Of a DNA stretch of 31,498 bases, positions 1 through 31,498 are shown piece after piece; the first letter of the stretch is position 1; each line of letters begins with the position of its first letter. The notes beneath the pieces are model-generated. The model saw nothing but the letters and a program-made list of their open reading frames with translations, had not been told where the DNA came from and searched no databases. The DNA comes from Thermoplasmatota archaeon (GTDB taxonomy: Archaea; Thermoplasmatota; Penumbrarchaeia; Penumbrarchaeales; Penumbrarchaeaceae). A program made the translations under genes and the position numbers. Where the stretch lies: positions 1-31,498 of the forward strand of contig JAUVCY010000001.1 of the NCBI GenBank assembly GCA_030595585.1, read 5' to 3'.

Positions 1-1452
1 CAGATGTTCTCCCTCCTGCTCCGATGTAAAGGATGGTGTCGGGCCGTCATCGTTCTCGAGTACAACGTAGCCGTGGGAGGTACATTCCCAATCCCACTCC
101 GTTATCGTCCCGTCCGGATCCGTGCTCACGGAGCCGTCCAGATATACCACGTCTCCCAGGTCTGCTGTCTGGGCAGGGCCCGCATCTGCAACGGGAGGTA
201 CATTGGAGACCGTGGAACCACGTGTCACTATCCAGGCGTCAGCGCCTCCCTCCCAGGCACAGGCGGCGATGTCGAGGTTCCCATCCCCGTCCCAATCGCC
301 GAAGTTGGCGCCGTAGGCGGTTCCACCCACGACGAGCCTGTCGTCGCCTGTAAATATCTCCGTCCACCCTGTTGGAAGGTCGTTTATGAAGAGCTGGGCG
401 ATCTCGTCCCTGTCCCCTGATACTATCAGGTCAGGCTTTCCGTCGTTGTTAACATCTCCCAGTTCAACCTGGTCGTAATCGCCGCCCGTATCGGGGAGGC
501 CGGCGGATGCATCCGTGCAGGGGAACCCCTGAAGGTTGGTGGTTCCCTGGCCAAGCCAGGCCCTGATGCCCTCCGTCCGGGTGCCGTATACAACATCGTC
601 GTTCCCATCGCCGTCCAGGTCCTGTACCTTGACGCCGAAGCCGTTATCCGTCTCCTTGAAGTCCACCTGGTTCCAGTTCCTTCCGGTCATCTGTATGTAC
701 ATCATCACGTTGGTGGATCCCTGATAGGGTGTGGCGACCACGTCGAGAAGTCCGTCGTTGTTGAGGTCCCCTATCCCCACACCGCTCACCTCAAGATCTC
801 CCGAGATGACCAGTATCGGGCTTCTGTCATCCCAATTTGTGCCCGTGCCGTCCCCGAACCAGATCTTAACGCCACGGTATGTGGACGCGATAATATCGCC
901 GTGCCCGTCGCTGTCAAGGTCGTAAATCTCGGCCTCGTTCGATGAACCGATATAGGTGTCAGGAAGGGAGATCGTGTGGAGGAACTCGAAGTTCCCAGAG
1001 CCGTCCCCTGTGTAAATATCTATGCCGTTTTCTGCCGTATCGATATCGTACCACCTGCTGGGTTTGGGGGCGGCGATGTCCATCTCCCCGTCACCGTTGA
1101 TATCCCCAAGGCCTATCGCACCGTAGTATTCTCCCGAGCCGTCCCCGGGCAGGCCCGACCCGAACTCCATCCAGCGCCCAAGTGAGCTGTCGTACTCATA
1201 GGCCCTGATCCCCTCCACCCGAACCTGTGAATTGGCGAAGCCGGCGCCACCCATGAAGATCTCATCCAGTCCGTTGCGGTCGGAGTCGAACACCTCCACC
1301 GTGCTGAAGGAAGCAGTTTCCTGGGGAAGGCCGTCCGATATCTGGATGCGCCCCGTGACCGCGTCCTCTCCACCCGCCTCCGGAACGGGGAAGAAAAGCA
1401 ACATGAGAAGGATCGAAGCAAACACCATGGACCTACCGGGAATTCTCATCAT
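1..1452 (-). CDS. FG-GAP repeat (7-bladed beta-propeller) surface protein followed by a PKD domain; 3'-truncated by window edge
   Basis: Hand translation from ATG 1452 (AGGTG SD upstream), open to base 1; absent from ORF track because it has no stop. Signal peptide MMRIPGRSMVFASILLMLLFFPVPEA, seven Ca-loop repeats (DSDRNGLDE, GDINGDGEMD, DLDSDGHGD, GDLNNDGLLD, DLDGDGNDD, GDVNNDGKPD, GDWDGDGNLD), then PKD signature NVPPVADAGPAQTADLGDVVYLDGSVSTDPDGTITEWDW. Confidence 0.9.
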   Translation of the reverse strand, partial: MMRIPGRSMVFASILLMLLFFPVPEAGGEDAVTGRIQISDGLPQETASFSTVEVFDSDRNGLDEIFMGGAGFANSQVRVEGIRAYEYDSSLGRWMEFGSGLPGDGSGEYYGAIGLGDINGDGEMDIAAPKPSRWYDIDTAENGIDIYTGDGSGNFEFLHTISLPDTYIGSSNEAEIYDLDSDGHGDIIASTYRGVKIWFGDGTGTNWDDRSPILVISGDLEVSGVGIGDLNNDGLLDVVATPYQGSTNVMMYIQMTGRNWNQVDFKETDNGFGVKVQDLDGDGNDDVVYGTRTEGIRAWLGQGTTNLQGFPCTDASAGLPDTGGDYDQVELGDVNNDGKPDLIVSGDRDEIAQLFINDLPTGWTEIFTGDDRLVVGGTAYGANFGDWDGDGNLDIAACAWEGGADAWIVTRGSTVSNVPPVADAGPAQTADLGDVVYLDGSVSTDPDGTITEWDWECTSHGYVVLENDDGPTPSFTSEQEGEHL

Positions 1453-1644
1453 TTAGACACCTGCGGGCTCAACATACATGGAAACGGAAATGTGTATTTA
1501 ATCGTATTTGACGTTTAATCCAAATCCCTCCATCATCAAGGCACTATCCAATTCCAGTCGATCGGAGACCATACCACCTCACGGTGTTTGCAGAAGGATT
1601 TATAGTGAAGAAATAACTAATGGCATGATAAGCGGGTGAATATC

Positions 1645-2562
1645 ATGTTGACCGAAAAGGATGTTAAGGTGCCTCTGGACGTTCCCAAGGAGATGAGAAA
1701 GGAGTACATCAAGAACTATCTCAAGGCCACCCATAACACGGGGAAGCTAATGCTCTTCGCCGGGGACCAGAAGGTGGAGCACCTGAACGGTGATTTCTAC
1801 GGGGAAGGGATCCATCAGGACGATGAGGACCCGGAGCACCTGTTCAGGATAGCCAAGAGGGGCAAGATCGGTGTTTTCGCCACCCAGCTGGGACTCATCT
1901 CCAGGTATGGGATGGATTACAGAAAGGTCCCCTATCTGGTGAAGGTCAACTCCAAGACCAATCTGGTAAAGGCCTCGCACGCCGATCCGTTCTCCACGGA
2001 GTGGTACGACCTCGAGCAGGTCTATGAGATGAAGATGGAGCACAACGTCAACATTCTGGGCGTTGGTTACACGATCTACATCGGCTCGGACGACGAGGAT
2101 CAGATGCTTCAGCAGGCCGCCCAGCTCATCCACAACGCACACAGGTACGGACTTCTCACAGTGCTCTGGATATACCCCAGGGGCAAGTCAGTGGAGGATG
2201 AGACGAACCCCCATCTAATAGCGGGAGCCTGCGGGGTTGCCGCATGCCTTGGGTCGGACTTCGTGAAGGTCAATTATCCAAAGGCGGAGGGGAAGGAGCA
2301 ACCCGAGGTGTTCAAGGAGGCCGTGGCCGCAGCCGGAAGGACCGGTGTGGTCTGCGCCGGCGGGTCGTCCACGGACGTGAGGTCGTTCCTGCAGAGGCTC
2401 CACGATCAGATCTTCATATCGGGTGCGGTGGGCAATGCCACGGGCAGGAACATACATCAGAAGTCCCTGGATGAGGCTGTAAGGATGTGTGACGCCATCT
2501 CCGCGATAACGATCGGCAACAGGTCCGTTGACCAGGCATTGACCATCTACAAGGGCAATTGA
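1645..2562 (+). CDS. fba: Class I fructose-bisphosphate aldolase, DhnA/archaeal family
   Basis: Motifs LMLFAGDQKVEH, LWIYPRG, Schiff-base Lys in ADFVKVNYP-like SDFVKVNYP, CAGGS, GNATGRNIHQ. Start placed at ATG 1645, 5 nt after GGTGA (ORF track starts at GTG 1636). Exact substrate not provable from sequence. Confidence 0.85.
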   Translation: MLTEKDVKVPLDVPKEMRKEYIKNYLKATHNTGKLMLFAGDQKVEHLNGDFYGEGIHQDDEDPEHLFRIAKRGKIGVFATQLGLISRYGMDYRKVPYLVKVNSKTNLVKASHADPFSTEWYDLEQVYEMKMEHNVNILGVGYTIYIGSDDEDQMLQQAAQLIHNAHRYGLLTVLWIYPRGKSVEDETNPHLIAGACGVAACLGSDFVKVNYPKAEGKEQPEVFKEAVAAAGRTGVVCAGGSSTDVRSFLQRLHDQIFISGAVGNATGRNIHQKSLDEAVRMCDAISAITIGNRSVDQALTIYKGN

Positions 2563-2605
2563 TATCTTTTCCGATATATGTAAAAAATAGATAGAGGTGA
2601 TATCT

Positions 2606-2986
2606 TTGGCAGAAGGAACATTTGCTACGGTGATCAACTGTATGGATGGAAGAACGCAGCTTCCCCTGATCGAATGGGCGAAGGATCAGTTCGGTGTCGA
2701 TCACGTGGATATGATCACGGAACCGGGGCCTGACGGCATACTGGCCAACGGGCCGGAGGAGCTTATCAGGTCGATCAGGGACCGCGTCCTGATCTCCGTG
2801 GAGAAACACGGCTCCGGCAACGTCGTACTGGTATCCCATCATGATTGTGCGGGCAACCCCGTGTCAAAGGAGGAGCATATGGACCATCTATCCAGATCCA
2901 TGGACCTCCTTCGATCGTGGAAAATGAACGCCACGCTTTTCGGCGTATGGGTGGGAGACGACTGGAAGGTCGTCCGGATATCCTGA
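2606..2986 (+). CDS. Putative beta-class-like carbonic anhydrase
   Basis: Zn-ligand pattern INCMDGR (CxDxR) and SHHDCAG (HxxC). TTG start 5 nt after GAGGTGA SD. Confidence 0.75.
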   Translation: MAEGTFATVINCMDGRTQLPLIEWAKDQFGVDHVDMITEPGPDGILANGPEELIRSIRDRVLISVEKHGSGNVVLVSHHDCAGNPVSKEEHMDHLSRSMDLLRSWKMNATLFGVWVGDDWKVVRIS

Positions 2987-3094
2987 TCATAGTTGATATT
3001 TAACACTGTTTGGATCGCCTCTCCAATTTGTGGGGACATATTATTAAGTGATCAGGCGATGCCATGTCCAGTAGATAATTGGAGTTCGATCATT

Positions 3095-3589
3095 ATGGAT
3101 ATTCAGGGCTTTTCCGTACAGGAGCTGTTGACGGCCGGATACAAGGCGGAGATCGAGAGCGAGAGGATATACAACGACCTCTCCCAGATGGTCAAGAACA
3201 ACTACCTGAAGTATAGACTTGAGTTCCTGGCAAAGGAGGAGAGGATGCATCAGGCGTTCATCAAGGAGCTGTACGCAAGGGAGTTCCCGGAAACGGAGAT
3301 AGATATCAAGGCGGATACCCCGGTACCACTCCCCGAGGTCAAGGTAGAAGAAGGTGAGACCCTCATCAGCGAGATATTCGATCAGGTGATGGCTGCGGAG
3401 AAGGCAGCATCGGAATTCTACCTGGGACTTGCCGATATGTACGAGCACGACTCGGCCCTGGACAGCAAGCTCAGGTACCTCTCCAATATGGAGATGGGTC
3501 ACTACAAACTGATAGAGGCGGAGAGGGATTACCTAAAAAATGACGAAGATTACGACGTCTACTGGCCCATGATGCACACGGGCCTTTAG
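3095..3589 (+). CDS. Ferritin-like (rubrerythrin-type di-iron four-helix bundle) protein without rubredoxin domain
   Basis: KAEIESERIY...EERMH and AAEKAASEFY...EMGH: two ExxH motifs each preceded by a conserved Glu. Start moved to ATG 3095 (ORF track 2993). Confidence 0.85.
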   Translation: MDIQGFSVQELLTAGYKAEIESERIYNDLSQMVKNNYLKYRLEFLAKEERMHQAFIKELYAREFPETEIDIKADTPVPLPEVKVEEGETLISEIFDQVMAAEKAASEFYLGLADMYEHDSALDSKLRYLSNMEMGHYKLIEAERDYLKNDEDYDVYWPMMHTGL

Positions 3590-3641
3590 GCCATCCCAAA
3601 TCAGATAACTTCGTACGTTCATCCACCGGCCCGGTGAACAT

Positions 3642-3983
3642 ATGGACGGTAAAGGACACATGCAGGTCATCGATACCGAGGCACTGGATCGAAACACCCC
3701 GGAGAAATGGACCAACTTCACCCTCTTGAAGGTGAACGATTCACTTGTGAGGATGGGTATATTCGAAGGTGAGTTCCACTGGCATCACCACGATCTGGAG
3801 GATGAGTTCTTCTTCGTGGTGACCGGAAAGCTCCTGCTGGACCTGGAGGATGAGACCATAGAGCTCCTGCCCCATCAGGGTTTCACGGTGCCCAGGGGAG
3901 TGGAGCACAGGACCAGGGCAGAGGAGAGGACCGTCGTACTGATGGTCGAGGGGAACACGGTCAAACCACGGGGGGATCCCTGA
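3642..3983 (+). CDS. Cupin domain protein
   Basis: Cupin motifs GEFHWHHHDLEDEFFFVVTG and GFTVPRGVEH; GGTGA SD at 3633. Confidence 0.9.
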   Translation: MDGKGHMQVIDTEALDRNTPEKWTNFTLLKVNDSLVRMGIFEGEFHWHHHDLEDEFFFVVTGKLLLDLEDETIELLPHQGFTVPRGVEHRTRAEERTVVLMVEGNTVKPRGDP

Positions 3984-3996
3984 ACGATCCATAGGG

Positions 3997-4010
3997 TTTT
4001 TTCACTTTCT
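3997..4010 (+). terminator. Oligo-T archaeal terminator candidate after cupin gene
   Basis: TTTTTTCACTTTCT begins 14 nt after the stop codon. Confidence 0.45.
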
Positions 4011-4260
4011 CGGCCCCCTCCTCACTGTTTAAATAATCGATCAGGCAATGTTTACCATCAGACGGGATGGAAGATAATATTTTTCACCTGATTCATCACG
4101 CATTCAACCTTTCTTCTGATACTCCCGTCATGATGGAGGGGCAGTCCTGTACGCAGGTGTATGTTCCCTCCATCACTCATTATAATATATCTCCTGGGAA
4201 GTTGATAGAATGCAGCATCTCGAACAAACGTGATCTATTTCGGGATCGTAGTGCATGAGG

Positions 4261-4590
4261 TCAATAGCCGAACCTCTTTTCATAATTCTTATGAGACATC
4301 CATTCCAGAACGATTGCAACGATGATGATCTCATCCCTTGCAACGGAATACAATAATCTCCAACCAGTAGGCAGATCATATTTCCATAGATTATCTATGC
4401 CATATTCGTTGATATATTTCTTGGGGATCAATTTTTTTTGGATCTGTATCCCGCAGAAACAATCTTGGGCAATATCATCGAAGGCTTTATTCAACCACAT
4501 ATGTAGTTTTTTCTCATCGCTTCTGGAATCCTCAAGTTCCTTGTATGTTTCAAGGAGCTTGGGGTCGGCGAATACAACCCTGGCTTTCAT
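4261..4590 (-). CDS. RelE/ParE-fold-like small protein, putative type II toxin
   Basis: 109 aa, basic. C-terminal NLWKYDLPTGWRLLYSVARDEIIIVAIVLEWMSHKNY resembles the RelE beta-sheet pattern (xRxGxYRxxYxxxxxxxxxxxxxxHR). AGGTG SD overlaps the upstream stop. Low GC. Confidence 0.65.
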   Translation of the reverse strand: MKARVVFADPKLLETYKELEDSRSDEKKLHMWLNKAFDDIAQDCFCGIQIQKKLIPKKYINEYGIDNLWKYDLPTGWRLLYSVARDEIIIVAIVLEWMSHKNYEKRFGY

Positions 4591-4601
4591 GCAACGCACA
4601 C

Positions 4602-4865
4602 CTATCTGATGGATAGGCTTTCATCCGATAAATATCTCTTGACAAGGTCCGGGTTCCATATCCAGCATATATTCCCTTCACGGTCCCTGGCTATCTTTCC
4701 GGATTCTTCAAGATAATCGAAGACAACGCAATAGGTCTGATACATCATCTTCCTGGGGAGGTCCGTCCATAATGATTTCTTACCAAATTCACCGGAGTGT
4801 TCGCGAATGTGCCTCTCGACCATGAGGACCGTATCCAATCTGGGATAATGAATCACTTTCTGCAT
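4602..4865 (-). CDS. Small winged-HTH-like protein, putative antitoxin/regulator
   Basis: 87 aa from ATG 4865 (GGTGG SD; the ORF-track extension to 4976 crosses the promoter). YPRLDTVLMVE...KKSLWTDL...YQTYCVVFDYLEESGKI..DREGNICWIWNP fits helix-helix-recognition helix-wing. Confidence 0.65.
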   Translation of the reverse strand: MQKVIHYPRLDTVLMVERHIREHSGEFGKKSLWTDLPRKMMYQTYCVVFDYLEESGKIARDREGNICWIWNPDLVKRYLSDESLSIR

Positions 4866-4880
4866 GCTTCCACCAATGGG

Positions 4881-4902
4881 AGTTATATAATAATATATAA
4901 CT
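4881..4902. promoter_or_regulatory. Perfect 9-bp inverted repeat AGTTATATA-ATAA-TATATAACT overlapping the TATA box; candidate operator
   Basis: Read directly from the sequence; lies 16-37 nt upstream of the wHTH gene ATG. Confidence 0.6.
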
Positions 4903-4969
4903 ACATGGATAAAACCTTTTCTATCAGACCAACGGAAATCGAATAATAGTATCGTGAGAATACTCCAAT

Positions 4970-5419
4970 ATGGCACACCTTGAGGTCCGCCACATCGACA
5001 ACCCCGCCGAGCTGGACGACGTGTTCCGGATCCGCCACATCGTCTTCGTGGAAGGACAGGACGTCCCCCCGGACAGGGAGTGGGACGGGCTGGACGAGGA
5101 CGCGGAGCATATCATAGCCTTATCAGACGGCGTCCCCGCCGGCTGCGCCAGGATAAGATTTCCCGGCGGCAAGGCCAAAATTGAGAGGCTGGCAGTTTTA
5201 CCACAATACGAGGAGAGAGGCGTGGGCTCGGCCGTAATGGAGTACCTTGTGGAATACGCCTGGAAGAGGGGCGTCGATGAGATATACCTTCATGCTCAAC
5301 TCACCACCCTCGAGTTCTATTCGAGATTCGGCTTCTCACCGCGGGGAGAGGTGTTCGACGACGCCAACATCGACCACAGAGAGATGTTCCTAATTAAAGA
5401 CAGACAAAACGTTCATTAA
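4970..5419 (+). CDS. GNAT family N-acetyltransferase (ElaA/YjcF-like)
   Basis: IRHIVFVEGQ, KIERLAVLPQYEERGVG (acetyl-CoA motif A), LHAQ...EFYSRFGF...GEVFDDANIDH. Confidence 0.92.
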   Translation: MAHLEVRHIDNPAELDDVFRIRHIVFVEGQDVPPDREWDGLDEDAEHIIALSDGVPAGCARIRFPGGKAKIERLAVLPQYEERGVGSAVMEYLVEYAWKRGVDEIYLHAQLTTLEFYSRFGFSPRGEVFDDANIDHREMFLIKDRQNVH

Positions 5420-5460
5420 TCAAACGGCCATTCCTACTCGTGTAAAGTGAGGCGAATGAC

Positions 5461-5736
5461 ATGCAGCAGAGTGTGAGACCCACAGCGAGAAGAGCCCCTC
5501 CAAGGACAACCGGCGCAAAGGCACCACCATCGCCAACCAGAAGGCGAGTATCCACCCCGGCCAGAATATTCTATCTCCTCAGGTGGGGATACCATTTCGT
5601 AACGCCCGTGGGCATGGCGATCATCATATGGGGTATAGTGGAAGCCTCAAAAGGGAACCCGGATAAAGCCTGGCCGCTGATAGTTGGAGGAGGCATATTC
5701 ACGTACATGGCCAACTACTTCAACAAGTCGAGGTAG
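5461..5736 (+). CDS. Small hypothetical membrane protein (Pro/Arg-rich N-terminus, 2 TM helices)
   Basis: Fills the gap between GNAT and the permease-like gene; hydrophobic segments VTPVGMAIIIWGIV and AWPLIVGGGIFTYMA. Confidence 0.65.
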   Translation: MQQSVRPTARRAPPRTTGAKAPPSPTRRRVSTPARIFYLLRWGYHFVTPVGMAIIIWGIVEASKGNPDKAWPLIVGGGIFTYMANYFNKSR

Positions 5737-5758
5737 TTCCCATCGCGCATAAGGACCC

Positions 5759-5773
5759 CAAAAACGATTTAAC
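5759..5773 (+). promoter_or_regulatory. BRE-TATA promoter candidate (CAAAAACGATTTAAC)
   Basis: Purine-rich BRE plus TTTAAC about 25 nt before ATG 5798, consistent with a leaderless transcript. Confidence 0.45.
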
Positions 5774-5797
5774 CATGGCAAGCCGGTACCGTCATCC

Positions 5798-7252
5798 ATG
5801 GCGGGGCTTGTGAGGCTGTTTCTGCTGGAGGAGCTCAGGCTCCGTTCCTCGTTCTCATCAGCATTCTCGCTCCTTCTGTTCCCGCAGATGGTATTCCTGG
5901 GCGCCCTGGCAGGGTACGTCTTCGTCCCGGTCATAGCCTATTCCATCACCTACGAGAACCTCCATACGGCGATCATGACGGGGCTCTTCCTCTTCGGGAT
6001 ATCCATGGGCGGCCTCGCATTTCTGGGAAAGGATTTCATCGAACGGGCTCTGGGACCGGTGACCATGCTCGCGGCGTCGGTGATGTACCAGCCCGTGAGC
6101 CACAGGAGGATGTATATCTCATACTTCATCCACGACCTCATATTCTACATCCTCCTGGTCCTGATCCCCCTCTCGGCAGGCCTCGGCCTGGGAACGGTTG
6201 CAAGGGGAATGGACCCATGGAGGTACCTCCTGATATGCACTCACCAATGGTCCGCGTTCCTCATGGGCATCTCGCTCAGCCTCCTGGTCTCATCGGCCAT
6301 GGCACACAGGCGCAGGCCCATGCTCCTCATGATAGGGGTGGGTTTTATCCCGCTCATATCGTTACAGGTCTTTACGGGCAGGTTGGATGCCTTCGTCATC
6401 CCCCTGCTGGGCATTCTCGAGAACAGCTGGGCCTACCTCCCGTTGTCCCTTGGCGTGTCGCTGTTCTACATCGCTCTGGGCGTATTCATCTTCGACGGGG
6501 GCACCATGAACGTGACCACGGGAGCTGTGGGGTCGTATGTCTCAATTTACAGGAGATTGAACAATGTTATGACCCCGCTGAAAAGGGGCCTGTTCTCAAG
6601 GGAGGTGATCAATCTCATAAGGGGCAGGGGTTACATCAGGATCATATTCTCACTTGTCATACCCATGGCCGTGATACTGGCAATGGCGGGGATCATCGGA
6701 GGTATAGAGGGGGCCCCGATCCAGTTCAACATGGTGTTCTTCTCGGTGATGGTATCTTTTTTCACCGTATCGATCTACTCCAACCTGGTGAACATGGATT
6801 ACCTCGATTTCGACCAGACCCTTCCGATCACCACCCCTGCGATGATAAGGATGAAGCTGCTGGGACACGTGTTGATATCCACGCCCATATCGCTGGTTGT
6901 GGTGCTTGTCATTGCGGCCCTGCTGGGAGAGTGGAGCGGCATCCTCATCGGACTCCCGGTGATGCTCGTGTCCATTCCCTACATGGGCTTTGTCACAGCC
7001 TATCTGACCGGGCTCTGGACGAATTCCATGCTCTTTGATTCCACGGTGTTCATGAAATACCTGCTTTTCACGGTTCTCCCCCTGATGTCCGCAACGGTCC
7101 TCTCCTACCTTATGGAGAGCATGTTCTGGGTCTCGCTTGTGGGGCTTGCAGTGGTTGTCAGCGTGGAACTGGGAGCAATAATGCTGCTATCTCGTGGCAT
7201 TGAGAATAAGTGGAGCGATGCGAACCTCTCCAGCGGAAGCTTCAGGAGATGA
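5798..7252 (+). CDS. Multi-pass membrane protein (about 12 TM), ABC-2/exporter permease-like
   Basis: 484 aa with two halves of about 6 hydrophobic helices separated by a polar loop with 'LFSREVINLIR', a pattern typical of duplicated ABC-2 permeases. Family assignment is tentative. Confidence 0.6.
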   Translation: MAGLVRLFLLEELRLRSSFSSAFSLLLFPQMVFLGALAGYVFVPVIAYSITYENLHTAIMTGLFLFGISMGGLAFLGKDFIERALGPVTMLAASVMYQPVSHRRMYISYFIHDLIFYILLVLIPLSAGLGLGTVARGMDPWRYLLICTHQWSAFLMGISLSLLVSSAMAHRRRPMLLMIGVGFIPLISLQVFTGRLDAFVIPLLGILENSWAYLPLSLGVSLFYIALGVFIFDGGTMNVTTGAVGSYVSIYRRLNNVMTPLKRGLFSREVINLIRGRGYIRIIFSLVIPMAVILAMAGIIGGIEGAPIQFNMVFFSVMVSFFTVSIYSNLVNMDYLDFDQTLPITTPAMIRMKLLGHVLISTPISLVVVLVIAALLGEWSGILIGLPVMLVSIPYMGFVTAYLTGLWTNSMLFDSTVFMKYLLFTVLPLMSATVLSYLMESMFWVSLVGLAVVVSVELGAIMLLSRGIENKWSDANLSSGSFRR

Positions 7253-7255
7253 GGA

Positions 7256-7420
7256 TCAGTGGTTCTTGGCCCAGGTGTAGTTCCTGAGCTTGGCCGTGTC
7301 TCCATATCCGCAGGAGGCGCACTTGCTCTTCCTGATATGATAGGCGTGCTTTCCGCATCTTCTGCATCTGAAGTGGGTCTGTTTCTGTTTCTTTCCCATG
7401 GATGGAGTGCCCTTTGACAT
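7256..7420 (-). CDS. rpl37e: 50S ribosomal protein L37e
   Basis: Hand translation [54 protein letters not shown] (54 aa, CxxC...CxxC zinc ribbon); directly downstream of Lsm, a conserved archaeal arrangement. Below the ORF-track length cutoff. Confidence 0.98.
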
Positions 7421-7432
7421 CTTTGCACCTCC

Positions 7433-7651
7433 CTAAGGTGATATGTATACTACGTTGTCCCCGCGAACGATGGTGATATCTGCCTGGCTCACCACCTCGC
7501 CGTCCACAAGCTCCTCGGCTCCCTTCAGGACGAGGTTCATGTGGATATCAAAACCGTCCAGGGTTCCGCGGAACTCCCTGCCCGCCCTGAGTTCAACTAT
7601 TACCCTGTTCTGGAGGGAGTTGTTGAGCGCCTGAAGGGGTTTGATAGACAT
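7433..7651 (-). CDS. Sm-like (Lsm/SmAP) RNA-binding protein
   Basis: Sm1 motif [14 protein letters not shown] and Sm2 motif [12 protein letters not shown]; start ATG 7651. Confidence 0.96.
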
Positions 7652-7712
7652 ATCAGTTCCTCGATTGCAGCCATACATCACCCTTTGTTATTTAAGGATT
7701 GTGCATATGCGT

Positions 7713-10700
7713 TCAATCGTCGAAGAGGTCGTCCGCAAGCTCGTCCAGGTCGTCTGAAAGCAGTGTGGGAACCTCCGCCATCGGAGGCGATACGACCACG
7801 ATCTCATCCTCCTCCTCCGAGTCGACACTTTCCTCAAGGTAGCCGCCTTGAGGGTCAGACGAAACTACCGTTTCGTCCAAATCTTCCCTATCCTGCATCT
7901 TGCGTGCGATGTCCCCCTCCACATCCGACGGTACGGGCGGGGCCACTATGGCCTCCTCCTCCTCCTCCTCCTCTTCGAACGTCTCGGTGGTGAGCGCCCT
8001 GGCCTCAAGCGGCCTGTTCGTTCCCACCTGCTCCACCATCTCCTTCTGGCGTTTTTCCTGTATCTTGATGAACGCCCCATACAGCACGATCATGACCATG
8101 ACCAGCACGATCATGATGAAGATGAACGAGTTCTGGTCGCTGTTGTCCCTCTCCTCCACAAGAAGCATGAACGAGCCGGCCGTGGTGGCCCCGTGTTCAT
8201 CCGTGACCCAGATATCAACCTTGTATTCCCCCGGCTTCGCATCGGACGGAACCTTGTAGAGGAAACTGGTGGAATTCGAGGTGAAGTTATATTTATCCCA
8301 TTCCATGTATATTGTGAATTCCACATCAAGGTCCACATCCCAGATGGAGAGTTCGATAAGCTCACTGGACCCCTGGGTGCAGTTCACCTGTGGGATCTCC
8401 TCGATGGTAGGGGGATCATTCGTCTGTGTCACCTCGAGCCTCATGATGTAGGTGGCGTTCAGCCCCTCGCTGTCATACGCCGTGAACGTGATCAGCGACT
8501 CACCCACGAGATCATCATCGGGTGAGATCGATATATTGAAACCTTTTTCGATATCCTCATGATCGCCGATCTTCAGGTCCATCATGTTGGACGTAAGGGT
8601 CAGCGATCCCGAATCGATGTCCCCCAGAATCACCGTGAAATTGGTGGTATGGTCCTCGCTCACCGTGAGGGTCTCGGGGCAGTAGAAGAACTCGGGTGGA
8701 TCGTTCACCGCCTCGACCCTGACCTGGATCGTACGCGTATCGAGGGAAGATCCATCCGATGCGGTAACGTTGAGCGCCCCGTTGCCGTTCCAGTTGGTAT
8801 GTGGTATTATCTCAAGTTCCATGCCCGTTATCACCGCATCGAAGCCCCCCTGTACGTCGCTGACCCAGGCTGTGATGGGAACCTCCGGGAAATTGTCATT
8901 GTCCCAGAGGTACGGCGAGAGGTCCAGTGTGCCGGTGTCCTGGGAGAGGGGCGTATCCTCCTTCAGAAGTTGATTGGGTATGGTGGTCCCTTTGAAGTAA
9001 AGGGGGTCATTGACCTGGACCCTCCTCTCGAGCACGTTGTCCGTAGTATCAGATTCGATCAGGACGTGTGAGGGCATATATGGGGGCGCCACCTCAGCCA
9101 TAATGATGCTGGAACCCGAGAGGATATATGAGGGGGGGAAGGTGAAGTTCAGGTCCAGGGTCTGGTTCACCCGAAGGATCGGGATCGGCCTGGGGAGGTC
9201 ATCCTTGGTCCTCATGTATCTCCCGTCCGGGGTGACCTCCAAGATGTTCAGGGTCACCACGAAATTGTAGAGGTCGACCGAGCCCGAGTTCCTGACCTTG
9301 AGATGGACGACGAGGTCCTTACCCTCACATGGGATGGCCGGGTTCAGGGTCATCTCCTGAAGGATCTCCACGTTCCTGTAGGAGACCACCTCGATCTCCT
9401 CGATCAGCGGGATGAACCTGGGATGGTCGATGGTGATGCTGAGGGGGTCCAGGCTTTCCCTGATCAGGATGTACTCGGCGACGCCCATATCATCCGTGGT
9501 CTTCCTGATGTAGAGCTCCGGGTCGGAGGGGTCTATCAACGTTATCAGTGCCCCCTCGACGGGAACGCCGGTGGCCTTGTCGTACACCTCCACCCTGAAT
9601 GTGTTGTTGTCCTGATCGTATGGGGTGGGGAGCGATGCTGAGAACGTCTTGGGCACGTCAAGCCAGATGGGCCCCTCCGGGTCTCCAAGGAGATTGTAGG
9701 CCAGGTTATCGATCCTGTGCATCCTGAACTCCTCGATCGTATAATCCCTCACGTCCCATATGTACTCCTCATACGCCGCCTTCTGCATGTAGAGAGCTTC
9801 CGCGGGATGCGATGTCACGTTGTATAACAGCTCGAAGTATTTCTGGGCCAACCACCAGTTGCCGTAGGAGCCCCCATCGATATACTCTCCCCTGTACGTG
9901 GTGGTCGTAGCGCCTATCAACCCTATCGCCCCTCCATTCGGGTTCCTCAGAAGCCTTTCCATATTGGTGTCGTCCTCCTCGGAGAAGTTGAGGGAATCAC
10001 AGTTGGAGATGTACACCAGGGGCACCCTTCTACCGTTCTCAATGGTCTCGGCCATCTCGTAATCGAAATAGTCTGCCTCGTCCAGCCAGTATGGGAGCGC
10101 CCCTCCACCCTCGCCCTTGTATTCCGTGCAGTTTCCATTGGAGTCGCCGTGACATGCGAGCAGGGCGGTGGAGAACCCCATCTCGAAGTAGGATTCGAAG
10201 GTGGTACTGTTCAGGGTATCGAAGAGCTGGGAGTATCCCCCGTACTGGAACTGCGGGTAATCGGCAAGGATGTACGAGGTCACGTGGTCCGGCAGCAGGG
10301 CATCCACCTTGGTGACGACCTCGTACCCGTTGTCCTTGTAGTCGTTGTATCCCTCATCCACCATCGTTGTATCCAGATTGTCCTTGATGTTGGGTCGATC
10401 CATCAGGGACCCCACGAGCAGCGCCGATCGCGCCCAGGACCCCACGGGGGGGTCGATCTCATAGCCGAGCTGTCTATCCACCATTATCGAGAGCTCCTCC
10501 ACGTTCGATGCGGGGAACCTGCCGACGTACACATCGGGGTTCCACTCGATCTCCCCCTCCTCACCGAACACCTCGTTCCTGCTGACATCGTCCCATGTCC
10601 CCTGCAGGTCAGCGTAGTAGTAATCGGTCAGAACGAAGTTCTTCTCGTTATCAACTGCGGGGTCGTAGGAGCCGTTGACGAAGGTGTTCCTCATGGGGAT

Positions 10701-11135
10701 GATCTCCCCGTCGCCCACGAGAAGGACCCATTTTAAGTTCATGTGATTCTTCCACATCGCCGTGATGAAGGATCTTATCTGCTCGGGTTCATCGCGTCCC
10801 CACGGCTCGTTCTCCGGTTCGAGGATCCCTTCAGGTCCGTTGAGGGGGATATAGGCGGCCTTCACGCCCTTGTTCGTCTTCCACTCGATGAGGGGGGCCA
10901 TGGTCTCGGCGAACTCCTGCGGGCCGATGGCAAGGTACTCAAGGCCGTTGATCAGGGGGACCTGATACTCCCCATCCCTTGAGGGGATATCCTCATTCAC
11001 CACGATCTCCGCCACCTCCTCCCCCATCGGGCGATCGCCCTGTGCCTGTACCGTACCTGTAAGCAAGGCTACGAGTAGAAGGGACGTTACGGCGCATATG
11101 GAAAGCACCCTGGATCTCGTTTCGGCCGAATGCAT
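7713..11135 (-). CDS. Membrane-anchored C25 (gingipain-like) cysteine peptidase with CARDB/Ig/cadherin-like domains, C-terminal TM helix and acidic tail
   Basis: C25 motifs YLAIGP...WKTNKG, WVLLVGD, TDYYYAD, VYVGRFP, catalytic His (ACHG, 10149-10151) and Cys (SNCD, 9999-10001), GAIGLIGAT, YNLLGDP. Then VRNSG (CARDB), VEAVNDPP / QTNDPP repeats, TM FIFIMIVLVMVMIVLYGAFI. Start ATG 11135 gives a signal peptide. Confidence 0.92.
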   Translation of the reverse strand: MHSAETRSRVLSICAVTSLLLVALLTGTVQAQGDRPMGEEVAEIVVNEDIPSRDGEYQVPLINGLEYLAIGPQEFAETMAPLIEWKTNKGVKAAYIPLNGPEGILEPENEPWGRDEPEQIRSFITAMWKNHMNLKWVLLVGDGEIIPMRNTFVNGSYDPAVDNEKNFVLTDYYYADLQGTWDDVSRNEVFGEEGEIEWNPDVYVGRFPASNVEELSIMVDRQLGYEIDPPVGSWARSALLVGSLMDRPNIKDNLDTTMVDEGYNDYKDNGYEVVTKVDALLPDHVTSYILADYPQFQYGGYSQLFDTLNSTTFESYFEMGFSTALLACHGDSNGNCTEYKGEGGGALPYWLDEADYFDYEMAETIENGRRVPLVYISNCDSLNFSEEDDTNMERLLRNPNGGAIGLIGATTTTYRGEYIDGGSYGNWWLAQKYFELLYNVTSHPAEALYMQKAAYEEYIWDVRDYTIEEFRMHRIDNLAYNLLGDPEGPIWLDVPKTFSASLPTPYDQDNNTFRVEVYDKATGVPVEGALITLIDPSDPELYIRKTTDDMGVAEYILIRESLDPLSITIDHPRFIPLIEEIEVVSYRNVEILQEMTLNPAIPCEGKDLVVHLKVRNSGSVDLYNFVVTLNILEVTPDGRYMRTKDDLPRPIPILRVNQTLDLNFTFPPSYILSGSSIIMAEVAPPYMPSHVLIESDTTDNVLERRVQVNDPLYFKGTTIPNQLLKEDTPLSQDTGTLDLSPYLWDNDNFPEVPITAWVSDVQGGFDAVITGMELEIIPHTNWNGNGALNVTASDGSSLDTRTIQVRVEAVNDPPEFFYCPETLTVSEDHTTNFTVILGDIDSGSLTLTSNMMDLKIGDHEDIEKGFNISISPDDDLVGESLITFTAYDSEGLNATYIMRLEVTQTNDPPTIEEIPQVNCTQGSSELIELSIWDVDLDVEFTIYMEWDKYNFTSNSTSFLYKVPSDAKPGEYKVDIWVTDEHGATTAGSFMLLVEERDNSDQNSFIFIMIVLVMVMIVLYGAFIKIQEKRQKEMVEQVGTNRPLEARALTTETFEEEEEEEEAIVAPPVPSDVEGDIARKMQDREDLDETVVSSDPQGGYLEESVDSEEEDEIVVVSPPMAEVPTLLSDDLDELADDLFDD

Positions 11136-11292
11136 GATCTGCCTCTTGACCTGTATTGTACCGGATGTGCAATAGATAACCATTTTGGTTAATTGTGTAT
11201 AGGATCCATCTTCTGGCTCCGCTCAGGGCCGTGCATCAAGGTTAAATCGTCCACCGTTCATATGGTGCCCCGAGAGCATAGAGGATGAAGAG

Positions 11293-12528
11293 ATGGCCAA
11301 AGAGGTCTACGGAACGGTGGTCCTTGCGGGGACGGCCCGAATAGCAAGCCAGATCAGGAGGGGAAAACGCAGAGACCTCTATCACAGAATGAGAAGACCA
11401 CATCTTTGGAAGATGGATACGGAAGCTCTGGAGGCCAACCTCGCCTCCGTGATCAACAGGGATGACTACATCGTGGGCGAGAACAAATCACTGCTCTACC
11501 TGCACCCTTCCCTCACCTCCGTCAGAAATATAAATTTCCTGAAAAGGGTCCTGTACTTCGCGGGGAAGACGGGGGACCGCCTCTACAGAAGGAACAAGCG
11601 TGATCTGCTGCTGTTCCTCTCCCGGGAGGGCAGGTCCCCGATCTCCCTGGTGATACAGAATTTGCTTCTATCCGATCACATCGATCCGGACCACCTTGTC
11701 GTGGTGGGGCCCAGGAGACAGCTGAAACACGAGCTGGAGCGAAGCGGTTTGGCCGGGGTCAGGGTCCTGGAACAGGGCAGCACCCTCGGGAGGAACCTCA
11801 TCAAGGGAAGGGAGGCGTTGATCGACGGATCATACGATGGGGAACATATCCTTTTCATTGGAGGGGACGTGCCGCTCCTTACCCCGAAGGGCATATCCGA
11901 TTTCATAGAGCGAAGCGACGTGAAAGCCTTCGAGGGCGATATCATCTGGGGGATGGGGAGCAGGGAACAGCTGGGAGAATATATCGTCGAGCACGACGTG
12001 GAACATCTGGGCTCCGTAGGGCCGAACCATCCAAAGAAGGGAAATCTCAACAAGTTCGGCATACCGCTTATCGACGACAGGGGGGTCTTCGGAAAGGGTG
12101 GAATGAGGAGAGAGCTCATGATGGGCAACCTGTTCCTGTACCGTACCTCATCGGTCAACCCAAAGCTGGTCGACCGGTTCTATTCGCTTCGCAAGATGGG
12201 CGCGAACCCGCTGGCCTACCCCTGGTTGATGTGGCACTTCGGTGCCCCACTGCTCAGGGCGGTCAGGTGGAAGCTCACGATCTCGGAGGCGGAGAGGGCC
12301 TTCTCAAAGAACGCCGGGATCGACCTGAGGGTGGGGTATGCCCCACCGGAGATCACCCTGGACCTGGACTCATATTCCGATCTCAGGCGGTTGAGCGGAG
12401 TATACTTCTCGAGAGAGGGGATGGACATCAACCTGGAGATGAGCTTCAGAAAGTTCCTCAGGCAGAAACGAAGGGAAAGGGGCGGACCCCTGGGCATCAG
12501 CAGGAAAAAAGTAAAAGGAGATGGATGA
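11293..12528 (+). CDS. MobA-like NTP-transferase (GT-A fold) family protein with two large N-terminal insertions
   Basis: VVLAG...GENKSLL, LVVVGP, EQGSTLGRNL, ILFIGGDVPLLTP, GNLFL, FYSLRK, PEITLDLDSYSDL. Confidence 0.75.
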   Translation: MAKEVYGTVVLAGTARIASQIRRGKRRDLYHRMRRPHLWKMDTEALEANLASVINRDDYIVGENKSLLYLHPSLTSVRNINFLKRVLYFAGKTGDRLYRRNKRDLLLFLSREGRSPISLVIQNLLLSDHIDPDHLVVVGPRRQLKHELERSGLAGVRVLEQGSTLGRNLIKGREALIDGSYDGEHILFIGGDVPLLTPKGISDFIERSDVKAFEGDIIWGMGSREQLGEYIVEHDVEHLGSVGPNHPKKGNLNKFGIPLIDDRGVFGKGGMRRELMMGNLFLYRTSSVNPKLVDRFYSLRKMGANPLAYPWLMWHFGAPLLRAVRWKLTISEAERAFSKNAGIDLRVGYAPPEITLDLDSYSDLRRLSGVYFSREGMDINLEMSFRKFLRQKRRERGGPLGISRKKVKGDG

Positions 12529-13906
12529 CCATTACCTGCTGATGAGCCCTTTCAGGTTGAGGGATCGGGATATGGGTGCACAGTTCTGTCAGCTGGAGCG
12601 GTCCCTGATATTCAATGAGGCAATGAGCCATACCGGTTTCGTTCACTACGTGGGAACCAATACGTTCAAGCTTTTGAAGTCCAAGTTCACGGAGGTCTAT
12701 GGGAGCTACGTTTACACCGTTCCACGCGACCTCCGCTCCTCGATAGATGAGGGCAGCTTCATATCGGTGGAGCCTGGACGTGTTTCCGAGAGGATCTCGG
12801 TGGATCGGGGCCGTTTCGTCAAGGGGAAGGAGGAGCCCAGGAAACTGCTGGTGGCCGAGGTGGAATCCGCGGCCCCTGCGGTGCTGGCCCTGCCCTCCCC
12901 CGAGCTTCCCAGGGACGAGTTCCTCGACAGGATATCGAGATCATGGAGATCTGCCCAGGAGGATATGCTGGACAAGGTGATGGCGCTTCTGATGGTGTCG
13001 GCCCCATCATCGCTGTACGGGGGCGGGGGCATCGGCTCGGAGGGGCTTGAGGTAACAAGGGACCTGTCCAAGGGGACGCCCCGTAACGTTGCAGATACCG
13101 TTCTTGCCCAGCTCCCCGCCGAGTTCCGGATAAGGTCCAGATCGCCATACTACTTCACCAAGGTGGATTCGCTCACCACCGTGAGGTCCATAGGGAGGAA
13201 CAGGTCCGATGAGGGGTGCTTCACGTTGGTCCATCCCCACCGTGTTACCGACGCGTGGACCAGGGAGAAGATACCCATCCAGCTTCCGTTCATCCTCAGG
13301 GAGGCCCAGTTCAGGGGCCGCCTTCCGGAGCTGGACCTGGACGTTCTGGATTTCCAGCTGACCGCGCTGTATACTCCTCCCCCGGCGGAGAACATGGTCG
13401 AGGAGATGATGGGCAGGGTGAAGAAGAGGGGAGAGTCCCTCATGTTCGACGCGGTCGGGCTGGGGCTGCCAGACCAGATGGCCTCCGTGAGGATCGCGTT
13501 ATCGCTGGCCAGGTTGAACGTTGGGAGGGTATTTCGCACGGGAAAATACGTGAGGCCCCTGGAGAACCCCCTGGACGAAGGAGAGCGGCTGTACTACGCT
13601 CTGATGGAGCAGGGAATGGAGGAGGTGGGGAGAAAGAAGGAGGAGGAGAGGTACGGGGGGATGAGGTCCCACCCCTGGAGGGAGAGGCTGAAGGACCTCG
13701 ACAGGAGGATATACTATCGACTGAGGATGTCTGCCGAGGAGACAGGTGTCGATCGGGTCCCCAGGGAGAGCATCATGCCTGATATCGAGAGAAGGACGAT
13801 AGACAAGGCGCTGGATCGGCTGAACCGGTACGGCTATATTCTGTTCATGAAAGGCGGCACGGAGATCAAGGTGGTGGTGGAATCCTCCCCCGAGGACCAC
13901 TCTTGA
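12521..13906 (+). CDS. Hypothetical protein, probable degenerate MCM-like (OB + inactive AAA+ + winged helix)
   Basis: The CDS is well supported (461 aa, host-like codon use, 8-nt overlap with upstream gene). MCM resemblance is by eye only: OB-like N-terminus, DKVMALLMVS, QMASVRIALSLARL, C-terminal IDKALDRLNRYGYI; no Walker A/B. Confidence 0.5.
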   Translation: MDDHYLLMSPFRLRDRDMGAQFCQLERSLIFNEAMSHTGFVHYVGTNTFKLLKSKFTEVYGSYVYTVPRDLRSSIDEGSFISVEPGRVSERISVDRGRFVKGKEEPRKLLVAEVESAAPAVLALPSPELPRDEFLDRISRSWRSAQEDMLDKVMALLMVSAPSSLYGGGGIGSEGLEVTRDLSKGTPRNVADTVLAQLPAEFRIRSRSPYYFTKVDSLTTVRSIGRNRSDEGCFTLVHPHRVTDAWTREKIPIQLPFILREAQFRGRLPELDLDVLDFQLTALYTPPPAENMVEEMMGRVKKRGESLMFDAVGLGLPDQMASVRIALSLARLNVGRVFRTGKYVRPLENPLDEGERLYYALMEQGMEEVGRKKEEERYGGMRSHPWRERLKDLDRRIYYRLRMSAEETGVDRVPRESIMPDIERRTIDKALDRLNRYGYILFMKGGTEIKVVVESSPEDHS

Positions 13907-13982
13907 TCTGAGCCGATACCTCGGCGAAGATAAGACTATTCTCCGGAATAGTCGTCATCTGAGCGAATACTTTCGCGAAGGT
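13906..13982 (+). ncRNA. Candidate structured 3'-UTR element: two covarying G.A-tandem hairpins flanking an 8-bp hairpin
   Basis: 24-nt copies ATCTGAGCCGATACCTCGGCGAAG (13906-13929) and ATCTGAGCGAATACTTTCGCGAAG (13957-13980); central GACTATTC-TCCG-GAATAGTC (13934-13953). Structure is seen directly; RNA function is inferred. Confidence 0.5.
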
Positions 13983-13998
13983 TGGATGAATCTACCGA

Positions 13999-15066
13999 TT
14001 ACTCCTCTTCGTCGTCTCCACCGCCAGCACCCCACCCGATCTTGTCCCAGTTCCTGGACAGTTCCGCCTTTATGCCGGGACCTATCGCCGATACCTCCAT
14101 CTTCTCCTTTCTGATCATCCTCTCGACGAAACGTATCCTCCGCCTCAACCCCGCCCTGTTGGCGTTCTGGATCTCCAGTCCCGGCCTCCTGTTCACCTCG
14201 ATGACCAGAACTCCTTTTTTATCGTCCACCGCCAGGTCCACGCCTGCAAAACCCATTCCCATGGCGTCCGAGGCGGCGGATGCCGTCTCCATGATCTCCT
14301 CCCACATGTTGAAGCCGAAGCCGACCAAGGAGCGCCCGGTCCCGGGATGCTTTCTGGAGCTTTTCCTGCCTATCGTTCCCGAGATTATACGCCCCTCCGA
14401 TATCGATATGCCTGCAGCGAAGGCGCCCTGATGGACATTTGCTTTGCCACCTGAACCCTTGGTGGGAAGCCTGGTCATCGCCATGATCGGGAATCCCTTG
14501 AAGATCACCACCCTGATGTCCAGAAGGCCCATCGTCGCCAGCTCCCTCAGCCTTCTGGAGAGGATGATCCTCTCCTCGATCATGGCGGTATCAGGGGTGC
14601 CTCCCAGATATCTGCCGTTGATTATCCTCATCGCATGGCGGACCAGATAGGGGGCGTCAACGCCCTTTCCCGATATGAGTATGAACTTCCTGGCAACGAT
14701 CCTCTGCACCACGAGGATCCCGGTGCCGCCGTGGCCCTGGCTGGGTTTGACGACGAACCCCTCTTTTCTGGTGGCCAGCCAATCCTGAAATGGTATCAGC
14801 TCCTCCTCGGAGGCCACCGTCATCAACGTCTCGGGGATCGGGATCCCCGCCTGGCCGAGTATCCCCTTCTGGTACAGCTTGTCCATGGACTCCATAAGGT
14901 CCTGGGGGTTGTACTTCTTCAGGTACCCCCTCCAGGTATCCTTTTCGAGTATGTCGCCCTTCCCGTAGAAAGAGACGGGAAGTCTCACGCTCCCCTCGCG
15001 CCTGAGCTCCCGCTGGACCTGCCTGAACCGGTAGGGCCTCCTTAGCAGACGCCTGAACCATCCCAT
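13999..15066 (-). CDS. ATP-grasp ligase, alpha-L-glutamate ligase-like (RimK-related / sugar-transfer-associated ATP-grasp type)
   Basis: KKYNP...DKL, GIPIPETL, FVVKPSQGHGGTGI, MIEERI, DIRV, AMTRLPT..SGGKANVHQGA, GVDL, VIEVNRRPGLEIQNAN. Start ATG 15066 after AGGAG. Confidence 0.88.
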   Translation of the reverse strand: MGWFRRLLRRPYRFRQVQRELRREGSVRLPVSFYGKGDILEKDTWRGYLKKYNPQDLMESMDKLYQKGILGQAGIPIPETLMTVASEEELIPFQDWLATRKEGFVVKPSQGHGGTGILVVQRIVARKFILISGKGVDAPYLVRHAMRIINGRYLGGTPDTAMIEERIILSRRLRELATMGLLDIRVVIFKGFPIMAMTRLPTKGSGGKANVHQGAFAAGISISEGRIISGTIGRKSSRKHPGTGRSLVGFGFNMWEEIMETASAASDAMGMGFAGVDLAVDDKKGVLVIEVNRRPGLEIQNANRAGLRRRIRFVERMIRKEKMEVSAIGPGIKAELSRNWDKIGWGAGGGDDEEE

Positions 15067-15148
15067 CCGCCTTCTCCTTCGAAACCTCAAGTTTGACCAC
15101 CAACCATACGATCGCAGCCTGGATGACCTTGGATGGACCTACTCTCGT

Positions 15149-16681
15149 TTATATTATGTGATGGCCGTCCCGGGGAACCCTCTCTATCACCATTCCTTCG
15201 ATGTAGATAGGTTCGAGCTTCTTTGAGACGCTCAGGGCCGTCTGAAGCTTTCTCCTGTGGTCGGAGTGGACGGTGTAAAGCAGATCGCCCTTCCTCACCT
15301 TGTCGCCCTTCTTCTTGTGTAGGTAGATCCCACCATATTTTTCGTGTGGACAGCCGGCGGCCCTGCATATCTTCACGATCGACCTGTTGTTGATCGAGGC
15401 CACATACCCATCCTTGGGCGCACGGACCTCATCGACGTATCGGCTCTCCCTGACAGACCCGGAACTGATCTCCTTGAGGTCGCACCCCTGGGCCCTGATG
15501 ATCTCCTTGAACTTCTCCAGGGCCCTGCCGCTCTTCAGGATCTCCTCCGCCTTGCGTTTACCGTTCTCGTGCGTCCCACCCATCTCCAGAATGATCCCGG
15601 CGATCGACAGGGCCTTCTCCACAACGCTTGAGGATGGTGTCTCACCCTCCAGTACCTGGAGAGCCTCCTTGACCTCGAGTGCCGGGCCTATGGCCCTTCC
15701 GATCGGCTGACCTCCGTAGGTGATGGCACATTCGACGTGTATCCCGATGCCGTCACCTATCTCGATGAAGTCCCTCGCGTACTTGCGCGCCAGGGCCATG
15801 TCCGGGACCTTGGTGTTCTCCCCGGTGGGTATGTCGATAAGAAGGTAGTCGGCTCCAACTGCCTTCTTCTTTGCCAGGACGGATGCGATCACCTGGGAGT
15901 AGGGATCTATCGCAAGGGGGTATTCGGCCCTTATGATGATATCATCCGCCGGTGCGATGTTGACCCCGCCTCCCCATGCGATCACACCACCCACGGTCTC
16001 GGTTATGTTCTTGATGCGGTGGGAGGGCAGCGTCACATTGGCTATCGTCTCCAGGATGTCCGCGGTGCCCCCGGCGGAGGATATCGCCCTTGAGCACGTC
16101 TTGGGAATAAGGAGCCCTGCGGCCGCCACGATCGGGACCACGATAAGGGTGATCTTGTTCCCTGGAGCCCCTCCTATGGAGTGGAAATCGTAGATGGGCT
16201 CTCCGTCTATATCGATCACCTCACCGGTCTTGACGATGCTCATCGTCAGGTCCTTGATCTCCCGGTTGTTCATCGGGTTTATGTAGGTGGCGGTGACGAA
16301 GGCCGCCAGCTCCACGTCCGAGAGGAGATGGTTCGTTATGTCCTCCGTCAGCACCTGGATCTCCTCGGCCTCCAGCTCCAGACCCTTCATGATCTTCTTG
16401 ATTATCTCTATGGACCGCGGCCTCTGGGCGGGAACCATTCTGACCTCCTCTCCCCCCGCCACCTTCAGGATGCCTCCTCCCCTCTTCAATACGCCGATCG
16501 AGCCGACCCCGACCACGGAGTCCGTCAATTCCACAAGTGCGGTGATGGAGCGGTCGTCCCTGGACACCTTGACCCGGTCCAGGGCCCTCAGTCCGAGCAC
16601 ACGGGCGTCACCGCGGTTCATGACCACGGTGAAATCTGCAGTTTCCAGGTCGATCGTGACCACCTTGAATGTGTCCGGCAT
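15149..16681 (-). CDS. deoA: AMP phosphorylase (archaeal thymidine-phosphorylase family)
   Basis: N-terminal double-psi barrel-like region ALDRVKV, DFHSIGGAPGNK, IPKTCSRAISSAGGTAD, SVLAKKKAVG, QPIGRAIGPALE, GIYLHKKKGDKV. GAGGAGG SD supports start 16681 (ORF track 16735). Confidence 0.95.
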   Translation of the reverse strand: MPDTFKVVTIDLETADFTVVMNRGDARVLGLRALDRVKVSRDDRSITALVELTDSVVGVGSIGVLKRGGGILKVAGGEEVRMVPAQRPRSIEIIKKIMKGLELEAEEIQVLTEDITNHLLSDVELAAFVTATYINPMNNREIKDLTMSIVKTGEVIDIDGEPIYDFHSIGGAPGNKITLIVVPIVAAAGLLIPKTCSRAISSAGGTADILETIANVTLPSHRIKNITETVGGVIAWGGGVNIAPADDIIIRAEYPLAIDPYSQVIASVLAKKKAVGADYLLIDIPTGENTKVPDMALARKYARDFIEIGDGIGIHVECAITYGGQPIGRAIGPALEVKEALQVLEGETPSSSVVEKALSIAGIILEMGGTHENGKRKAEEILKSGRALEKFKEIIRAQGCDLKEISSGSVRESRYVDEVRAPKDGYVASINNRSIVKICRAAGCPHEKYGGIYLHKKKGDKVRKGDLLYTVHSDHRRKLQTALSVSKKLEPIYIEGMVIERVPRDGHHII

Positions 16682-16779
16682 ATCCTCCTCATCGATCTCG
16701 CTGTTCTCTTTTTTCATGATCTTCCCCTTCTTCACGATATATCATGGAATGTGTATTTCTACGTTTTCATCCGTTGATG

Positions 16780-17724
16780 TCACAGCCAGGAGAAATGGCC
16801 CACCAGTTCGGGAGGGATCATATCATCTATCCGCATCCCCGCCTCCTCCGGTGATATCGGGCCCCTCTCCGTTACTATCGAATCGATGAAGCGCCCTGGT
16901 GTCACATCAAATATGGGGTTTTCAAATCTCACTCCCTCCATATCCTCTACCCTGAGCGGGTCCGCCACCTCCTTCGGCCCCCTGTCCTCTATTGGTACAT
17001 CCGCACCCGCAAAGGCCGTCGGTGAGAACTTGTACGTCTCGGCACAGGTGTGGAAGGGTACGGAATTCTCCCCCGCAGAGAGGGCGATCTGGGAGGTCCC
17101 GATCTTGTTGATCAGGTCCCCGCATCGTGTTACGGTATCCGCACCCACCATCACGATGTCCACATCCTTCATGATGTGGTTCACCGCCGAATCGACGATC
17201 ATGGTAACGGGGACGCCGTTCCCGGCCAGCCATCTCGATGTTATGTGGCCCTGCCTCCAGGGCCTCGTCTCCGTGTTGATGACCCTCCTGACCTTTCCGA
17301 GCTTGTACCCCTCGTATATCGCCGAGAGGGCTGCAGATGAGTTGCAGTGGGTGAGAACGGTTGCATTGTCGGGTATCAGGACGGCCCCTTCCCTGCCTAT
17401 GCTCTCAACGGAATCCCTGGATCGGGTGATGAAATCTCCCGATCTCCGGATCACGTCCTCCCTCAGCTCGGGGCCATCCAGCGACGCCATACCGGAGAGG
17501 GTGAGGATGATCGCATTCCTGAGGGATACCGCTGTGGGCCTTGTGGAGAGGAGCGCCGATGCCGCCTCCCTGAGGTCGGAGGATAGATCTCCACTTACGT
17601 TGCCATAGGCCAGTTCTCCAAGGGCCCTGGAGGCTGCCCTCCCGATCCTCCCCGCACCCCGCACCCTCATACTGAGTATGTCGTCGGCGATGCGCTCTAT
17701 GGGTCCGGATCCTCTTTCATCCAT
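16780..17724 (-). CDS. e2b2: Ribose-1,5-bisphosphate isomerase (eIF-2B alpha/beta/delta family)
   Basis: MRVRGAGRIG, TRPTAVSLRNA, LTHCNSSAA, ETRPWRQG, VGADTV, NKIGTSQIAL, ENPIFDVTP; adjacent to AMP phosphorylase. Confidence 0.93.
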   Translation of the reverse strand: MDERGSGPIERIADDILSMRVRGAGRIGRAASRALGELAYGNVSGDLSSDLREAASALLSTRPTAVSLRNAIILTLSGMASLDGPELREDVIRRSGDFITRSRDSVESIGREGAVLIPDNATVLTHCNSSAALSAIYEGYKLGKVRRVINTETRPWRQGHITSRWLAGNGVPVTMIVDSAVNHIMKDVDIVMVGADTVTRCGDLINKIGTSQIALSAGENSVPFHTCAETYKFSPTAFAGADVPIEDRGPKEVADPLRVEDMEGVRFENPIFDVTPGRFIDSIVTERGPISPEEAGMRIDDMIPPELVGHFSWL

Positions 17725-17759
17725 CTCCTATCCTCCGAAATCGTGATCGGCAGCAGGGT

Positions 17760-18476
17760 TCACTCGTAACTGGTGCTGAACATCTCACCGTGGCCGGGGA
17801 TGATGTGATCGCAGTAGATCATCAGGTCCTTCAATGACTTGATGGAGGTCACGCGGCCGCGAACGATCCCCTCCTCATCCTCTTTCCTGAAGGCATCCAT
17901 TATCTCTTTGACCTGGGGGTTATCTCCGCTGTCAAGTGCGTATCCGACGATGCCCACGATCTTGCCCGCCAGGTGTTTCGTATCCGGGTCCAGAAGCTCC
18001 TCTCTTGCCGGCAGGTGGACCAGGAGTACCAGCGTGCCCGGCGCGGGAAAGGGGAGCCTCACGAGCTTGAGGTATCTGTCGATCCAATGATATGGGGTGC
18101 CGATCATCACCTTTCTCACCGCTCCCAGGGTCCCGCCCCACTCCTCCTCACGTATGTGCTGAAGGGCATTTACGAATATGCTGTCATTGCCGTTGAAATT
18201 GGAGTTCGCCCTGGTGGTGACCAGCACGTTCACCTTCTCCAACGGGACCGAGATCTCCCTCATCCTATCCCTGATATCCTGTTCCTGGTCCTGGGAACCC
18301 GAGTCCACGGACACCGTGTTGGTGGAGGTCTTGACCAGCGTGACCGACGATCTGGATGTGGAGCTTCCCCTCCTGCCCGAACCAACCGCCACCGGCACTA
18401 TCGACATCTTCCTGGTCCCGAAGTCATCGTTGTACTGCTGGACCACGCCGTCATCCCCTACGCTTGTTTCGGACAT
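17760..18476 (-). CDS. Metallo-beta-lactamase-fold protein with degenerate metal-binding motifs (probable pseudoenzyme)
   Basis: SSVTLVK...VDSG (motif 1) and DHIIPGHG (motif 5) are retained; HxHxDH is replaced by R-A-N-S-N-F. Confidence 0.75.
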   Translation of the reverse strand: MSETSVGDDGVVQQYNDDFGTRKMSIVPVAVGSGRRGSSTSRSSVTLVKTSTNTVSVDSGSQDQEQDIRDRMREISVPLEKVNVLVTTRANSNFNGNDSIFVNALQHIREEEWGGTLGAVRKVMIGTPYHWIDRYLKLVRLPFPAPGTLVLLVHLPAREELLDPDTKHLAGKIVGIVGYALDSGDNPQVKEIMDAFRKEDEEGIVRGRVTSIKSLKDLMIYCDHIIPGHGEMFSTSYE

Positions 18477-18499
18477 TTGGAAATCCCCATGTGAACGAT

Positions 18500-20560
18500 C
18501 TAAGGACTGGAAGGCTGCGGGGCCTTTTTATCTTTTACCCCATCTCTCACCTTTACGGCAACTCCAGCCTTGGCCTCGAGCATCAGCCTTGAGGAGACCA
18601 TGGCTTTCCCTACGGCGAACAGCGCGCCGTTCTCCCCCACGACCATCACCTCATCTCCGGGCCTGATGTTCTCATCGGCCGACCGGACGAACTTGCAGAA
18701 TACGTTGTATCCCTGCGCATTGTACTCTCCCGTATCATCTTCCACCACCACCCTCCAATTCGTCCCGGCGCCATGGAGCCTCCTCGCCCCCTCGAGTTTA
18801 AGGGTGAACATCCCGTCCTCCGCCCTGAGCGAGAGCAGGTGGACCTCCTCTCCATCCTTTCCCGACAACATCACGTTCCTTATCTTCCCGGTCCTTCTGG
18901 ACCGCTTGATGATCAGCCTGGATGCCAGCTCCCTGGCAGTGTCCCAGCTTCCGAAGAGGATCTCGTCGGCCCCTTTCCCCCCGATAATGCCGAACTGCAT
19001 TCTGGTGATATTGGCGACCTTGAGGGCCAGGAAGGACATCTCATCCCCCGCTCCTTTTGTCTCCGGGGGGTCCTCGGCGCCCGTCCAGTGGACCACCTCA
19101 CCTCTCGATCCCCGTATCACGGGCTCCATGGAGGAGATGATGCCCTCCATCACCTCATCGGTGAGCGATTCGGGCCGGGGGAATACGGATTGGGATATGG
19201 GATACATGTCCTCGATATCATAAGGTGCCGGGCCCAGGGGGGTTCTGATCACCACCCGATCGCCCGATGATGACGCACTGTTCAGCGCCACTTCCACTTT
19301 GTGGGAATGGGTCCTTCCCCAATCCGTCAGGATCAGGGTCCTCCCGTGGTCCACCGTTCGATAATTGGACGTCAGGCCGTCCTTGAACCGTTGAAATTCA
19401 GGGCGGCAGCGGGAGAGGGCCAGGTCGGAGCACATGAACCTCCTGGTGCTTCTGGGGGCCGACTCCTCCAGATGCCCTTTGTGCTGCTCCAGCCTCCTCA
19501 CCGCAGAGTACATGGCGGGGTGATACAGGGCGGACCTCTCCACCATCTCCCAGATGGTGCCCTCCTTCAGCGATATCCTGATCTCGTTCATGATCCCCCT
19601 CAGGGACCAGAGGTTGTGCCTCGAGAGGAGTCCGACCCTCTTCGGCTCCTCCATATCCTTCAGGTCCGAAGGGTCATATCTCGAACAGACCGGACACGAA
19701 CACGGAAAGGAATCCATCTCCCGGAGATGCCTTGTCCTGTCCCGGGTCATGTATCTTCCACCCTGTGCGAACTTGGCATATGAGGCGGAGTCGAAGAGGT
19801 CGCACCCGAGTGCTGCAGCCAGAGGCAGTATCATGGGGTGCCCCGCCCCGAAGAGATGTGTGGGTATCGAAGGCCCCAGTCCCCTTTTCCCGGCCACGAT
19901 GACATCCACAAGATCGGAATATCGATACGATTCCATCAATGGCACCACCCCTCCGATGGGGGAGTACGCGGACCCCATCTCCCTCACCGAGCGGCCTGAC
20001 AGCTCCCGAAGGTCCATGTGGACGCCGCCCTGGACCGGGATCGCCAGCTCCATATCTCCCATCACCTTCAGTGATCTGGACCCCCTATCAAGCGTGATAT
20101 CAAGGTCCTGTTTTGCCTCATCCCACGTGGAGGAGGGGACCGTGAACTTGTCCAGTATCGTTCCGATATCGGAGCCGATATCCCTCTGGAACTCGACGAT
20201 CTCCAGAGGGGTGACGTCCACCTCTTTTCCTTTTCCGGACCCGTACATATACGACTGGAAGGTCCCGGAATCGGTCATTATCATGCCGTCGTAATCAAGA
20301 AGCTTATGCAGCCCTTCATCCAGTGCGCGCTCCCTCAGTCTATCTCCCCTGCGGATGATATACGAGTTCGTGATTATCATGTCGTGGCCGAAGGTCTCCT
20401 TCAGCTCCTCCGGGGTCACCGCGTTCTCCCCGCTTGTGATGTTCGGGTTCACCACGGGCATCAGGTTCGGGGTCTCGATGGTCCTCCCCCTGACCGTGAA
20501 CTTTCCGATCCTCCCCGCCAGGTCGCACTCCCTCACCTCGAATTTGGATATTGTCTCCAT
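18500..20560 (-). CDS. tgtA: Archaeosine tRNA-guanine(15) transglycosylase with C-terminal PUA domain
   Basis: DLAGRIG, ETPNLMPV, ITNSYII, MTDSGTFQ, HLFGAGHP, DLFDSASY, Zn site CSCPVC...HNL, PUA NVFCKFV...IRPGDEV...AVKVR. Confidence 0.97.
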   Translation of the reverse strand: METISKFEVRECDLAGRIGKFTVRGRTIETPNLMPVVNPNITSGENAVTPEELKETFGHDMIITNSYIIRRGDRLRERALDEGLHKLLDYDGMIMTDSGTFQSYMYGSGKGKEVDVTPLEIVEFQRDIGSDIGTILDKFTVPSSTWDEAKQDLDITLDRGSRSLKVMGDMELAIPVQGGVHMDLRELSGRSVREMGSAYSPIGGVVPLMESYRYSDLVDVIVAGKRGLGPSIPTHLFGAGHPMILPLAAALGCDLFDSASYAKFAQGGRYMTRDRTRHLREMDSFPCSCPVCSRYDPSDLKDMEEPKRVGLLSRHNLWSLRGIMNEIRISLKEGTIWEMVERSALYHPAMYSAVRRLEQHKGHLEESAPRSTRRFMCSDLALSRCRPEFQRFKDGLTSNYRTVDHGRTLILTDWGRTHSHKVEVALNSASSSGDRVVIRTPLGPAPYDIEDMYPISQSVFPRPESLTDEVMEGIISSMEPVIRGSRGEVVHWTGAEDPPETKGAGDEMSFLALKVANITRMQFGIIGGKGADEILFGSWDTARELASRLIIKRSRRTGKIRNVMLSGKDGEEVHLLSLRAEDGMFTLKLEGARRLHGAGTNWRVVVEDDTGEYNAQGYNVFCKFVRSADENIRPGDEVMVVGENGALFAVGKAMVSSRLMLEAKAGVAVKVRDGVKDKKAPQPSSP

Positions 20561-20561
20561 A

Positions 20562-21551
20562 TCATCCCTCCTCCAGAACCTCAGGGTTGAGGCAGTGTTT
20601 GGGGCGCCTTCTCGAGAGAACGTCCATCACGCCTTCGGACGCCAGCATGGCCATCTCGATCCTTGTCCCCTCCGTGGCAGAGCCGAGGTGCGGCAGGAGG
20701 ACCACGTTGTCGAGCTCCATCAATCCTGGGTACACCTTTGGCTCCTCCTCGTACACATCGAGGCCTGCCCCGTGGATCCGCCTCTCCCCGAGGGCTTCGG
20801 AGAGGGCCTTCTCGTCGATCACCGGCCCCCTGGCGGTATTTATCAAGATCGCACTTCTCTTCATGATCGAGAGCTCCCGTCTTCCGATCATGTGTCTGGT
20901 CTCCTCCGTAAGAGGTACGTGAAGGGAGATGATGTCCGATCCCCTCAGGAGCTCCTCCAGGGAGAGGTAGCGGGCGCTGAACTTCTCCTCGACCGCCTCG
21001 TTCCTGTTTCTGGAATGGTAAACTATCTTCAGACCGAATCCCCTTGCCCTCTCCATCACCGCCTGGCCTATCTTGCCAGCACCTATGATGCCGAGCGTCC
21101 TTCCCCTCAGGTCCTTTCCCAGAAGCAGCTTCGGGCTCCAGACCTTGAAACGCCCCTCCCTCACGAAACGATCGGACTCCACCACCCTCCTCGAGACGGA
21201 GAGCAGGAGGGACATGGCGATGTCCGCGGTAGCGTCCGTGAGGACCCCGGGTGTGTTCATGACCGGTATGGATCTTCTGGTGGCCTCATCAAGGGAGATG
21301 TTATCATAGCCGACCGCATAGTTCGCGATAGCTCTGAGCTTCGGGCCGCTGTCCAGCAGGTGTCCATCCACCCTGTCGCTCAGCATGGGGATCAGTCCAT
21401 CAGCGTTGCGAACACGTTCAAGGAGGATATCCCTCGGCATCGGCCCCTCGCCCTCCCAGATGTCCAGATGGGCGAACTCCCTGAGCCCCTTGATCCCCTC
21501 CTCGGGAAGTGACCTGGTGATGAGAACGATGGGTTTTCCGTTTGATTTCAT
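20562..21551 (-). CDS. gyaR: Glyoxylate reductase / D-glycerate dehydrogenase (D-2-hydroxyacid dehydrogenase)
   Basis: ANYAVGYDNI, NTPGVLTDATAD, GIIGAGKIG (Rossmann), LHVPLTEET, INTARG, LDVYEEEP, LPHLGSAT. AGGTGA SD supports ATG 21551. Confidence 0.93.
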   Translation of the reverse strand: MKSNGKPIVLITRSLPEEGIKGLREFAHLDIWEGEGPMPRDILLERVRNADGLIPMLSDRVDGHLLDSGPKLRAIANYAVGYDNISLDEATRRSIPVMNTPGVLTDATADIAMSLLLSVSRRVVESDRFVREGRFKVWSPKLLLGKDLRGRTLGIIGAGKIGQAVMERARGFGLKIVYHSRNRNEAVEEKFSARYLSLEELLRGSDIISLHVPLTEETRHMIGRRELSIMKRSAILINTARGPVIDEKALSEALGERRIHGAGLDVYEEEPKVYPGLMELDNVVLLPHLGSATEGTRIEMAMLASEGVMDVLSRRRPKHCLNPEVLEEG

Positions 21552-21569
21552 ATCCTTCACCTACCCTGA

Positions 21570-21584
21570 GGTTAACGGTTTTTC
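21570..21584 (-). promoter_or_regulatory. BRE-TATA promoter candidate for gyaR (GAAAAACCGTTAACC on minus strand)
   Basis: Resembles the element at 5759-5773; about 20-30 nt upstream of ATG 21551. Confidence 0.4.
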
Positions 21585-21586
21585 AA

Positions 21587-21815
21587 GGATACCAACCTAA
21601 CTTTGACATATGGGCACAGATGAGTGTCAAAGCGAGGCCTCTCACAACTTCGACAGGCTCGGATCATATTATGTTATTGTGCCTGTCAAGGTTGGGATCC
21701 AGCCTAACTTTTACATATGGATACAGATGAGTATCAAAGTGAGGCCTCTCACAACTTTGACAGGCTAGGATCATATTATATTATTGTGCCTGTCAAGGTT
21801 GGGATACCAACTTAA
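21587..21815. repeat. Tandem repeat of a 107-108 bp hairpin-rich unit (2 full copies plus a partial third)
   Basis: Units start at 21587, 21695 and 21802; GACAGGC at 21652 and 21759 (period 107). Copies are highly similar and fill the divergent gyaR / AAA intergenic region. Confidence 0.92.
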
Positions 21816-21887
21816 TTAATATAACCATTGCCCTTTTCCCAAACCAGCCGGGCCGACATCGGTTCAGGCCTTCAGGAGGACATGGAC

Positions 21888-23342
21888 ATGGTTTCCACGG
21901 ATCACGGAGATGCAGCATCGCTCAAGGACTCTGGATACGTTCCCAGGACCGCGCAGGAGGCGCTTGCCGGCAGGATACTTTCGGAGCTGGACTCGCTCAG
22001 GTCCAAGGGCTACTCAAGGAAGGAGGCGATCGCACTTCTATTTCGGAACGTGGTACTCGACCCGGAGGTCCTGGACACGTTCATCGCAGCTCTAATAGGG
22101 GGAAGCCACATACTGCTTTTCGGCCCATCGGGGACGGGGAAGACAAGCCTGGCAAAGGAGCTCTGGACCTTCTTTCCAAAGGAGATCTACACGGTCGATG
22201 GGTGCCCTGTGCAGGACGACCCTATGTCGGTGGTGGATCCCGCGTTTTTCGGAAGGGTCCCCTGCTGCCCCTCGTGCCAGTCGAGGTTTGGGTCCGGGGC
22301 CGATATCTTCGACCCCTCCAACGTGGACCCAAAGGGCGTTCCCGTGAATAGGGTCACGCTGAAGGAGGGGTATGGACTTGCCAGGCTGCAGGGATCGTCC
22401 GAGGTGTTTCCGGACAACCTCACAGGCGTATTCAACCTGCACAAACTGGAGGAGATCGGCGACCCCACAAGCCCCCTGATACTCGAGCCCGGCAAACTGC
22501 TCCAGGCGAATAGAGGGCTCCTGATGGTCGACGAGGTGGGAAAACTGCCCCTTGGAACACAGAACGTCCTGCTCCAGGCGCTTCAGGAGGGCATAGTCAC
22601 GCCGGCGAAATCCAGGGAGACCTTCCCGGCGAACTTCGTGGCCATAACCACTTCAAATCTCCGGGACCTCGATGCGATCAACGAGCCCCTGAACGACAGG
22701 TTGAGCAATATATACATCTCCTACAACAGGGATCATATGAAGAACCGGAGCATCATAGACATCGCCCTGGGAGGTAAAGGGGCGGAGGCATTCTTCTCCG
22801 AGATATTCCTTCAGGCGGCCGTGTTCCTCGTGGAGGCGTGGAGGGACCTTTCGGTGGACATACCCGAGCTCTCCGAGGTGGGGTCCAACAGGACGATCCT
22901 CGACACCGTCACCCGTTCCATAGCATATTCGAAACTGGCCAGGGAGCCCTTCGTATCAAAGGAGAGCTTCTCCATGGGCGTCAGGGACGCGCTCTACGGC
23001 AGGATCAGGGCACGGGGCGGCGACTCGTTCATGAGGAACGAGGAGATCGTCAAGGAGTTCATGACCGGCTCCCTTGACCTGAACATAGAGAGGGGGTTCA
23101 GGATGTACTGGTGCACGTTCTTCAAGAGGGACCTGGAGGGGTCCGTTTCAAGGGCGGAAAAGCTGGTGAGGGCGATGTCAACAGGGAAGGTCCCGGCAGA
23201 AGGGGACGGCGGACTGCTGAGAAAGTACATCATGAGGATGGAGAGGAACCGTGGGACCCTTGACGAAGGAGAGGTGCTCGAACAGGTCGTATCGATAATG
23301 AACTCAATGTCCGATTTCGGATGCACCGAGAGGCGCGAATAA
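21888..23342 (+). CDS. AAA+ ATPase, Mg-chelatase-subunit-I/MoxR-like
   Basis: Walker A GPSGTGKT, CPVQDDP, GKLLQANRGLLMVDE (Walker B), QNVLLQALQEG, sensor TTSN, EPLNDRL. Start ATG 21888 after CAGGAGG SD (ORF track 21828). Confidence 0.88.
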   Translation: MVSTDHGDAASLKDSGYVPRTAQEALAGRILSELDSLRSKGYSRKEAIALLFRNVVLDPEVLDTFIAALIGGSHILLFGPSGTGKTSLAKELWTFFPKEIYTVDGCPVQDDPMSVVDPAFFGRVPCCPSCQSRFGSGADIFDPSNVDPKGVPVNRVTLKEGYGLARLQGSSEVFPDNLTGVFNLHKLEEIGDPTSPLILEPGKLLQANRGLLMVDEVGKLPLGTQNVLLQALQEGIVTPAKSRETFPANFVAITTSNLRDLDAINEPLNDRLSNIYISYNRDHMKNRSIIDIALGGKGAEAFFSEIFLQAAVFLVEAWRDLSVDIPELSEVGSNRTILDTVTRSIAYSKLAREPFVSKESFSMGVRDALYGRIRARGGDSFMRNEEIVKEFMTGSLDLNIERGFRMYWCTFFKRDLEGSVSRAEKLVRAMSTGKVPAEGDGGLLRKYIMRMERNRGTLDEGEVLEQVVSIMNSMSDFGCTERRE

Positions 23343-23411
23343 GCTGCCGGGGGTGAGCAGACGACGGAAGATAAAGGCACCATTCGCTATCCCCACATCA
23401 AGGGGGCCGGG

Positions 23412-25295
23412 GTGGTCTTTCCCGATTGCTCGCAGGGGGTCTATCGGCCGTTTCGGATATCGACGAGGGAGAAGCGCGAGCTGATCCAGAGGCTCGCCGA
23501 GAATGGGGTCAAGGGCATAGACGATTTCCTCACACAGGCCAGGAAGCAGGGGGCGGTCGCGGAGAGGATGGACGAGATCAGGTCCCGTATCTCCAGGCAG
23601 ATAGAGCGGTCCCTTTCGGATAGGAAGAGGTGGGTGGACGATTCGATCCGGGAGCTGATCGAGAAAGGGCGGATGGGCTCCGGGATGGCCAATGACGGGA
23701 TCTTCGAGGACGACACCTCGTTCCGCAGGTTCTCCTCCGATGAGATCAGGGGGGAGCTGCTGGCATCCGAGCTTATCATGGAGCTTGAGAGGGGGGAGGG
23801 GACGAGGGATTACGTGGAGAAGCTCTCCCTGCTTCGCCGCTTTTTCAGGTGGCTAAAGAGGCTGCTTGCCAGGGCCCTTTTCTTCATCAGGAGGTCGTTC
23901 TTCAGGCTCAAGGGGTGGTTCTCCAGGAAAAAGGCAGATAAGGGAGAGAGGCGGGACGGGGTCGGGTCCAGGAAAGGGGCGATATCCCTGCCCTTTCCCT
24001 CTATCGGGAAGGACCTGGATATCTGGGAGAGGCGCCTTGAGGAGAGGCTGGATCGGGACCGATCGCTCCAGAACGCCGTTAACCAGAGGATCTCCGAGAG
24101 CACGGGATATGACAGCGGTTTGATCAAACTGGGTGCAGCAGCAGACCCGAAATGGTACAAACAGGAAGCAGGTAAGGTCCTGAGGGAAGAGGTCGAGGGC
24201 CGGTCCCTCAAGAGATCTGACGAGCTCGCCAGGGAGAGGGAAAAGCGCATCAAGAGGATCCAGGAGCGGAAGGTGAAGGATAGAAGGGTCCGCGACGAGA
24301 TCATGAAGCGGGAAAAGGCATTCGAGCAGGAGGTGGAGGATTCGGACAGGCTCAAGGAAAAGCTCTCCGTGGATGAGATGAGGTCCGAACTACTCAAAAC
24401 GCTCTCCAACATGGGGTTCATACAGAACAGGGGAGAGGCGGGAGATCCGGGGCCCATGGGCTGGGAGATCACCGAGGGGCTCATCCGCAGGTTCTCCGAG
24501 CTCATCTATGGTGAGCTGATGGGGTCAAGGGAGGGTAGAAAGGACCTGCATGGGCATCAGATCTCGGACGCGGGAGTGTACGAGAAAGGAAGGCTCAGGA
24601 CCGTCCACGAGGAGACCAGAATGGACATCCTGACCTCACTTGTGAATGCCAGGATCCGTCACCCGAACCACCGGGATATCGAGGACCAGGATATCGTCGT
24701 CTACCGCGAGGTCACGACGTCCGACCTGCACGCGGTCCTTCTACTGGACATCAGCGGGTCCATGGAGGAGAACAACCGACTGGAGGCAGCAAAGCGATCC
24801 GTCCTGGCCCTCTCCCACGCGATCAAGAGGGAGGACCCCAGAAACCGGGTGGATATCATCGCGGTGTCGACGAGGCCCAGGGTGGTCACCCTCAGGGAGG
24901 TGATGTCCATGGAGCCCAGGGGCTTCACCAACATCCAGGAATCCATCGCCATGGCAAGGTCCCTCTTCGACACATCCAGGTCGGAGAGACACCTGCTGTT
25001 CCTCATCACCGACGGCCTGCCGGAGGCATATCTATCCAGAGCGGGAAAGCCGGTGGCGGGGGACCTGGAGCTCTCAATGGAGCTGGCGCTCGTCGAGGTG
25101 AAGGAGCTCAGGAAGTACCGTGAGCTCAACTTCACGATCTTCCTGCTGGAGGCGGAGGACGACACCTTCGTGGATGCCGCAAGGAAGATGGCCAGTGCCG
25201 GCTCGGGGAAGGTCGTCGTCGTTGACCCGTCCCGCCTTGGAAGGGAGGTCCTGGGATCGTTCAGTGCCGAGGGAAACGTTCTTGGCGGCGTTTGA
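23412..25295 (+). CDS. VWA domain protein with long N-terminal charged/coiled-coil region, partner of the AAA+ ATPase
   Basis: MIDAS intact: LLLDISGSM, FTNIQ, LITDGLP. True start is uncertain and may be near 23361 (see findings). Confidence 0.88.
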   Translation: MVFPDCSQGVYRPFRISTREKRELIQRLAENGVKGIDDFLTQARKQGAVAERMDEIRSRISRQIERSLSDRKRWVDDSIRELIEKGRMGSGMANDGIFEDDTSFRRFSSDEIRGELLASELIMELERGEGTRDYVEKLSLLRRFFRWLKRLLARALFFIRRSFFRLKGWFSRKKADKGERRDGVGSRKGAISLPFPSIGKDLDIWERRLEERLDRDRSLQNAVNQRISESTGYDSGLIKLGAAADPKWYKQEAGKVLREEVEGRSLKRSDELAREREKRIKRIQERKVKDRRVRDEIMKREKAFEQEVEDSDRLKEKLSVDEMRSELLKTLSNMGFIQNRGEAGDPGPMGWEITEGLIRRFSELIYGELMGSREGRKDLHGHQISDAGVYEKGRLRTVHEETRMDILTSLVNARIRHPNHRDIEDQDIVVYREVTTSDLHAVLLLDISGSMEENNRLEAAKRSVLALSHAIKREDPRNRVDIIAVSTRPRVVTLREVMSMEPRGFTNIQESIAMARSLFDTSRSERHLLFLITDGLPEAYLSRAGKPVAGDLELSMELALVEVKELRKYRELNFTIFLLEAEDDTFVDAARKMASAGSGKVVVVDPSRLGREVLGSFSAEGNVLGGV

Positions 25296-25419
25296 CCCGA
25301 GACCAACCTATTTTCCTGTTAATCTACTCAGAAAATCTTAATATGTGGCCTCACCATACCCAATGCGGGGAGGGTCGATCTTTTCCCCTTTGAGATGAAG
25401 AAGAGTAGAGGGCGATAAT

Positions 25420-26001
25420 ATGAATGAGATACCTGAAGTAAAAAACGATTGGGACAGCCCGCCGTCGGGCCTCCCACCTCCCCAACCAACGGGAGGGACC
25501 ACGGAGACGGGACCAACCGCGTCTTACGATCCTTTTGCCAAGAAGGACGAGGTGCCCATTGGAAAGAGTTCGAAACCTCTCATTCCGAAAGTTTCGATAT
25601 ACGATCGGCAGAGTATTCTCAATCTTCTCGTGGTATTTGGGATAATGTCGATAATAGTCGGCGCATCCATATGCTCCCTGTCGGGGATAGTTTTCAGACC
25701 AGAGGCCCCAAGCGGTGCAGATTACGACGATATAGAGGAGTATAATGATGACGTTGATACAAGGAACCAGGTGTCATCGTTCATCTACATGATGGGCTCG
25801 ACGATCCTGATGATCGGACTTCTTCTGGTCATTTTCAAAGTGGGTTTGATCGTGGTCAGCAGCACCTTTCCCACAGGTCTCAGAATAGCCGCGGGGATCC
25901 TGCTGGTCGTCTTGATACCGTTCTTCCTGACCATATTCATAATGGCAGGACCTGCAAGGCTTCTTACGAACATTGATGGAGGTTATTACTATGGATGGTA
26001 G
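25420..26001 (+). CDS. Hypothetical 3-TM membrane protein with Pro-rich N-terminus and acidic DYDD loop
   Basis: Three hydrophobic segments; paralog of the next gene. Confidence 0.75.
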   Translation: MNEIPEVKNDWDSPPSGLPPPQPTGGTTETGPTASYDPFAKKDEVPIGKSSKPLIPKVSIYDRQSILNLLVVFGIMSIIVGASICSLSGIVFRPEAPSGADYDDIEEYNDDVDTRNQVSSFIYMMGSTILMIGLLLVIFKVGLIVVSSTFPTGLRIAAGILLVVLIPFFLTIFIMAGPARLLTNIDGGYYYGW

Positions 26002-26404
26002 TGCGCCCGTAGAGGGGAGGAAGTTCAAGATCCCCGCCTGGCTTACAACGGTTCTGGTCGTTGGAATGATGACCCTGTTCCTGGGTGTTATCGTTGCAAA
26101 TACGGCCTACATAAATTTCCCCACGGACCCGGATGATTACGACGATAACCCCGAGGACTTCGAGAAAGATGAGAACCTCGAGCAGGACATATCATCGATG
26201 CAGTATCTGATCGGAGCCACGTTCATAAACGCCGGCGTCGGGATGATCCTGATCTTCATGCTGCTGGGCGTGGTTGCGAATGAGACGATAAACCAGAGGC
26301 CGAGAATAGTGATGTTGGTTGCCTCCGTATCGTTGCTCACGATCTGGATATACTTCAGCCTGTTATCAGGTCTGCTCTCCAGGGTGACCTGGATCTCACC
26401 ATAG
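25991..26404 (+). CDS. Hypothetical 3-TM membrane protein with acidic DYDD loop (paralog of previous gene)
   Basis: GGAGGT SD at 25978 and ATG 25991 overlapping the upstream stop; shared motifs with the previous gene. Confidence 0.75.
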   Translation: MDGSAPVEGRKFKIPAWLTTVLVVGMMTLFLGVIVANTAYINFPTDPDDYDDNPEDFEKDENLEQDISSMQYLIGATFINAGVGMILIFMLLGVVANETINQRPRIVMLVASVSLLTIWIYFSLLSGLLSRVTWISP

Positions 26405-26415
26405 GCGGTCAATGA

Positions 26416-27003
26416 ATGAGACGTTGGCATGTCGTGGCCCTGATAATCGGGGTCCTGTTATCGATCCAGATGGTGGTGTTATCCATCTATCTGCTGGTCG
26501 ATGACGATTCCATGGAGTATCAGAGGGACCTCTCCATCAGTGTGGAGTGGCAGGATGCAGGGAACAGGACGGCCGAGGATTACACCGTAACCATTCCTCT
26601 TCTGGTGTACGAGGGTACCGGAGACCCCCTGATCACATCCATGGACCAGCTGGAGATCACTCTTGGCCGGGGCGAGATGGAGCTCGTTACGGTGGATGGA
26701 GACCCGTTCCTGAGGCTGACCTCGGACACATCCGTGACGATAAAACACCATTTCCACGATTCAGGCGAGGGTGTGTCCCCTGGTGAATTGAAGGCCGAGC
26801 TCTCCTCCCAGACGGGCGACCTGGATGCGGACACCGCCTCCATATCGATCGAATCCGATTCCGGGGCAGTTGAGGTCAGTATACGATTCTTCCAGGAGAG
26901 CATATCGTCGAAAGGGACCCACAGGATCACCAGGGCCGAATGTGATGTTGAGCTCAACGAGGGCGCCTCCAGGTACCCGCTGGATAGGATAGTTCCCGGA
27001 TAG
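26416..27003 (+). CDS. Hypothetical N-terminally anchored exported protein
   Basis: MRRWH plus a 23-aa hydrophobic helix, then an acidic beta-rich domain. Confidence 0.7.
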   Translation: MRRWHVVALIIGVLLSIQMVVLSIYLLVDDDSMEYQRDLSISVEWQDAGNRTAEDYTVTIPLLVYEGTGDPLITSMDQLEITLGRGEMELVTVDGDPFLRLTSDTSVTIKHHFHDSGEGVSPGELKAELSSQTGDLDADTASISIESDSGAVEVSIRFFQESISSKGTHRITRAECDVELNEGASRYPLDRIVPG

Positions 27004-27018
27004 GTCCAGGGTTTGATA

Positions 27019-27492
27019 TCACGATCTGACGATCGCCGTGAGGAATATGAAAACGGCGAGGCCGGCTCCCAGAACGACGCCCAGTACCGCCATGAACGGT
27101 TTCAGAAGTGGTGCCGCGACCCAGTGTATGATGTCGAAGGCCGTATCGTTGGGATAGCTCGCATGGGCGATGAAATTGAAATAGAACCAGACCCCCCACG
27201 GAACCATGCCGGCAAATACCATCGGCAGGGCCACCTTGCGGGATCCCTTCTGGCCGAACTTCAGGGCGAAGAGCCCTGCAAGGACCGATACGAGTCCGAA
27301 GGTCATGATGAAGGAGAACAGCAGGTACGTCCACGGGTTATTATGGTAATCGGATTTCGACTCCCCCGCCCCGTTCACGGGGCTGGAGGAGGTATCGTTC
27401 TGCGCCGCTGCGGCCGGCACGCAGAATGTGAGGACCACTGCCAGGATCACGAAGGCCAAGAACATCATTGGCCTGTGAGGGTATTCTTTCAT
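27019..27492 (-). CDS. Hypothetical membrane protein (signal peptide plus 3 TM)
   Basis: AxA cleavage-like PAAAAQ, Ser/Asn linker, three hydrophobic helices. Confidence 0.7.
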   Translation of the reverse strand: MKEYPHRPMMFLAFVILAVVLTFCVPAAAAQNDTSSSPVNGAGESKSDYHNNPWTYLLFSFIMTFGLVSVLAGLFALKFGQKGSRKVALPMVFAGMVPWGVWFYFNFIAHASYPNDTAFDIIHWVAAPLLKPFMAVLGVVLGAGLAVFIFLTAIVRS

Positions 27493-27560
27493 GGAACTGC
27501 CTCTCATGGACTGCGATTACTCCCTCTGGACATACGAGATCAAGGGGGGAGCGTGACGGA

Positions 27561-27797
27561 TCAGCTGAACTTGATCCCGGTCAGCGTCTTTGTATCGATC
27601 ACTCCCTGGATGGCCCGGACCTTTTCCACCACGATCTGGCCAAGGGTGTTGAAATCCTTTGCCTCGATCTTTGCGATCAGGTCGTATTCTCCAAAGAGAG
27701 GGTGGAGCTCAACGATCTCTCCAACGTTCATAAGGGACTTGAACACCTCGTGTTCCTTTGCGGGGGCTGTGCTAATGAGGATAAAGCCAATTACCAT
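27561..27797 (-). CDS. Stand-alone Lrp/AsnC ligand-binding (RAM) domain protein
   Basis: MVIGFILI...ELHPLFGEYDLIAKIEA...IQGVIDTKTL; 78 aa, no HTH; CAGGTGA SD. Confidence 0.92.
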   Translation of the reverse strand: MVIGFILISTAPAKEHEVFKSLMNVGEIVELHPLFGEYDLIAKIEAKDFNTLGQIVVEKVRAIQGVIDTKTLTGIKFS

Positions 27798-28004
27798 TCT
27801 TTTTCACCTGTTTTTACCATAGATAGCACTCCTATTATATTTTTCCCCCATCCCCCCATCAAGTGGTGTTATTCGGGAGGTCTCAATAATGAAGAGGGTA
27901 AACGAAAACGGGGAGTGTTCCCCTTTCCCCATAAGTTAATTAGGGCTGGTTGTATCTCCCTTTGATATTCCGATGCGTTAATCGAGATTGGCTGGTGAAG
28001 CAAG

Positions 28005-28589
28005 GTGACCAAGAGGATAAAGATCGGAATAACCGGATTGCCCGGGGCAGGAAAAACGCATGCCCTGAAGAAGGTCATCCAGATGCTCCAGGCCGAGGAG
28101 GTCAAGGTGGGGGGAATGGTGACGGATTCCATCCTGGAGGATGGGGTGAAGAAGGGTTTTTCGGTTCTCAATCTTTTAAACGGCGATGAGGGCGTGCTCG
28201 CACATGAGGATTCCCCGTCGGAGACACGTTTTCAGTTCGAGGACCACGATTACGGCATCAACCTTGAGACGTTGGATTCCATCGGCGTCAAGGCGATCTC
28301 GATGGCCATGGAGGATGCAGAGGTGATCGTGATCGATGAGGTGGGTAAACTGGAGGTGGAATCTCCCCTCTTCGTCCAGGTGGTCAAGGAGGCGTTGGAG
28401 GCTGAGAAGCCCCTTCTTTTAACCCTCCACAAGAAGTCCAGAAACCCGCTTCTGCAGGATATTCGGAGAAGGGACGACGTGAGGATCCTTGAGGTCACCC
28501 CTATCAACAAGAACATCCTTCCCTACAAGATCATGCCCCTTATCAAGGCGGAGATCGGGCCCAGCAGGCCCTCCCTGGACATCTACTGA
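28005..28589 (+). CDS. NTPase (THEP1/NTPase_1 family)
   Basis: ITGLPGAGKT, VGGMVT, VIVIDEVGKLE, LLTLH; GTG start after GGTGA. Confidence 0.92.
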   Translation: MTKRIKIGITGLPGAGKTHALKKVIQMLQAEEVKVGGMVTDSILEDGVKKGFSVLNLLNGDEGVLAHEDSPSETRFQFEDHDYGINLETLDSIGVKAISMAMEDAEVIVIDEVGKLEVESPLFVQVVKEALEAEKPLLLTLHKKSRNPLLQDIRRRDDVRILEVTPINKNILPYKIMPLIKAEIGPSRPSLDIY

Positions 28590-28715
28590 ACCGTCCGTTA
28601 AAACTCCAAAACACCTTATTATAACCTAGTAGTTGGCCACAGGAAAGCACGTATACCGCCGGGAAAAAGGGGTAGCATGGACCAATGTCATTCCAAATTG
28701 TGTACAGTAAGATAC

Positions 28716-28723
28716 TTATATAA
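28716..28723 (+). promoter_or_regulatory. TATA box candidate (TTATATAA) for the large surface protein
   Basis: About 70 nt upstream of ATG 28794, in an AT-rich spacer. Confidence 0.4.
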
Positions 28724-28793
28724 CAGGTCGAGATGGAAAGATTGCAGAGAAAATACTCCAGAGAAGTAAGTTATGTAAAAGGAGGCTCAATAA

Positions 28794-31498
28794 ATGGAAG
28801 AAATCAACAAACGTCCAAACGGTTGGATGCTGACCCTGGGAATATTGTTCCTGCTGGTATCAGTGGGGATCGGAGGGTTTTTCGCCTACCGTTATCTGGA
28901 CGAGATAGATGTCGATAAGCTAATTTTTGATACATGGCTCAACGAGAAAAGAGAGCTGTTCGAGAAGCTGGCGGACATCAGCGCACCAGTGAACAATATC
29001 GGCGACCCTCTGAGGGATGATTCCCTTACGAGATCGGGCGGCGGTTCACTTGAATGGTCAGTGACGTTATACGAGGCCGAGGGAGAGTACCTCTCTTCCC
29101 CCGCCCTTGTGGACCTGAACAACAACGGCGATCTGGAGATAGTCATTGCATCCGCGGGCGACTACATATACGCCCTTGGCTCCCAGGGGTCATATTTCTG
29201 GCCCGAGCCATATTCGGACGATGTGATCGATTATCTGGGTCAGACGCCTCAGACCTCTGGTCTGGATTTTGACCCACCCCATATATTCGCTTCCGTTATC
29301 GCGGCAGATGTGAACCTGGGAGACACTCCCGAGGTCATCATCGGCGTCAAGGACGGAGCGCTCTGTCTTGGGTCCGATGGACAGAAACAGTGGAAGAAAG
29401 GCCTGACCAACGGGTACTACTTCTCCACTGCCTGTATCACGGACCTTGAGGGGGAGTGGACCGGAGAGAAGGAGGACCTCGAGATCGTGCTCGCATCGGA
29501 TGATGAGAGCAGGGGTGGTTGGATCGAGGCCTTCGAGGTTGACGGCGGTGCCGTGTTCCGTGAGTCAGCACCAACAGGCGGTGAGGGTGGCCTCATTGGC
29601 TGTTCTGTGGTGGCACACGATCTTGATGGTGACTTCTGGGACGGGCCAGAGCTGATCAACCCCGACCCCTCCAAGGAGAGGGATACCGAACTTATCATCG
29701 GTAACCACGACAGGGGGCTTCGTGTCTGGGTAAGGCAGGGAGAGAACTCCGAGGGTAAGCCCAACTACGACGAGACGACCAGCGGTTGGCTCGCAGGTCA
29801 CCAGACCTATGCGACCACGGCGGTCGCCAACGTTACAGGCGATCCCGGTTGTGAGATGTTCGTGGGCTCCTCTGAGGGATACCCCAGAACGTGGACTGGC
29901 TGGGGTGGAAAGCTGTACGTTTATAATGATCAATACAAGAAGCTGTGGGACTTTTCCACAGGCAGCTCCCGTGCGTCGATCTTCAGCTCCCCCGCCGTTG
30001 CCGACCTCCAGGTCGCAAAGGACGATCCAGAGGAGAAGCACCTTGATTATGAGGTCATATTCGGGGCGGATAATGGGAACATGTACGTTCTGAACACCGA
30101 GTTCCACTCCGTCATCTGGACCTTTAATACGGGTGGAAGAGTTATGTCATCTCCCGCCATATGCAACATAGATAATGACGATGAGCTGGAGATAGTGATA
30201 GGGTCCGACTCCGGAAAGGTTTTCTGTTTCGACGGCGACCCGAGCGATGGAATAGATGAGGGTTTCCCCTACCCTGGAGATGGAACAAGCCAGGATGTCC
30301 TCTGGGTATATGACACCAAGTCCCCCATAGGCATCTCCTCACCTGTGGTTGCCGATATCGACCTTGACGGACAGCTCGAGGTAGTCATCGGAGATCAGGA
30401 GGGGCACGTTTGGTGCATCTCCGCAGGAGGAAGGGCAGTGACAGGCCAGGTCGACTGGCCGGAGTTCCACTACGACCTGAACAGGACCGGGTTCTACAAC
30501 CCCCAGACCTCCTACGGCGTGGACCTATATCCCAAGACCGGACCCGACGGAAGGGCGGAGCCCCTTGTCAGGTCCATCCAGCCCGGTGAGACCATCACAT
30601 ACAACCTGACCATCGAGAACACCGGAAAGGGCATCTCCGAGATGAACAAGGACAAGATCATGGTCGAGCTCGACCATGATTCCATCCCAGAGGGCTGGGC
30701 TGCAAAGCTGACCCTCCCCAAGGACCAGGGAATTAATAATCCCAATTACGTCATGCTCGCATCGGAACAGACCGCACCGGTAAGGCTTGATGTCACTGCT
30801 CCGTGGGAGGGTGAGATCGGCGAGATGGCGAGGATCAATCTTTCGGCGAACTCTACCACCGATCAATGGGCACGGGATACCGCGACCACACTATCGATAC
30901 TCGACCTGTTCGTGGATTTCGAGATGATATATCTCAAGCAGGCGTCAGTGGATGCACTGGACCCGTTGGTGGGCAAGAAGTGGGACAAGATAAATCCCGG
31001 AGCCGACCAGTATTATACGGTATCGATACTGAACAAGGGTAATCTCAACGACACATATCATCTGCAGTTGAACCCGCCTCCTTCCGACACAGGCTGGAAC
31101 TGGAGCTTCGTGGAGACCGAGTCGATGACTGCCGATCTGACGTTGAGCGCACCCATCTTCAAGGAGTTCGGTGCTGATTCCGGCGCCACCCTCACGCTGA
31201 AGGTGAAGTGTCCGATCGACGCAAGGAAGGACACGAAGATGCCAGTTGTGATCCGGGCAACCTCGTTACTGAGCAAGATGTCCGATATCGAGGATATCAC
31301 CAAGACCGACGAGCTGATCCTCGTCGTGGGTGAACATCACGAATTGGACCTCCGTATCGAGGACTCCACGAAGTACGTCAACCCGAACGGCACGGTCGAG
31401 TTCCAGATATCCATAACGAATCTGGGAAACAAGGACGTGATATACGTTCTTCTGAGCGTCGACAACAAACAGTCCGGATGGGACATCAGGTATCCTGC
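28794..31498 (+). CDS. Large surface protein: N-terminal TM anchor, FG-GAP/PQQ-like beta-propeller, repeated NEW3/CARDB-like Ig domains; 3'-truncated by window edge
   Basis: Hand translation from ATG 28794 (GGAGG SD), open for 901 codons to the end; absent from ORF track. Repeats SSPALVDLNNNGDLEI, SSPAICNIDNDDELEI, SSPVVADIDLDGQLEV etc., closure motif DWPEFHYDLNRTG, then PGETITYNLTIENTG..PEGW, INPGADQYYTVSILNKGN..GW, VNPNGTVEFQISITNLGN..SGW. Confidence 0.92.
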   Translation, partial: MEEINKRPNGWMLTLGILFLLVSVGIGGFFAYRYLDEIDVDKLIFDTWLNEKRELFEKLADISAPVNNIGDPLRDDSLTRSGGGSLEWSVTLYEAEGEYLSSPALVDLNNNGDLEIVIASAGDYIYALGSQGSYFWPEPYSDDVIDYLGQTPQTSGLDFDPPHIFASVIAADVNLGDTPEVIIGVKDGALCLGSDGQKQWKKGLTNGYYFSTACITDLEGEWTGEKEDLEIVLASDDESRGGWIEAFEVDGGAVFRESAPTGGEGGLIGCSVVAHDLDGDFWDGPELINPDPSKERDTELIIGNHDRGLRVWVRQGENSEGKPNYDETTSGWLAGHQTYATTAVANVTGDPGCEMFVGSSEGYPRTWTGWGGKLYVYNDQYKKLWDFSTGSSRASIFSSPAVADLQVAKDDPEEKHLDYEVIFGADNGNMYVLNTEFHSVIWTFNTGGRVMSSPAICNIDNDDELEIVIGSDSGKVFCFDGDPSDGIDEGFPYPGDGTSQDVLWVYDTKSPIGISSPVVADIDLDGQLEVVIGDQEGHVWCISAGGRAVTGQVDWPEFHYDLNRTGFYNPQTSYGVDLYPKTGPDGRAEPLVRSIQPGETITYNLTIENTGKGISEMNKDKIMVELDHDSIPEGWAAKLTLPKDQGINNPNYVMLASEQTAPVRLDVTAPWEGEIGEMARINLSANSTTDQWARDTATTLSILDLFVDFEMIYLKQASVDALDPLVGKKWDKINPGADQYYTVSILNKGNLNDTYHLQLNPPPSDTGWNWSFVETESMTADLTLSAPIFKEFGADSGATLTLKVKCPIDARKDTKMPVVIRATSLLSKMSDIEDITKTDELILVVGEHHELDLRIEDSTKYVNPNGTVEFQISITNLGNKDVIYVLLSVDNKQSGWDIRYP

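Follow-up and report, generated by a model that had tools for sequence, protein, structure and literature searches.

A putative archaeal type II toxin–antitoxin cassette that joins a RelE/YoeB-type toxin to an antitoxin of an unnamed family

Very few experimental studies have dealt with archaeal toxin–antitoxin (TA) systems, and one partner of the gene pair that we describe is recognised by none of the family libraries searched. Several described systems come close to it in one respect or another. The YefM-YoeB and Axe-Txe systems (PF06769; 2a6q, 6l8e, 8yxv) share with our locus the antitoxin-then-toxin gene order, the RelE/ParE fold of the toxin and a palindrome upstream (in our locus a candidate operator), but the partner protein is not of the YefM, Phd or Axe type and matches no known family. 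RelBE and the aRelE-aRelB pair of Pyrococcus horikoshii (1wmi) are comparable in that an archaeal RelE-superfamily toxin goes together with a small partner encoded upstream, and the toxin model matches the folds of 4fxh, 1wmi and 2khe. In methanogens, RelE has been found paired with MJ1172-like antitoxins, which are predicted to be ribbon-helix-helix (RHH) proteins (Makarova et al. 2009, PMC2701414). Whereas RelB, aRelB and the MJ1172-like proteins are of the RHH or extended wrapping type, the partner in our locus is predicted to have a helix-helix-helix-hairpin-helix arrangement and shows no sequence relationship to any of them. Finally, the toxins of ParDE and PfiAT/PaaA2-ParE2 (9w3a, 5cw7, 8c24) gave the best Foldseek E-values (PfiT, 5.6e-4), and the Pfam family ParE_toxin matches every member of the toxin family; however, the sequence identities are 10-17%, the TM-scores lie between 0.55 and 0.67, and the antitoxins are unrelated.

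The pair lies in a stretch of 31,498 nucleotides from a Thermoplasmatota archaeon, which was analysed as a whole and is referred to as the window (Table 1). We propose that it is very probably a type II TA module with a RelE/YoeB-type toxin, residing on a self-contained ~0.7-kb cassette. The initial annotation had noted two small co-oriented genes, an antitoxin gene followed by a toxin gene, with a sharp drop in GC content and with unrelated cupin and GNAT genes as flanks. All of these features were recovered: the reading frames for 87 and 109 aa follow each other on the minus strand with 11 nt in between, both flanking genes have clear Pfam matches, and the GC content of the cassette is 0.423 versus 0.563 for the remaining window. 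Calculated over 300-nt intervals, it amounts to 0.39-0.45 across positions ~4050-4950 versus 0.50-0.62 on both sides. Genes for a rubrerythrin, a DeoC-type aldolase and what is putatively a carbonic anhydrase are found farther upstream. A public contig that encodes an identical 87-aa protein in the same neighbourhood also carries genes for LSM and ribosomal protein L37e, which identifies the host as archaeal. Both reading frames represent real genes and not chance frames, because the median dN/dS values between related copies are low (0.032 for the antitoxin and 0.059 for the toxin), which corresponds to strong purifying selection. Such strong purifying selection on an antitoxin is unusual for a purely selfish module.

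Table 1. Features of the toxin–antitoxin locus and its immediate neighbours. Positions are counted from the first nucleotide of the window.
Feature	Position	Strand	Remarks
Antitoxin gene, 87 aa	4602..4865	-	ATG 4865, stop 4602-4604; from reading of the open frame
Toxin gene, 109 aa	4261..4590	-	ATG 4590, stop 4261-4263; predicted RelE/ParE-superfamily fold
Intergenic spacer, 11 nt	4591-4601	-	Junction AGA TAG GTGTGCGTTGC ATG
Shine-Dalgarno-like AGGTG	4599..4603	-	Overlaps the antitoxin stop codon, 8 nt ahead of the toxin ATG; direct sequence reading
Variable unit, 733 bp	4208..4940	-	Candidate promoter/operator, antitoxin gene, toxin gene and 53-nt 3' tail; from comparison with genome G002
Palindrome	4881..4902	.	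Perfect, arms AGTTATATA-N4-TATATAACT (= GTTATATA-N4-TATATAAC); 16 nt upstream of the antitoxin ATG
Cupin_2 flanking gene	3642-3983		Pfam E 1.4e-10
GNAT acetyltransferase flanking gene	4970-5419		Pfam E 2.2e-17

A RelE-like nature had been ascribed to the second protein from its C-terminal sequence, and structure prediction bears this out. The AF2 model of the toxin, which was built on the family alignment, is confident (pLDDT 85, pTM 0.75) and has the compact alpha/beta architecture of the RelE/ParE fold. A Foldseek search of the PDB with this model gave RelE, ParE, YoeB or HigB toxins at each of the best 50 ranks, mostly with a probability of 0.9-1.0 and with TM-scores (by target) of up to 0.72. 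At the level of Pfam families, ParE_toxin was matched by 27 of 27 family members (best E 3.9e-5) and YoeB_toxin by 23 of the 27, the latter with the lowest E-value among the members (4.9e-7). The toxin of the window itself is assigned to neither PF05016 nor PF06769, as its match to ParE_toxin (E 0.025) scores 15.6 bits against a gathering cut-off of 23, while some of its relatives carry a precomputed PF06769 match. Altogether, 345 toxin relatives (90%-identity clusters) were collected, which are 58-80% identical and nearly all 109 aa long. Many of them have already been labelled Txe/YoeB or RelE by JGI. The term "uncharacterised", which the initial annotation had used for the whole cassette, therefore has to be qualified.

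The invariant residues in the toxin family alignment include Q49, W77, R78, Y81, E96, W97, H100 and Y103. In YoeB, Glu46, Arg65, His83 and Tyr84 (E. coli numbering) are reportedly the catalytic residues, an assignment that is said to go back to Kamada and Hanaoka in 2005. An alignment of the toxin family profile with YoeB chains, albeit weak (E 0.018), places R78 opposite Arg65 and W69 opposite Trp56, so that the equivalents of these two YoeB residues are conserved in the family. At the position of Glu46, however, there is Lys52, and this lysine is not conserved among divergent relatives; the invariant H100 and Y103 fall outside the aligned stretch. Since the equivalent of Glu46 is a lysine that is not even kept in divergent relatives, the chemistry of the toxin should not be that of YoeB. 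It also differs from YoeB (84 aa) by its length of 109 aa; the model shows an insertion that forms a helix (57-63) and another helix at the C-terminus (100-107), the latter resembling the C-terminal helix of RelE. Taken together, these data place the protein in a distinct subfamily of the RelE/ParE superfamily, and it is not a YoeB in the strict sense. It is most likely an mRNA endonuclease, in which His100 and Tyr103 would, by analogy, have catalytic roles. As a separate observation, five of the related genomes (G006, G008, G020, G034 and G036) encode a second, paralogous toxin subfamily with open frames of ~116-118 aa that are 36-41% identical to the toxin of the window.

It is important to consider whether a TA module of this kind could act on a different target. 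A ParE-like toxin would poison DNA gyrase or topoisomerase instead of cleaving mRNA on the ribosome, and PfiT (9w3a), ParE2 (5cw7) and ParE1 (8c24) do rank among the best Foldseek matches with scores close to those of RelE and YoeB. The universal ParE_toxin match of the 27 members and the missing equivalent of YoeB Glu46 point in the same direction. On the other hand, an arginine at the position of YoeB Arg65 is invariant, as are His100 and Tyr103, and it is YoeB_toxin that gives the lowest E-value among the members. An arginine in combination with a C-terminal His/Tyr pattern is typical of the RNase branch and not of ParE. The conserved Arg, His and Tyr residues would thus suggest the chemistry of an RNase rather than that of a gyrase poison. 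Moreover, members of the family are frequent in DPANN archaea whose genomes are tiny, and a ribosomal target is universal. A gyrase- or topoisomerase-directed toxin is therefore improbable, and we consider a ribosome-dependent mRNA endonuclease of the RelE/YoeB type to be the probable effector of the module.

The 87-aa antitoxin gave no meaningful match in Pfam, NCBIfam or PADLOC. A set of 100 diverse relatives yielded no significant match in Pfam, the YefM/Phd type included, and searches of the PDB sequences with profiles of 27 and 100 rows returned chance matches only (E of at least 0.3). All of the 591 close relatives (90%-identity clusters) are annotated as "hypothetical", and an exhaustive profile search retrieved 642 representatives at the 50% cluster level. 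In the literature searched, no description of the family was found. The antitoxin family is thus new in the sense that it is unnamed in all family libraries searched, and giving it a name would replace hundreds of "hypothetical protein" labels next to genes annotated as YoeB or RelE. The toxin, in contrast, is already recognisable to routine annotation. The MJ1172-like antitoxins of methanogens were considered as possible kin and set aside, as their predicted RHH structure makes them a different family.

The predicted secondary structure of the antitoxin comprises helices 10-22 and 38-54, strands 58-60 and 66-68, and a helix 72-79. The AF2 model of the isolated antitoxin, based on a 27-row alignment, is poor (pLDDT 50), and because of this low value the fold searches with it are all weak; winged-helix proteins dominate the resulting lists (wide fold search, Foldseek pdb and Atlas shape search). 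The Pfam matches that recur among the 100 antitoxins are all below threshold and belong to winged-helix families, namely MC6, SelB-wing, TBPIP, TFIIE-beta and Mnd1. In a protein language-model comparison, the nearest neighbours are unnamed archaeal clusters, followed by the winged-helix modules MC6, MC7 and MC8 at 0.85-0.89. A size of 80-100 aa and nearest named language-model neighbours at 0.85-0.89 are what links the antitoxin with the middle components MC6, MC7 and MC8 (PF20293/PF20292/PF20295) of the ABC-3C conflict systems and with the small winged-helix regulators PadR, IclR-N and ScpB, as do the sub-threshold matches to MC6 in 6 of 100 family members. No match to any winged-helix module is significant, however. 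A winged helix is therefore a plausible but tentative fold for the antitoxin. Hhalign against 29 PadR domains from related genomes gave no sign of kinship with PadR, as the E-value (0.14) equalled that of the toxin used as a control (0.13).

The antitoxin domain also occurs in other arrangements, either as tandem copies or in fusions, in which it is followed by a region of the nucleotidyltransferase-like (MNT) type, preceded by an RHH-like region or combined with a second HTH (P0292, P0369, P0291, P0244, P0250 and P0256). These tandem and fused forms indicate that the domain behaves as a modular unit. At one locus (L100:2349-3938), a divergent antitoxin (P0382) is followed by a 529-aa protein that has no Pfam family and is not a RelE-like toxin, and the domain may thus pair with other partners as well. 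Another unusual sequence is P0243, a very long predicted protein (2213 aa) with 19 repeats whose match to the antitoxin profile is confined to the first 25 residues of the latter (H-Y-S-D-L-D-T-V-L...). Instead of a real protein, P0243 may represent the translation of a tandem DNA repeat.

Scanning one genome per species for relatives of the toxin yielded 237 loci, 80 of which were kept for adjacency counts. The antitoxin gene adjoins the toxin gene in all 80 of these species-representative loci, and in 79 of them the arrangement is canonical: both genes share a strand, the antitoxin gene immediately precedes the toxin gene, and the matches are 0-62 nt apart. The consistent pairing of the gene for the 109-aa protein with that for the winged-HTH candidate, on which the initial proposal of a TA system depended, is thus evident. 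Even divergent relatives are still paired: antitoxins of ~40% identity are followed by toxins of 31% identity (hhalign probability 99%). The sole non-canonical locus among the 80 (L042:3001-3602) has convergent toxin and antitoxin genes with an overlap of 4 nt.

Prediction of the complex, which had been suggested as a check, passed its controls. The model of the pair scores 0.80, the best of three controls 0.00; of 80 solved complexes, 58 attained this mark, as against 2 of 110 mismatched pairs. At least 98% of the contacts are common to the three runs, with a pLDDT of at least 88 for the partners (89 for the antitoxin in the complex). That the prediction method reproduced a memorised structure is less likely, because the antitoxin has no relative among the PDB sequences. 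The model supports a direct binding of the antitoxin to the toxin. The predicted toxin-binding surface consists of residues 56-87, that is the C-terminal half of the antitoxin, together with a loop (21-26), and the last four antitoxin residues are modelled against toxin residues 5-7 at the start of the first strand. The predicted interface leaves out R78, H100 and Y103 of the toxin.

Upstream of the antitoxin gene there is a palindrome (Table 1) that proved to be conserved far beyond the window. In the 120 nt that precede the antitoxin gene, its 20-bp core, GTTATAYA-N4-TRTATAAC, is present in exact form in 27 of 74 loci, and in 59 of the 74 if one mismatch is allowed. At this stringency, the core is absent from the remaining sequence of these loci (386,676 bases). 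In the window, the core is exact at 4882-4901 and represents the sole match even if up to two mismatches are permitted. A 20-bp palindrome that is retained across phyla beside the gene for a small protein is what one would expect of the binding site for a dimeric repressor encoded adjacently. As the palindrome includes TATA-like words, it is probably a candidate operator that overlaps an archaeal promoter; no description of such a conserved operator was found in the literature searched. At the other end of the antitoxin gene, the position of AGGTG over the stop codon suggests that translation of the toxin is coupled to that of the antitoxin.

From these elements a putative mode of action can be drawn up. 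The antitoxin would be a dimeric DNA-binding protein, probably of the winged-helix type, which could repress the operon by binding to the palindrome and thereby to the overlapping TATA-like promoter. Its wing, C-terminal helix and tail would neutralise the toxin. The latter would be translated by coupling, starting from the AGGTG that overlaps the antitoxin stop, and would act as a ribosome-dependent mRNA endonuclease of the RelE/YoeB type. The biological role of such a module might lie in selfish addiction, in stabilising the locus or in an abortive response to viruses. The pair might serve as a tractable model for an archaeal antitoxin that represses a TATA-box promoter, for the neutralisation of a RelE-type toxin by a partner that is neither RHH nor Phd, and for the movement of recombinase-less minicassettes from phylum to phylum.

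To learn more about the history of the cassette we compared closely related genomes. In the same-genus genome G002 (contig C253), 52 unrelated bp take the place of the 733 bp at positions 4208-4940 of the window, and the flanks are 94-96% identical up to position 4207 and again from 4941. The comparison with close relatives that the initial annotation had called for thus reveals an empty site. A match of any kind was detected in 12 of 41 related genomes, and a full-length close ortholog in none of the three same-genus genomes. One of these, G003, has a contig end inside the antitoxin gene. Among reference genomes, the family is found, among others, in Woesearchaeota, Pacearchaeota, Nanoarchaeota, Methanosarcinales, ANME, Thermoplasmatota, Altiarchaeales and Hadesarchaea. 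The initial statement that similar proteins exist in low-GC archaea of the DPANN type was correct, given their presence in the Woesearchaeota, Pacearchaeota and Nanoarchaeota genomes. A tree calculated for the concatenated pair shows a mixture of host labels, with 22 changes versus a minimum of 8. With an SH-aLRT of 95, the window is placed in a set whose rows come from Thermoplasmatota, Methanosarcinales, Hadesarchaea and Altiarchaeales. Closest to the window are rows of Methanosarcinales, ANME-2 and Thermoplasmatota, but its long branch (0.61) makes its exact place uncertain. All DPANN rows form one clade (SH-aLRT 95), and the window pair is outside of it.

Horizontal acquisition of the cassette, as initially proposed, is supported by the indel relative to the same-genus genome and by the low GC content. 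The second part of that proposal, a direct transfer of the low-GC pair from a DPANN symbiont or an archaeal virus, is not supported. A GC content 14 points lower than that of the surroundings would fit such a donor, as would the abundance of the family in low-GC DPANN genomes. However, the window lies outside the well-supported clade that contains all DPANN rows, and searches of IMG/VR viral contigs, GenBank phages and PLSDB plasmids yielded no relatives. In addition, most hosts show a GC deficit of the cassette relative to its flanks, which amounts to ~4 points on average, and low GC may therefore be a property of the cassette as such and not a mark of the donor. Cassette GC correlates with host GC (r 0.72). 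A DPANN or viral donor is thus improbable. A few copies were noticed in MAGs labelled as bacterial (L016, L038, L039 and L051-L054), with assignments to Opitutales, Chthoniobacterales, Actinomycetes, Phycisphaerae, Sedimentisphaerales and Peribacteria. The flanks of these loci have a GC content of 0.34-0.46, which is low for the labelled Actinomycetes, and L039 adjoins an nSTAND NTPase gene. Pfam analysis of flanking genes at two of the loci was uninformative, and the bacterial-labelled copies may be due either to mis-binning or to a true transfer between domains.

Traces of decay were found in other genomes. In G001, the antitoxin gene is intact and encodes 87 aa with three residue differences from the window, whereas the toxin gene is cut after ~27 codons. 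Internal stops interrupt the toxin copies of G035 (C233:13564-13886) and G020 (C15:54038-54265) (L085 and L086), with two TGA codons in one and one TAG in the other; these copies, which come from genomes of the same class and the same family as that of the window, are probably decaying genes. A loss of the toxin with retention of the antitoxin is the order of decay that is expected if the toxin is harmful and the antitoxin protective. The G001 contig (C34, L093:980-3763) is peculiar in another respect, as the last three-quarters of the toxin gene (equivalent to window positions ~4182-4510) have given way to a low-GC segment of ~3 kb that codes for a multi-pass membrane protein of 927 aa. The interval between the cupin and GNAT genes looks like an insertion hot spot.

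That the pair is no TA module but a conserved two-subunit transcription regulator, with the RelE-fold protein as a non-toxic co-repressor or RNA-binding partner, would agree with the very strong purifying selection on both proteins, their identity of 60-70% across phyla and the conserved operator candidate, yet it is highly improbable in view of the patchy occurrence even within one genus, an indel of exactly cassette size, the decayed toxin beside an intact antitoxin in G001, the toxin pseudogenes in G020 and G035, and flanks that vary by locus with no conserved third gene or regulated neighbour across the loci.

Between the copies of different genomes, DNA similarity mostly covers no more than ~620-740 bp; it sets in 30-100 nt ahead of the antitoxin gene and ceases 0-80 nt after the toxin stop, and the flanks differ between loci. 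The unit is thus a compact block of ~0.7 kb that lacks a recombinase and varies among close relatives, in which it is similar to integron-type or tRNA-anchored TA cassettes. Unlike these, the window locus has no tRNA gene and no boundary repeat; a terminator was not found either. The 76-nt 3' end shows no attC-like fold (z 0.43 versus shuffled sequences), so that neither an attC-like 3' site nor boundary repeats, by which an integron-type cassette is recognised, exist at this locus, and no common 3' motif was detected among 79 loci. Both breakpoints carry the tetranucleotide GAAT (4208-4211 and 4941-4944), which with its 4 nt is too short to be meaningful.

One may speculate, with considerable doubt, that the antitoxin founding an unnamed family, its dedicated RelE-like toxin subfamily and the 20-bp TATA-like operator together form a selfish unit of ~0.7 kb that has spread as cargo of cassette-capture systems, with the recombinase provided in trans. 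If this were true, the built-in promoter/operator would permit expression and autoregulation across archaeal phyla and possibly in a few bacterial MAGs. The family is in any case common, as shown by the 237 loci among species-representative genomes and the 642 representatives of antitoxin clusters, and it is unusually conserved. In one subclade (L025, L038, L040, L055 and L067), the toxin stop is followed by a conserved element of ~80 nt (GATTGCCCC...AGAGAGCC...TGTTTTTGCC) that is missing from the window and from other clades; it might function as a site of recombination, as a terminator or as a small RNA.

Follow-up and report, generated by a model that had tools for sequence, protein, structure and literature searches.

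Archaeal replication is usually described with one homohexameric MCM, and the extra MCM copies found in archaea are mostly attributed to mobile elements. Among eukaryotes, MCMDC2, the Drosophila proteins MEI-217/MEI-218 (mei-MCM) and MCMBP derive from MCM but no longer carry the ATPase motifs; they work as partners or regulators instead of motors, with roles in meiotic recombination and in MCM chaperoning. MCM2 of Methanopyrus kandleri, likewise an archaeal, non-standard extra MCM-like protein, is reportedly enzymatically inactive, as Bae and colleagues are said to have found in 2009; it was solved as a monomer (3f8t). That structure comprises A, B, and C subdomains plus the AAA+ domain (PMC4619765). 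MCM domains and motifs are defined here as reviewed in PMC4619765 and PMC4359371.

The window (the whole stretch of DNA that was analyzed, 31,498 nucleotides from a Thermoplasmatota archaeon) encodes a protein that very probably derives from MCM, the replicative helicase of archaea, but has diverged greatly and carries a dead ATPase. With canonical archaeal MCM (S. solfataricus/P. furiosus; 6mii, 4r7y, 4r7z; M. thermautotrophicus MCM-N, 1ltl) it shares the predicted domain order of OB fold, AAA+ core, lid, and winged helix (WH), with a lid and WH that are homologous at profile level and a structural Z of 12.7–13.7. In contrast to canonical MCM, it is about 250 aa shorter and lacks the zinc-binding B subdomain as well as Walker A and B, sensor 1, and the arginine finger; no residue in the profile alignment corresponds to the sensor-2 arginine, and the model shows neither the A subdomain nor the h2i and ps1-beta hairpins. 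M. kandleri MCM2 superposes on the model with a Z of 12.1 over 273 residues (VIA-align) but shows no specific sequence kinship (its match to the family profile, with an E of 1.7, is poorer than that of eukaryotic MCM4/7), and the present family is without the A and B subdomains seen in 3f8t. The eukaryotic proteins, likened to it by description only, offer a similar theme in another domain of life, with roles that have no obvious archaeal counterpart.

The gene, its family and its upstream partner

The frame at 12521–13906 on the forward strand is open throughout its 461 codons, as the sequence-only reading had reported, and the same register of the reverse strand is interrupted by stops. The only amendment concerns the start. 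Since the equivalent of M8 is the start residue in all homologs, and the genome of a relative with 98% protein identity has no ATG at codon 1, the true start is probably 12542, which gives a gene at 12542..13906 (+) and a protein of 454 aa instead of the 461 aa read from the ATG at 12521. The existence of 64 homologs at E ≤ 1e-3 (in a search of 1.84 billion representatives), together with dN/dS values of 0.07 and 0.11 against two orthologs, makes the gene more than a chance frame; it is real and functional and stands under strong purifying selection. No RNA runs with this locus were found.

Members of the family are about 440–475 aa long and encoded by a single-copy gene. The full family alignment (A3) holds 73 sequences reaching down to about 20% identity, while A1 holds the close clade only; a search for related loci with A1 returned just that clade, and a repeat homolog search with the A3 profile gave no further members. 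The family is annotated as "hypothetical" everywhere because it is without a Pfam or NCBIfam model, and our literature search found no description of it. The window protein is the founding example of this family, which lacks annotation and is found in uncultured sediment Thermoplasmatota. One distant member is a "biotin operon repressor" in its source annotation.

Within the window's own Thermoplasmatota family the gene is present in 20 of 23 genomes, and a canonical MCM (707–729 aa) in 15 of 24, including seven of the eight high-quality ones. The window's own assembly is 76% complete and is without a contig bearing the canonical MCM. The idea that the MCM-like protein replaces the canonical one is rejected because sister genomes have both proteins. 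The MCM-like gene is chromosomal, vertically inherited, and strongly constrained, and the window's copy is located in a block of core genes.

Directly upstream lies a gene for a 411-aa protein (11293..12528, +), which abuts or overlaps the MCM-like gene and is a candidate for translational coupling with it. This partner matches NTP_transf_3 with an E of 1.5e-4 (below the Pfam cut-off), its Atlas features score 0.95–0.96 to NTP_transf_3 clusters, and its profile finds GlmU in the PDB (E of 1.5e-3), with GGDVPL of the partner aligned to GDTPL of GlmU. Judged from these matches it looks like a MobA/GlmU-like protein with a nucleotidyltransferase fold, and it carries arginine-rich tracts at both its N- and C-terminus. 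It adjoins the MCM-like gene in all loci tested of the window's family, where synteny is conserved at 41–47% protein identity, and occurs in 20 of 23 genomes of that family and in 0 of the 277 Thermoplasmatota sampled outside it, a count made with one protein as the query instead of a profile, so that diverged partners may be missed. As far as such searches reach, genomes with the partner always also carry the MCM-like gene in its close-clade form.

This association raises the alternative that the two genes form one system in which the MCM-like protein is chiefly a non-catalytic platform for the nucleotidyltransferase-like protein, for example by directing nucleotidylation onto a nucleic acid or a protein, with no link to replication or to the canonical MCM. 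The constant adjacency and the matching distribution of the two genes favor this, as do the retained GGDVPL, a metal-site motif in its alignment with GlmU, and the arginine-rich tails, which suggest nucleic-acid binding. We nevertheless consider it unlikely, since the distant MCM-like members do without the partner and have other neighbors instead, which argues for an ancestral function that was independent of it, and no known system of such composition is found in PADLOC or PHROGs. The neighbors of distant members are heterogeneous and unrelated to replication (GCV_T lies upstream in two cases, and other neighborhoods feature integrase/RM, TIR/AbiTii, or SIR2); a conserved partner sought among them was not found, the 389-aa neighbor at locus L008 being unrelated to the partner. 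PADLOC gave no match for the MCM-like protein, the partner, or five distant members, and PHROGs gave only three chance-level matches (E of 0.02–0.09), all to distant members. A reading as a defense system is rejected on the absence of a PADLOC match and on the core-gene location of the window's copy.

Kinship with MCM in sequence profiles and predicted structure

The sequence-only reading had proposed an OB fold, an AAA-like region, and a winged helix of MCM type, cautioning that the resemblance was weak at the sequence level. Both points stand. The single protein has no sequence match in Pfam, NCBIfam, or the PDB, where single-sequence searches (phmmer for the PDB) gave only chance-level matches to PASTA, S17e, and amylopullulanase, and a profile is needed to see the kinship, which then covers the lid and WH; the OB fold and the core are backed by the predicted structure.

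The close-clade profile A1 found nothing in the PDB, and the MCM signal emerged only once distant members joined the profile (A2/A3). The family profile matches about 30 MCM chains among PDB sequences over the lid and WH, with E from 1.9e-4 upward, and also matches the C-terminal 160 aa of frames of about 700 aa in dozens of Thermoplasmatota genomes, with E down to 6e-11. We fetched 22 of these frames, confirmed them as canonical MCMs and used them as the comparison set. Comparison of the family with this set by hhalign gives probabilities of 96.3–97.0% and E of 1.6e-9 to 9e-11, the weaker end coming from residues 255–438 against MCM 533–711 (96.3%, 1.6e-9) and the stronger from the C-terminal part alone (97.0%, 9e-11). 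Pfam MCM_lid (PF17855) is matched by 5 of the 73 members (best E of 8.9e-6), though not by the window's own protein alone; weak Pfam matches are MCM_WH_arc in one member (E of 0.031) and RPA_C in two. The MCM AAA+ domain of Pfam (PF00493) is unmatched by the window protein even at E ≤ 10 and by all 73 members at E ≤ 1, and no member matches MCM_OB. The OB part or the core alone gives no significant hhalign match to the canonical MCMs (probabilities below 1%; 0.2% for the OB part). Because the OB fold and core lack a sequence signal, their assignment depends on one predicted structure. As a lead only, the nearest named neighbors by language-model features include the MCM and MCM_bind clusters (MCM_bind score of 0.83).

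The AlphaFold model from the 73-sequence run (m272468544ef8) has a pLDDT of 86.8 and a pTM of 0.81, and supersedes an earlier run with 28 close sequences (pLDDT of 68). The check by AlphaFold and Foldseek proposed with the sequence-only reading yields a model with OB/core/WH topology and 134 Foldseek matches at E ≤ 1e-3, the top 50 of which are all MCM (best E of 2.7e-9). Whole-chain TM-scores against MCMs are low (0.26–0.37), since the domain orientations differ and the core is shrunken. By VIA-align, Z against MCMs reaches 14.6, spanning residues 31–37 to 363–454 of the model, and in an exhaustive scan of 48,161 chains 11 MCMs lead with Z of 10.7–13.6 (for PfMCM-AAA, 4r7z_A, Z of 13.6 over 211 residues at an rmsd of 4.1). 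The profile-sequence and MCM_lid lines of evidence are independent of one another; the two structure searches both start from the same predicted model.

The lid (residues 270–375; 13328..13645, +), assigned as homologous to the MCM lid by hhalign, PDB profile, and Pfam matches, includes DLDVLDFQLTALYTPPP and the equivalent of the sensor-2 helix, MASVRIALSLARL, which had been called a helix from the letters and is predicted as a helix at 321–332. The pairing of QMASVRIALSLARL with the MCM sensor-2 helix, made by eye in that reading, is returned unchanged by hhalign. In that alignment R331, a conserved residue, falls opposite the R of MCM "IRLAEA" instead of the sensor-2 arginine, and the R of MCM "RQLE" has no conserved counterpart.

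The C-terminal winged helix (residues 385–455; 13673..13885, +) consists in the model of helices 392–408 and 424–436 (IDKALDRLNRYGY) followed by wing strands 440–443 and 448–451, in agreement with the C-terminal stretch and beta-wing first read there. In hhalign it falls on the MCM WH, the profile gives it a weak match to RPA32-C, and VIA-align superposes it on the winged helices of ScpA, RPA32, ORC2, and Cdc6 (Z of 7.5–8.6). Its last 70 aa also superpose on many MarR/ArsR/IclR-type winged helices (Z of 7.4–8.5), and the recognition-helix region is conserved (LxRLNRYGYILF), its LxRLNRYGYI helix being among the conserved motifs of the family; with the source label of the distant member noted above, this could be taken to mean that the protein is a DNA-binding transcription regulator, with the N-terminal two thirds, derived from MCM, acting solely as a dimerization or sensor module. 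Such a role seems very unlikely to us given that the sequence of the WH aligns with those of MCM and RPA32, which are chiefly protein-interaction modules, and that the strongest conservation lies in the linker, alpha-0, and core, not in the WH.

N-terminal barrel, conserved linker and degenerate core

The N-terminal OB-like beta barrel (residues 34–120; 12620..12880, +; from DSSP of the model and VIA-align) accounts for the beta-rich N-terminus of the sequence-only reading, with five strands within 38–119 of the confident model (38–43, 48–52, 60–66, 80–93, and 107–119; GFVHYV ... SFISVEPGRV...). Residues 32–121 superpose on MthMCM-N (1ltl) and archaeal MCM-N (4me3) with a Z of 7.8 and an rmsd of 3.2. 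The tip of the long hairpin 80–93/107–119 is mildly basic (K+R of 0.18 vs. D+E of 0.10) and is not conserved. The helical A subdomain is absent before the barrel in the model. Two CxxC within the first 140 aa, sought as a zinc-finger motif, occur in 0 of 73 members, a pattern too strict as a control in that only 4 of 22 canonical MCMs have it; the first 130 aa of members contain 1.1 Cys on average.

No other stretch of the family is as conserved as the N–C linker with helix alpha-0 (residues 121–160; 12881..13000, +; alignments A1–A3), which reads LPxPxLxxDEFLxRxSxxWxxAxxDxLDxxxALQxLSCP and has a mean column conservation of 0.52 vs. 0.30–0.42 elsewhere. Its best hhalign match, a non-significant one, is colinear with "ALQLFGG" of MCM alpha-0. 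Helix 150–159 (MLDKVMALLM) runs in the model into the Gly-rich YGGGGIGS, the very succession of helix and glycines that had been noticed in the letters.

The following 105 aa or so form what is, from the model, VIA-align, and motif counts, a minimal degenerate AAA+-type alpha/beta core (residues 161–265; 13001..13315, +), with predicted strands 172–176, 210–215, 231–236, 255–258, and 263–264 and helices 187–196, 218–226, and 240–249; its marks are an invariant GG(I/L)G(S) loop that precedes strand 1, the invariant E231, and PIQLPF. All 73 sequences have G169, G170, and E231, and almost all have G172 and S160/P162. The absence of Walker A and B, which had been pointed out for the single protein, extends to all 73 members. 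The patterns GxxxxGK[ST], G[DE]PGxxKS, DExDK, SRFD, and A[AS]NP occur in 0 of 73 members and in 21–22 of 22 canonical Thermoplasmatota MCMs; this comprises Walker A (GDPGxxKS, in 22/22 canonical MCMs), Walker B (DExDK, in 21/22), sensor 1 (AANP), and the arginine finger (SRFD), the last two in 21–22/22. The positions of the lost motifs were placed from the order of secondary structure in the model, not from coordinates. By DSSP of the prediction, helix 218–226 is unbroken and only 5 residues separate helix 240–249 from strand 255–258, which leaves no room for an h2i or ps1-beta hairpin; both of these DNA-translocating elements, h2i and pre-sensor-1, are thus predicted to be absent. The ATPase is almost certainly dead.

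The invariant loop and E231 mean that some site is strongly constrained and could still bind a ligand. That the Gly-rich loop YGxGGIGS and E231 take the place of Walker A and B in an NTP-binding or -hydrolyzing enzyme is, we believe, highly improbable. Such an enzyme would fit the invariant residues, the position of the glycine loop immediately before core strand 1 in the model, and the K/R that many distant members retain directly before helix alpha-1. Yet GK[ST] is found in no member, strand 3 is not followed by an acidic pair, the arginine finger and sensor 1 are missing, the loop at the Walker A/P-loop position varies in length and sequence across the family, and the glycine loop, lying before rather than after strand 1, is not at the P-loop position.

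It is scarcely credible that the MCM likeness is superficial and that another AAA+ clade (MoxR/RavA, Orc1/Cdc6, or BrxL/Lon-like) was fused to an unrelated OB fold, for while RavA (Z of 8.6, the next AAA+ clade after the MCMs in the VIA-align scan), ORC/Cdc6 (7.5–8.5), and BrxL (8.2) match parts of the model and the MCM-marking hairpins are not in it, the MCMs score higher by about 5 Z units and are colinear from OB to WH, the N domain taken by itself finds MCM N-terminal domains (Z of 7.8), sequence profiles match MCMs and RPA32 winged helices only, never Cdc6 or MoxR, and the Pfam matches of the family are MCM_lid and MCM_WH_arc.

Possible roles of a probable ATPase-dead MCM derivative

Taken as a whole, the best explanation is likely that of an ATPase-dead MCM derivative acting as a binding module, although the non-catalytic mode of action is itself proposed only tentatively. 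An enzyme-dead protein under strong selection is probably a helper that binds DNA or protein, and not a motor. In the proposed mechanism the protein would be unable to hydrolyze ATP or unwind DNA. By analogy with MCM winged helices, its OB fold and winged helix may bind nucleic acid and/or a replication protein, such as the canonical MCM or Orc1/Cdc6, and the conserved surface of linker, alpha-0, GGxGS, and E231 could be a lineage-specific interaction site. In the window's Thermoplasmatota family the protein would probably be complexed with its co-translated nucleotidyltransferase-like partner. A bolder version, in which the pseudo-MCM takes a ring- or clamp-like form and, as a DNA-loading platform, brings this partner to DNA or the replisome, we regard as quite unlikely; if true, it would be a new archaeal replication-linked modification or regulatory module, parallel to MCMBP and mei-MCM.

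The reading as an ATPase-dead binding module would mean that non-motor roles have been given to "dead" MCMs in archaea as well as in eukaryotes. This MCM derivative would have shed all catalytic and DNA-translocating elements while keeping the OB fold, lid, and winged helix, and the surface that is most conserved in the family, that of the linker, alpha-0, GGxGS, and E231, is new. A name for the family offers a starting point for annotating it and for testing MCM regulation or loading biochemically in Thermoplasmatota.

Reading frame and distribution of the MCM-like gene

The frame at window positions 12521-13906 (+) is open for 461 codons, as the sequence-only reading had it, but the protein is probably shorter than the 461 aa claimed. 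All homologs begin at the position equivalent to M8, and codon 1 is not ATG in a genome with a copy 98% identical at the protein level, so that by this comparison the true start is most likely the ATG at 12542 (454 aa; residue numbers here follow the 461-aa frame), 13 nt past the stop of the upstream gene. An exhaustive phmmer search of 1.84 billion representatives returned 64 homologs at E≤1e-3, and dN/dS with two orthologs is 0.07 and 0.11 (Nei-Gojobori). The gene is real and constrained, under purifying selection. No Pfam or NCBIfam model covers the family, and no description of it was found in a full-text literature search. In the 301-genome sample, 20 of 23 genomes from the window's GTDB family carry a full-length member, as do scattered genomes of three further Thermoplasmatota families; the named records are all from uncultured Thermoplasmata/Thermoplasmatota MAGs, and the locus is present in cold-seep and marine-sediment metagenomes.

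MCM-derived architecture

The single protein has no match in Pfam, NCBIfam or the PDB, and a profile of 28 close relatives found nothing in the PDB. With distant relatives (22-35% identity, from the exhaustive phmmer search) added in alignments A2 and A3, the profile reached about 30 distinct MCM chains (MCM7, 4, 6, 3, 8 and 2, Sso/Pfu MCM, and M. kandleri MCM2) with E from 1.9e-4, every one at profile positions ~232-434, that is, the AAA-lid and winged helix. Individually, 5 of the 73 family members reach Pfam MCM_lid (best E 8.9e-6) and 1 of 73 reaches MCM_WH_arc. Run on 301 Thermoplasmatota genomes, the A3 profile retrieved full-length members together with the last ~160 aa of ~700-aa frames in dozens of genomes (E 1e-6 to 6e-11), and of 24 such genes that were retrieved, 22 proved to be canonical MCMs. 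Comparison of A3 with 22 canonical MCMs by hhalign gave a probability of 96.3% (E 1.6e-9) and a robust alignment of family 255-438 to MCM 533-711, and the C-terminal part alone gave 97.0% (E 9e-11). The OB and core parts, each aligned alone to the canonical MCMs, were not significant; their best local alignments, at that level, are colinear with MCM and pair '...ALQLvScP' with the alpha-0 'ALQLFGG' and 'LPxEF' with 'APRgIY'. As leads only, an Atlas language-model search listed MCM and MCM_bind clusters behind unnamed archaeal clusters, and an Atlas shape search gave two archaeal clusters, likewise unnamed, with proteins of 412-414 aa.

AlphaFold2 reached a pLDDT of 68 with a 28-sequence alignment and of 86.8 (pTM 0.81) with the 73-sequence alignment. 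The elements quoted in the sequence-only reading are all present in the protein, and their guessed secondary structure matches that of this confident model exactly. The AlphaFold and Foldseek check it had proposed places MCM subunits in all of the top 50 of 134 PDB matches at E≤1e-3 (best E 2.7e-9, probability 1.00; 390-566 aligned columns in the top 50). Re-scoring with VIA-align gave Z up to 14.6, covering model residues 31-37 to 363-380 and extending to 452-454 for MCM chains that include the winged helix, while the matched MCM range starts at the OB fold (e.g., SsoMCM 107-604). When VIA-align was applied exhaustively to 48,161 chains, with no input from Foldseek, eleven MCMs came out on top (Z 10.7-13.6), including PfMCM-AAA (Z 13.6, rmsd 4.1 over 211 residues) and M. 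kandleri MCM2 (Z 12.1), with the next AAA+ proteins clearly below (RavA Z 8.6, ORC/Cdc6 7.5-8.5, BrxL 8.2). Taken alone, the model's N domain resembles the N-terminal domains of MCM in 1ltl and 4me3 (Z 7.8, rmsd 3.2). The proposed MCM-type order of OB fold, AAA-like core and winged helix is supported, with lid and winged helix given by hhalign and the whole order by the predicted structure, and the architecture is MCM-derived.

Catalytic motif loss beside a canonical MCM

No family member (0 of 73) carries Walker A in any form, DExDK, SRFD or A[AS]NP, whereas each is present in 21-22 of 22 canonical Thermoplasmatota MCMs, which bears out the earlier claim of absent Walker motifs; paired CxxC motifs were likewise not found in the family. 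Just ~30 residues lie upstream of the OB fold, and therefore MCM subdomains A and B (as defined in PMC4619765) are missing. The modeled core, from strand 1 to the lid, has about 105 residues with five short strands and three helices, and appears to leave no space for the helix-2 insert or pre-sensor-1 hairpin that real MCMs require for unwinding (PMC4359371). Since these motifs are missing and the loop at the P-loop position varies in sequence and length, we infer that ATP hydrolysis and translocation have been lost. Lacking the catalytic features that define MCM helicases, the protein should not be classed among them. Non-catalytic MCM relatives are known from archaea (M. kandleri MCM2) and eukaryotes (MCMDC2, mei-MCM, MCMBP); the protein would resemble them in that property, with no specific kinship as far as compared.

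Sister genomes also encode a normal 707-729-aa MCM (15/24 overall, 7/8 high-quality genomes), so the pseudo-MCM is an addition to the canonical MCM, and its replacement is ruled out. The window's own genome (76% complete) has no canonical MCM assembled, the MCM contig being lacking; its best PF00493 matches, at 20-26 bits, are other AAA+ proteins (contigs C29, C36 and C330), including a 713-aa frame on C330.

Gene neighbourhood and proposed role

Within the window's GTDB family the gene sits in a conserved block of C25 peptidase, partner gene, MCM-like gene, ATP-grasp, AMP phosphorylase, ribose-1,5-bisphosphate isomerase, 238-aa protein, archaeosine TGT, 2-hydroxyacid dehydrogenase and PrkA-like AAA. 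The 238-aa protein (window 17760-18476, −; 228 aa in relatives, between the isomerase and TGT genes) has no Pfam match and a chance-level match to metallo-beta-lactamase B3 (E 0.036). A further uncharacterised conserved gene, at window 5798-7252 (+), encodes a 484-488-aa protein kept in the same syntenic block of relatives (loci L001:1265-2731 and L002:1402-2856), with no Pfam or NCBIfam match. The convergent gap between the MCM-like and ATP-grasp genes (13906-13982; the latter gene ends at 13999) is predicted to fold into three hairpins, two of them near-identical AUCUGAGC..GAAG(A/G)U units (MFE −35.4 kcal/mol, z −3.35; none of 200 shuffled sequences matches this), and could be a bidirectional terminator or structured element.

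The settings of distant members vary. A GCV_T-like gene precedes the MCM-like gene in two of them, integrase and restriction-modification genes adjoin another, and others lie near TIR/AbiTii or SIR2 genes (loci L007, L070 and L071, also with many small hypothetical genes), which hints that part of the family was once mobile and suggests that it travels on mobile or defence islands. The window's protein, its partner and five distant members have no PADLOC match, and PHROGs gave just three matches, all to distant members and no better than chance (E 0.02-0.09).

A partner-centred system with no link to replication would draw on the nucleotidyltransferase-like gene (window 11293-12528, +; 395-413 aa across the family) that always lies directly 5' of the MCM-like gene in the window's family, an operon linkage in one lineage. 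In the 301-genome sample this partner occurs in 20/23 genomes of that family vs. 0/277 others, and distant members of the MCM-like family lack it. Similarity of the nucleotidyltransferase-fold partner to NTP_transf_3/GlmU is weak but consistent, its GGDVPL motif aligns with GlmU GDTPL, and the protein carries arginine-rich tracts. An insertion of ~85 aa separates its N-terminal VVLAG motif from the remaining fold; just past the glycine motif comes an RRRKRR tract, and the protein ends in a basic tail. One ortholog (G059:C14:158743-159915) has an in-frame TGA, which may reflect faulty sequencing, pseudogenisation or recoding.

In the PDB the family profile also reached RPA32 C-terminal winged helices, and ScpA, RPA32 and ORC/Cdc6 supply the winged helices that the model's C-terminus resembles (Z about 8). 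A plain winged-helix regulator is an unlikely reading, as the winged helix aligns in sequence with the MCM and RPA32 type and the strongest conservation lies elsewhere. The top-conserved stretch is the N-C linker, alpha-0 and following glycine loop (LPxPxLxxDEFLxRxSxxWxxAxxDxLDxxxALQxLSCPxSxYGxGGIGS), with G169, G170, E231 and P287 invariant family-wide and W142, D148, S160, P162, G172, P199, P256, R331 and L434 nearly so, which points to a constrained, family-specific site. Cryptic NTPase activity through the GGxGS loop would make use of this site, in a protein with none of the canonical motifs. Ancestry outside MCM sits poorly with the MCMs that head both structural searches.

The MCM-like protein would instead work through binding, without catalysis: the retained OB fold is a module that binds ssDNA/dsDNA in MCM, the winged helix one for protein or DNA contacts, and the lid/core skeleton could still pack onto AAA+ neighbours. 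The reading we favour, tentatively, is that it may serve as a non-catalytic adaptor or regulator touching both nucleic acid and a replication protein, as well as the nucleotidyltransferase-like partner in this lineage.

Follow-up and report, generated by a model that had tools for sequence, protein, structure and literature searches.

The twin hairpins found directly after the ORF at 12521-13906 in the window (the whole stretch analysed, 31,498 nt of contig JAUVCY010000001.1 of a Thermoplasmatota archaeon) are very probably two tandem copies of a genus-restricted, dispersed and codon-phased palindromic repeat, mobile in the manner of Rickettsia palindromic elements (RPE) or REP sequences. The behaviour of the family is that of selfish or mobile DNA. 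Copies of its unit have reached dozens of unrelated sites, tandem arrays lengthen and shorten by 51-nt steps, copies exchange units with one another, and within genes only those units persist whose orientation and frame give a short acidic serine-rich peptide, located in disordered tails and linkers. A first-pass annotation of the sequence had offered, as one of two readings, a small mobile palindrome under structural selection, and had held that many scattered copies would mark a REP/MITE-like repeat. That reading is upheld by ~40 copies per genome, strong covariation, 51-nt presence/absence differences and an empty allele at this locus.

The two 24-nt copies originally reported lie at 13906-13929 and 13957-13980 and are identical at 19 of 24 positions, the five differences (positions 9, 10, 15, 17 and 18) being, as described, compensatory swaps at pairs 9-18 and 10-17 together with one loop change. 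Copy 1 does begin on the A of the TGA stop codon (13904-13906), an 8-bp hairpin with the loop TCCG was located at 13934-13953, and the three proposed hairpins are the exact RNA fold of 13900-13998 on the + strand (-35.4 kcal/mol, z -3.2); the - strand RNA fold of the same interval has -29.0 kcal/mol (z -2.2). The 24-nt pattern occurs twice in the window against 0.01 matches expected by chance. The length of the repeat had been misjudged, however, as the actual unit is 51 nt rather than 24 nt, and the middle hairpin, which is present, is not a separate structure and forms the second half (hairpin B) of unit 1. The suggestion that the fold is strand-specific held for the G.A tandem and the family-wide G.U wobbles and failed for energy. 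With DNA parameters the two strands differ by no more than 0.5 kcal/mol, and because these energies are near-equal strand specificity rests on the tandem and the wobbles. The label 'MCM-like' for the 12521-13906 ORF had to be dropped, since the ORF matches no Pfam family and has no PDB match better than E 0.4.

Repeat unit 1 (13906..13956, + strand) is defined by its sequence, its RNA and DNA folds and a covariance-model match of 68.1 bits (E 5e-14). Its hairpin A (13906-13931) has an AUCU/AGAU stem, a G.A/G.A tandem, a 5-bp GCCGA/UCGGC stem and the loop UACC, and its hairpin B (13934-13953) an 8-bp stem with the loop UCCG. It is identical at 50/51 positions to the orthologous unit in the congener G002, and this copy is non-coding because a TAG interrupts its reverse-strand frame. 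Unit 2 (13957..14007, + strand; defined by sequence and a covariance-model match of 61 bits, E 3e-12) carries a hairpin A at 13957-13982, with the 5-bp stem GCGAA/UUCGC and the loop UACU, and a degenerate hairpin B at ~13985-14005, the 3' arm of which consists of the final two codons and TAA of a converging ATP-grasp gene on the - strand; the unit overlaps the last codons and stop (13999-14001) of that gene. Unit 2 and the unit at the same place in G002 share only 34/51 positions in spite of 300-nt flanks that are ~98% identical, a mismatch that points to replacement or conversion of the unit. The two units sit exactly between the abutting stops of the convergent 12521-13906 ORF and ATP-grasp gene, as a structured spacer of 92 nt. 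Read on its reverse strand, the unit offers an open frame of 17 codons that continues the ATP-grasp ORF past the stop of that gene; the first-pass annotation had missed this, and likewise that most copies elsewhere belong to the coding parts of unrelated proteins. A degenerate third copy at 7815..7880 (+ strand; weak covariance-model match, 31.3 bits, E 1.4e-4) falls in the part coding for the C-terminal tail of a 1156-aa Peptidase_C25/Ig-domain ORF (7713-11183, - strand), to which it is antisense and in frame, and the orthologous site in G003 (L051) holds at least five full units and is 240 nt longer.

Across the family the unit of 51 nt (17 codons) is composed of two adjacent hairpins, A with a 4-bp stem, G.A/G.A tandem, 5-bp stem and YACY loop, and B with an 8-bp stem and a loop that is usually TACY. 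The 5' head is conserved as ATCYGA, the unit running from ATCYGA to a terminal GTCGTC, and sub-modules of 15 nt and 36 nt are nested within the 51-nt tandem period. In an ungapped alignment (A2) of 84 units, from which all structure statistics were taken, 96.2% of paired cells were able to pair, compared with 84% in shuffles and 28-52% in slid controls. Two-sided changes were found at 13/17 pairs (169 cells), a level reached by 0/500 shuffles, and hairpin B, which played no part in choosing the aligned copies, covaries at 8/8 pairs. Wobbles (52 U.G at pair 2-25 and 24 G.U at pair 29-48) speak for the G.A strand, and in some family members Watson-Crick pairs take the place of the G.A pairs. A switch in which AGAU of one copy pairs with AUCU of the next had also been suggested; among 16 tandem neighbour pairs the cross-unit pairing of AGRU with the next AUCY (13-15/16) was inseparable from the in-unit pairing (15-16/16), and the switch was set aside. 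A CRISPR array was rejected on the grounds that the units are contiguous, with a 51-nt period and no unique spacers, the 27-nt 'spacer' being the conserved hairpin B.

The 24-nt pattern gave 27 matches genome-wide and none for a reversed control. Covariance-model searches found 45 matches in the source genome, 36-45 in each of four genomes of its Thermoplasmata genus and 7 and 3 in two sister genera, with no copies in 30 other genomes of the class, and a scan of 185,579 species genomes returned true copies only from these Thermoplasmata MAGs. Carriage by a virus or plasmid was considered, as a 25-nt pattern occurs in five viral and ~14 bacterial contigs; none of these passes the full covariance model, and the matches are due to chance. 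Many copies lie at contig ends. At least 17 copies in the source genome are intergenic and set within other repeat modules, forming tandem and mosaic clusters with other palindromic modules after stop codons.

Turnover is evident at orthologous sites. Four such sites in the congeners differ by exact 51-nt gaps or by having 0, 1 or 3-4 copies, differences that only a rooted species tree could polarise. At the junctions of filled and empty sites ATC or TCATC recurs in some cases and nothing in others, and some of the 'empty' sites could be precise deletions by slippage. For the locus itself a public cold-seep metagenome contains an alternative allele with an empty site, in which the segment 13909..14000 (92 nt) is absent: in DNA run X2 one 89-nt contig (53 + 36 nt; depth ~5), the only one to show this allele, joins 13908 to 14001, so that the TGA and TCA of the convergent stops abut directly. 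Over 13938-14004 the depth exceeds that of the flanks 4-8-fold, which is what a repeat would give.

Copies inside long ORFs account for 26/45 in the source genome and 38/66 units fetched from relatives, and these all run antisense to the G.A strand in a single frame; three more fetched units were called in a sense frame, two of them at the start of a contig and the third close to a contig end. The peptide of the coding frame, approximately DDESVDSSNLRxSIxSD, is acidic and serine-rich, with S16, S8, E3, S4 and S7 the best-kept residues, and this frame makes up only ~32% of all open frames across the units. Pfam scans of the host proteins found only their own unrelated domains, among them Kelch propeller, DnaJ, FKBP, an RNA polymerase subunit, KaiC-like and DnaA/Orc-like AAA proteins, HHH, TPR, C25 peptidase and Ig-domain surface proteins; the units are placed beyond these domains, in disordered tails and linkers. 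A different, coding copy of the unit is present on one RNA-library contig. The stem positions that covary coincide with the residues kept least well, namely position 12 (R/G/E) and position 15 (G/R/S/H). Non-coding copies with stops keep perfect hairpins, for instance hairpin B of unit 1 with its TAG, and Watson-Crick variants keep the hairpin while the peptide becomes PQGGDLED-like. The fold therefore outlasts the peptide, and the thing preserved is the nucleic-acid fold rather than the peptide.

The same observations bear on the idea that the family is a protein motif, an acidic, serine-rich stretch of 17 residues serving some function in its hosts as a linear motif or tandem repeat, the palindromy being incidental and the non-coding copies decayed. 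It would suit the shared frame and orientation of the 64 coding copies, a unit length divisible by three (likewise in the short 36-nt forms), the well-kept serines and glutamate and the continuity of the window frame with the ATP-grasp ORF. The placing of the covarying stems, the intact hairpins of stop-bearing copies, the PQGGDLED-like variants, the intergenic copies among other repeat modules and the functional disparity of the hosts make it very improbable indeed. A functional cis-acting RNA, whose G.A-tandem 3'-UTR hairpins bind a protein (L7Ae-like or other) or stabilise or terminate convergent transcripts, has rather more in its favour and is still improbable. The + strand RNA fold is strong and starts at the stop codon, the covariation and G.U wobbles favour the G.A strand, and 11/15 intergenic copies lie downstream of a same-strand ORF (on crude ORF calls), which leaves room for a role at the transcript level. 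Over half of the copies, however, are antisense to mRNA in coding regions, where the G.A strand would need antisense transcription, and the element is dispensable, being absent from a natural allele here and from orthologous sites in congeners. The dimeric protein-binding 3'-UTR element of the 12521-13906 gene that had been envisaged finds no support in the family, which is tied neither to that gene nor to the homologues of this or any other single gene. Rfam models run over 13600-14300 at E up to 10 gave noise only, C/D models scoring 10.6-12.8 bits against thresholds of 40-49 (best the C/D-box sRNA sR45, 12.8 bits against 40). In four metatranscriptome runs, in which almost none of the locus is present, the RNA-library contigs did not bridge the intergenic region. 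As for termination, the + strand has no oligo-T tract after the hairpins, and a hairpin and T-tract terminator was rejected for want of a T-run after either A hairpin; the sole, weak terminator-like score came from hairpin B of unit 1 with its T-rich tail on the - strand. The suggested kinship with K-turn, C/D and SECIS motifs was not borne out either. The likeness consists of two consecutive G.A pairs (5'-GA-3' on both strands) with helices on either side, but here they form a symmetric 2x2 loop that lacks the 3-nt bulge, Watson-Crick pairs can stand in for them, and a C box (RUGAUGA), expected in such a motif together with a D box (CUGA), is missing. A K-turn register with the upper stem as C stem, the loop GAA and then GA fits copy 1 only, most members having GAAGGU rather than GAAGAU; a SECIS element was discarded in view of the absence of an asymmetric GAA/A loop, and a BHB-intron in view of the absence of a 3-4-3 bulge-helix-bulge.

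The third possibility is a non-autonomous relative of the REP/BIME-RAYT system or a palindrome derived from IS200/IS605, with a Y1 transposase reading an irregular hairpin on one strand. Both hairpins are indeed read from one strand, the G.A tandem is a conserved irregularity of the helix, YACY loops are kept in both hairpins, the tandem and mosaic arrangements with other palindromic modules are BIME-like, and filled and empty sites differ without classical target duplications. There is only a slender chance that this account is right, as the Y1/RAYT family PF01797, which was matched in control genomes, gave no match in six element-bearing genomes (G000, G001-G003, G005 and G015; MAGs 76-95% complete, in which repeats and IS elements assemble poorly), and TnpB (PF07282), the other transposase family covered by the searches, gave none in the source genome. 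A conserved GTAG-type 5' tetranucleotide is also lacking, the majority of copies are intragenic, unlike REPs, and the unit is strictly 51 nt and codon-phased. Of the MITE hallmarks, the unit ends are not mutual inverted repeats and no consistent target-site duplication was seen.

For a dispersed selfish palindrome the fold would most likely be kept on the strand with the G.A tandem, in single-stranded DNA or else in a transcript, and the units would spread by a hairpin-dependent step. This step might be carried out by a trans-acting enzyme, or might consist of template switching, slippage and ectopic gene conversion between copies, while effects on neighbouring transcripts, such as those of hairpins at 3' ends, would be a by-product. 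A more speculative and on balance unlikely extension is that an undescribed archaeal hairpin-specific mechanism uses the 51-nt unit as its substrate, acting on the G.A/YACY strand (ssDNA or RNA) and inserting or copying codon-phased cassettes, which would make the family a mobile element of a new class, for which no transposase is known. Were this true, the strict polarity of the 64 coding copies would reflect a transcription- or replication-coupled step and not only selection on the peptide. The family is a compact archaeal case. Its covariation is exceptionally clear, filled and empty alleles occur naturally and the copy number varies within genes such as those for an RNA polymerase subunit and surface proteins, and the family is tractable for studying spread without a recognisable transposase, the tolerance of proteins and the making of disordered acidic linkers. 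It also carries a warning for annotation, in that structured 'RNA motifs' next to genes may, even with perfect covariation, be repeats of this kind, and that MAG assemblies are broken by them.

REPs lie outside genes, possess a conserved GTAG-like head and are accompanied by a RAYT gene. The present family resembles REP/BIME and BOX/ERIC sequences as short imperfect palindromes, tens per genome, with mosaic clusters after stops and compensated stem variants, and differs from REPs in its mostly intragenic copies, its ATCYGA head and the absence of a Y1 transposase from the genomes searched. PARCEL repeats share tandem intragenic organisation, dyad-symmetric coding DNA, a patchy distribution and signs of within-genome shuffling; they are, however, defined at the protein level as a 25-residue amphipathic repeat in long tracts of membrane-targeted proteins, whereas the present unit, which occurs in non-coding DNA as well, encodes a 17-residue acidic disordered peptide that is found, usually 1-5 times over, in unrelated proteins of the cytosol and the surface. 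In-frame palindromic repeats in protein genes are a textbook oddity of Rickettsia, and the RPE were reportedly described by Ogata et al. in 2000 (Science 290:347) and 2002 (Genome Res 12:808). A recent review of prokaryotic MITEs has nothing of this kind for archaea and describes RPE as dispersed palindromic repeats, intergenic and in frame in many unrelated genes, with a tolerated peptide and no known transposase (PMC10969869). The features of an RPE-like class were found here, namely a multi-copy dispersed palindrome, in-frame as well as intergenic copies in unrelated genes and presence/absence at orthologous sites between species, again with no transposase found. The likeness is one of behaviour, and there are differences: the host is archaeal (Thermoplasmata) rather than alphaproteobacterial, the unit has 51 nt and two side-by-side hairpins as against ~100-150 bp, and the 51-nt tandem arrays, the 15-nt and 36-nt sub-modules, the G.A tandem, the YACY loops and a coding strand antisense to the better-folding strand set this family apart.

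The hairpin region of the window fills the 92-nt spacer between the convergent ORFs 12521-13906 (+) and 13999-15090 (-). Two 24-nt copies, at 13906-13929 and 13957-13980, are identical at 19/24 positions; as the first-pass annotation had described, two compensatory swaps account for four of the five differences and the fifth falls in the loop. Copy 1 does begin on the final base of the upstream stop codon (TGA, 13904-13906) and the perfect 8-bp hairpin is present at 13934-13953. RNA folding of the + strand gave exactly the three hairpins proposed (-35.4 kcal/mol, z -3.2), the fold of the - strand being weaker (-29.0 kcal/mol, z -2.2). The middle hairpin exists, but not as a separate structure, as it is hairpin B of the first of two 51-nt units, each made of a hairpin A and a hairpin B. 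Unit 1 occupies 13906-13956 and unit 2 13957-14007, where hairpin B is degenerate and overlaps the end of the gene for an ATP-grasp protein (PF14397; the - strand ORF). The label 'MCM-like' for the + strand ORF gained no support from sequence, with no Pfam family at E <=0.001 and no PDB sequence match better than E 0.4.

Many scattered genomic copies had been expected of a REP/MITE-like repeat, and such copies were found: the genome holding the window (G000; 2.05 Mb, 339 contigs) has 27 matches to the 24-nt pattern, against 0 for the reversed control, and 45 to R1, a covariance model of the unit. Per genome, the four members of the genus have 36-45 R1 matches. Two sister genera, each represented by one genome, have 7 and 3, a genome from another family has 3 weak ones, and another 30 genomes of the class have none. 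A scan of 185,579 species genomes found multi-copy pattern matches confined to these Thermoplasmata MAGs; the isolated matches seen in bacteria and in five viral contigs fail R1 and were rejected. Metagenomes of cold seeps and marine sediments are the source of the DNA.

A hairpin B, typically GACGAATC-TACY-GATTCGTC, comes after hairpin A in almost all copies, and 84 units from five genomes align without gaps over 51 columns. Structure was counted on this alignment as ((((..(((((....)))))..))))..((((((((....))))))))... and standard pairs occupy 96.2% of cells, compared with 84% after shuffling and 28-52% with partners slid. Both-sided changes occur at 13/17 pairs (169 cells) and 0/500 shuffles reached the observed value on any structure measure. 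Copies were chosen by hairpin A, so that its upper stem is partly ascertained; its lower stem and hairpin B played no part in the choice, and hairpin B covaries at 8/8 pairs. YACY is preferred in the loops of both hairpins. An ACCGA-stem variant accounts for 11/84 units, its copies being near-identical.

The GA...GA tandem is invariant among the 84 units because the selecting regular expression required GA at both positions. The R1 census also yields members with TC for the 5' GA (G000 C135:1064-1114, C18:4243-4293 and C275:8209-8259), which forms Watson-Crick pairs and a continuous stem and indicates that the helix continues across the G.A tandem; the peptide encoded by these variants is quite different. 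Strand specificity stood in part. Pair 2-25 is U.G in 52 units vs U-A in 16, and pair 29-48 is G.U in 24; such wobbles are A.C mismatches on the opposite strand, so the strand bearing the G.A tandem is the better structured, but DNA nearest-neighbour energies scarcely separate the two. Short 36-nt (12-codon) forms (G000 C327:3728-3763, C211:15763-15797, C99:5048-5083, C209:2917-2952 and C242:7855-7890) are without the upper stem-loop (15 nt) of hairpin A, which slippage between two YGAR half-sites can explain. They are often in tandem with a full unit, and sub-module lengths are likewise multiples of three.

The unit can be read on its reverse strand as 17 open codons, with the consensus DDESVDSSNLRRSIGSD. 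In G000 26 of the 45 R1 matches lie within long ORFs, and every one of these is antisense to the G.A strand and in this one frame. The same holds for 38/66 units at loci from congeners, where three ambiguous units are close to, or at, the ends of contigs. Across units this frame makes up roughly one third of the open frames, a share too small for openness by itself to explain the bias. The host proteins are unrelated by Pfam domains and include Kelch propeller, DnaJ-domain, FKBP, RNA polymerase subunit, KaiC-like, DnaA/Orc-like and other AAA, HHH, TPR and Ig/fn3 surface proteins, and the units occupy their acidic tails and linkers. The Peptidase_C25/Ig-domain protein of ORF 7713-11183 (-) has a degenerate copy in its C-terminal tail, at 7815-7880; the G003 orthologue of this protein (L051) is 240 nt longer and carries at least 5 full units. 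At another locus (L090, G000 C173:4655-6949) one in-frame unit sits within the N-terminal portion of an ORF with RNA polymerase Rpb1 domain 5, an insertion into a core information-processing gene. Peptide conservation is lowest at the covarying stem positions and the fold is retained in non-coding copies despite stop codons; the persisting entity is the fold, not the peptide.

Many non-coding units sit inside another, larger palindromic repeat, ~107 bp long, with modules named X and Y (window 21587-21815; also G000 C93, C103, C204, C332, C32, C77, C131 and others). Its first long hairpin is TCCCAACWTTGACAG / CTGTCAAWGTTGGGA and another is CCTCACTTTGACA / TGTCAAAGTTAGG. The 51-nt unit often sits in the loop of the first, the empty form reading ...aatatgATCTGAGCCTGTCAAT... 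and the filled form having the unit flanked by two ATCTGA words. X/Y repeats form tandem and mosaic clusters, usually immediately 3' of stop codons, and many contigs end in the mosaic ones.

Orthologous sites vary in occupancy. A Kelch-repeat gene has a single unit in both G000 and G002, where G001 shows a gap of exactly 51 nt; a gap of exactly that length is also seen in G000 at a further site, which is filled in G001. An Ig-domain surface gene carries no unit in G001 or G002, one in G000 and three in G003, and at a fourth site the counts are 0 in G000, 1 in G002 and 4 in G003. At the window locus G002 matches unit 1 at 50/51 positions and unit 2 at 34/51, with three full stem swaps in unit 2, within flanks ~98% identical. 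Stepwise compensatory mutation was rejected on these swaps and flanks, which point to another family member having replaced or converted unit 2. In X2, DNA from a public cold-seep metagenome, an 89-nt contig runs straight from 13908 to 14001 with the entire element absent, and the convergent stop codons abut as TGA|TCA; this single low-depth contig is suggestive of an empty allele. Without the element the stops would form the palindrome TGATCA with zero intergenic spacer.

The unit is shown to be dispersed, phased with codons, maintained in structure and variable in copy number; units have been replaced by others, and inside genes they keep to one polarity and one frame. The repeat probably spread by hairpin-dependent copying, via a trans factor or via template switching, slippage and ectopic conversion; inside genes selection would then retain the acidic reading frame only. 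Intergenic copies may have a transcript-level role, but none is required.

The unit fails the defining tests of REP/RAYT, with no Y1/RAYT gene found in six element-bearing genomes, and those of MITEs, with neither terminal inverted repeats nor regular target duplication at the junctions examined; no TnpB gene was found in G000. It also fails those of terminators, CRISPR, and the K-turn or C/D motifs with which it had been compared in the first-pass annotation. No comparable element was found for this archaeal clade in the literature searched, and a review of prokaryotic MITEs gives nothing of the kind for archaea (PMC10969869). The systems that work alike are the Rickettsia palindromic elements and the REP/BOX-type mosaics.
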